This document shows positions 1 to 64,000 of a stretch of DNA of 64,000 nt, one piece after another (position 1 is the first letter of the stretch; every line of letters starts with the position of its first letter). The stretch comes from Octopus vulgaris (Eukaryota): NCBI GenBank assembly GCA_951406725.2, contig OX597815.1:6200001-6264000 (forward strand), given 5' to 3'. Made by a program: the position numbers and the translations under genes. The notes below the pieces were generated by a model that did not search any database, had not been told where the DNA came from, and saw only the letters and a list, made by a program, of their open reading frames with translations.

Positions 1-536
1 CTTCATTAGCTTTTATGTAGTAAATACCAATATTGAGTTACAGAGAACTGGTATGAACATGTACCAAGTAAGGAGGAAGGAAAAGTAACGATACTCTGGG
101 ACTATAATTTTCAGACGGATCGTGTAATCGAACACCGTCGGGCGGATATTGTCATATTGCATAAGAGAGACAAATACTGTCAGATCATTGATGCAGCCAT
201 ATCATACCAAATGAGATGAATGTTGTGAGTGAAGAGGTTGAAAAAAATCACCAAGTATTCCGAATTGAAAGTGGAAATGGCAAGACTGTATCGAATGCGA
301 GAGGGTAATGCAAAAGTGATACTAGTGGTGATCAGAACGTTGGGTTCAATCCCATTGAAACTTCAAGACTTCTTAAGGGAACTGGAAATCCCATGCAAGA
401 TTGATGTCCTGCAAAAAGCAGCCTTATTGGGCACAGCGCACATCTCAAGGAAAGTATTATCTGTCTGAGGTCCTTTTTGTGATTTGACAGATGACTAAAG
501 ACTCCGGTGCATTTTTACCTACACCGTATTACAAAG

Positions 537-538
<2 letters not shown>
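1..538 (+). mobile_element. 3' fragment of an R4/Dong-type (restriction-like endonuclease) LINE, frameshifted, ending in (TAA)n
   Basis: Translation gives WYEHVP..ILWDYNFQTDRVIEHRRADIVIL..IIDAA, then KITKYSELKVEMARLY..LQKAALLGTAHISRKVLSV* (stop 468). A short 3' UTR and (TAA)n at 538-600 follow. Confidence 0.85.
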
Positions 539-600
<62 letters not shown>

Positions 601-601
<1 letters not shown>

Positions 602-1156
602 CCCTGATGCAGTACCAGGCAGTGGCTCTCGTGGCTTCTGATCTTAACTGATTGGAAGTGTTATCATGTACATTGTTTTGTCTTGTTATAAAAGATGGGC
701 TACAGCAAATATTCTGCTCAATACCACAGATTTGCTTGTCAGTTGTTTGACCTTAACCAGTTGAGCATGTCCCTTGGTGGCTAACGATATGTGCATCTCT
801 GATCACGTGCAGAAGTAGTTGGGGAGCATCATAGCCATGTGTTGAGAGGAATTCTTTGAGGTTTGGATAATTCACTTTTGGAAACATGGGTGGTTCGTTC
901 AACATCCTTAAACAATCCTTATTCAGGGACCTTTTGAGCAGGATGGGTTACTCGACCAGAAGAAAATTCTAACTGGGTCCCATCTGCAAGGTCATGTGCG
1001 CTGTTTATTTTGATATGAGATCACCATGTCGCGCACAAATGGTTGTGATGCATGTGCCTGGTGTACCCTTATCAGACGGGTAGTCATGATGGGTATACTG
1101 GGCTTCGTATATTTTACCCCAGTGTCACTTTGATGGCATGCACTGCTCTCTCACTC
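601..1156 (+). mobile_element. ~555-bp non-coding element embedded in (TAA)n, copy 1
   Basis: Runs GCCCTGATGCAGTACC...CTCTCTCACTC then AATAATAA. Near-identical copies at 1513-2065, 19937-20424 (-) and 21636-21900 (-, partial). Confidence 0.8.
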
Positions 1157-1171
1157 AATAATAATAATAAT

Positions 1172-1339
1172 ACGTCGAACAAATAGGGGCTTCAATAAGT
1201 GTGGAGCACTTGCAGAAAACAGCACTGCTTGGAACCGCTCGAATACTCCGGAAGGTGCTTGAAAAATAAGGGGTGTTACTTCAGTTCACTGGTAATGAAC
1301 AGCTGACACTGTAGTACATCTCCAGCGTTAGAAGCTGTC
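1172..1339 (+). mobile_element. Short R4/Dong-type LINE 3' end
   Basis: VEQIGASISVEHLQKTALLGTARILRKVLEK* followed by a 3' UTR and (GAT)n/(TAA)n. Matches 20924-21110 (-). Confidence 0.8.
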
Positions 1340-1359
1340 AGATGATGATGATGATGATG

Positions 1360-1420
<61 letters not shown>

Positions 1421-1461
1421 TAACAATAATAATAATAACAATAATAATAATAATAATAATG

Positions 1462-1512
<51 letters not shown>

Positions 1513-2065
1513 GCCCTGATGCAGTACCAGACTGTGGCTCTTGTGGCTTCTGATCTTAACTGATTGGAAGTGTTATCATGTACATTGTTTTGTCTTGGTA
1601 TAAAAGATGGGCTACAGCAAATATTCTGCTCCATATCACAGATTTGCTTGTCAGTTGTTTGACCTTAACCAGTTGAGCATGTCCCTAGTGGCTGATGATA
1701 TGTGCATCTCTGATCACGAGCAGAATTAGTGGGGGAGCATCATAGCCATGTGTTGAGAGGGATTCTTTGGGGTTTGAATAGTTCACCTCTGGAAACATGG
1801 GTGGTTCTTTCAACATCCTTAAACAATCCTCATTCAGGGACCTTTTGAGCGGGATGGGCTACTCAACCTGAAGAAAATCCTAACTGGGCCCCACCTGCAA
1901 GGTCATGCGCTGTTTATTTTGATATGAGATCACCATGTCGCGCACAAATGGTTGTGATGCATGTGCCTGGTGTACCCTTATCAGACGGGTAGTCATGATG
2001 GGTATATTGGGCTTTGTATATTTTACCCCGGTGTCACTTTGATGGCATGCACTGCTCTCTCACTC
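1513..2065 (+). mobile_element. ~555-bp (TAA)n-embedded element, copy 2
   Basis: Same termini as 601-1156, flanked by (TAA)n on both sides. Confidence 0.8.
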
Positions 2066-2119
<54 letters not shown>

Positions 2120-2618
2120 GTAAAACAGAATCCGCAAGTTTCAAGTTTTTTTCCATCTCAATGCCGATTGCTTCCGCTAAATTTTTCACTTTCAGTTTGT
2201 GATCATGAAACTTTCCATTTGATGATGAAATCCAAGATATAATGATGATAAAAAAATAATAATAAAAAAGCTCGGCTGCCCACGTCTTTCAATATGGATC
2301 CACTCAATCAAAACTAGTCTGGAGCTAATCAACGCCAACGGCTACGACCACCACCAATATATAGCACTTAATGTCAATATTGACGTTTGACATTTTAAAA
2401 ATATCTCAAGACTGTTTTTAGATTATTCTCCTCTGAGCAGTCATAACTGAATACCAACCGATGATCATTCAATTCGTAGGAAGACATTGCCAAAGATAAA
2501 AAAAAACAAAAAGAAAAGGTAAAAATGGAGAAAGAAAAGTTACAACTTTTCAGATTCATTCTTCTTGATAAACGTTTCAGCACCAAACACGATGTGTGTC
2601 GATTTAAACCATGATGGA

Positions 2619-3001
2619 TACTCTCTTACTCTTTTACTCTTTTACTTGTTTCAGTCATTTGACTGCTGCCATGCTGGAGCACCGCCTTTAGTCGAGCAAA
2701 TCGACCCTAGGACTTACGCTTTGTAAGCCTAGTACTTATTCTATCAGTCTCTTTTGCCGAACCGCTAAACACACCAGCATCAGTTGTCAAGCAATGTTGG
2801 GGGGACAAACACAGCCACACAAACACGCACGCACACACATATACGACGGGCTTCTTTCAGTTTCCGTCTACCAAATCCACTCACAAGGCTTTGGTCGAGG
2901 ATATAGTAGAAGACACTTGCCCAAGGTGCCACGCAGTGGAACTGAACCCAGAATTATGTGGTTGGTAAGCAAGCTACTTACCACACAGCCACTCCTGTGC
3001 C
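2619..3001 (-). mobile_element. tRNA-derived SINE, family A
   Basis: Reverse complement of the family A consensus (GGCGCAGGAGTGGCTGTGTGGTAAG...GGTTCAGTCCC...GAAACAAGTAAAAGAGTA). Confidence 0.85.
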
Positions 3002-3208
3002 TACTGAAGAAAAAAAGAAGAGACGAAAAAACATTGATCTACATCACCGTGTCACGCTGAATCTTCCCCGAGAACTAAAGAGTACTTGTGTGTCTGTGGG
3101 GTGTTCAGCCACTTGCACGTTAATTTCACGAGCAGGCTGTTCCGTTGATCGGATCAACTGGAACCGCCGGAGCGCCACGAATATTATATAATTTGTATAC
3201 AATACAAA

Positions 3209-3606
3209 GGCGCAGGAGTGGCTGTGTGGTAAGTAGCTTGTTTACCAACCACATGGTTCCGGGTTCAGTCTCACTGCGTGGCACCTTGGGCAAGTGTCTT
3301 CCACAATAGCCTCGGGCCGACCAATGCCTTGTGAGTGGATTTGGTAGACGGAAACTGAAAGAAGCCCGTCGTATATATGTATATGCGTGTGTTTGTGTGT
3401 CTGTGTTTGTCCCCCTAGCATTGCTTGACAACCGATGCTGGTGTGTTTATGTCCCCGTTACTTCGCGGTTCGGCAAAAGAGACCGATAGAATAAGTACTG
3501 GGCTTACAAAAGAATAAGTCTCGGGGTCGAGTTGCTCGACTAAAGGCGTTGCTCCAGCATGGCCGCAGTCAAATGACTGAAACAAGTAAAAGAGTAAAAG
3601 AGAGTA
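3209..3606 (+). mobile_element. tRNA-derived SINE, family A (full length)
   Basis: A-box-like TGGCTGTGTGG, B-box-like GGTTCAGTC, internal (TA/GT)n and a (GTAAAAGA)n tail. About 20 copies occur in the window. Confidence 0.9.
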
Positions 3607-3818
3607 TAGAGTGTCCCCCAATTCATTGCCTTCCTGCCAACACCTCCTTTTTCTCTACCGCCCCCTTAGGCACCAGTGCCCATCTGGACCGGCTCAATTT
3701 GAGAACCCATGATCTACACGAAGACAACCGTTGCACATCAATGGGAAGTTTTTCTCTCTCATTGTATATCTTCATGCGTACACACACGAGTGCATAGAAA
3801 GCTATATATATATATATT

Positions 3819-4125
3819 AGTGGCATTCCGTCGGTTTCGACGACGAGTGTTCCAGTTGATCCGATGAAAGGAACACTTTACTCGTTAAATTAACGGGCAA
3901 GTGGCTGAGTACTTCACAGACACGCGTACCCTTCACGTAGTTCTCTGGGAGATCCAGCGTAACACAGAATGTGATATGGCTGGCTGGTCCCTTTGAATTG
4001 CCGGTACAGCTCATCTTTGCCATCTGAGTGGACTGTAGCAACGTGAAATGAAGTGTCTTGTTCAAGGACTCAACGCAATGCCGGAAATTGAACTCGTGAC
4101 CTTACGACTGTGTTCCACGTGCCTT
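3819..4125 (-). mobile_element. SINE family D
   Basis: Similar to 17542-17843; 3' body shared with family C copies at 22362-22737 and 60003-60383. Confidence 0.65.
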
Positions 4126-4469
4126 TACAGATGTTAGATCTTCCAACAGTAAACGCACAATATGCACCAGACCAAACCATAACGGTTTCTGAAACAAAAG
4201 AAAAACGGTAAAATATTAACTATATGATAATACCATTACCGCTTGTCCAGCCTCACTAACGCCATGGTAAGGGTCGAGTTAAATATGGGAGGTTTTTCTG
4301 CCGCATCTTGTATCTTGGCAGAAATTGATCATTCACTGGAACATCTATATATGACATTTAACGAAATGTCTAACCGCATGATTTCAATATAAACCCCTAC
4401 TCCCGCTACCTGATATCATGCACACAGGTACAATGGGGCTTTCCAAATATAGGTGAATGATCTGAGGGT

Positions 4470-4838
4470 AAAATCTAAATACAGGACGTCACTGTGTGGT
4501 GCCAAAGGTCCCGTCTTCCACATCCAGGGTAAGGAGCAGATACTGTAATAGCCTGGGGTTCAGGGGCCCTCACCTGTTCAACAAACTGCCAAGAAAACTA
4601 AGAGATCTACATGATGCGGATGTGGACGTTTTCAAAAAACATCTAGACAAGCTGCTTTCCGGGATCCCAGATGAACCCACTGCAAGGTACGAAGGTAACC
4701 TAAGGGCAGCAGCTACAAACTCTCTCTTAAATCAGTGGCCAGCCACGGCAAACTGGACTTAGAGAGGGTAGCAACAAGGGCGGTGCCCCAGCATGGCCTC
4801 AGCCGGATGGCTGAAACAAGTAAAAGAGTAAAAGAGTA
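4470..4838 (+). mobile_element. CR1/L2-type LINE 3' fragment whose 3' tail matches SINE family A
   Basis: ORF 4496-4762 reads RYCNSLGFRGPHLFNKLP..VDVFKKHLDKLLSGIPDEP..RAAATNSLLNQ. It is followed by GGCGGTGCCCCAGCATGGCC..GAAACAAGTAAAAGAGTAAAAGAGTA. Confidence 0.75.
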
Positions 4839-5477
4839 TACATCAAGTGATCGGCTGTTACGTTCGCTATCGTCTGCTCAACCCATTTCAGACTTGTAGG
4901 GTGCGGCAAAAAAACATCCCTTATTTTACACGGCTATTAATGAGATGCTAGTGATGTTAGACAAATTATAATGGTGTTTTCGTGCAGATAATGTTTTACC
5001 GTTTACTTTTCAATTACCATCATGGTCGAAACTGGGGTATATTGTGCTTTGGTTGTTGAAACGGTTGTCAACCTTAGAAACTGTGAGAATATTTTCTTTG
5101 CGCGCTGTCGTCTGAGTGGATAAAACAGACGATAGCAAACAGATAAAAATCAGTTGTTGTTTGTTCAGTGAAAAAGGTTCATGCAAGGTTCCCAATGTTT
5201 GTTCAATTATTAAAAAGGAAGCAAAATGCTCTAATTTCGGCCACCATTTCCTATCCAACCTATTTATTTCTCTTATAAGAATACTTCAAATTCCGGTCAT
5301 TTATCATACCTTTTTTTCTTTTTTTTCTTCTGACGATATCTTGTCTAATTTACGATAACCACACCCTTTATTACTCTAAACACACACACACGCACGCACG
5401 CACACACACACACACACACACACACTTTGTAATTCACTGAGGCATCTTTTGTGACACATTCTTTCGCTCACCTACTC

Positions 5478-6128
<651 letters not shown>

Positions 6129-6619
6129 CAAACACACCCATATATACATTCATATTCAATTTCATTGCAGATATAATGTTAGCTCATTAAAAAGTCTTGG
6201 GCAATCTTTCGGTATTAGTAGACGCAACGTGAATGACGTTGTCTACCAATACCGAAAGATTGCCAAATTTCGGGCCTAACTTAACTAAATATCCTTCGTG
6301 TAGAAGGCAGCACTGAGAAATTTCCACATTGCCCTCCCATTTGTCAATATATTTGTTAATTAGTTTTGTCTGGAGAAATGTTATCAGTGTTGAGTGGTAC
6401 TGTTGAGTGTCGAGTGGAACTATCGGGTGTTGAGTGATAGTGTTGAGTGTAGAGTTGGTACGTCAAGTGTGGTTAATTTCTAGGTCGCCGCTGAACGAAC
6501 AAATCTTTGATCAAAGGCTTTGCTGTCGCTGACATGTCTGTCTGTCTGTCTATTTATTTATTAAACTACATTATTCAGTGAACCATTCTATGTTTGAGAC
6601 AACAGTGATTTGACGCAGA

Positions 6620-7010
6620 TTTGGCTGTTTCTAGCTGACCCTTCGGTCACAAAGGCTGCCCCCTCGATGGAGTGGTGTTGCCTGCTGTTCCAAGCATGCC
6701 CTGTGATTATTTGCCAACACTACCCTACCAATGAGAATTGGTAAGGTGTTGGCTGCTGTTTCTAGTGAGCCTTAAGATCACACAGAAACACCCGCATTCT
6801 TAGGATGCTGGCTGCCGTTTCTAGCAAGTCCTGTGATCAAATAGAGACACTCTTGTTGGTAGGATATCGACTGCTGTTTCTGGCACTCTCTTTGGTAAGG
6901 TGTTGACTGTTGCTTCTAGTAGGTCTAGCGACCATATAGAAGCACTTACGTTTGTAAGTTGTTGGCTGCTGTTTTTAGCATACCTCATGATCACATAGAC
7001 ACCTTTATTA
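6620..7010 (+). repeat. Degenerate ~57-60 bp tandem repeat (~7 units) built on TTGGCTGCTGTTTCTAG
   Basis: Recurring GGTAAGGTGTTGGCTGCTGTTTCTAG...GATCACA.AGA units. Confidence 0.7.
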
Positions 7011-7221
7011 GTAGAAGACCTATGATGAAAGACGTTCCACCCATGGTCATTACGTTTTTTTCTTCTCAGACAGCATTAGCCAGTGTGTTCCAGCGGAGTT
7101 TTGGAATAGCTGTCCTTCGAAGTCACTAGTCTTATGAAAAAGGAATAAGGGTACAAAACTGAGGAACAAAAATGTAAAACAAAAATTGAAATTTTCGAAA
7201 GATTTTGATAATTCCATTTGT

Positions 7222-7287
7222 ATGAATAACTGAAGAGATGTCGGCGTGGATTTTCACCTCGGCATCCGAAACTCGGAGTTTTATCAT
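7222..7287 (+). ncRNA. Type I hammerhead ribozyme motif with short quasi-palindromic helix III
   Basis: ATGAATAA-CTGAAGA-GATGTCG..CGGCATC-C-GAAA-CTCGGAG-TT-TTATCAT. The core is intact, helix II is GATGTCG/CGGCATC and helix III is ACTC/GAGT. Confidence 0.7.
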
Positions 7288-7402
7288 GGCTACCAAATAA
7301 TTGTCACATATTACATTTACAGATAAATTCCTCTATTTACATAATATCGAGGTCTCTTTAATTCTTTTGTTGTTTTTCTATCAATATGTATATATATATG
7401 TA

Positions 7403-7827
<425 letters not shown>

Positions 7828-7837
7828 ATATATATAT

Positions 7838-8050
7838 AACGGGAAGCTTTATGAAAATAAACAAAAGACGAAGGCAGGTGGAAAACAAACGAACAATTGT
7901 ATTAGTATGGCGCTCAGGAAATATAAATAAAACAAGTCTTTAACGTTTCGAGCCTACGCTCTTCAACAGAAAGATACACAGAGAGAAAAAAAAACACAGA
8001 AAGAAGGAGAGAAAAAAAATGCGTGCAGTAGCTAACGAATCAACATGGCG
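7838..8050 (-). mobile_element. PLE-like short element with minimal hammerhead (7937-7974), 3' end in (TA)n
   Basis: Minus strand TCTTT-CTGTTGA-A-GAGC-GTAG-GCTC-GAAACGTT-AAAGA. Close copy at 56638-56845. Confidence 0.65.
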
Positions 8051-8357
8051 GTGTGTATGTATATATATATATGTGTGTGTATATATATATATACATATAT
8101 TGGACGAGCTTCTTCCAGTTTCCGTCTAGCAAATCCACTCACAAGGCCACAATAGAAGATACTTGCTCCAGGTGCAACATGTGGTTGGAAAGCTAGCTTC
8201 TTAGCACATAAGCATTCCTGCGCCTATTTATGAAGTTTTATTTTAGAAAAAAAAGTTGAAGCTGAATGGATGACAGACATTCCGCTACATAAGATCGAAG
8301 GGTTCGCCGACATATTTGATATACGAAAGAGTATGGCATACCTTGACAGATTTTATT

Positions 8358-8556
8358 TCCACCACCACCAGCACCACCACCATTACTATGAACCATAGAA
8401 TCCCATTACTAACACCGATAGCATTAGGATGAACCCCCCAGCACCCCCTGCCGCCGCCGCCGCCGCCGCCACCACCTCCTCCTCCTCCTCCTCCCTCACC
8501 ACCACCACCACTTCCTCCTCCTCCTCCCTCACCACCACCACCACCACCACCACTAC

Positions 8557-8599
<43 letters not shown>

Positions 8600-9665
8600 A
8601 CCACCACCACCATACCACCACCACCACCACCATCACCACCACTACCACCTCCTTCTCCTCCACTTCCTCTACCACCACCACCACCACCACCGCCGCCACC
8701 ACCACTATGATTCCGCTATCATTTGCTTCCTTCATTTGTACCCCTCACCCCCGATACCCGTTATTACTTTACTGTCATTACTAAAGCTCCTACCCCCGTT
8801 AATAGCCTTCACGGCACACACACAGCACACACACACACACACCCACACACACACATACACGCAAAACACAGATTATCAATGAACACCGCCACCACAAACA
8901 TTGCGACCACTAAAACCCCACCATCTCCACCACTACCACCACTACTATCATAGAAACTGTCACCTACACCACCACCACTACCGCCACCAACACCACACAG
9001 TTTCCATCACCACCGCCACCACCAACGCTATCATATCACCACTACACCACCGCCACCACCATAACATCGCCACTCAACACTACAACTCCAACCACCACCA
9101 CCATCACTACCACCACCATCAACACCACCACCACCACCATCACCACCATGATAACAGCTCTACACCACCGCCACCATCATAACATCGCCACTCAACACTA
9201 CAGCTACAACCACCATCGCCGCCGACACCACCACCACCACCACCACCACCACCACCACCATATCACTACACTACCACTTAACCCCACCAGCACCACCACC
9301 ACCATCACCATCGAAACCACCACCATCACTACCACCACCATCACTACCACCACCATCGCCACCACCACCATCACTACCACCACCATCGCCACCACCACCA
9401 TCGCCGCCGCCGCCGCCACCACCATCACCACCACCATCGCCATCGAAACCACCACCACCACCATCACCATCGAAACCACCACCACCACCATGATAACACC
9501 CCTACCCCACCGCCACCATCATAACATCTTCACTCAACACTACTGCTATCACCATCGCCACCACCACCACTACCACCACCATCGCCACCACCACCACCGT
9601 ATCACTACACTACCACTTAACCCCAGCACCACCACCACCACCACCACCACCACCACCACCATCCC
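8358..9665. repeat. Degenerate (CCA)n/(CCG)n low-complexity tract with higher-order duplications
   Basis: CCATCATAACATCGCCACTCAACACTAC-like unit occurs three times (~9055, 9172, 9515); ATCACTACACTACCACTTAACCCC occurs twice (9261, 9601). Confidence 0.85.
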
Positions 9666-9984
9666 ATCAGCCTTCTAACTTCACAGTTGACCTTTCTCTA
9701 AACCTCCTCCCGCCACATCAATATAATTTATGCCAGATTTCATTCTCTCGCCTCCATTAGACTCCCCTCCCCCGCACCCCCCACCCCGCACCCGCACCCC
9801 CGCACCCCCACCCCCACCCCGCACCCCCACCCCCGCCACCTTCTTTTACCGTTTCCTCAGACGGCTCCAGTTCTTCATTAAACCATAAAACACCTCAACC
9901 AGAAACACTTAAACGACCTACCATCACCGTTAAAGCGTGTTAGAAACAGCAGTCAAATCAATTTTTTTTTTTTTTGGGGGGGGC

Positions 9985-10545
9985 CGTAGCTGTGTAGTAA
10001 AAAAAACTTGCTTCCCAACCACATGGTTCCGGGTTCAGTCCCACTGCGAGGCACATTGGGCAAGTGTCTTCTACTATAACCCCGGGCCGACTAAAGCGTT
10101 GTCAGTAGATTTGGTAGACAGAAACCGAAAGATGAGTGTGTGTGTGTGTGTGCGTATGTGCCCTCCACCGCCGCTTGACACTCGGCCCTGGTGTATTTAC
10201 GCTCCGTAACTTGGCGGTCCGGCAGAAGAGAACGATAAAATAAGTACTAGATTTTAAAAAATAAATAATAAATACTGGGGTGGATTCATTTGACTAAAAT
10301 TTTTCTGGGCGGTGCTCCAGCATGGCCGCAATCTTACGCGGGAAACAAGTAAAAGATAAGAAATACTAATATTAGGTGTAGGAGTCGCTGTGTGGTAAGT
10401 AGCTTGCTTACGAACCACATGATTCCGGGTTCAGTCCCATTGCGTGACACCTTGGGCAAGTATCTTCTACTATAGCATCGTACCGACCAAAGTCTTGTGA
10501 GTGGATTTGGTTGGCGGAAACTGAAAGAAGTCCGTCGTATATATG

Positions 10546-10623
<78 letters not shown>

Positions 10624-10785
10624 TGTGTTTGTACCCCCCAACATCGCTTGACAACCGATGCTGGTGTGTTTACGTCCCCGTAACTTAGCGGTTCGGCAAA
10701 AGACACCGATAGAATAAGTACTAGGCTTACAAAGTCCTTGGGGCCGATTTACTCGACTAAAGGCGGTGCTCCAGCATGGCCACAA
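9985..10785 (+). mobile_element. Two tandem SINE family A copies (9985-10360, 10375-10785)
   Basis: Match to family A. Confidence 0.85.
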
Positions 10786-11279
10786 TCTAAATAAAACTCG
10801 AAACCTAGGTATAACCGTTAAACAATAACAAGGTAAAAGTTTTTAGTTTTCATTCCCTTCAAAATTACTCTTAAATGTGGTTTTGGTAATTTTGACTGCT
10901 TCTTCTAGCATGTAAAACTACCTGTTAAAGGTAGTCTCTTTTCTGTTTAAATGTACACTATTACATATATATACATATATATATATATATGTAGCTGCTA
11001 GATATGTGAGCGCGTGATTATGTTGAAATATATGTGAACGTATAAAGTATCTTATACACACACACATACACACACACACAACTGGAAATGGGAAAAAAAA
11101 CAATTTTATAAGGAGAGTCATAGAGTGACGTTGCTTGTAATGAGCCTTTCATTTAAATGTTTAAATGTATCAAAGAATGTTCTCTAGTTACGTATCGAGT
11201 TCTGTAACTTATCGCATCTCGGTTAATCAAGATATATATATATGCATATATACATAGGTATATGTACATACATCTATAC

Positions 11280-11325
<46 letters not shown>

Positions 11326-11807
11326 TCAATATAGGGTGGCAAAAAAATTTTGTAGAATTCTTTTGCCACCAGCGGCCTAGTGGGAAAAAAATTAAATAGT
11401 CATAAACCATTTTTAAGTTCAACATCACAATCAAGGAACGGCCATAATAGGCCATTCACCCACTAGAAATAACAGCCAAAAGCTTTAACCGCAAAATAAC
11501 GTCAATTCCGTAAACCAGGAGAAAATTAAAAAACATTTACCCTGTAATTTCTCTCTCTATATATATATATATATATCATTAATTAATCAATATAAGGGTA
11601 GCAAAAAATTCAAGAAAAATTTATCGCCACCAGCGTTCTAGTGAGAAAGAAAAAATAATCACAGACTATATATATATATAATTTCAACAATATTAAGGAA
11701 TGGCCCTGGTAGGCCATTCGACTCACCAGAAAGAGCAGCCAAACTCAAACCGCTAAATAGTTGTAATTCTGAAACCAAAGGAGAAATATAAACATTTACC
11801 CTAATCA

Positions 11808-11901
11808 TCTTTGGACTATGGATAGTTTCGACACTTTGGTAAACCAATTTAATTAAATTAAATTAAATTTGTTTACATCTGGCCTGTCTCGTCAGCAAAG
11901 A
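11808..11901 (-). ncRNA. Type I hammerhead ribozyme (left arm)
   Basis: Minus strand TCTTTG-CTGACGA-GACA...TGTC-GAAA-CTATCCATAG-TC-CAAAGA. All core nucleotides and helices I, II and III are present. Confidence 0.85.
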
Positions 11902-11939
11902 AGCTGGTGTCGCCTCGTGGATATATATTTTCCTTGGCT

Positions 11940-12033
11940 TCTTTGCTGACGAGACAGGCCAGATGTAAACAAATTTAATTTAATTTAATTAAATTGGTTT
12001 ACAAAAGTGTCGAAACTATCCATAGTCCAAAGA
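11940..12033 (+). ncRNA. Type I hammerhead ribozyme (right arm), predicted GUC cleavage after 12027
   Basis: TCTTTG(11940-45)-CTGACGA(11946-52)-GACA..long AT hairpin..TGTC-GAAA(12012-15)-CTATCCATAG-TC-CAAAGA. Confidence 0.85.
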
Positions 12034-12156
12034 TGATTAGGGTAAATGTTTTTATTTCTCCTTTGGTTTCAGAATTACAACTATTTAGCGGTTTGAGTTT
12101 GGCTGCTCTTTCTTGTGAGTCGAATGGCCTATCAGGGCCATTCCTTAATATTGTTG

Positions 12157-12199
<43 letters not shown>

Positions 12200-12201
<2 letters not shown>

Positions 12202-12402
12202 TTAATCCAAACAAGAAAGCACAAAAAAACACAACAACGCGAGGACGTGGAACAAATATAGTATTATTGGACGCTCAGGAACGAAGGAGGGTTTAACGTT
12301 TCGAGCGGAGCTCTTCGTCGGAAACATAGGAGAAGGAAAGATCCAGAGAAGGGAAGACAGAAGAAAAAAAATTGCCAACGGTACACACGAGGTCACATTT
12401 TG
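12200..12402 (-). mobile_element. PLE-like short element with minimal hammerhead (12291-12326)
   Basis: Reverse-complement copy of 7403-7617, ending in (TA)n. Confidence 0.65.
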
Positions 12403-12419
12403 ATACATACATATATACA

Positions 12420-12463
<44 letters not shown>

Positions 12464-12470
12464 TTATTAT

Positions 12471-12519
<49 letters not shown>

Positions 12520-12528
<9 letters not shown>

Positions 12529-12915
12529 TATGTGGGCATATTACGTCACGAAACGTGTACAACATAAAATACGAAGTATGAGTACATGGAATATGAACTA
12601 TTTTTTCGAACAACAAAAGATACAACTGGAAAACAAGACAAACAACATAAATAACGACCCATCATCAGTTGTTGGCTGTTTTTCTACTCTCGCATTTTGA
12701 GCATTTAACAACAATATACGCTTTCGATAAAACAGCCGCTCCTGCAAAGCAAATTAAATAAAATTTGGGATTTTGCGGAGGGTCAAAATTGGTAACACAA
12801 ACAGGACAATGAAAACAAACAGGAAGGGCTGCTAAGCCTAAACGAGGTTGTGGTGACATACACGTAAATGAAGCTTGGACAGGAGACAGACAAGAACACA
12901 TCTTCCTTATTCCAG
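12520..12915 (-). mobile_element. Unclassified (TA)n-anchored interspersed repeat (family F)
   Basis: Copies at 14085-14283 (+, inside Tc1) and 26650-27030 (+); related sequence at 57010-57290. Confidence 0.7.
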
Positions 12916-13120
12916 CTGTGTGTGTGTTTGTGCGTGCGCGTGTGTGTGTCTGTGGTATATTAGCGAGCAAAAAATGAGAACGTTTTATAATGTTTTAAAT
13001 TTCGGAAAAGCTAGTAAACGTACAAATTCGCAATTGGTTTCGTCAATACGGTTAGCCATTAGCCAAATTCTGGGAAAAATCTAAATTTGTACAATGGTCT
13101 TAATAAAAGTTAATAACACT

Positions 13121-14638
13121 TATACTAGCTTCATCCAAATGTCTCATGTGCAAAATAAGAGGGCAGTCAAACCAAAAAAATGTTTCAATTGACTCGAAAC
13201 CATAATAATGATTGAAAGAAATGTAAATACGAACTTAACACACTCAGTATGATGTTTGTAGACCTTGATTGGGGATCACCTCTGCACATCGATTGCCACA
13301 GGACATAACAAGTTTCCTGCACAAGTCAGGTGTTACTTTCTTCCGTTCCTCTTCCAAAATCTCCCATAAGTTCGTTGTAGTAATTGGTGTCCTTTGTGTT
13401 ATTTTGTCTCCAAGTATCTTCCAAAGGTTTTCAATTGGATTTAAGTCTGGACTTTGTGCTGGTCACTTCATTGCTTGGATATTTTGTTCACTAAAGAATC
13501 CAGTGACACGTTTTGCTGTACGACAAGGGGCCGTTATTTTGCATGAAAATTCACGGTTGATTCGGAAATGCTCGTAATGATGGGACCACAAGCTGTTTAA
13601 CCAAACTCAAATAGATATTAGCATTAATAGTCCCTTTAATCTGCACTAGAGGGCCAACTCCTTCAGATGAAATCATTCCCCACACCATGACGCGTCGTCT
13701 TCCAAACTCGGCAGATTTCTTCAGGTACTTGGATTTTAGCCGATCTCCTGTGAATCGCCAAACATACTCTCTACCTTCTGAACCTACAAAATTGAATTTG
13801 CTTTCATCGCTAAAATGAACTTTTGACCAATTTTCATCCCTCCAGTTCACATGAGCTTCTTCAAATGAAAGTCTTTCCAATTTATTGTTCTTCTTGCTGA
13901 TGGTAGGTTTCGTGGCCGGGGAACAAGTCTTTAATCCAAATTCCTTCAGACGACGAGACACTGTAAAGCGGCTCACTTCCGTACCATTATGTACTTTTAT
14001 TTTCTTAGAAATTCCAGTCTCAGTCTCGAAAGGATCCTTCAATACGCACGCACGCACAAACACACAGACACAGACACACACACAGCTGGAATAAGGAAGA
14101 TGTATTCTTGTCTGTCTCCTGCCCAAGCTTCATTTACGCGTATGCCACCACAACCTCGTTTAGGCTTAGCAGCCCTTCCTGTTTTTTTTCACTGTCCTGT
14201 TTGTGTTACCAATTTTGACCCTCCGCAAAATCCCAAATTTTATTCAATTTGCTTTGCGGGAGCAACTGTTTTATCGAAAGCGTTTCATGGCTCCATTATC
14301 TCGCATGGTGGTTTTGCGTGGTCTACCAGGTGCCTCGTCTGGTTCAAATCCTTTAGTTTCTTCATAGAGCTTAAGAACACGTGAAACAACACTATTAGAT
14401 CTCTTTAGGTCTCGTGAAATACCGAGAAAGTCATTCCTCAATCTTTCATCCTGACAATTTCTTTTCGGAGATCGGGAGTAAATTTAGCGTGGTGTGCCAT
14501 GTTCGGAAGCTAGCACAATACTGAGACGGTAGTAACATTGAGCCTGCAAATGTAGACAATGTTTGAAATTTTCAGAAATTTCTGAAGGAAACCAATCGTT
14601 CTCTTATTTTGCATATGAGATATTTGGAAGGAACTTAT
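13121..14638 (-). mobile_element. Decayed Tc1-family DNA transposon, interrupted by an insertion at ~14040-14283
   Basis: Minus-strand translation gives VSRFTVSRRLKEFGL, WSKVHFSDESKFN, VMVWGMIS and PAQSPDLNPIENLW. Imperfect TIRs (TCCAAATRTCTCATRTGCAAAATAAGAG) lie at ~13134 and ~14600-14627. Confidence 0.9.
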
Positions 14639-14997
14639 ATAGTTATTTCCCTTACAAACCCGAGCAACGCCGGGCGATACTTCTAGTATATATATACATA
14701 TACATATGTACATATACATACATATATACATACGAAACTTGCATGCATAGATGTATGGTGTGGGAGGGTTAAGACAGAGGAGGGTTAAGGAGATAACCGA
14801 GATAAAACAGGTAAAGTTTTCAGATTTTCTCACACAGAAGAGAAGACCGGGACGGAAATCAGATAACGGGTTCAATCATAGTTTATTGACATAACAACGG
14901 TGTGTTTGTGTGTGTGTATGCGTGTGTGTCTATAATACAGGCATATTTGTATGTATGTGTGTGTGTGTGTGCATATTACTTACATATATTTATGCAT

Positions 14998-15308
14998 GTG
15001 GAGGCGCAATGGCCCAGTGGTTAGGGCAGCGGACTCGCGGTCGCAGGATCGCGGTTTCGATTCCAAGACCGGACGTTGTGTGTGTTTATTGAGCGAAAAC
15101 ACCTAAAAGCTCCACGAGGATCCGGCAGGGGATGGTGGTGATCCCTGCTGTACTCTTTCACCACTCTTTCTCCCACTCTTTCTTCTGTTGGCCTGCTCGC
15201 TTAGCCAGCGGGGTGGCGTCGTTCGAAGGCTAAAACAATGCGAAGCGCATTGTGACCAGCGATGTGTAACGACATCTGATGGTCTGGTCGGTCACGTGAT
15301 CACGTGAT
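14998..15308 (+). mobile_element. tRNA-derived SINE family C (tail type 1)
   Basis: Head GGCGCAATGGCCCAGTGGTTAGGGCAGCGGACTCGCGG...GGTTTCGATTCC; ends in (CACGTGAT)n. Confidence 0.8.
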
Positions 15309-15437
15309 ATTTATGCATATATAATCACATAAATGTATATATAGATATATATGTATGTAAACATGTATGTAAACACACACGTATATATGTATGTGTGTGT
15401 GTGTATAATCCATCACATCCTCCTAAATATGTATGTA

Positions 15438-15887
15438 TTCTTTTATTCTTCTACTTGTTTTAGTTATTTGACTGTGACCATGCTGGAGCACCGCCTTTAG
15501 TCGAACAGATAGCCTCCGCCCGGACTTATTCTTTGTAAGCCAAGTATTTATTATATCGGTCTCTTTCGACGAACCGCTAAGCTACGGGGACGTAAATACA
15601 CCAACATCGGTTGTCAAGCGATTGTGGTGGTGGTGGTGGTGGTGGTGGTGGTGGTGGTGGTGGTGCAAACACAGATACACAAGCATACACACACACATGC
15701 ACACACATACATATATATACATACAAGGGGCTTCTTTCAGTTTCCGTTTACCAAATCTATTCACAAGGCTTTGGCCGGCCCGAGGTTATAGTAGAAGACA
15801 CTTGCTCGAGGTACCATGAAGTGGGACTGAACACGGAACCATGCGGTTGGGAAGCAAGCTTCTTACCACGCAACCACGCCTTTGCCT
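15438..15887 (-). mobile_element. SINE family A
   Basis: Match to family A. Confidence 0.8.
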
Positions 15888-15901
15888 GTATACAAATATC
15901 A

Positions 15902-16357
<456 letters not shown>

Positions 16358-16474
16358 GTTTGTTTGTTAGATAGGTTAGTAGGTAGTTGGCGAACTTGTT
16401 TGCAAGATTACAATCTTCTAAGGAAACCAGAGAATTCACCACCAGGTAAGTAACAAAATATTGACTTCATATTT

Positions 16475-17230
16475 TGGCACAAAGCCAGCAGTTTCGGGGG
16501 TGGGGGAGGGGGCTAAGTGTATTACATCGACCCCCAGTGTTCAGCTGGTACTTACTTTATTGATCCCGAAAGGATGAATGGCAAAGTTGATCTCAACGGA
16601 ATTTGAACTCAGAACGCAAATACGGATGAAATGCTGGTAAGCTTTTTCCCCGGCGTGCTAACGATTCTTCTCCACTCTAGGCACAAGGCCCGAAATTTTT
16701 TTTGGGGGGGGGGGGCGGGGGCAATCGATTAGATCGACCCCAGTACGCAACTGGTACTCAATTTATCGACCTCGAAAGGATGAAAGGCAAAGTCGACCTC
16801 GGCGGAATTTAAACTCAGAACGTAAAGGCAGACGAAATACCTATTTCTTTACTACCCACAAGCGGTTAAACACAGAGGGGACAAACAAAGACAGACAGAT
16901 GGATTAAGTCGATTACATCGATCTCAGTGCGTAACTGGTACTTAATTAATCGACCCCGAAAGGATGAAAGGCAAAGTTGACCTCAGCGGAATTTGAACTA
17001 AGAACGCAGCGGCAGACGAAATACCTATTTTTTACTACCCACAAGCGGTTAAACACAGAGGGGACAAACAAGGACAGACAAACGGATTAAGTCGATTACA
17101 TCGACCCCAGTGCGTAACTGGCACTTAATTAATCGACCCCCGAAAGGATGAAAGGCAAAGTTGACCTCGGCGGAATTTGAACTCAGAACATAAAGATAGA
17201 CGTGCTAACGTTTCTGCCAGCTCGCCGCCT
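16475..17230 (-). mobile_element. tRNA-derived SINE family B, tandem array
   Basis: Repeated GAGTTCAAATTCCGCCGAGGTCGACTTTGCCTTTCATCCTTTCGGGGTCGAT on the minus strand, four body units. Confidence 0.85.
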
Positions 17231-17499
17231 TCTGGCACGTACGACTACTGGCTGAGGTTCAGCTAAACGGTATTTCCAGCTTTAAACTTTTATCTCGTAT
17301 CTTATGCAACTGGATTCGATCATGGTGGGGATAAATAGTGTTGGCCCTGTACTTTTGTGTGATGATTACCCTAAGGATACCCTTAATGATACCCGGAAGA
17401 TATCCCTTAGCATACGAAACATGAGGTAACGAGATGTTTAACGCTATAGGTAACACATTGCACACACACACACATGTTTACGCGGGCGCGCGTGTGTGT

Positions 17500-17541
<42 letters not shown>

Positions 17542-17843
17542 TGAAAGCACGTGGCTTAGTGGTAAAGGTATTCGGCTTACGATCGCAAGGTCGTGAGTTC
17601 GATTCCCAGCGGCGCATTGTGTCCTTGAGCAAGACGTTTTATTTCACTTCATTTGCTCCACTCCTTTCAGCTGACCAAAATGAGTAGTACCTGCAATTCA
17701 CTGGGCCAGCCTTGTCACATTCCGTGTCACGTTGAATCACCGTGAGAATTACATTTAAGGGTACGCACTTTAATTTCACGAGCAGGCTGTTCAATTGATC
17801 GAAGCAACAAGTGCACTCATCGTCGTAACCGACGAAGCGTCAG
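17542..17843 (+). mobile_element. tRNA-derived SINE family D
   Basis: tRNA-like head GTGGCTTAGTGGTAAAGG...GAGTTCGATTCCC; 3' body shared with family C tail type 2. Confidence 0.7.
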
Positions 17844-18027
17844 TATGTATATACGTGTGTATATCTTTATATGTGAGTCTGAGTGTACACAAGCATATAC
17901 ATACATTCATACACGCAACACTTACCCACAATCCCATTGAACAGGTGTTTTTCTCAACCAGCCACAATGCCCACCTGAAGATTCGTGTATAAAACTTTTT
18001 AAGCGGATGCAAAGCGGCTGTAACCGA

Positions 18028-18760
18028 TATACGTGGTCTGATCAATAAGTATCCGGACTGTTGCCATAATGACGAAGCTAAAGCACGCAAAGTGAAGCCG
18101 CTTGGCTAAGATTGACCTTGGATGCTGTTGTGCATGCGCACTGAGTTTTAACGTTCTAGACCGCTTCCGCTATTTACAGCAGTGCTTGGTAATAAGGTGT
18201 GTAGCGTGTGATCGTCGCATTGACCATGACAGAGAGAGTTGTCATGGTGATAACTGCTCAGAAGCCAACGCAAAGTTGCAGAAAGTGTATGGAGAGGAGT
18301 GTATGAGCTGCATACAAGTGTATGAGTCGTTCAGACGTTTCCAAGATGGCTGAAAAAATGTCGATATTAACGAACGTTCTTGGAGACCCTCAACCAGCAG
18401 AACTGAGAAAAACATCACAGATGTGTGTGTAGCTGAGAAGGGAAATTGTCGAATCACCATCCGTGAGTTATCAGAGGACGAATAGTTCAGTCCATTATCA
18501 CTGAAGATTTGGGGATGAGACGCGTGTCTGCCAAGTTTGGGTCAACATTCATTTCAGATGACCAAAAAGACATTCCTTGATTGTGTTGAGAACGATGAAA
18601 ACCTTTTGAAAATTTGCTTAGCCCTCTGAGTAGGTATCGCCAAGCTTTTGGCAAAATTTGATGCAGATTGTCTCTGCTCAATTTCCTCTGTGATGGTCAA
18701 TGCGACGATCACACGCTACACACCTTCCTTCCAAGCACTGCTGTAAACAGTGGAAGTAAG
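18028..18760 (+). mobile_element. Non-autonomous mariner derivative with extended internal inverted repeats
   Basis: Mariner-like terminus TACGTGGTCTGATCAATAAGTATCCGGAC. Transposase N-terminal remnant reads KLQKVYGEECMS..VYESFRRFQDG..ERSWRPSTS..RITIRELSE..EDLGMRRVSAKF. Segment 18175-18243 is inverted at 18678-18745. Confidence 0.8.
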
Positions 18761-18790
18761 CTAGAAGGTTGATGAAAGTGATGATGAAGG

Positions 18791-18836
<46 letters not shown>

Positions 18837-18895
18837 GGTGATGATGATGATGATGAAGGTGATGGTGATGATGATGATGATGATGATGATGAAGG

Positions 18896-18938
<43 letters not shown>

Positions 18939-18940
18939 GG

Positions 18941-18979
<39 letters not shown>

Positions 18980-19503
18980 CGATGAAGATGAATCATTTCG
19001 AGCTGAATGACATATAGGTAAGGAATAACTGACGAAAGTGGAGGATTATAATCAGATTTCGTCGTCATAGAAATTATTCCTCTTAAAACCTCAGAAATAT
19101 CTTGAAGACACACCACCGCCGCCTACGCTACCACCACCACCACCACCACCATTGTGTTTTCAACACGGATTACTTACCATAGGAAAGACTACTTGGAAGC
19201 TTTGTTTCACCGATGAATCCACAATAAGGCGTATATATATATATATGTAGCTGTAACTATTCTCGTTGTATGTTTAGGCCCAGGTCAGCCCCTGACCAAG
19301 TAGAACTATTTATGAACGGTCTAAGCAATTCCAGTTATGTGGCCATTTCAAACAGTAGTCAGTGTATTTTTAGGTCTATACTAGCAGTTCTCAAACTATT
19401 TCTAACCATCGCCGCCCCCTTCTTTTACTAACACTTTTTCCAACCCTCCCTTTTTACTTGAACGATTCAGTAAAATTAGAATCATATGCGTGCACACACA
19501 CAA

Positions 19504-19535
<32 letters not shown>

Positions 19536-19871
19536 ACACACACATACACACACACATATGCACCCACGTGTCTTTACTGAATGTACGGAAGGACCAACAC
19601 ATTTTCACTTCATCTTTTTATATTCGTTTCTACTCTAGGCACAAGACCGGAAATTTTGTTGGGGGGGGGGGGGCAGTCGATTATATCGACCCCCAGTACT
19701 CAACTGGTACTTAATTTATTGACCCCGAAAAGGCGTAAGGCAAAGTCGACCTCGACGGAATTTGAACTCAGAACGTGAAGACAGATACTTTTATTTATAG
19801 TTTACATGCATAAATGGAAAATAAAAATATATTCGATTTTATATATTTACTTAGTCACATTTCGAAGTGTA

Positions 19872-19936
<65 letters not shown>

Positions 19937-20424
19937 GAGTGAGAGTGCAGTGCATGCCATCGAAGAGACACTGGGGTAAAACATACGAAGCGCAATATAC
20001 CCATCATGACTACCCGTCTGATGTGCGTGACATGGTTATCTCATAAACAGCGCATGACCTTGCAGGTGGGGGCCCAGTTAAGATTTTTTTTCAAGTCGAG
20101 TAGCTCATCCCACTCAAAAGGTCCCTGAATAAGGATTGTTTAAGGATGTTGAACGAACCACCCATGTTTCCAAAGGTGAATTATCCAAACCACAAAGAAT
20201 CCCTCTCAACACATGGCTATGATGCTCCCCCACTACTTCTGCTTGTGATCAGAGATGCACATATCGTCAGCTACTAAGGGACATGACAAGCAAATCTGTG
20301 GTATAGAGCAGAATATTTGCTGTAGGCCATCTTTTATACCAAGACAAAACAATGTACATGATAACACTACCAATCAGTTAAGATCAGCAACCATGAGAGA
20401 CACTGTCTGGTACTGCATCAGGGC
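19937..20424 (-). mobile_element. ~555-bp (TAA)n-embedded element, copy 3 (internal deletions)
   Basis: Same termini as 601-1156, flanked by (TTA)n. Confidence 0.8.
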
Positions 20425-20480
20425 ACTTATTATTATTATTATTATTATTATTATAATTATTATTATAATTATTATTATTA

Positions 20481-20780
20481 TATGTTTAACTTTTTGCTTT
20501 GTATTTGTACAAGTTGGCTCCAAGTCTCAACCAGAGACAACAAGTAAAAGTTCATGTTGGAGTTATGCCAAGGGTACCAGATATTTGGTTTTGCACAAAG
20601 TATTATTCAAGAGAATGTTTAAGAAAACGTAAGAAAATTATGAGTTTGTTTTAAAATTTGAGATTACATAGACAGTATTTTACGTAGGAGATGGGCAGTT
20701 CGCATGAGCACTATCTTTTGATTTCTTGCCTTTTTGGGGTTTCCTGCTATCTGAACTAGGTAGCAATGAGCCCTTTTTGC
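20481..20780 (-). mobile_element. R4/Dong-type LINE 3' end in (TAA)n
   Basis: Minus strand ..QKIVLMRTAHLLRKILSM* plus 3' UTR, between (TTA)n tracts. Confidence 0.75.
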
Positions 20781-20923
<143 letters not shown>

Positions 20924-21600
20924 TATTGTCTTTGCAAAGCTTCAAACGCTGGAGATGTACTACGGTGTCAGCTGTTCACTACCAGTGAATTTAAGGTAAC
21001 ACTGCTTATTTTTCGAGCCCCTTCCGGAGTATTCGAGCGGTTCCAAGCAGTGCTGTTTTCTGCAAGTGCTCCACCCTTATTGCAGCCCCTAAATGTTCGA
21101 CGTACTTCTCGAGATTTTTGTTCACTGTTCCCAGGGCTCCGACAATTATTGGTACTACTACCACCTTTTTCATCAACCACAACTGCTTAACCTCCCAAGC
21201 TAACCTGTCACATCTCTCGACTTTTCTTTCTTCCTTATCACATACCTTGTTGTCAGCTAGGCATGCTATATCTATGATTCAGCATAGTTTGTTTTCTTTT
21301 TCAATTAAGACTATGTCTGGTTTCCTATTCTCTATCGCATGGTCGCTCTGAATCATCAAATCTTATAGGATCTTTACATTTCTATTTTCGACGATACCTT
21401 CGGGTTTGTGGTCGTACCAATTTTTTGCTCTGTCAAGTCCATACTTGCTGCAAAATGTCCAATGGACAAGCCTTGCTTGTGACGTCTCTTATACTCCTTC
21501 TGGGCTAGTGGCGTACATTGGCTGGTAATATGCCATCCGGTTTCACCATTTTGTCCACAGATTCTGCACTTATCACTTTATGCGGTGTTGTATATTCTGT
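20924..21600 (-). mobile_element. R4/Dong-type LINE fragment (CCHC knuckle plus RLE domain), decayed
   Basis: Minus strand CRICGQNGETGWHITSQC (CCHC), WYDHKPEG, RKPDIVLIEK, IIDIAC, VVVVPIIVGALG and LQKTALLGTARILRK. Confidence 0.9.
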
Positions 21601-21900
21601 CTTTTTGTCCACAGATTCTGATTCTGATTATTATTGAGTGAGAGAGCAGTGCATGCCATCAAAGTAACACTGGGGTACAAATATACGAAGCCCAGTATAC
21701 CCACCAATATTACCCGTCTGATAAGGGTACACTAGGCACATGCATCACAACCATATGTGCGCGACATGGTGATCTCATATCAAGATAAATAGCGCATGAC
21801 CTTGCAGGTGGGGCCCAGTTAGAATTTTCTTCAGGTTGAGTAGCCCATCCTGTTCAAAAGGTCCCTGAATCGGGGTTGTTTAAGAATGTTAAACGAAACG

Positions 21901-22862
21901 GCAGGGGCGGTAGGGGCGGTCCTCCCTGGGTGGCACTTGTAAAGGGGCACCACTTTTGGGTCTGTTGTAGGCAATGTGTGTTTTGTGGGGTCCGGGGAGC
22001 GGCAAACGGAAGGGCGGTCCCGGGTGCGAAGTTTTGTTTTCCCCACGAAAGTTAAGGACCCCAATGTTGAATTCATTTGCATACAGCCAATCAAAGCTCA
22101 CGTTGACCATGTCAAGTTAACAAAGGTTGGCATTCAAAATGTAAGTCGACTTATCACCAAGTTTTATTATGCCTTTTTTTTTAGAAGGAGACAAGAAATT
22201 AGATAGATTTGCATCTATACCTATTATCGGCTTTTATTAGGGCCCCTTATGTTAAAGATGAGGATGGGAAAAATAAGAGAAAAGAAGCATTGTCATTTCC
22301 TTACCCAAGTGACTTTTTAATCTCATCGCCCATCACTTATTCGCTCACTTATTCGGAGCAGTCCGTCGGTTACGACGATGCGGGTCCCAGCTGATACGAT
22401 CAACGGAACAGCTTGCTCGTGGAATTAACGTGCAAGTGGCTGAGCACTCCACAGACACGTGTACCCTTAACGTAGTTCTCGAGGAGATTCAGCGTGACAC
22501 AGAGAGGAACAAGGCTGGCCCTTTGAAATACAGGTACAACAGAAACAGGAAGTAAGAGTGAGAGAAAGTTGTGGTGAAAGAGTACAGCAGGGTTCACCAC
22601 CACCCCCTGCAGGAGCCTCGTGAAGCTTTAGGTGTTTTCGCTCAATAAACACTCACAATGTCCGGTCTGGGAATCGAAACCGCGATCCTACGACCGCGAG
22701 TCCGCTGCCCTAACCACTGGGCCATTGCGCATCCACGCTCATAAATTAGTTTGATAGTTGAGCTCTGATTGGCTGTATGCAAATGAGTTCATAACTGAGG
22801 TCTGGAACACCCGTGGGAAAAAAAAAATTTGCTCCCGGGGCGGCATACACTCTAGTTACGAT
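21901..22862. mobile_element. Putative non-autonomous TIR element (hAT-like) with subterminal inverted repeats, carrying a nested SINE
   Basis: 22010-22100 is inverted at 22759-22842. A shorter related copy lies at ~31310-31428. The superfamily is tentative. Confidence 0.5.
22362..22737 (-). mobile_element. SINE family C (tail type 2)
   Basis: Head matches 14998-15170; 3' half matches 60190-60383. Confidence 0.8.
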
Positions 22863-23017
22863 AATGCAACCCCCTTTATCACCTGTACCCAGATAAATTT
22901 ACTGCCACTAGGACCATCCAAGAAAAACACACGCCCCTAATATTATCCCCTTTTAATCCCAAATTAATATATATTGACATTGATGAGTACAGGTGTGGTT
23001 GGGTGGCAAGAACCTTG

Positions 23018-23575
23018 CGGTGAGCTGGCAGAGACGTTAGCACGCTAGGCGAAATGCTTAGCGGTATTTCGTCTGTCGTTACGTTCTGAGTTCAAATTCC
23101 GCTGAGGTCGACTTTGCCTTTCATCCTTTCGGGGTCGATAAATTAAGTACCAGTTACGCACTGGCGTCGATGTAATCGACTTAATCCCTTTGACTGTCCT
23201 TGTTTGTCCCCTCTGTGTTTTTAGCCACTTGTGGGTAGTGAAGAAATAGGTATTTCGTCTGCCGCTACGTTTTGAGTTCAAATTCGGCCGTGGTCGACTT
23301 TGCCTTTCATCCTTTCGGGGTCAATTAAAATAAGTACCAGTTTCGCACTGGGGTCGATTGTCTATCCTTGTTTGTCCCCTCTGTGTTTAGCTCCTTGTGG
23401 GTAGTAAAGAAATAGGTATTTCGTCTGCCGCAACGTTTTGAGTTCAAATTCCGCCGAGGTCGACTTTGCCTTTCATCCTTTCAGGGTCAATTAAAATAAG
23501 TACCAGTTACGCACTGGGTTCGATGTAATCGACTTAATCCGTTTGTGCCCCCTTGTGGACAGTAAATAAATAAGA
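23018..23575 (+). mobile_element. SINE family B, one head plus three tandem body units
   Basis: GCTGGCAGAGACGTTAGCAC head; units restart at GGTATTTCGTCTG. Confidence 0.85.
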
Positions 23576-24431
23576 GGCTTGCTTCCCAATCACATGGTTC
23601 CGGGTTCAGTGCCGCGGCGTGTTCCTTGGTCTCTCGAGTCTCTACTAAAAGAAACTGAAAGAAGCCCGTCGCGCGCGCCTGCGTGTTTGTGCGCCGCTTG
23701 ATAATCGGTGTTTGTGTTAACTTAGCAAATTCAACAAAAAAAAAACCGATACCAAAACTAAAATACTGGGATTCATTCGACTAAAAAATTCCTCAAGGTG
23801 GGGTGCTCCGGCATGGCCGCAGTTTGAATGGAGAAACAAAGATAAAAGGATAAAAACACGTATCCTCCAATTCAGTGGTCAGGGAGGGGGTACCTTTGCA
23901 GGGAAGAGCAAAGAAGAAAGGAGGAGGGTTTTTTTAAATAAACCTCTCCTTTTTTACTTTTCCTTACGCCGAAATTTCAAATTGGAACATAACTGATGTC
24001 TCTAAGGTATCAAAGGAATATAAACTATAAGATATTATATATATATATATATATAATGTGTATCGCTCGATACGTCTAGTGTGTTTGTGTGCGTGTGTCG
24101 GTGTGTATATACGTGTTAATAAAGTGTACGATGCCCACATATAAGGATATACACACACTCGCACATACACATGTATATATATACACGTATGTGTTTGTGT
24201 GTGAGAGTATTATATACTTTTGAACGCAAACTTCAGCAAGTCTGTGTTTAATCACTTATCAAGCGTACAGGGGAAGAGCTGGCACGCGTGCGTGCGTGTG
24301 TGTGTGCGTGTGTGTAGAGGTATGCGTGTGTATGCGTGCGTATGTGAACATGCTTGTTCACCTTTATATATATTGTGCACGCGCATGTGTATCAGAACAC
24401 GCCAATTCGCCTACGTATTACGTGAGCGTGT

Positions 24432-24531
<100 letters not shown>

Positions 24532-24615
24532 AATATATATATGTGTACATATATATATATATATGTGTGTGTGTGTATATATTTGTATATCTATATATAT
24601 AGATGTGTATAGCTT

Positions 24616-24669
<54 letters not shown>

Positions 24670-24691
24670 AGAAAAAAGTGTACGTACGCCG

Positions 24692-24734
<43 letters not shown>

Positions 24735-24843
24735 TCTATGTGTACATATATATATATATATGTAGATATATGTATATGTATATGTCTGTGTGTGGGCGTG
24801 GGCGTACATGTCAGTGTAAGTGTGTTGGTGTGCGTGTTTGTGC

Positions 24844-24915
<72 letters not shown>

Positions 24916-25046
24916 GTGTGTGCAGTTGCCTAATTCCGTCTCTTTTACGCTTGTCAGCCTTAAAACAAAACCCGTTTTGCTATCGTCAGTCCATCACCAA
25001 TCGGTGCGTGTCCAGGCCGATGTTGCTATATCCCACGTGATAACTC

Positions 25047-25089
<43 letters not shown>

Positions 25090-25889
25090 AGAGTTCCCTA
25101 TCAACCCGCCCCTCCACTGCCCTCACCTCCATCGTGTTTATTTAACACGAATCTCCGTTAAACATCATCTGGTGTCACAGCTGTAAATAGACCAAACAAC
25201 AGATGTACCGACATCAGAGCAGTTTTGTTGTGAAGGGATGCAAACACATGCAAATTGCACGCACGTTTTAGCGTGTTTACGCGAACCTGTGTGTATGCGT
25301 GCACGCACATAAGCACACATACATGCGCTTTACTTTTTCCCCTCATTCGACTGCGGCCACGCTGGGGCACCGTGTTGAAGAACTCAGCCCAGTTGTTCTC
25401 AACCTTTTTAATATCTGGGCCAGATCCAAAATTCGGATTTCTTTAGGGAGCCACACCAAAAAAAGTTGAACAAAAGACATTTAAAGAAAAGAAAAATAAT
25501 ATGTTTATTTCTTGAGGGAATATCGTCGAGGGCCGCCGGAAGGATGCTTGAGGGCCGCTGGTTTACTTGAATTTTTTAAATTTCTTTTTAAGTCTGAGTG
25601 GCTGTGTGGTAAGTAGCTTGCTTACCAACAATATGGTTCCGGGTTCATTCCCACTGCGTGACACCCTGGGCAAGTGTCTTCTACTATAGCCTCGGGCCTA
25701 CCAATGCCTTGTGAGTGGATTTGGTAGACGGAAACTGAAAGAAACCCGTCGTATATGTGTATGTATATATATATATGTGTGTGTGTGTGCGTGTGTGTGT
25801 GTGTGTGTTTGTGTGTCTGTGTTTGTCCCCCCCCAACATCGCTTGACAACCGATACTGGTGTGTTTACATCCCTGTAACTTAGGTGTTG

Positions 25890-26360
25890 TACAACCCTTA
25901 TTGGATCTAAAATTTTAGTTTTCTGCAATAGCCGGCGAGGCACAGTGATGAACATGGAAGTCGCGGCTGCGAACCCAGGTAAAGCCAACCGCGGGTACAA
26001 TGACCTCATGCACGGGCATTGCTGGCATTTTGAATGTGCAATGGTCAGTGATGATCTTCCTCGGTCTTAAGTGGACAGCCATCATGCTCATAACATACGG
26101 ACGTCTTTCGGCCTTTATAAGTCACTCCAGTGCCACCCGTCCTCGAATATTGCATCCAGGCCTCAAACCCATATCTCCAGAAAGACATTCAGCACCTGGA
26201 ACGGGTTCGCCACTTAGTCACCCGAATGGTCGCGGGCTTGTCTAAGCTTATGTATGAGGAACATCTCCAAGATCTGGCATTACCTCCACTCGAATGACGG
26301 AGGATGCGAGAAGATCTCATCCTGGCTTTCAACATCTTCAACGGGAATGTAAATATACCT
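25890..26360 (+). mobile_element. Decayed CR1-type LINE fragment
   Basis: LEYCIQASNPYLQKDIQHLERV..TRMVAGLSKLMYEEHLQDL..RRMREDLILAFNI, homologous to 45600-45825. Confidence 0.75.
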
Positions 26361-26649
26361 CCTCTTCTCCCACTATTCTATCATATTCCTCTTTCATTTT
26401 TTCTCTCTTCCTTTCTCTTCTTCTTCTTCTTCTTCTTCTTCCTCCCCTTCTCCCCCTCCTGTTTTTTGCTTACTTATGCTATCTCCAAATCTTTTCCTCT
26501 CCCCTTCACAGTTCTGTCTGTCATTATCTCTCCTTCACTCTTCCTCCCTTGTTCACGTGAGCTCCTGGCTCCCACGTGACCATCGACCATCTTTCTTTCT
26601 TCTCCTAACTTATGTTTCTTACCTTCTCACCGTTGTAGCTGGATCAAGA

Positions 26650-27030
26650 AGACGTGTTCTTGTCTGTCTCTTGTCCAAGCTTGTTTTTATGCGTTCGCCA
26701 CTACAACCTCGTTTAGGCTTAGCAGCCCTTCCTTTTTGTTTTCACTGTCCTGTTTTTTGTTACCAATTTTGACTTTCCGCAAAATCCCAAATTTTATTTA
26801 ATTTGCTTTGCGGGAGCAACTATTCTATCGAAGCCGTATCTTGTTGTAAAATGCTCGAAATACGGGAATTGCAAAACAGCTAACAACTGATGAAGGGTCG
26901 TTCTTTATGTTGTCTGTCTTGTTTTCCATTTGTGTCCTTCGTTGTTCGAAAAAATAGTTCATATTCCATGTACTCGTACTTCGTATTTTTTGTTGTACAC
27001 GTTTCGTGACGTCCTATGCCCACATATGCA
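26650..27030 (+). mobile_element. Family F repeat
   Basis: Reverse-complement match to 12520-12905; ends in (TA)n. Confidence 0.7.
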
Positions 27031-27874
27031 TATATATATACTCGTTTACAAACGTAAAGAAAGGTAGATAAGTAGAATTCCGTAGTTGTTTCCGTTACCT
27101 ATGACGAAAATAATCATAAATGCTGATAAATCTTGCAATTGATTCGGGGCACGTGTTCCCCCGTATTAGTTTTATTTGCCCAAAGTGAATGCCTAATCGT
27201 CCTAAAGTATGATATGTACCAGTAGAGTTATACTTCAATGATGAGGTCTCACAATATCGGAACGTGACCAGAGTTGTCCTACATGCTTAACAAAGCTCAG
27301 GTTTATTTCAAACTACGTGCCTTTTTTTCTTCATCCAATTAAAAAAAATTTTTTCTAATTGATTTTTTTGCCTTAGATCATAATTATCATTCCCAGTAAT
27401 TATTTTTCTTTTCATTTACGACTATAATTCTTAAGTTTTATTACATAGTTGATAAAATAATTGTTTGACTCCCTTACGTACTTTCTACCCCCACTTAACG
27501 ATGTGTGTGTGTGTGTGTGTATGTTTGTGTGTGTATGTGTATGTTTGTGTTTTTAAAATGCCTGTTACTAGGTTTTTGGGTGACTCGGTTTCATCAAAGC
27601 TGGCCACAAGCCAATTATCAATCGAGGAACTCAGAACTACGACAGGAAAGCCGTCTTTGGTGTTGATAAACACGGAGCGGAAATTCTAGTCACTTTCGTT
27701 TGGAGCATCGAAAACATTCTGGGAAAATTAGCTAAAACCACAGCATTTCGTAAAAGGAGCAATGAATAAAATAAGTAAATATTACATGTACCTTTGAAAA
27801 ATGCAGATATGTGAATATTTGGAATTTTAACATCAAATAAAAAATAAAAATAAAAACATAAAAATTATATGAAC

Positions 27875-27997
27875 GCGCAGTAGTGGCTGTGTGGTAAGTA
27901 GCTTGCTTACTAGCCACATGGTTCCAGCCTCAAACCGACCAAAGCCTTGTGAGTAGATTTAGTAGACGGAAACTGAAGGAAGCCCGTCGTATATATG

Positions 27998-28078
<81 letters not shown>

Positions 28079-28305
28079 CTGTGTGACTGTATGTTTGTGT
28101 ATCTGTGTTTGTCCCCCTCCCCTAGCATCGCTTGACAACCGATGCTGGTGCGTTTACGTCCCCGTAACTTAGCGGTTCGGCAAAAGTGACCGATAGAATA
28201 AGTACTAGGCTTACAAAGAACAAGTCCTGGGGGTCGATTTGCTCGACTAAAAGCGGTGCTCCAGCATGGCCGCAGTCAAATGGACTGACACAAGTAAAAG
28301 AGTAA
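27875..28305 (+). mobile_element. SINE family A
   Basis: Match to family A with an internal deletion. Confidence 0.85.
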
Positions 28306-28754
28306 AAAGAAAGAGAAAGAGAGAGAGAGAGAGATAGAGATTGGAAGTAGATTAATATAATGTTAGTAATGCCAGAAAGTCGAAGCGATTCAGTCATTTG
28401 TATTCTTTTGCACACACCTCACTGATATATTTCTACGTATTTACATATTCCATGAAGCTGTGCTCCGATCCGTAAAATGAATCTGTACAGATAACTACAT
28501 TTTCTGAAAGCTACAGATTTAGCATTTAAATATAATTCTGATTGTAGCGAAGATTCTAAGATCAGTCTTTTCCCTGCCGTGCACAGGCCACATCTATAGC
28601 TGCCATTTTATTAAAGAGTGATTCATCTTTGAAAGACTTCTCAAGTAATGATATAGTTTGAAGCATTTTCTTTCAATGATCAAAGATGTATAGAATTTCG
28701 TTGCATTCTGCTTTTCGATGATCTTGAATGAATTTTTTTTTTATTTTCCTTCAG

Positions 28755-28871
28755 TCACACTCTTACATTTTTGAGTGGTACAATTTGTTCCTGTCTACTC
28801 TGTCTATCACAACTTCTGCATTAGAGTATGTGCTGGTTTATTTACATGAACAACCAGTCTCAGTTGATAAG
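28755..28871 (+). CDS. Candidate internal exon (117 bp, phase 0-0), product unknown
   Basis: Acceptor TTTTATTTTCCTTCAG and donor AAG|GTGAGT. Only frame 0 is open (SHSYIFEWYNLFLSTLSITTSALEYVLVYLHEQPVSVDK). No homology recognised. Confidence 0.3.
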
Positions 28872-29449
28872 GTGAGTTTATAGAATATAATATTCTTCAT
28901 ATTAGCAATGCACTTATAGTTTACTTTAAGGTTAAGGCGATTAGTTCCCCATATCTATGGATAATCGGGAAATGTTTGCATTATTAAATTTAATGTTGGA
29001 TTGAACGTTTAGTGAATAAGCCAAATGATATTTCGACGTTATTTCTTCATGAGAGTCCAGTGTTGGAAATAAATATACGTGATCTTATCTTTAAAAGCGT
29101 TCGCTTTTTAAGACGCCATTATAGTAGCTGTCTGGTCGACGACATCTTTATTTGAGAACAATTTCGAAATCAACCTACTTAGAGTGTAGAAAAGATCGTT
29201 AAAGACTATAAATGAGTGGCAGGAACCTGTGTACATATAAGTTAACATTTCATTTGGTTTTATAAATGGTTTATACGAGTTAACAATTTAAATTTAAGCT
29301 CATGAACTTAAAACTATGTTTAAACTTATCGATATTGTAAATTTAAGGTCAGAAGTACTGAATCGAACGACTTCGTGCTTACATCGAAGAAACTAGCTGA
29401 CTCAGAACTCTGAAAGTAGACGGACTCCATATAAAAAAGTCGGGTTTCC

Positions 29450-29727
29450 TTCCGGTCATAGAGTTGCTAATGGTTTCGCATCTGTAAAGCGCTTGGCTTT
29501 ATAGACGACTCGTCAGACTCTAATGGCGGAGGGCACATAACCACTCTTCAAACTGGATGTAGAAAACCGTTACGGTCAGTTACAAGTTTACAAATTCACT
29601 GACTGTAACGGTTTTCTACCACCAATTTGAAGAGAGTTTACATGACCTCCGCCATTAGAGTTTGACCAGTCGCCAATAAAACTAAGCGCTTTGTAGATGC
29701 GAAACCATTGGTCAAACTATGACCGGA
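29450..29727. mobile_element. Fold-back element; each arm is a degenerate hammerhead
   Basis: Arms ~29450-29580 and ~29598-29727. Left (-) reads TAGAGT-CTGACGA-GTCGTCT..AGATGC-GAAA-CCATTAGCA-ACTCTA. Right (+) reads TAGAGT-TTGACCA..AGATGC-GAAA-CCATTGG-TC. Confidence 0.7.
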
Positions 29728-29808
29728 CGTCTATTTAACTGCATGTAAATACATTACTGGTCTGTTCTTTAGAGTATGCTTCTTTTACGGACATATGGTC
29801 CACTGATG

Positions 29809-29840
<32 letters not shown>

Positions 29841-30240
29841 TGTATGTATGTATGTATGTATGTATGTATAATATTATATTATATCAAAAGGATGTGTTAT
29901 AATACTATTCCACATATACAAAAACAATATAAATCCGAAAGAAGCACACTCTAAGATGTAGAGCAGTATATATTAAAAATGGGGAAGGTCGGTTTATACC
30001 CCATCATCAGCTGCCCCACAGATATCATTATGGTTTCGACACCTGGGCAGTACCATTCAATCTGGTGGTGTCAACAGCACTAAAATAAGTGTGGTTTGGG
30101 AACAAACATACGAAAGAAACAATTTTCAAACACATTTACTCCATGTACATCAGTATCTGTATATAAATTCAATAAATAAATCTATAACCGACTCCTAAAT
30201 ACGTAACAACTAAACAGCATATAATAAAAATGGGGAAGGA

Positions 30241-30308
30241 CGGTTTATGAGACTACTTTAGGTTTTCCGTCCATAAACGGTTTAGCTTTATGGCGTATCG
30301 TCAGACCC
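30241..30308 (-). ncRNA. Hammerhead motif, inverted partner of 30343-30416 (helix III damaged)
   Basis: Minus strand GGGGT-CTGACGA-TACGCCATAAA..TTTATGGACG-GAAAACCTAAAGTA-GTCTC. Confidence 0.55.
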
Positions 30309-30342
30309 CGCTTCCATATTTTATAGAGATTATGGTCCAACA

Positions 30343-30416
30343 GGTTTTGGGATCTGACGATATGCCATAAAGCTAAACCCTTTATGGACAGGAAACCTAA
30401 GGTAATCCCATAAACC
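30343..30416 (+). ncRNA. Type I hammerhead ribozyme, predicted GUA cleavage after 30404
   Basis: GGTTTTGGGAT-CTGACGA(30354-60)-TATGCCATAAAG..CTTTATGGACAG-GAAA(30392-95)-CCTAAGG-TA-ATCCCATAAACC. The base of helix II is imperfect. Confidence 0.75.
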
Positions 30417-30516
30417 GGCCTTCCCCATTTTTAATATGTACTGCTCTACATCTTAGAGTGTGCTTCTTCTTTCGGATTTATGTTATTTTTACAAACGATA
30501 GATATATATATATATA

Positions 30517-30916
30517 TCTTCTTTATATATAAAAGAGAAGTTGTGTGTCTGTCTCCTACGATTTAGATTCCTAACTACTCCCACATTTTGCGGTACAGTT
30601 TAACCAAAAAGCGGGTATCTTATAGTCGTGATTCATATCGAGCCCTTCTGGGTATTAGCGCGTGTCTACGATGAGTCTACGATTAAAAAAAAAAATTACC
30701 ATCATTTTTCCCCATTTTTAATGTATTTTTTTTGCTATTATATAAGGGAAGTAACTCTCTAAAACTGCATGATTAAATCTCAGAACGTAAAAAGCTACAG
30801 TAACACCCCCCCTTTGTGGTTAGCCATATTGAGATGGCTATTATACTTTACATCTCTAAAAATGCTTATATAGTTATTTCCCTTACAAAGCCGAGCAACG
30901 CCAGGCGATATTGCTA

Positions 30917-30918
<2 letters not shown>
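30517..30918 (+). mobile_element. Non-autonomous Helitron-like element
   Basis: 5' TC..TATATATAAAA; 3' GC-rich CCGAGCAACGCCAGGCG followed by CTAG|T. Same 3' end at 14659-14687. Confidence 0.7.
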
Positions 30919-30982
<64 letters not shown>

Positions 30983-31766
30983 GTATATGTATGTATAACA
31001 GCATCAGCGCCAGGCACTGGTCAAGAATAAACGAACTTTATCCTTTTATCTTTTTCTTCTTTTACAAGTTTCAGTCACTGGGCTGTGGTCAGACTGGAGC
31101 ACAGGCTAGTTAAAATATGTTTGTCAAATATTTTGACTTCTAATGGCAAATTAGTGAATCAGTTGCTGTGGAGAAACATTTTCTCTCTTATGGTAAAAGG
31201 TATAAAAACACCATATCTGCCCGATGCTTCCCTCTATTGGCCCCCTCCTAGCCTAGCTGGGCCAGGGGAGGGGTTGTTGTTGTTGTTGTTGGGGTGGGGG
31301 TCCGCTCCTGGCGTCGCAATTAGAGGGGCACTACTTTTGGGTCTGGTGTAGGCAATATGTCTTTTTGTGAGGTCCGGGGGCGGCAAATGGAAGGCTCGCC
31401 TCGAGCGGCACACACTCTAATCACGCAAGTGTGTGCGCATGTGCGCTTGTATTTGTGTCTGTGTTTGTCCCCACACCGCTTGACAACCGGTGCTGGTTTG
31501 TTTACGTCCCCGTAACTTAGCGGTTCGGTACAAGCCAAGATAGAATATCTACCAGGCTCTACAAAGAAACAAGTACTGGGGTCGACTTGTCCGACTAAAA
31601 CCCAACACTTGAAACCCTTCGAGGCGAGGTGCCCCAGCATGGGCGCAGTCAAATGACTGAAACACGATATACAATGCGTACAGAACTAGTCCAGGAACTT
31701 TTGGGTACCACCTCTCCCCCCTCTTTCTCCTCCCTTTTCTCTGCCCCCCCTCTCTGTATATATATA

Positions 31767-32176
31767 GGCGCAGGGGTGGTTGTGTGGTAAGTAGCTTACT
31801 AACCAACCACATGGTTCCGGGTTCAGTCCCACTGCGTGGCATCTTGGGCAAGTGTCTTCTGCTATAGCCCCGGGCCGACCAATGCCTTCTGAATGGATTT
31901 GGTAGACGGAAACTGAAAGAAGCCTGTTGTATATATGTATATATATATATAAGTGTGTGTGTATATCTTTGTGTGTCTGTGTTTGTCCCCCTAGCATTGC
32001 TTGACAATCGATGCTGGTGTGTTTTCGTCCCCGTAACTTAACGGTTCGGCAAAAGAGACCGATACAATAAGTACTGGGCTTACAAAGAATAATTTCCGGG
32101 GTCGATTTGCTCGACTAAAGGCGGTGCTCCAGTATGGCCGCAGTCAAATGACTGAAACAAGTAAAAGAGTAAAAGA

Positions 32177-32179
<3 letters not shown>
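31767..32179 (+). mobile_element. SINE family A (full length); partial copy at 31440-31665
   Basis: Match to family A. Confidence 0.9.
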
Positions 32180-32234
<55 letters not shown>

Positions 32235-32596
32235 ATATAGTAATATATGTGTAAAAATGTTGAATTAAAGTTCGTCTTTTATTTTGGAAGATTCCCCAAA
32301 AAGATTTCTAAAACTAATTCTTCATAATTTGCTGGTATCTTACGGGCGGCGTAAGTTTGCGAATATGAAAATAATACTTGTATATGGTGTGTTACGGGAA
32401 TTTATGGAAAGGAATCCCATTAAACTCAACAAATTTGTTTAAAAACGTAAAAGAGAAGATGTTAAAATATACAAGAGAATTTTAAACTTCTCTTGTTTAT
32501 TTTAACAACTTCTATTCTCCATTTTTAACTAAATTGTCGAGTCTTATGGGATTCCTTTCCATAAATTCATAACACATCATATATATATATATATAT

Positions 32597-32635
<39 letters not shown>

Positions 32636-32640
32636 TATAT

Positions 32641-32938
32641 ATTCAACAATATAAGGAATGGCCATAATAGGACATTCGACCCACTAGAAAGAGCAGCCAA
32701 ACTCAAACCGCTAAATAGTTGTAATTCCGAAATTGAAAGAGAAATAAAGTGAAAGAGAAATAATTACAACTATTTAGCGGTTTGAGTTTGGCTGCTTTTC
32801 TAGTGGGTCGAATGTCCTATTATGGCCATTCCTTATATTTTTGAATGTATATTATATAGTTTTTGACTATCTTTTCTTTATCACTGGACCGCTGGTAGCG
32901 GAGAATTTTTTTCTAGAATTTTTTGCTACCCTTATATT

Positions 32939-32942
<4 letters not shown>
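32641..32942. mobile_element. Fold-back copy of the 11.6-12.2 kb family lacking the hammerhead
   Basis: Arms 32641-32726 and 32762-32847; the right arm continues to the family terminus GCTACCCTTATATT and (TA)n. Confidence 0.8.
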
Positions 32943-33036
<94 letters not shown>

Positions 33037-33335
33037 TAAGTAATTAAGGGTTTAGCAGCGATTTGCCTCACCACACACCGAATTTAGAAATAGCAGTCAA
33101 AGAGTTTTGGCTATTCTTTCTAATTAAAAGAGAGATCCCAGTAAAACCACAGCACTTAAAAGGCAAACAACGTATATATATATACATGCATAGAACAGAT
33201 GATGGTTATGATCACGGACTGGCATCTTCTGTTCGCCATGGGTCTGTCGGATTGGAGCTAAGCTGATGCTAAACAAAAAACAACAATAACAAAGGCATTT
33301 AGTTTAACCCCCACCCCACTATAAATACATATATA

Positions 33336-33371
<36 letters not shown>

Positions 33372-35532
33372 TGTATGTATATATATATATATATGTATGT
33401 ATGTATATCTATATAAGCCCTTCTGTGGTATATATCCGTCCTTACAACTTTTAAGTTCGTGTAAATAAAGCTCCATTTTGACTGTAAATACTATTAACCA
33501 GGCCGACTGTTGTTGTTTTTGTTGTTGTTATCGTTACTATTCGTCCCTCATTCCTTCTTTCTTTCCAATTCTTTCTTCCTCTCCTCCGCCCACCCCGCCT
33601 CTGCTTTCTGTTCTTTTTCCTCCCCATTTTATCTCCTCCTCCTCCTCCTCCTCTTTTCCACGATTCTTCTCGTCTTTCCATTTTCTCTCTTTCTCTCTCT
33701 CTCTCTCCTTTTCTTCTAATTCTTCGCTTTGTTTTTTGGGTTTTTTTCGGTTTTTCTTTTTATTCCTCGGCGACACACAGACAAACACACACACACATAC
33801 GTTGCAATACATATAAGCACACACACACACATACAAACATATGTACACACACACACACACACATACGTACACGTACACACACACAGACAAACACACACGT
33901 ACACAAACACACATATGTAGCAATACATATGAACACACACACACACACACATACCTACACAAACACACACACACACACACATACGTACACGTACACAAAC
34001 ACACACAACACACACATACAAGCACACACACATATAAACACACGTACACAAACACACACACATACAAACACACACACGCACACTATATATATATACATAC
34101 ATATACACACACATACACTGCCGAATTCTTAGGGCTGAAACACATGAATATAAAGAGAAAAGGAGAGATAGAGATATGCACACACACATACACACACAAA
34201 CGTCAACACACACACATATACACACATACACACATACACACACACACAGCCACGCGCACACGCGTACAACTCCACGCTCGTATCTCAGCAATTTTTTTTG
34301 AGAATCACTGGCGATGGCAGCGATGATGGTGGTGGCGATGGTGGTGGTGGTGAAAGATGTGACGTATGTAGTGGTGGTGGTGGCGGTGGTAATAGCTGCC
34401 ACGGCCGTAGCGGTGGTGGAGGCGACGGCAGCAGCGACGGCAGCAGCGACAATGATGGTGGCGTGACGACGACGGCGTTTGACTTATGCTAGAAGGAGGC
34501 GGCGGCGGTGGTGATGGTGGCGGCGGTAGTTCCCTACGCTTATATGATGGTGGCGATGGTGATATTTATGCTAACGGTGGTGGTGGAGGCGGCGGCAGCG
34601 CCAATGATGGCGGCGTGACGACGGCGTTGACTTATGCTAGAGGCGGCGGCGGCGGTGGTGGTGGTGGTGGCGGCGGTAGTTCCCTATGCTTATATGATGG
34701 TGGCGATGGTGATATTTGCGCTAGCGCTGGTGGTGGTGGTGATAGTTACGATAGTTGTAGTAGTAGTAGTAGTAGTAGTAGTGGCGATGGCGGTAGCGTC
34801 GGCAGGCGCAGCAACAGTTAGTAGTAGTAATAGTAGCAGTAGTAGTTGTGGTAGTCGTAGTAGTAGTAGTAGTAGTAGTAGTAGCATGAGCAATGGTAGG
34901 AGCTGGCAGTTGGTCGTGTTTGCCAGAGTAAAGAGCTCCCCAGAAACCAGCCAGTATCAAGCACCACTCTGCTGAAAAGACGACGGTTGTAGCTTTAGTG
35001 GAAGCGACCAGTGATATGGAGCTGGGATTTACCAGGGTAGAAGGAAACTCAATAAAAAGGTAACCGTTTCCCTTCTTGTTGTTGTTGTTGCTGTTGTTGT
35101 TGTTGTTGTTGTTGTAAGCCCTCACAGTCCTGTTGATGGTGGCGGTGGTGGTGGTGGTGGTGGTGTTTGTCTCTTCTGAAGATGGTGGTGGCGGTGGTGG
35201 TGGTGGTGGTGGTGGTGGTGGTGTTTGTCTCTTCTGAAGATGGTGGTGGCGGTGGTGGTGGTGGTGGTGGTGGTGGTGGTGGTCTCTTCTGAAGATGGTG
35301 GTGGTGGTGGTGGTGGTGGTGGTGGTGGTGGTGGTGGTGGTGTTTGTCTCTTCTGAAGATGGTGGTGGTGGTGGTGGTGGTGGTGGTGGTGGATTAAGTA
35401 TAAGCTGTCTTCATCGATATAGTCTTGTTCTTCTTCTTCTTGTTGGTGTTCTCCTCTCTATCAATTCAATCAGGTCAACTTTATCGACCATTCCTGGAGA
35501 CTTTCTTGTTTATTTTCTCAAACGCCAATCGA

Positions 35533-35564
<32 letters not shown>

Positions 35565-36439
35565 CCATCACCATCATCGTAAACATTATCATCATCATCA
35601 TCATCATCTCCGCCACCGCCACCATCGCAACTACCACCACCACCAGTACCACCACCACCACCACCATCACAACCATCATCATCATCATCTCCGCCACCAC
35701 CATCACCACCACCACCATTTCTACCACAAATGTTTGTATGAAGTCATTCATGTTTTTGTTTTTTAAAAAAAAAACCTAAGTTTTTGACAGGAAATCTTCC
35801 TTCTCTCTCTCTGCTTCTGTCTTTCTCTCTCTCTCTGTCTCTGTCTCACCTACTTTAAGCTTTTTATATATATATGGTGAACCTTAAACCTTAAATCTAA
35901 GAGGTTGGTTGGTTGGTTGATATGGTGGGGGAGGGTTTGCAGCTTAGATAAGTGTGGCGCTGTGTAACTATTTATTCTTACCTCTAGATATAGGAAGGAT
36001 ATGCTGTGTTTGGTACTCAAGAAGAAGGAGCCGCTATGTGGTCGCTCGAAATTCTAGAAATAACAGCTTAAATACTTCCAAATAGCAATTCTACATAGAG
36101 TCGCGTCACCAAAACAAAACAAAAAAAAAAAGGTAAAGAAAAGAAAAAACAAAACGTTAATGTACACAATAGATCGGATGGTCACTTCTGGAACGGTTTT
36201 GATATGTCGACTCAATCCGGTTCGACCTATAAACATAAATAACATTAGTGACAGGCAAACTGTTTTAGTTTAGCCCTGGTGGTCCCTGACAGGGGTAGCC
36301 CCAGTTTTTTAAAGATGGTAAGGTGTGGAGATTGAGGGCAGTTTGGTTGTTAGTCTTAGCAGGTCGAGCGCCCGAAATCGCACACGGTATATTAAATATA
36401 TATATATATATATATGTTCCCTGTAAAACCCCAGAGTGG

Positions 36440-36810
36440 ATATTTTGTGACACTGGCTCAGTTGCTATATTGGCCAGCTGTTTGTAACACAGACCGGCTC
36501 TTGGGACACAGCTGTTACAGACACAACCCAGCTGTCTGTGACACAGGCCCGAGGTTTTGTAATACTGACCCACTGTTTGGGATACTGACCCAGCTGTATG
36601 TAACATAGACCGGCTCTTCGTGACCCTGGCTATCTGTTTGTGATACAGAGCAGCTGTCTGTGACATAGACTGGCTATTTGTGACAGACCGTCTGTGACAC
36701 TGACCGGCTGCTTTATGACACAGACTGGTCGTTTGTGACACAAACTAGTCGTTTGTGACACAAACTAGCCGTTTGTGACACAGAGTGGCCGTTTGTGACA
36801 CAGACAGACT
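36440..36810. repeat. 20-bp minisatellite (consensus ~GTTTGTGACACAGACTGGTC) with a divergence gradient
   Basis: Near-perfect units at 36722-36801, increasingly degenerate leftwards. Confidence 0.85.
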
Positions 36811-37114
36811 CTAAGGGTTAAATGACTGTCTTGTCTCTCAGTGATAACGTATGAAACATTGATTAAAACGAGGATTTTTCTTCGGACTAAATTCGTAAGC
36901 ATTGCAGCTATTTTTAGTAACATTCTCAGAAGTGTTGCTGCTCTGTAAAGGAATATCTCCAATAATATATGTTGTTATTATTGCTCGCTTCCCCAGACTG
37001 ATATACACACACGCACATTTATACACAAACTACGTGTGTATATATACGTGCATATATATACCATATTGTGAGTGTGTGTGCGTATTTGGTCCACATATTA
37101 TCTCTCTAGCTTGG

Positions 37115-37127
37115 TTATCTATCTATC

Positions 37128-37180
<53 letters not shown>

Positions 37181-37396
37181 GTCTATCTATCTATCTATCT
37201 ATCTATCTATATATCTATCTATCTATCTATCTTTCTATTAGTCTGTATGTCTGTCTATTTATCTGTCTATCTATCTATCTCTATCTATCTATGTCTATCT
37301 GTCTGCTATCTATCTATCTGTCTGTCTGTCTGTCTATCTGTCTATTTATCTGTCTATCTGTCTATCTATCTATCTATCTATCTGTCTATCTATCTG

Positions 37397-37480
<84 letters not shown>

Positions 37481-37694
37481 CCTGTCTGTCTGTCTATCTA
37501 TCTGTATATCTATCCATGTCTGTCTATCTATCCATGTTTATCTATCTATCTATCTATCTATCAATCTATCTATATATCTACCTACCTACCTATCTCTCTC
37601 TCTATCTATCTATCCATCTATGTATGTATGTATCTATCTATCTATGTCTAATTATCTACCTACCTATCTCTCTCTCTCTCTATCTATCTATCTG

Positions 37695-37763
<69 letters not shown>

Positions 37764-37781
37764 GTCCATCTATCTACCTAC

Positions 37782-37833
<52 letters not shown>

Positions 37834-37835
37834 CA
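37115..37835. repeat. Compound (TCTA)n/(TCTG)n/(TC)n microsatellite
   Basis: Direct reading. Confidence 0.95.
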
Positions 37836-38361
37836 GGTTTTTAGTTATAGGCTGTCTTTCTACCTATCATCATATACTAGCCTCTATGCGCGCGCGAGCG
37901 TGTGTTGTGTATGTATTTATACAGCTTATATTCACGCACATGTGTATATAAGTGCTGTTTACTCAGTGTGTGTGTGTGTGTGTGTGTGTGAAAGAGGAGT
38001 CTACGCACACACACACACACACAAACACACACAAACACAGACAGACCGATGGAGACTGACAGACAAAACACACAAACATGGCACGGCACACTTTAGTCAC
38101 ACATCGGAACCACAATATGTCTGTTGCACGTATTTCAGGATTCTAACCATTGTGCATGCACCCAAGTGCATGTGTGTATGCAACTGCACATGTATTTTTG
38201 TCTGTTGCTGCATATTTTTCTGCATTTTATGTAAACGAGTATGTGTTAAATGCGTGTTGCATGCATGTGCTGTGCATATCATGCGCGCATGTGTCTGCCT
38301 TTCTATCTCTTCTCTCTCTCTCTCTCCGTTCTCTCTGTTTTTCTCTCTTCCTTTCACTCTG

Positions 38362-38409
<48 letters not shown>

Positions 38410-38569
38410 CTTTTTTCTTCTTCTTCTTCTCTTGTCTATGTCGATGACGAGGCAGGTGACTCGTTAGCATTCAAGGGTCAACTTCCGTTACTATGATTTC
38501 CGAATGACCCAATGTAAATATCTCTGAATCAACACCAACTCGGCCGAGCGATAAACCAATAATATAGTG

Positions 38570-38666
<97 letters not shown>

Positions 38667-39039
38667 AGGGAGAGAGTCGTGTATGATTTGAGGGTAGTTG
38701 TATAGCGGTGTACAAACTACGGGTAATATAAGAAGGACTAAGTATTCGAGTGAGTGAGGGGAGGGTTGCTCGGGTGGTGCTGGATCTGAGGGTGGAAACA
38801 AAATAGTTGAAGATAATACGGGTAGCTGTGCAGTAACGTTGTACCGTGGAAGGGGTGCCGTAAGACATACGCTTGGACGTGCGATAGTGTAGGACCTGGG
38901 ATTAGATGCGCAATAATGTAAGATCTGGAGGTAGATATAGTGTGACGTTGAACATACGGGTAGACGAATGACAGTAAAGACCCAGGGTCTAGATATACAG
39001 TAATGTAGGGAATGGGTGGATACATAACAGTTTAAGACC

Positions 39040-39595
39040 TACGGGTAGATATACTGTTGTGTAGAACATAATGGTATGCATACGGTAGTGTAGGACTTGG
39101 TGATATATATATATACGGGTGGGACACACGGGTAGATATACTGTATGTAGAACATGATGGTATGCATACGGTAGTGTAGGACTTCGTGATAAATATACAT
39201 ACGAGTGGGATATACGGGTAGATAGACTGTTGTGTAGAATATAATGGTAGTGTAGGACTTAATGATAAATATACATACGGGTGGAACAGGGTAGATATAC
39301 TATTATGTAGAACTTAATGGTATGCATACGGTAGTGTAGGACTTCATGATAAATATATATACGAGTGGGACATACGGGTAGATATACTGTTGTGTATAAC
39401 ATAATGGTATGCATAGAGTACTGTAGGACTTCGTAATATACATACGGGTGGGGTGGTAGGCATACGGTAGTGTAGGACTTCGTGATAAATATACATACGG
39501 GTGGCTATACTGTTATGTAGAACATAATGGGATGCATACGGTAGTGTAGGTCTTCGTGATAAATATAGATACGGGTGGGACATACGGTAGATAAC
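39040..39595. repeat. ~86-bp tandem repeat, about 6 units
   Basis: Unit TACGGGTAGATATACTGTTGTGTAGAACATAATGGTATGCATACGGTAGTGTAGGACTTCGTGATAAATATACATACGGGTGGGAC, starting near 39040, 39127, 39213, 39287 and 39373. Confidence 0.85.
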
Positions 39596-39934
39596 ACTTG
39601 GGGATGATAGTGTAAGACCTGCTGGTAGAAATACAGAAATATAAGACCTGGAGGGGTTGCAGATTTACAAAAATAGTATAAAAATTGAGGACAGATACAC
39701 ACTAGAGCAAGATCTGGGGTTGATGTAATGCGGTACAGAATATTTTTGAGTTGTCTATTTTTAAAACGCACAATACTACAACATACATTATTATTATACA
39801 CACATGTACACCCGTATGTGCTATTACAGTGTATATATATGTATATTGTAATATTATACAATGACAGCTTGAGTCTGAGCTGCTGAGAGTGGCCCCTTAA
39901 GTTGCCTCCGCCCCTCTCCCCAGCGAAAAAACAA

Positions 39935-39974
<40 letters not shown>

Positions 39975-40107
39975 GTTATGCGTAGCTCTCCCCTCTGAAA
40001 ACAAAAGTCACCCTGGGGCGGACCGCCCTCGCCGCTCATTCACGAGCTGTTGTAGGTTATACATACACACATATATGCAAACACGGCAACAGTCGTGTGT
40101 CTGCACG

Positions 40108-40146
<39 letters not shown>

Positions 40147-40341
40147 GTGTACAGGGCCTTCCCCCACCCACCCCCGTTTTGTTGGTGTGAGTTGGGGCAT
40201 GAAATAGGAAAGCAATGCGTATATTACACACACACACATAGATACATACATACATACATACATGCACACAAATATGCATTTATATTTACATATACATGCA
40301 TACATATACACGTCATGTATATATGTGTGTATGTACATACA

Positions 40342-40411
<70 letters not shown>

Positions 40412-40791
40412 CATACACATATATATATATAGGTCTTGGAGCGAAGTGCCAACACACGAAACTCTCGGGCCTTGAGTCACTCTGGTGTATATATGTATAT
40501 GATTTCTTCAACTAAAACCCGTTAAGGTGGTGCTCCGGCATGGCCGCAGTTAAATGACAGAAGCAAGTAAAAGAATAAAAGAGTATATATACATATATAT
40601 ATATACACATACATATACATATGTATACGTACATACGTCTGTGTGTGTGTTCTGTGAACAGAGACCTTGAAAATCTCTTCTAATGAGTGTCGCTTTCTCC
40701 TTCACCGGCAACAGAACACAACCACACAGAAAAATACACACACATACATACTCATACATATGCATAGCAACACACATCACACGCATATACA

Positions 40792-40824
<33 letters not shown>

Positions 40825-41230
40825 GTCAATGTAGTAACTCCGCAACTGTATATTGTTATTGTTGAGTCGGTAGAGCATCTGATAACGAACACTCTTTAGC
40901 ATTTGTTTCTTCTCTCAATGCTCTGAGTTCAAATCCCGCCGAAGTCAGGTTTTGCCTTTCACCATTTCAAGTGATCGAAGGTGTTCCTTCGGTATTGGTC
41001 TCCAGAGTGTCGGTATGAGGAGACGACGTCATTCAGCCTCTTTTTCAGCCTATTCTCGTTGTGGGTGAATGACGTCATGTACTAATATCGAAGGATTGCT
41101 GGATTGATAAATAAAGTACCAACCCGTGGTGGTGGTACCCCGTCCTAGAATCTTGAAGACATTTATTCTCCTGAGGCCCGGAAGGTTAGCAATTTTTCAG
41201 AATCGTAATTTCGTTGTATGAAACCCAGGA

Positions 41231-41309
<79 letters not shown>

Positions 41310-41332
41310 CGTAGATATATATATATAGGCGC

Positions 41333-42110
41333 GGCGCAGAAGTGGCTGTGTGGTTTCCGGTTTCTGTCCCACTTGGGCAAATGTCTTCTGCTATAGCCTC
41401 GGGCTGACCAAAACCTTGAGAGTGGATTTGGTAGACGGAAACTAAAAGAAGCCCGTCGTGTATGTGTGTATATATATGTGTGTGTGTGTGTGTGTGGTTG
41501 TCCTCCCATCATCGCTTGACAACCGATGTTGGTGTATTTACGTCCCTGTAACTTAGCGGTTCGGCAAAAGAGACCGATAGAATAAGTACTAGGCTTGCAA
41601 AGAAAAAGTCCTGGCGTCGATTTGTTCGACTAAAGATGGTGCTCCCGCATGGCCGCAGTCAAATGACAAACAAATAAAAGAATATAAGAATATATATATA
41701 TATACATAGGCGCAGGAGTGGCTGTGTGGTAAGTAGCTTGCTTACCAACCACATGGTTCTGGGTTCAGTCCCACTTCGTGGCACCTTGGGCAAGTGTCTT
41801 CTGCTATAGCTCCGGGCTGACCAATGCCTTGTGAGTAGATTTGGTAGACGGAAACTGAAAGAAGCCTGTCGTATATATATATATATGTGTATGTGTGTGT
41901 GTTTGTGTGTCTGTGTTTGTCCCCCTAGCATCGCTTGACAACCGATGCTGGTGTGTTTACGTCCCTGTCACTTAGCGGTTCGTCAAAAAAGAGACCGATA
42001 GAATAAGTTCTGGGCTTACAAAGAATAAGTCCCGGGGTCGAGTTGCTCGATTAAAGGCGGTGCTCCAGCATGGCCGCAGTCAAATGACTGAAACAAGTAA
42101 AAGAGAAAGA
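41333..42110 (+). mobile_element. Two tandem SINE family A copies (41333-41690, 41709-42110)
   Basis: Match to family A. Confidence 0.85.
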
Positions 42111-43137
42111 GAAATATATATATATATATATATATATAACAAGTGCTCCCATTTAGTGATATTTTTGCTTATTTACTTCATTATTGATGACACCTGGTTG
42201 CATAATATGCATTATAGCATTAGCCGCATCTTTGAAACAGCTGTGAAGATCTATTTTCAACTTGTAGGATGAATATGTATGCGTACCATCTCATATAAAT
42301 GGATTCCTGCTGTCTATAACTGTCCGTCCATCTTTTGTCTCTTTGTGTGTGTGTGTGTGTGTGTGTCCTATGTGACTATACATCTACCTACAAAATTCTA
42401 TAGTATTGTATAATTACCCCTCAGGTCAAGGGTGGCTTCTTGTGTATCCCCGTCTTGAAAAGTAGGGTCGGGTGAACCACAGTAGATAAATTGGTCAAAA
42501 ATATTCCTAAAGATGGACGGAGTAGTCACGACTGGAATGCCTTTTATCATAGATCTGCTGTATCAACGCTCATCTGGGGATGAACAATATCGACGCAATT
42601 GAGCCCCTCGTTCGGGGACTCAAATAATGTAAATAATGTGCTTGATAATGGTTCCAAGTTTTGGCCCAAGGCCAACAATTTCGGGGGAGGGGAACTCGAT
42701 TACATCGACCCCAGTACACAACTGGTACTTATTTTTATCAACCTTCAAAGGATGTTTGGCAAAATGGTGGAATTTGAACTTAAAGCGTAAAGACGGACGA
42801 AATGCCGCTAAACATTTTGTCCGGCTTGCTAACGGTTCTGCCAGTTCACCGCCCTCATCAACCTCTCGACATTACTGTCTCAGGTCGTAGGACTAACAAA
42901 GCTGGGGCTACACAGTGTCCTGTCCACTTCCTTTGTTGTATAAGTGACCGAGATTATAACACTCCGCTTGAAATGAACGCCAGATCACCGTAAACTTGTA
43001 AAGCTGCGTTGCGTAATGTGAGGCGAAATTTCGCTTGCTATATCTGTCAGCTTGATCCGTCTCTGGTGGTTATCTCACGAGGGACTTACATAGTTCACAT
43101 TATTAAAACTATATGTCAAAGACAAAGATTGTATATG

Positions 43138-43169
<32 letters not shown>

Positions 43170-43183
43170 TGTATGTATGTATG

Positions 43184-43234
<51 letters not shown>

Positions 43235-43449
43235 ATATACACTTTATTATGAAAGCAACAAAAACAGCACATTTTTGTGGTGTTTTTGTGATGTTTTTGC
43301 AGCTTCATTAATAAAACACATTGCTCTACCTCCGGTATTCGAGTACTATTTCTTTCCACCTTGTTTCACATTTATGTGCTTACTCATGGTAACGCCACGC
43401 ATCCATTTCCAAGTAAGTATATATATATATATATTATATATATATATAT

Positions 43450-43825
43450 ACTAGCAGTATCGCCCTGGCGTTGCTCGGGTTTGTTTCGACCCTTTAGAAT
43501 TGGAATTTTTGAAAAGTAAAAATTTTGCATTATGTAGCTTGTTATTCTCTTTAAGTGAACATTTTTCTGGTTGAAATACACCGAAAAATGACAACACAGC
43601 AGTCAAAACATCATTAAAAAATAGGGATTTTCTTAGAAAAAAAGCATAATAATTTTTGGTGTTAACATGATCCGATTTGAATTTTCTCTTCTACGGAAGG
43701 AAGAGCAAGCCTTCTTCTATCATACTCTCAATTTTGGTCAACTTGCGCCGCAGGGTCTCGGAGGAGATAGTGTTAGTTGAAGGCTACCAAACCTGCCATA
43801 CACAGACAACTTCAGCTTTATATAT
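43450..43825 (-). mobile_element. Non-autonomous Helitron-like element
   Basis: ACTAGCAGTATCGCCC..GGCGTTGCTCGGG (3' hairpin plus CTAG on the minus strand) through CAGACAACTTCAGCTTTATATA. Copies at 47121-47325 and 62752-63552. Confidence 0.75.
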
Positions 43826-44411
43826 ATGTATATATATAACAATCGAGGCGTGGAATGTGTGTATAAGCCATTTAAAACACACAAAAACCGTTAGATTCAC
43901 TTCAACATTTAAATTTAATTTGCCAAAATATTTTCGTCGCTTTGAGACCGCGACCTGTTCATTCTTAAATGGCTTACAAACATCTTCCACGCTGCAATTG
44001 TTTTCGTTCCAGCACACGATCTCAGACCAGGTTACTTGCTATGCAAGTACATCTCCATAATATATTTATGTTTGTGTGTGTGTGTGTGTATGTATATTTA
44101 TGTGTGTGCTTTTGTGTCTATGTTCCCCCCCCCCCCCGCCACCAGCGCCTTATAACCGATGTTGGTTTGTTTATGTACTTATTCTTTCGGCAAAAGAAAC
44201 CACCGAAAGAATAAGTACTAGGCTTACAAAGAATAAGTCCTGGAGTCGATTCGTTTGACTAAAGGCGGTGCTACAGCATGGCCGCAGTCAAATGACAAAC
44301 GTGTAAGAGTAAGAGCTACGTCCATGAGCACGGAAAAGACACATCTCACAAATGATCAAGCTTTGAATAGAAACAGACGATCTCTCTGTATGCATGTGTA
44401 TATATGCATAC

Positions 44412-44470
<59 letters not shown>

Positions 44471-44724
44471 TGTATGAATGCACGTGTATATATATATATG
44501 CCCGTGTGTAAAGCGTTCTTTTCGTTGAAAAAAAAAATTCCTTTAATTTTTTTCCGTAAACAAAGTTTCTTTGTTAAGACTCTGCCATCAAGATAAAAAT
44601 AATATATGTATCATCGTTTAACGTCCGCTTTCCATGCCAGCATGGGTTATATATATATATACTTACATACATACGTACGTACATACATACATTATGTATG
44701 TGTGTGCGTGTATATGTATATATA

Positions 44725-44838
<114 letters not shown>

Positions 44839-44907
44839 CATACAAATATGCATTTATATTATATATATAGATATGCGTATATATATTATGTATGTGTGTG
44901 TATATAC

Positions 44908-44944
<37 letters not shown>

Positions 44945-45308
44945 ATCTTTATTCTAGTCGTATTGTGTGTGTGTGTGTCTAATAAATAATACACGCACAC
45001 ATGCACATATACACCATATACATACATATATACACATACACATACACACATGCATATGTGTGTATATATGTATACTATGATGCTAACGATTGACTGACTC
45101 CTTATAGCAGACATAAAACCTTTGATTGAGAATAAACGGAAAAAAAGAAAAAGAAAAAGAGAAAGAAAAGAAGGAAATCGTTTCAGAGACTGACAACAAG
45201 ATTAATGACGAAGATACAGATATATTTATGTTTATAGATTGGGATAAAGAGCCGGGTGGAGGTACCAGAATCTCGGTCATTCACCCCGGGTAGCACATAC
45301 GAAAAGGT

Positions 45309-45825
45309 TTAGTTAGTTAGTTAATTTTTTTGGCTCAAAAGCAAAAAGCATGGCCATGTAGGGGGACATGGAGTTATGTACAGGGTGGTGTTCATGTAAA
45401 GAGTTCAGGCCACTTGAGGTCTAGGGAGACTTTGAACCAAGCGGTCGTCGGCATCTTCACCATCTCGTCCGGCAGCTTGTTCCACGGATCCGCAACCCGG
45501 ACGGAGAAAGCTCCTCTCCTTCGATTGAGATGAAATCGTCGCAGGTAGAGCTTTTCGGAATGACCCCGCAGCCGACGCTCTGGAGCAGGAGTGAAGAACA
45601 GCTCTTTCGAGAGGTTACACTTTCCGCTTATGATGTTGTGAGCGAGAATGAGACCACCACGGCGGCGGCGTTTTTCTAGAGAATAAAGGTCGAGCGTCTT
45701 CAGCCTTTCTTCATAAGACAAATGCTTGAGACCAAGAACCATGCGGGTAGCCAGCTTCTGGACTCTTTCGAGATGCTGTATGTCTTTGAGGAGATAAGGA
45801 GAAGAGGCTTGAATCCCGTACTCAC
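45309..45825 (-). mobile_element. CR1-type LINE 3' fragment with (TAAC)n tail
   Basis: EYGIQASSPYLLKDIQHLERVQKLATRMVLGLKHLSYEERLKTLDLYSLEKRRRRG..RGHSEKL..FSVRVADPWNKLP..FKVSLD. Confidence 0.9.
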
Positions 45826-46385
45826 CAGCGTGACTTTGAGCGGTAAGAATATGGCTGCTGTTTGCACAGTGTCATGTCTTTGCTTAGAATTGGAACCACG
45901 AGAAAGACGGGGAGACGACGCTTCGTTTAACTGAAGCTCATAAACACATAAAAGAAAGGCATGTTTGACAATTGTTCGTTTTATGTTTAGTGTTTGTCTT
46001 CACTACCTGGCTTGGCAACCGTTGCTGGTTTGTTTACGTCTACGTAAATTAGTAATTCGGCAAAATAGACCAATGAAATAAGTATAAGGCTTAAAAAGAA
46101 GAGAACAGGGAACTTTACCTTTTGACCGACAGATTTAAAAAATAATTTTTTGTAACTAAACACTTTCAAACTTCGGACACTGGTAGAATGTGTCATATAA
46201 AACATATTTTACTCTTAGCATGTTTGAGAACAACTTATATTTATGAAGTAATTTCACGTCAAAGTTGTCCTATTTCGGTAATTTCAACCAATCAATGACG
46301 TGTATTCAGCTGAAAAAAATTACTGCCGTTGTTTGTCAACAACAACTATCGGCGGTGTATTTTTCGTTTGTCACTGTTATTTATG

Positions 46386-46431
<46 letters not shown>

Positions 46432-47871
46432 TGTTGTGTCTGGGGAGAGAGTCTCAACACCCGAACTGATATAAAGAATCTTGCTAACCAAATCCAAAAA
46501 CGAAATACATGAACTCAGAACGTAACGGCAGACGAAATACGGCCACGCATTTCGTCCGGCGTGCTAACGTTTCTGCCAGCTCTGTGTGTGTTCGCGCGCG
46601 TGCGTGCAGAACAAAAGGCTTAGGTGGCCTCTGTGGGATTTGAACTCAAAGCACAAAAGACTAAACAAATATCCCCCTCATTTTCTGCCAATCAACCATT
46701 TTCATATTGCAGTACATTATTTATACAAATGTGTATGATTGTGGAGATGTGTAAGTATGTATCTATGTGTGTGTGTGTGTGTGTTATTGAACTTTTAACA
46801 TTATAAACACATTCTTCCCCCCCACTAATTAAACTCGCCCCCCCCACCACCACCACCCTATTCCACACGTTTCTTTGTTTCTAAAAATCGGTAAAAATTG
46901 TAAAAATTTGGCAGTGGAAGACCGTTTTTTTTTTATTAAAAAAAAATTTTTTTTCTAAAAATAAAACACGATGAAATCAGGAAAAAATAATATTTACCAA
47001 CACAGAACTCTATTTATAAAATCAAGCAAATAAATTTATCAAAATAGATTTATCAAAATAGTTGGAAGGAAGGAAGGAATGTGTGTGTGTGTGTGTGTGT
47101 GTATGCTAATTTATCAAAATACTAGCAGTATCGCCCGGCGTTGCTCGGGTTTGTTTTGACTCTTTAGAATTGGAATTTTTGAAAAGTAAAAATTTTGCAT
47201 TGTGTAGTTTGTTATTCTCTTTAAGTGAACATTTTTCTGGTTGAAATACACCGAAAAATGGCGACACAGCAGTCAAAAAATCGTAAAAAATAGGGATTTT
47301 CATAGAAAAAAAAGCACCTTTTTGATCAACCATCGGCGGTGACCACATTACCGGTTTCAATTCTTTCTGAATCTTTATTATTATTATGATATATTATTAT
47401 TATTATTTTATTTATTTATTATTTTTCGTCATGTCTCAAAAGGAATAAAATTTACTCAACTAGTTTTTAAAGTTCTTTTTAAAATTCCTCTTGTTTTTCA
47501 CACCAGAGAAGGAAACGCCACCGTTTCTTCCAATAAATACATCCAAAGTATCAGTTTGTCACGAACCCTTAAAGTACGACTGCGGGTCCCCAATTTACTA
47601 TTTTGCTTGCGTGTCCCACCCCCACCAAATCTTACTTGGACCCCAGTTGAGAATCACTGCTTTGCGTTTTGGCTTTCTATCTCTTAGGAATCAATAAATA
47701 AAATATTGACCTTGTACTAGAATCGATTCTTCTCTCACACTCTTATCATCTTCATCATTATTTCAAATGTCTAAAATGTGCCATATGTCACGCCGCTGCC
47801 CCTAAAAGGTGAGGTCCCCGAGGAAGGAAAACTAGAATTTAGACACGTGTAAATAAATATATTTTCATATA

Positions 47872-48285
47872 GGCGCAGGAGTGGTTGTGTGGTAAGTAGC
47901 TTGCTAACCAACCACATGGTTCCGGGTTCAGTCCCACTGCGTGGCATCTTGGGCAAGTGTCTTCTGCTATAGCCCCGGGCCGACCAATGCCTTGTGAGTG
48001 GATTTGGTAGACGGAAACTGAAAGAAGCCTGTTGTATATATGTATACATATATATGTGTGTGTGTGTTTGTGTGTCCGTGTTTGTTCCCCTAGCATTGCT
48101 TGACAACCGATGCTGGTGTGTTTACGTCCCCGTTACTTAGCGGTTCGGCAAAAAAAAAAGAGACCGATAGAATAAGTTCTGGGCTTACAAAAAGAATAAG
48201 TCCCGGGGTCGATTTGCTCGACTAAAGGCGGTGCTCCAGCATGGCCGCAGTCAAATGACTGAAACAAGTAAAAGAGTAAAAGAGT
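47872..48285 (+). mobile_element. SINE family A (full length)
   Basis: Match to family A. Flanks show similar inverted sequence (AATTTAGACACGTGTAAATAAATA / TATTTATTTACACTTGTCTGAATT). Confidence 0.9.
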
Positions 48286-48710
48286 ATGTATTTATTTACA
48301 CTTGTCTGAATTTTATTTTTCTAGAAATTAAATATAAACAATAGAACCAAAACAATTCTCACATGGCCATCTTGAAAGCGTCGTATAACTTTACTATAAT
48401 AGTCCGCAGCCATCTTAGGTACTTAGACGACGCTGCTTTCATTTTGATCACTTATGGCTCGTGTGTCCTACATGCAAACCACATGTATGTAACCTATATA
48501 AATCCCACATGTAGCCGTCATATAGCTCGGAGGTTCCCAACCTTTTCACTTCCAAATGGACCTGGATCTTTTCCGTTTGATGGACGGAATTTCTAGTTAA
48601 CTAAACAATTTGAAACTTCGTATACTGGTCAAAAGGAAAAGATCCAAGGTCCTTTCTATTTACGGACCCCTTTTAATATGCCTACCGTCATGCATGCATG
48701 CATACACACA

Positions 48711-48769
<59 letters not shown>

Positions 48770-48875
48770 TTGTGTATTTAGACGAGTTACAGTGTTTACA
48801 TTTGCGATAAAGTCGGTTAAATGTTTTTCTTTTAAAATTTGAAAATCTTTTCAACGCTAAAACTACAACCAAATA

Positions 48876-48937
<62 letters not shown>

Positions 48938-48971
48938 AACGACTACTACATCTACCACCACTACTACAACG

Positions 48972-49026
<55 letters not shown>

Positions 49027-49152
49027 TTACTACTACTACCACCGTATAGACAATCCCTGCACAATAACAACAGTTGATACTCCGTTTTCATCTAGAGCAC
49101 ATTAACTCTAGCTAGCACACAGACACACACACATTCATAACCCCCCCCCCAC

Positions 49153-49944
<792 letters not shown>

Positions 49945-50274
49945 ATATATATATATATATTGCCCAGTAACTCATACTGAGGAAGGTTGAGGTCGTAGAT
50001 GGTATTAACAATAGTAACATCTTCGAATGTAAACATTCAAATGCTTTTGCTCATATATACGTGCAGGAGGCACGTAAAAAGCACCCACTACACTCATGGA
50101 GTGGTTGGCGTTAGGAAGGGCATCCAGCTGTAGAAACACTGCCAGATCAGACTGGAGCCTGGAGCAGCCCCTGGCTCCCCAGACCCCGGTCGAACCGTCC
50201 AACCCGTGCTGCTAGCGCGGAAAACGGACGTTAAACGATGATGATGATATATATATGTATATATGCACATACAT

Positions 50275-50470
50275 TTGCTTTATATATGTATATAGATGGT
50301 TCAAAGTTGTACATAAAGCAAAAGACAGACAGGTGAAGGAACGACGAACAAGGTGTACAAGTTTGACGCTCAAGAAGATTGGAAAAATCTTTGACGTTTC
50401 GAGCCCACGCTCTTCTACAGACTGGAATGAAGAGAGAAAACAGATGGAGAGACGGAAAAATGGAGATAGA
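50275..50470 (-). mobile_element. PLE-like short element with minimal hammerhead (50388-50421)
   Basis: Minus strand CTGTAGA-A-GAGC-GTGG-GCTC-GAAACGTC-AAAGA. Confidence 0.55.
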
Positions 50471-50485
50471 GATAGAGAGATAGAG

Positions 50486-50545
<60 letters not shown>

Positions 50546-50690
50546 TGCTTGGAATACAACCACACCTTCTCACACATTCACACACACACAAACGCCTTAT
50601 ATCTAACTTGACAGTCTAGACTCTAGACAATATACACACCATTAAAATACGTTTATCTGTCCACCTTCCTATCTCTCTCCCTCTCTCCCC

Positions 50691-50724
<34 letters not shown>

Positions 50725-51699
50725 ACCACCACACCAATAGTATTTTCTATTCGTAACTCTTCTGGCACACTTCCTTCTATTTCTGAAGATTTTCTTCAAA
50801 CACTTTTATCCCTGATACCATCTCAATGAGGTTTATATATATATATTTATTATAGGTGGATGTGTAGAAGTGTTGGCACTATGTTGGATGAGTTGGTGCC
50901 TTGCCGTGTCTCTTCCAACTCTTCGCAGGCGTTCAGATGGTAACGCCCTCAAAGAAGCACCGGTGCCAAACATGTGGCAGCCACCAATGTCAAACATGTA
51001 GCAGCCACCCATTATCTGTAACTTATTTCAATCATTTGCCGTGTTGTGGGACCACTTTGAAGGGTTTTAATCGGAGAAATCGACTTAAAATTAGATCTCG
51101 TAACCTATTTTGTGGGTCTCTTCTGCCAAACTGTTAAGATACGGGGACGTTAACGAACCAATACCGGTTGTGAAGCGGGTGGTGGTGGTGGTGGTGGTGG
51201 TAGTGGTGGTACAAAAGCGGACACAAACACACACATATCTCATTATCATTTTAATATCCCCATCTCTATGCTTGCATGGGTCGGACGGAGTTTACTGCGT
51301 TAGATATTCTACGGCTGGATGCTCTTCCTGTAGCCAATCGTCACCTGTTTACAAGCAAGGTAATATTCCCTCAAGACCAGACCTATTGTTGCAGGATATT
51401 AGAAATGAAGAGATGATTGACACTGCTTGTATGACGGTGACGATCACTTTACAATTAGCACGTGATGTCAAGACAAAGACACACACACACACACACACAC
51501 ATTTATACGACAGCCTTCCAACTAGTTTCTGTTTCTCAAATTCACTCACAAGGCATTGGTCAGCCAGGAACTGAATACAAAAACCTCTCGGTGGCACAGC
51601 CAGCTTCTGAAGTGCAAAGTCACAGAGAGGGTAAGTGGGTGAGGGTTTTTTAAAATGTATGACAACTGCACTTCTTCCATAAAAAAGCATAATCTTTTC

Positions 51700-52090
51700 T
51701 ACGCTAGGCACGTGGCCTGCAATTATGGGGAGAGGGGCCAGTCGATTAGATCGACCCCAGTACGCAACTGGTACTTAATTTATCGAACTCGTAAAGACGA
51801 AAGGCAAAGTTGACCACGGGGGAATTTGCACACAGAACGTAAAGACAGACGAAATACCTATTTCTTTATTACCCACAAGGGGCTAAACACAGAGAGGACA
51901 AACAAGGACAGACAAACGGATTAAGTCGATTATATCGAGCCCAGTGCGTAACTGGTACTTATTTAATCGACCCCGAAAGGATGAAAGGCAAAGTCGACCT
52001 CGGTGGAATTTGAACTCAGAACGTAACGGCAAACGAAATACCGCTACGCATTTCGCCCGGCGTGCTAACGTTTCTGCCAGCTCGCTGCCT
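51700..52090 (-). mobile_element. SINE family B, tandem
   Basis: Match to family B. Confidence 0.85.
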
Positions 52091-52347
52091 TCATTAAAAG
52101 AGCATAATGAATAAAAATATATATATAAACTGCGCCCTTGGAATGTTGCCTGGCAACGGCTGGGTTCCCTCTCAGCTATAGATTCTTGGGTGATTCACGC
52201 GATCATTGCTATTACACTTCAGTGTGTTCATTCAGGCGAGAAACTTTGAGTAGACGCGGAATATACTATTCTTCAGCCGCCATCGAATAAACAAACTGTA
52301 CTTTACTAAATGCATCTGTCGATACAACAGTTTGTACTCTTGCATAT

Positions 52348-52385
<38 letters not shown>

Positions 52386-52479
52386 ATTCTTTATTTGCGG
52401 GTTTGCGGATTAGCAAAGCTACCAATGGTTTCATGTAGCCTTGTTAACTTACAAATAAAGAATATTTATCCATCAATGC

Positions 52480-52790
52480 AACGTTGAGCACTCATTCTCG
52501 CTGTTCGATATTAGCGATCACCACTACTTTATTATCTCCCCTTCTTCCTAGTGACCCCTTCCCCTGTGTGACCCCTCTCTCTGGCAATCGCCATGATAGA
52601 TCGTTAGCCACTAAACCATTTTTATTTTCTCTCACTGTTTATTTTTGTGTTTTTTTCTGTCGAAGAGCGTCGGCTCGAAATGTAAAAGACTTTCTCACTT
52701 CCCGAGCATTAAACTAATACATCTGTTTGTTGTTTACATAAACGTCTTCATGTTTTGTTTGTTTTGTTTTTTTTGTAAATTCTCACTATA
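52480..52790 (+). mobile_element. PLE-like short element with minimal hammerhead (52652-52689), 3' end in (TA)n
   Basis: TTTTT-CTGTCGA-A-GAGC-GTCG-GCTC-GAAATGTA-AAAGA. Confidence 0.55.
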
Positions 52791-53228
52791 TATATATTAT
52801 ACACACACACTCAAACACCATGCACACACACGTTTATATGTATATATATACATATAAACACACACAAATATATTTTTCCTTATACGTGTTTCAGTAATTT
52901 GACTGCGGCCATGCTAAAGCACCGCCTTTAGTCGAACAAATCGACCCCAGAACTTATTCTTTGTAAGCCTAGTACTTATTCTATCGCTCTCTTTTTACCG
53001 AGCCGCTAAGTTATGGGGACGTAAACACACCAATATCGGTTGTCAAGCGATGGTGGGGGACAAACAAACAAACACACACACACACACACACATATACATA
53101 CGACGGGCTTTTTTCAGTTTCCGTCTACACTTGCCCAAGGTGCTACGCAGTGGGACTGAACCCGGAACCATGTGGTTGGGAAGCCAGCCTCTTCTCACAC
53201 ACCCACTCATATATATGTATACACACAT

Positions 53229-53267
<39 letters not shown>

Positions 53268-53585
53268 TATATACACGTATATAAATACTTCAGTTTTGTA
53301 TCTGGTTTGCAAGATTCCTTATGTGAATTCGTGTGTTGAAACAAATGTTGTTGTGTCTGGAGAGAGTCGTAGTGCCATAACATAACACACGCACCGATTC
53401 AATTTCCACTCATCTATTTTTTTGCCGCTGCACTTGCGACTGTATCAATGGATTTTGAGAGGCAAAGTCCATTGATATCAAAATCCATTGATACAATCGA
53501 AATGCAGCAATGCAGCGGAATAAATATATAAATAAATGAGTGGAAATCGAACCGCTGGACGTGTTATATTAAGGCACTAGACACA

Positions 53586-53618
<33 letters not shown>

Positions 53619-53658
53619 TGTATATGTGTGTGTATATATATCTATATATATATATCTA

Positions 53659-53749
<91 letters not shown>

Positions 53750-53753
53750 TTAT

Positions 53754-54155
53754 ATACTCTACTCTTTTACCTGTTTCAATCATTTGACTGCGGCCATGCT
53801 GGAGCACCGCCTTTTAGCCGAGCAAATCGACCCCGGGACTTATTCTTTGTAAGCCCAGTACTTATTCTATCGGTCTCTTTTGCCGAACCGCTAAGTGACG
53901 GGGACGTAAACACACCAGCATCAGTTGTCAAGCAATGGTGGGGGGACAAACACAGACACACATACACACACATAAACATATATACATATATACGACAGGC
54001 TTCTTTCAGTTTCCGTCTACCAAATCCACTCACAAGGCATTGGTCGGCCCGGGGCTATAGCAGAAGACACTTGCCCAAGATACCACGCAGTGGGACTGAA
54101 CCCGGAACCATGTGGTTGGTAAGCAAGCTGCTTACCACACAGCCACTCCTGCGCC
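53754..54155 (-). mobile_element. SINE family A (full length); other copies at 52885-53200 (-) and 57338-57648 (-)
   Basis: Match to family A. Confidence 0.9.
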
Positions 54156-55323
54156 TATATATATATATTACACGAACGTACGTACGTGCATACATATACA
54201 AATAGATATACACACGCATGCATGTTTTTTTACACACATACATATAACATACGGTTGTTACAATAAATATTAGGAATGTTTAAAAAGGTAAAAACGAACA
54301 TCCATCAACGCTAATCCCGCCGCCATTACCACTCCGCTGTTGTTGGTGGAAGCTGGGGATATTTTGTTTTAAACATCAGATATTTCATTGAAGCAGCCGA
54401 TACCTACACCTCTATGGTTACAGATACATTCTGGCTCAAAAATAAACATCTACCTCTAAACATCTCGTCTTTGATATTCTCCAGACATTGTGTGGTATTC
54501 CTCTCGCTAGAAATAACAGCTAAATGTCTTTCAAATCCCATCGTTATTGTCTTCATCATCAGCAACAGCAACAAAAATGGATGGCCAAATAGGTTAATTA
54601 CCAAAAATGGATCTCGGTTAGAACTTCCGACCATGACTGTCCAGCTGTTTGACCAACTAAACTAACAAGTTCGTTAAATTAGCTTATAAGTGGACGAGTA
54701 TTCCAAAGACGCGTGTACCTCTGATTTTCCCTGCGGAATTAGTGTGACGAAATGGTGTGCCAAGGCGGGACCTTTTGAATTACACGTACAATTCATTCGA
54801 TGGGCTTCAGTACAGTTTCCATCTCCTCAGTTTCATTCGCAGGTATGAATCAACCCAAGGCTATAGAAAATGTTATTGGCTTAAGATGTCACCCAGTGGG
54901 ATCAAACCCCGGACCTCTTGATTACGAAACAAGCTTCTATATCATCCGGCCATACTGCTCCTGTTTGGTTGTCAGATAAATTCGTTCGCTTCCGCCTCTT
55001 GTCCCCCATTCATTTAATTCTTATTTTTCGTCATGTCTGAAAACAAATAAAGTTTACTCAAATAACTAAAACAATAAACAAAAGCTGTGGAGGAAGACAA
55101 TGATTAGAAGAAAAAAAAGCCATAAAACAGTGATAGAAATATTTTTCGTGTTAATTCAAATAACATTGGAAAAAACAAACGAATTTAAAACTGGATAATT
55201 CATCAGCTACACACTTATGTACAAAGAAAAAAATGAAGAGTATGGCAAAACCCTTCCTACATTTTACAGACCGGCAAACGCTTCAAGAGTGAAAGTACAG
55301 TATATATTGATTCAAACTGTGAC

Positions 55324-55900
55324 GTACTTGTACTTGTACTTGTGACGGCGTTCACCCAGGGCGGGTTGAGCCGGTTTCTTCTCTGGTCCAATAGCATCAC
55401 GAAGCATGGCAAGCCCACGCTCGATTGCCCTGTGTGAAGTCACTGGAGATAGCGAGCCATTCGCGGTTCCATCTGCGCAGACCGACCACCTGCGGATCTG
55501 AGGGTTCGGAGAGGTCCTTCTTTATCGTCGTTGCCCAGGTCTTCAGCTGCCCGCCCGTGCGTTTGCGCCAGCTGGGAAATGGAGGTGGGAGGAGGACATC
55601 GCGAATCAGCTCACCCTCAGTCTAACCCCTCCTCAAAGCGGTAGGGTGGTGTAAACGGGCAGTGTCAGAGCTATGCCGTCGGGAACTTCGGTTCCTGGTA
55701 GGGACACCCGAGGCGGATTGGTCTGGCACCGAGCGGTATTAGGGCCGCTTGAAAATTCCAAGAGGCGTCTGATCGGCAACCGGCGGCTTCGAAGTCGTTC
55801 TGTCCCCGCGTCTGTGGAGACTCCGCGGCAAACAGGGCGTCCCGTCACTCGGGATATGCATTGCGGGATGTCGGGGACCGCTTGTGAATTCAATATTCCC
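55324..55900 (-). mobile_element. GC-rich RTE-type element: 3' ORF end with (CAAGTA)n tail joined to a GC-rich apparently non-coding segment
   Basis: Minus strand EGELIRDVLLPPPFPSWRKRTGGQLKTWATTIKKDL..VVGLRRWNREWL (55620-55440); tail at 55324-55343. Confidence 0.7.
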
Positions 55901-56319
55901 ACGAAACTTCTTCTATGAATCCTAAACTGTGATGGTATCTAGAGGATACCAAAACGGTACAATATTAGCTATATGAAGACACCTTTATCATCAGCCGAAC
56001 TTCACCAGTGCCACACGAATGGCCGTGTACAATACAGGATGTTTATCGGCCATATTGTATGCGCATCTACATATTTTATCTCAACATCCGATAGCTTTCT
56101 TTTCTTCTCTCGAGATCATTGAACATGCATACAACTCTGCACAGACTTGCACATTTTATTAGTGCATGCAATCATCTGTTTCTGCACGCTGTCATAATTT
56201 ATCTATGTTATTTCACCTCATTTCACCTTTTATTGATTGCTGCTATCTCGTTTATCAGCGAATGCTATATCGACCACAAAACTGTGTCTGCCTGCTAACA
56301 TTGGATTATATGGACTAGG

Positions 56320-56364
<45 letters not shown>

Positions 56365-56603
56365 ACGTACGTACATACATACATACATACATACATACAT
56401 ACATACATACATACATACATACATACATACATACATACATACATGTGTGTATGTAATATTGTTAGTTTTTATGTCGAGTTACAGTAGAAACAATTTTACA
56501 TAAAGCTGAAGGATTACTCAATAATTTTTGTCGAGTACATATATTTTTACAATAATAGTGATGACTGTAACTTCGAAGTCTCGGCCTGTCAGCCTTCAAC
56601 TGA

Positions 56604-56637
<34 letters not shown>

Positions 56638-56639
<2 letters not shown>

Positions 56640-56845
56640 CGGGAAGCTTTATGAAAATAAACAAAAGACGAAGGCAGGTGGAATACAAACAAACAATTGT
56701 ATTAGTGTGGCGCTTAGGAATAGAAATAAAACAAGTCTTTTACGTTTCGAGCCTACGCTCTTCGACAGAAAGATACACAGAAAAGAAACACGGAGAGAAA
56801 CAAGGAGAGAAAAAAATGCATGCAGAGGCTAGCGAATCAACATCG
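56638..56845 (-). mobile_element. PLE-like short element with minimal hammerhead (56736-56773), 3' end in (TA)n
   Basis: Minus strand TCTTT-CTGTCGA-A-GAGC-GTAG-GCTC-GAAACGTA-AAAGA; copy of 7838-8050. Confidence 0.65.
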
Positions 56846-56865
56846 ATAGATAGATAGATAGATAT

Positions 56866-56981
<116 letters not shown>

Positions 56982-58043
56982 AACTTGGAAATGGATGCGT
57001 GGGTTCGATCACATAATATAAATAAAGAGAAACGAGACAAGCAACATGAAGAACAGTCCTTTAATCAGTTGTCCCCTGTTTTATCTACTCCTCGAAATGT
57101 GGAATAGATAAAACAGGGGACAACTGATGAAGGGATTGTTCTTTATGTTGCCTGTTTCATTTCTCTATTTGTCTCTTTCGTTGTTCGAAAGAAAAGTTCG
57201 TTTTCCATGTTTTCGTTTCTCATTTTGTTCACGTTTTTTTTTTATGTCCTGTACCCACATATATGCATGTATATATACATATATATGGCTCAGACGGATG
57301 AGGAAGGAACAAAAGCCTTCGTAAAATGGGGAAAGGGCTTTAGTCGAGCAAATCGACCCCAGGACTTTGCTTTGTAAGCCTAGTACTTATTCAATCGGTT
57401 CTTTTGCCTATCCGCTAAGTTACGGGGACGTATACACACCACCATCGGTTGTCAAGCGATGTTGACACACACACATATATATATGATGGGCTTCTTTCAG
57501 TTTCCATCTATCAAATCCACTCACAAGACTTTGGTAAGCCAAAGGCTATAGCAAGAGACACTTGCCCAAGGTGTGTCATGCAGTGGAACTGAACCCGGAA
57601 CTATGAGGTTGGGAAGTAAGCTTCTTACCTGACAGTCACACCTGCGCCTATTTATAAATTTTGTTAAGCATTTATTTTAATTACTATTATCATTATTGCA
57701 TAGAATTACTTTAAATGTCGAAGTCTCCACTAATATTGCGAACAAAGAAATTTTAATGAATTTTTAATTCGACCAAGATCAGACACCTTCCCCTGTGCAT
57801 TACCCGAATTCTATTTTTAATTCACTTTAATTAAAATTTCGAGGTTGTTTCCCTCAAGTATTAGACATTAGCTAATTGTTTTATAGTGTTATGTTAATTA
57901 CGAACTGTAGTATTACGTGACTTGTCGAGATTCTCGTGCTCACGCGTACTGGTGTCTGTATTAAAAGCAGGCCAACGTTTTAATATGAAAATCGAACTGT
58001 CAGGTTTTATTCAGAACCTTTTTCTTATTATTAACCGCAGATC

Positions 58044-58452
58044 GGCGAGCTGGCAGAATCCTTAGCACGCCGGGCGAAATGCTTAGCGGTGTTTCGTCTG
58101 CTGTTACGTTCTGAGTTCAAATTCCACCGAGGTCGACTTTGCCTTTCATCCTTTCGGGGTCGATAAATTAAGTACCAGTTACGCACTGGGGTCGATATAA
58201 TCGACTTAATTCGTTTGTCTGTCCTTGTTTGTCCATGCTGTGTTTAGCCCCTTGTGGGTAGTAAAGAAATAGGTATTTCGTCTGCCGCTACGTTCTGAGT
58301 TCAAATTCCGCCGAGGTCGACTTTGCCTTTCATTCTTTCGGTGTCGATTAAATAAGTACCAGTTACGCACTGGGGTCGATATAATCGACTTAATCTGTTT
58401 GTCCTTGTTTGTCCCCTCTGTGTTTAGCCCCTTGTGGGCAGTAAAGAAATAA
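58044..58452 (+). mobile_element. SINE family B, head plus two body units; single copy at 59107-59332
   Basis: Match to family B. Confidence 0.85.
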
Positions 58453-59504
58453 GAATCGTTTGTTTGCCGGACAAAAATGCGTAGTAGAATTTCTTCCGGT
58501 TTTACATTCTGAGTTCAAATCCCACCGCAAGCATGGTCTGGTTTTCCTCTGGTCTATGATTCTCAAATCCTTTATGCTTTCTATCAATCAACATCTTTTG
58601 AATTTATTGACCCCCCTTATTTTCTCTGTTTGTAATCCCTTACGCTACAGTAGTCCCATGCCTTTTATGGGGCAAAATCGTTAAAAATAAAAGTGCTGGG
58701 ATCCCCTATTAGGAAGAAAAACACGACATCATCCTGCATTTGTGATAACATCAGCATTAATGACGAAATCAGCAATGATAACATCGGCAAAGATTATATC
58801 AGATCAGTTATTGTGATAACACTGGCGATGCTGATGACATCAGCTGTGATGATAACATTAGCAATGATAATAGCACAAATTTGAAAAGAGCAGATGATGG
58901 CGATATATGAAGTAATCGCGCTGACTGCAGTTGCAAATGAACAATTGTAAAACATCAAAAAATGAACAATGAAAGAAAAAAATGTCTGCCAATTTGAACA
59001 TTTACAATATGGCCTATATGATATTTTCGATATTTCTTGGAAACATTCTTTTCTTCTTTTTCCCTCTTTTTTGTTTCCATTCGTTCTACGTAGAATGGGA
59101 ATATGAGTTGGCAGAAGCGTTAGCACGCCGGGCGAAATGCTTAGCGGTATTTCGTCTGCGTTACGTTGTGAGTTCAAATTCCGCCGAGGTCGACTTTGCC
59201 TTTCATCCTTTCGGGGTCGATAAATTAAGTACCAGTTACGCACCGGGGTCGATGTAATCGACTTAATACCTATGTCTGTCCTTATTTGTCCCCTCTGTGT
59301 TTAGCCCCTTGTGGGTAATAAAGAAATAGGTAATTTCAGTCATACGCGATGGAAACCGGTTTAAGTTTCGGTCCTCTGAGTTTTAGGGCTCAAACAGAAG
59401 TCTTATGAAAACGGGGTCAGATATTTTACCAAGGAATCGGATCTACTAACGTCTGCTTTCGTTTAATGTCGCACAAAACACTTAATTAAAAGACTAAAAT
59501 TTTC

Positions 59505-59540
<36 letters not shown>

Positions 59541-59794
59541 CGAATTTCTAAATAAATTATATTGTTGAAACGAAGCTAGACGTGCTGTGAATGCAAAAGC
59601 GAGCATAAAAGAATAAAAAACATGCCAACCTACTTTTGTTGTTTTACAAAGGAAACGTGTATTCGTAGACTAGAACTAATAATGAGATTAATTGAATTCT
59701 CTAATGAGAGGAAGGAACTGTTTCAGTAGTACTGTAGTAATGTCTACAAAGAATATTGCCATATAACTAGATTCTTGTACTACAAAACGAAACT

Positions 59795-59831
<37 letters not shown>

Positions 59832-60002
59832 GGAAAATCAATTATGGACTAACTTCCAACCATAAAACTTCAAAACAGGGGTATGGAAAAAGGTAATAAT
59901 TATATTAAAATAATGTGGTGCTCCAGCATGGCCACAGTCCATTGCCTGAAACTACTAAAACAAAAGATTTATACACTGATACATAATATAATGTATGTAG
60001 CC

Positions 60003-61143
60003 GTGGTGTCGCAATGGCCCAGTGGTTAGGGCAGCGGACTCACGGTCGTAGGATCGTGGTTTCGATTTCCAGACCGAGCGTTGTGAGTGTTTATTGAGTG
60101 AAAACACCTAAAGCTCCACGAGGCTCCAGCAGGGGGTTGTGGCAAGCCCTACTGTATTCTTTAACCACAACTTTCTCTCGCTCCTTCTTGTTTCTGTTGT
60201 ACCTGTATTTCAAAAGGGCCAGCCTTGTCATACTCTGTGTCACGCTGAATCTCCCCCAAGATCTACATTAAGGGTACACATGTCTGTGGAGTGCTCAGCC
60301 ACTTACACGTTAATTTCACGAGCAAGCTGTTCCATTGATTCAGATCAAGTGGAACCCTCGTCGTCGCAACCGACGGAGTGTCACGTGTGTATGTAGATAT
60401 AGGCATGGCTGTGTGGTAAGAAGCTTTCTTCCTAGCAATACGGTTCCGGGTTCAGTCCCGCTGCTTGGTGCTTTCGACAAGTGTCTTCTACTACAGCCTC
60501 GGGTCGACCAAGGCCTTGTGAGTTGATTTGGTAGACGGAAACTGAAAGAAGCCTGTTGTATATACACACGCACATATAATTATATATATGTGTGTGTCTG
60601 TGTTTGTCCCCCACCGTCGTTTTTATATTCGGTGTTGTTGTGTTTACGTCCCCGTAACTTAGCGGTTCGTCAAAAGACATACAAAAATAAGTACTGGAGT
60701 CGATTCGTTCGACTAGACTTCTTCAAGGCCGCAGTCTAATGACTGAAACAAGTAAAAGATCTCTCTTTTCACAGTCATTTGACTGTGGCCATGCTGGAGC
60801 ACTGTCTTTAGTCGAGCAAATCGACTCCAGGACTTATTCTTTGTAAGCCTATTACTTACTCTATCGGTCTCTTTTGCCGAACCGCTAAGTTACGGGGACA
60901 TAAACACACCACCATCGGTTGTCAAGCGATGTTGGGGGACAGACACACAAACATATACACACACATATATATTATACATATATACGATGAGCTTCTTTCA
61001 GTTTCCGTCTACCAAATCCACTCACAAGGCTTTGGTCGGCCCGAAACTATAGTAGAAGACACTTTGCCCAAGGTACTACGCAGTGGGAATGAACCCGGAA
61101 CCATGTGGTTGGTAAGCAAGCTACTTACTACACAGCCACTCCA
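60003..61143. mobile_element. SINE cluster: family C 60003-60383 (+), family A 60401-60760 (+), family A 60761-61143 (-)
   Basis: Matches to families C and A; the two A copies are tail to tail. Confidence 0.85.
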
Positions 61144-61640
61144 GCGAATGTAATAGATTCTTTGGTTCAGAGAAATTCATACACAAATGTATACATACAG
61201 ACAAATAGCAAAACGTGACATACGTAAATATATTAATATTCGAAATAAAGCAAAAATCATCTGGTTTGAATTTATTCTTTCAAACAAACAAACAAAAAGA
61301 AAACAGCATAAAAAAATAAACCGAAGGCTTCTGTCTGTCTGTCTGTCTCTCTCTCTTTCTTTCCCCCAAGACAGAATTAATGAGGTTTCTATTTAAGCAG
61401 AAACGGTCATTTGGACACAAGATCGCATTGAATTCCAGCAAAGAATCGGCGCTGCTTACTCAAGCTCCCACGTCTTCGTTTTTCCTAATATCTGTCCCGC
61501 CACTAAGTCTGTTGACCTCTTCGACTGCTTCTCCTAAAGGTCATTTCCAAATTTGCCTTTCTGTTGTTTTTTTTTTATTTTATGAAATAAATCAGTCGGT
61601 GGAGACACCTTATCTTTAAACTACACACCACCACTTTATT

Positions 61641-61949
61641 TCTTCAGGAAATAATAATAATAATAAATTAGGGAATCTACGAGAAACCACCATGCTGAAA
61701 GTAGCAGCCATGATCTGACTCTAAAACCACCTAAATTGTCCATATATCAGCACGGAGAGAAAATAAAGAGAGACAAGATGAAACTACAGTAATTTTTTAC
61801 TAGCTTCATCTTGTTTCTTTATTTTCTCTCCGTGTTGATATATGGAAAATTAAGGTGGTTTTAGAGTCAGATCATGGCTGCTATTTTCAGCATGGTGGTA
61901 TCTCGTAGATACCCTAATTTATAATTTTAATAATTATTACCTTTGAAGA
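61641..61949. repeat. Fold-back inverted repeat (~140-bp arms, ~14-bp spacer)
   Basis: AAATTAGGGAATCTACGAGAAACCACCATGCTGAAAGTAGCAGCC... is inverted as ...GGCTGCTATTTTCAGCATGGTGGTATCTCGTAGATACCCTAATTT. Confidence 0.85.
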
Positions 61950-62015
61950 TTATTTTTTCCATGTTGATCACTTGATAAAATCGTTATTTTATTTTTAAAT
62001 TAACGATCTTATCCT

Positions 62016-62074
<59 letters not shown>

Positions 62075-62356
62075 ATGGTTGTATACTGTCAATCTAACAC
62101 GAACGTGACTGTAGGGGTTACACCACCGCTGTTTAGCCCTAGGAAGCATCGACGCCTCTTGATGGCTTTGACACATTTTTCCTGTGTCCTTATATACATT
62201 TACGAAGGGGAGACAACCCCCACCCCCAGCCGCCCGGGGCTGCATCTAGGGACACGTGTTTCAGGATGATTGTCGGCCTAGAGTAGCAGACACCGGTCAG
62301 CTGACGACATTTATCTCGACTCGCAATGTATATATCTAAATTTCAGTGAAGTCTAT

Positions 62357-62388
<32 letters not shown>

Positions 62389-62751
62389 CTTCTTTCAGCT
62401 TCCCTCTACTAAATACACTCATGAGGCTTATTTGGTCGGCCCGAACCTGTTGCAGTAAATATTCTCCCACGGTGCCTGCTACGCAGTGGTTCTGAACCCG
62501 GAACTATATTGCTGAGAAGCAAATATTTATATTATTATATTGTACGCGATGACACTGCTTAGTAAATGATTGATGTCTATAATTACAAACTTGTTACCAG
62601 TTCAAATATGCTTGGACCCGTAAGAAAGCCAGTCGCTGTATTTTGTGATGGAAAAACTTGTTCGTAGGGAGAAAATGTCTCTACTCAGTGGCTTTCTTAT
62701 GGGTTCGAAATGCCTCAAACATATTTGAAGTGGTTTGTGATTATATATAAT

Positions 62752-63085
62752 AACTAGCAGTATCGCCCGGCGTTGCTCGGGTTTGTTTCGACCCTTTAGA
62801 ATTGGAATTTTTGAAAAGTGAAAATTTGGCATTATGTAGCTTGTTATTCTCTTTAAGAGAACATTTTTCTGGTTGAAATACTCTCTTTACTTGTTTTAGT
62901 CATTTGACTGCGGCCATGCTGGAGCACCGCCTTTAGTCGAGCAAATCGACCCAGGACTTATTCTTTGTAAGCCTAGTACTTATTCTATCGGTCTCTTTTG
63001 CCGAACCGCTAAGTGACGGGGACGTAAACACACCAGCATCGGTTGTCAGGCAATGCTAGGGGGACAAACACAGACACACAAACAT

Positions 63086-63122
<37 letters not shown>

Positions 63123-63552
63123 CATACATATATACGACGGGCTTCTTTCAGTTTCCGTCTACCAAATCCACTCACAAGGTTTTGGTTGGCCCGAGGCTAT
63201 AGTAGAAGACACTTGCCCAAGGTGCCACGCAGTGGGACTGAACCCGGAACCATGTGGCTGGTAAGCAAGCTACTTACCACACAGTCACTCCTGCGCCGAA
63301 AAATGGTGAGACAGCAGTCAAAAAATCGTAAAAAGTAGGGATTTTCTTAGAAAAAAAGCACCATTTTGATGTAAATAATTTTTGGTGTTAACATGGTCCG
63401 ATTTGAATTTTTTCTTCTACGAAAGGAAGAGCAAGCCATCTTCTATCATACTCTCAATTTTGGTCAACTTGTGCCGCAGGGTTTCGGAGGAGATAGTGTT
63501 AGATGAAGGCTACCAAACCTGCCATACACAGACAACTTCAACTTTATATAGA
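62752..63552 (-). mobile_element. Helitron-like element split by a nested SINE family A (62881-63296, -)
   Basis: Removing the SINE restores GTTGAAATA(CA)CCGAAAAATG as seen at 43570-43590. Confidence 0.8.
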
Positions 63553-64000
63553 GGGAGATATATATAAAACGATTGCCTTCGTAGCGTTGCGGTGGGATGA
63601 CGAAGAATCTCCGTTTGGATATTTGTGAGTAGAGACAATAGAGGTACGAGCGAGAGGAAGAAATCATTGAAAATATTAAAAAGGAGAGTTGACTTCTTGG
63701 AGGAAAACGAAGGAATTCGGGATCTTCTCTGTTTGACTGCACCTGCTGAAATTTCCAAGTTTGGTGGAAATTATAAAATTTCTTCAACTTGGAAGATAAT
63801 TCAGGAGATAATTCACCTTTTCCAGAAAATATTTTTAAAAAAAAGTTACGGGTTGAGAAAGGTTGGAATATTTTTAGAAAAACAAAATAGACTTTTTATA
63901 TTGTAATGGATTCCTTGGTTCAGAAAAGTTGTGGTAAGTAGCTTGTTTACCAACCACATGGTTCCGGGTTCAGTCCCACTGCGTGACACCTTGGGCAAGT

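Follow-up and report, generated by a model that had tools for sequence, protein, structure and literature searches.

Hammerhead-bearing fold-backs as probable pseudo-LTR ends of Penelope-like elements in a 64-kb window of animal-type DNA

Two fold-backs carrying hammerhead motifs, A and B, and a smaller related piece, C, lie close together in the stretch of DNA analysed here (the window, 64 kb). They are very probably decayed, 5'-truncated pseudo-LTR ends from one lineage of endonuclease-bearing Penelope-like elements (PLEs). Two subfamilies of that lineage would be represented, left by two-cDNA insertions that carried the ribozyme as cargo. The inverted truncated copy, the one-sided tail, the microsatellite targets, the palindromic helix III and the clustering are published PLE marks. 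The features are real and above chance, and the known insertion architecture of PLEs explains the fold-backs. The original prediction for this DNA had proposed clustered copies of hammerhead-bearing mobile elements that end at TA-rich microsatellites, and that claim is supported. The window itself is about 40% GC, AT-rich, microsatellite-dense DNA of animal type, and we take its interspersed repeats to resemble octopus SINEs. The features of the region are as follows.

29451-29580, minus strand: inverted arm of element A, without tail; CTGACGA at 29516-29510, GAAA at 29477-29474, helix I intact, cleavage triplet decayed
29581-29597, no strand: 17-nt loop between the A arms; inversion point 64 nt upstream of C3
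29598-29727, plus strand: direct arm of element A; first core box decayed (TTGACCA, 29662-29668), GAAACCATTGGTC intact at 29701-29713
29728-29806, plus strand: 3' extension of the A direct arm including the tail; homologous to the B 3' part; shared motif at 29769-29784
29811-29869, plus strand: (TATG)14.8 microsatellite at the 3' end of A
29880-29926, no strand: left piece of repeat E, an unrelated high-copy repeat with high depth; 29880 is the start of the compared stretch and not necessarily the boundary of E
29927-30000, minus strand: piece C, a B-family 3' fragment with tail and no core; begins about 5 nt behind the cleavage site; 74 matches, 4 transitions and one 3-nt gap against 30410-30490
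30001-30206, no strand: right piece of the high-copy repeat E
30215-30309, minus strand: inverted arm of element B, without tail; stops 5 nt upstream of C3; intact CTGACGA (30304-30298), with AAAA in place of GAAA
30310-30348, plus strand: B "spacer", the element's own upstream sequence; the X1 loose-end consensus before 30345 agrees with 30316-30345 in 24 of 30 letters (hand count)
30343-30416, plus strand: type I hammerhead with intact core; helix I of 6 bp extended by 5 bp; long, bulged helix II with U-G as closing pair; palindromic helix III of 3 bp; GUA
30417-30437, plus strand: B 3' part up to the tail-less end; many family copies pass from 30437 directly into (TA)n
30438-30484, plus strand: optional tail of about 46 nt, on the B direct arm and piece C, not on the inverted arm; shared motif at 30453-30468; listed pieces end at 30480-30489
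30498-30517, plus strand: short (TA)n array on the 3' side of B

The fold-backs and their hammerhead motifs

Both strands of the 64 kb were scanned with a strict type I descriptor (CUGANGA, a stem of at least 6, GAAA, UH and a helix I of at least 5). Three matches were found, at 30354 (plus), 11946 (plus) and 11895 (minus), against two matches over 30 dinucleotide shuffles (mean 0.07). The matches at 11946 and 11895 are the two arms of a separate fold-back at 11667-12174. Tolerating one core change recovered the left arms of both A and B, plus three more candidate sites. The expectation of at least four hammerhead motifs in 1 kb, arranged as two fold-backs, is borne out, as both fold-backs and four type I motifs were found. 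All four motifs are present, but a full three-box core exists in only one of them, at 30343-30416. In this B right arm CUGANGA, GAAA and NUH are all complete and in type I order, which makes it the one intact arm of the four; each left arm has one core change, and the right arm of A has two in its first box.

Rfam hammerhead models gave no match in three scans (two at E up to 10, the third judged on 150 of its 170 rows), and the models probably miss these motifs because helix II is long. The output held only sub-threshold matches of miRNA-type and other hairpins. An exact-pattern scan of metagenome contigs (at least 120 stretches) and viral contigs (40 stretches) returned chance matches only; none of the 160 stretches runs on into the 3' side of helix II, and blastn extends none past the pattern. 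Elsewhere in the window, at 17359-17435, a one-mismatch hammerhead-like layout (GTGATGA ... GAAA ... TA) overlaps a 23-nt tandem repeat; it could have arisen by chance or be what is left of some other hammerhead family.

Fold-back B consists of head-to-head arms at 30215-30309 and 30349-30443 that are 87% complementary. Its intact motif is the type I hammerhead that had been described, with helix I formed by TGGGAT (30348-30353) and ATCCCA (30405-30410), core boxes CTGACGA (30354-30360), GAAA (30392-30395) and GUA (30402-30404), and a helix III of ACC/GGT. Cleavage is predicted after 30404. The two strands described for helix II are there, CCATAAAG at 30365-30372 and CTTTATGG at 30380-30387, but TA-C/TG and AC-A/GG intervene before the core, and position 10.1-11.1 is U-G, not G-C. 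Both B arms carry U-G at the columns aligned to G10.1-C11.1. When the B unit is folded alone, the predicted probabilities are 0.64-0.98 for helix I, 0.98-1.0 for helix II and about 0.2 for helix III as a monomer, with a fold z of -2.2. The two versions of the helix III segment in A and B, ACC-TAA-GGT and ACC-ATT-GGT, can each pair with a second copy of themselves, leaving a single mismatch in the centre (-8.2 and -8.9 kcal/mol). At its 5' end the B direct arm exceeds the inverted arm by about 35-40 nt: the spacer is B's own 5' part, so the inverted arm is the shorter copy.

Fold-back A has head-to-head arms at 29451-29580 and 29598-29727 with 83% complementarity, and weak homology to B suggests that its inverted arm may extend to about 29430. 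The G10.1-C11.1 closing pair of helix II is present in both arms. CTGACGA and helix I on the left arm (29516-29510, minus) and GAAACCATTGGTC on the right arm (29701-29713) were recovered where expected. The idea that a consensus of the two arms rebuilds a complete ribozyme survives in part. The boxes do complement each other, but the cleavage triplet and the start of the helix I 3' strand are ambiguous because the arms differ there at adjacent places. Beyond the right arms lie the TA-rich arrays that had been noted, (TATG)14.8 at 29811-29869 for A and the short (TA)n at 30498-30517 for B.

A and B were also said to share the downstream motif TTAGAGTRTGCTTCTT. It is present at 29769 and 30453 as claimed, but a third copy at 29939-29954 (minus) had been overlooked. 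With up to 2 mismatches allowed the window holds three matches against 0.10 expected, all within 29769-30468. The motif is ordinary homologous sequence within a one-sided 3' tail. As a candidate 3' splice acceptor (TTAG after a TTAAY-like stretch) it has no splice joint among the 15 of 157 contig joints listed. To the right of the B (TA)n, the stretch 30517-30760 contains at 30708-30722 a 15-nt match to B's 30421-30435; from 30517 onward it presumably begins like a non-autonomous Helitron-type repeat.

Kinship, copy number and surroundings

Are A and B unrelated families that happen to share an architecture? Their right arms align over about 135 nt with a score of 60.5, against a maximum of 34 in 300 shuffles. 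The four hammerhead regions in the arms of A and B were aligned with one gap at 77% mean column identity, and 87% of the cells in this alignment pair, against 28-49% in slid controls. Five pairs are changed on both sides: three in helix I and 10.1-11.1 between A and B, and one by CpG decay within B. The covariation score is 0.358, which none of 500 shuffles reaches; with four rows from two lineages, and a structure derived from the very sequences it is tried on, this is supportive and not a formal test. The helix III loop differs between A and B yet stays palindromic. A and B are diverged subfamilies of one lineage. The description of their sequences as different was overstated, and the "several distinct families" reduce to homologous subfamilies, with the third piece, C, 95% identical to the B 3' part.

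Public contigs were compared with 29880-30497, which covers B and C. There were 4644, 5462, 2560 and 156 records in four runs under three organism labels; run X9, with 156 contigs, is guessed to be RNA. The summed depth of the B core is about 1.4-1.6e5 in X1 and X4, against 35-61 per single contig. This corresponds to roughly 2,600-4,100 B copies in these two runs, a rough figure in that depth is not copy number. The inversion junction of B has a depth worth only about 2-4 copies against thousands for the core, again a rough estimate from depth. The family has two 3' ends, at 30437 or at about 30480-30489, and 48, 73 and 37 contigs of X1, X4 and X8 have (TA)n directly behind 30437. In X1, loose ends before 30345 (55 contigs) and before 30337 (66 contigs) run on into upstream sequence like the spacer. 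Consensus letters upstream of about 30313 differ between runs, and there is a weak hint that the family may share a common 5' end near that position. No listed contig piece spans the whole of 29880-30497.

Majority letters in the contigs are C at 30363 (54-60%) and G at 30390 (60-63% in the three larger runs, 22% in X9), and these letters restore a helix II CG/CG pair that has decayed in the copy studied here. N7 varies between C and T (38-49%) and is the sole core change of B among the 40 of 132 variant rows listed. Position 30400, in the helix III loop, varies between A and G (17-28%).

Piece C sits inside repeat E, with about 25 target bases lost; the pieces of E are contiguous in other copies, with joints from 29926 to 30001 in X1, X4 and X8. 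The join between E and the B left arm is real, since an X1 contig covers 30064-30296, from E to that arm, without a difference. An X4 contig covers the same join with 10 differences in 202 letters, and this comparison suggests that a second organism label has the B insertion beside E as well. The arrays in which A and B end are distinct and some 630 bp from each other, and C and the B left arm lie in or beside repeat E; the proposal that the elements inserted at the same microsatellite sites is therefore not upheld. The clustering itself is real, as two B-family pieces would fall within 500 bp with a chance of about 0.0015 (4,000 copies, 2.7 Gb). It fits insertion next to older copies, or one complex event. 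No age difference among A, B and C is shown (Fisher P = 0.45 and 0.12; P = 0.12 for C versus B).

Repeat E has features of its own. Its minus strand has a hairpin that ends in GTGTCGAAAC, like the hammerhead at 11.8 kb, without an upstream CUGANGA. A 60-nt GT-AG stretch and a second donor-like site in E look like short introns, and 30000-30056 is present as a 57-nt tandem duplication in single contigs of X4 and X8. A second hammerhead in E (minus strand, GAAA 30037-30034, CTGATGA 30010-30004) was considered and rejected: its order is wrong for type I, there are no clean type II helices, and z = -0.56.

Several other repeats were seen in the window. The fold-back at 11667-12174 is younger, with 238-nt arms that are 98% alike, belongs to an unrelated hammerhead family and is inserted in (TA)n. 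Both of its cores are intact, with a G-C closed helix II, a 4-bp palindromic helix III and an inversion 9 nt upstream of C3. An apparent older, core-less relative of its 3' part lies at about 11420-11550 (minus, by eye). At 12718-14283, inverted arms of 237 nt (92%) enclose 1.1 kb, and between them a 192-aa frame (13551-14129, minus) resembles by eye a Tc1/mariner transposase. A fold-back at 61650-61935 has 120-nt arms (92%), a 46-nt spacer and (TAA)n-like ends, and the scan finds no hammerhead core in it. A 159-aa frame at 45395-45871 (minus) looks by eye like the C-terminal end of a CR1/L2-type LINE protein, with no Pfam match at E 0.01.

Penelope-like ends and a proposed insertion route

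The PLE reading rests on an architecture described in several papers. An adjacent inverted 5'-truncated copy, a tail of 30-40 bp and a microsatellite bias make up the PLE scheme in PMC8557442, and the inverted truncated copy, one-end tail and microsatellite bias recur in PMC8969392. In Pen2a of A. vaga there are head-to-head junctions, an inverted pLTR 37 bp shorter and an optional 31-bp tail (PMC3846280). In PLE hammerheads helix II is long and bulged, whereas helix III is small and palindromic; one genome can contain many families of them, usually as solo motifs, and opposite-strand pairs lie 100-700 bp apart (Cervera and de la Pena 2014, PMC4209133). PLEs insert into or next to older copies, and cleavage by dimers is described (PMC6765202). 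Cleavage and extension on both strands, with two internal initiation sites that delimit the tail, are given in PMC11167929, where the ribozyme is protein-assisted and dispensable for insertion in vitro. Penelope-like families have been annotated in an octopus genome in PMC13282606, the available portion of which does not mention ribozymes.

These marks recur in the window. A and B each have an inverted 5'-truncated copy adjoining a direct copy, and the B family has an optional tail at one end (ends 30437 and about 30484). The terminal repeats contain short palindromic helix III segments, ACC-TAA-GGT and ACC-ATT-GGT, and the targets are AT-rich or microsatellite DNA, (TA)n in the contigs and (TATG)n and (TA)n in the window. 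The likeness to Penelope/Poseidon and Neptune elements and to A. vaga Pen2a thus extends from the shorter inverted head-to-head copy and the one-arm tail to the AT-rich targets and the insertion near older copies. In contrast to these, only pseudo-LTR ends without an ORF are present here, and the tail is about 46 nt rather than 30-40 bp. The window contains no full-length copy with a pseudo-LTR end in partial tandem.

Similarities to the PLE hammerheads of PMC4209133 are the type I order with CUGANGA and GAAA, the long bulged helix II, the dimer-capable palindromic helix III, the sequence-diverse families within a genome and the opposite-strand pairs at 100-700 bp. There are also differences from that account. 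Helix II is 10-12 bp here against 6-8 bp, and helix I is 6 bp with an extension. A is without the extra base before 10.1, its bulge coming after the first pair. B has U10.1-G11.1, whereas the paper calls G10.1-C11.1 highly conserved. Poseidon of Anolis carolinensis (PAc; PMC11167929) likewise has two 3' ends delimiting a tail downstream of the hammerhead and an AT-rich target. In PAc, stem II is where the ORF begins, and initiation takes place at an AC-rich site, whereas here the tail-less end lies in an AT run.

A search for coding partners covered 150 of 480 non-repetitive stop-free frames, comprising all 98 that start in 22-38 kb and the 52 longest elsewhere. Pfam gave six weak matches in five of these frames, all under curated cut-offs, and none to a reverse transcriptase or GIY-YIG domain. 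Because no reverse-transcriptase frame was found among them, the partner ORF and clade of A, B and C are unproven and their membership is that of candidates. Truncated copies would not be expected to contain such a frame. No target-site duplication was seen by eye at the fold-backs.

An insertion route can be proposed from the literature and from the geometry of the copies. The PLE protein would nick AT-rich DNA on both strands, and reverse transcription would start at two nearby internal sites of the RNA, giving ends with and without the tail; both steps are taken from published work. A single insertion may then account for each fold-back: opposite target strands would have primed two cDNAs, the first starting at the tail end and the second at the tail-less end. 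Both would have stopped early and been joined head to head. Nothing on-topic was found in the literature on twin priming in PLEs.

What determines where the inverted arm stops? Counted upstream from C3, the inversion points of B, the 11.8-kb fold-back and A lie at 5, 9 and 64 nt, respectively. The claim that the inversions end at the helix I 5' strand thus holds for B and the 11.8-kb fold-back, two of the three, but not for A. The ribozyme itself might place the inversion, through helix I folding in the template or cDNA or through an adjacent RNA start or splice site that sets the stop of the inverted arm. We consider this doubtful. Besides the two breakpoints within 10 nt of C3, the B junction recurs in contigs: joints from 30305 to 30345 are listed in two X1 contigs and one X4 contig, and the junction is spanned by at least one further contig, record 13 of X4, which over 198 letters shows 29 differences and 3 gaps. 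Against a stop at helix I stands the break of A 64 nt upstream. Two of three within 10 nt has P = 0.03-0.16 under a uniform model, depending on the range assumed, and truncation favours short copies anyway. Element sequence goes on upstream in the B direct arm, as it does in the loose ends listed before 30345 and 30337, and the B RNA therefore does not start at helix I. There is no peak of loose ends at 30346-30354 among the 24 rows listed (1279 further rows exist). Snap-back priming through helix I was also considered and rejected, since it would yield a core-less direct arm, contrary to the observed geometry.

The ribozyme would be pseudo-LTR cargo, selected in active ancestors and decayed in the A, B and C copies. 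Arm divergence is 17% in A, 13% in B and 2% in the younger fold-back at 11.8 kb. According to the literature, PLE hammerheads with their short palindromic helix III are poor cutters and probably act as dimers or with protein help. The fold-back cannot aid dimer action of its two motifs, since the inverted arm is antisense. In the predicted read-through fold of B, helices I and II have probabilities of 0.0, and a transcript through either fold-back would form one long hairpin that hides the ribozyme fold. The ribozyme could form only from a transcript that starts inside the spacer.

Alternative origins and significance

A and B could instead be fragments of a non-LTR retrozyme, although we regard this as quite unlikely. 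Retrozymes of this type are short, non-coding units that multiply by way of circular RNA and as a rule lie in head-to-tail arrays. The unit is indeed short (about 175 nt) and at high copy, with no coding part nearby. Molluscs are among the hosts of retrozymes (PMC7229834), for which an origin from PLE pLTRs has been proposed (10.64898/2026.07.22.740005), and the animal non-LTR retrozymes of both sources are likewise short, non-coding, high-copy repeats with a type I hammerhead. They differ from the copies here in being head-to-tail, whereas here the arms are head-to-head and the tail is optional. The window shows no head-to-tail repeat of the unit, copies that end at 30437 enter (TA)n and not a new unit start, and both the optional tail and the length of helix II are typical of PLEs. 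Elsewhere in the genome, judged from 15 of 157 contig joints listed, such arrays may exist.

It is very improbable that each fold-back is a miniature inverted-repeat DNA transposon (MITE) moving as a palindrome with an inherited or incidental hammerhead. Such an element would share the long inverted arms, short spacer, lack of coding capacity and TA-rich flanks. That reading is largely refuted by the junction depth of about 2-4 copies, the asymmetric arms with variable 3' ends, the existence of tail-only piece C and the lack of a target-site duplication by eye. Equally remote is the notion that the host keeps the fold-backs as hairpin RNA or microRNA precursors: the hairpins are predicted to be very stable (-143 to -187 kcal/mol) and sub-threshold Rfam miRNA matches lie over A (77.6 bits, where the gathering score is 140), but divergence between the arms has reached 13-17%, even the best 22-nt stretch within A is paired no better than with randomly placed mismatches (P = 0.83), and Rfam miRNA models score any long hairpin.

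Identification as PLE ends adds one more hammerhead-bearing lineage to a pattern first published in 2013-2014. For this animal group, none of the papers listed by a literature search describes ribozymes of this kind, and on natural 10.1-11.1 variants and solo head-to-head copies nothing was found beyond the papers cited. Further metazoan families are listed in supplementary figures of PMC4209133, and a U-G variant or the present lineage may already be among them. The U10.1-G11.1 closure in both B arms is noteworthy, and it would matter more if a U-G closed ribozyme cuts. PMC8557442 treats the formation of inverted PLE ends as an open question, and a pile-up of breakpoints at helix I across thousands of copies, if real, would matter for that reason.

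These points may be joined in a single, tentative reading of the B family that we think is rather unlikely as a whole. B would be a solo unit of about 175 nt in several thousand copies, which the PLE protein primes at the tail site of the 5' pseudo-LTR and copies as far as an RNA start that is fixed some 40 nt upstream of the core. The hammerhead, with U10.1-G11.1 and the bulge, would be an active natural variant, and the second, inverted cDNA would stop preferentially at the 5' strand of helix I. If this were true, breakpoints in the genome would map a step of the unresolved insertion mechanism of PLEs.
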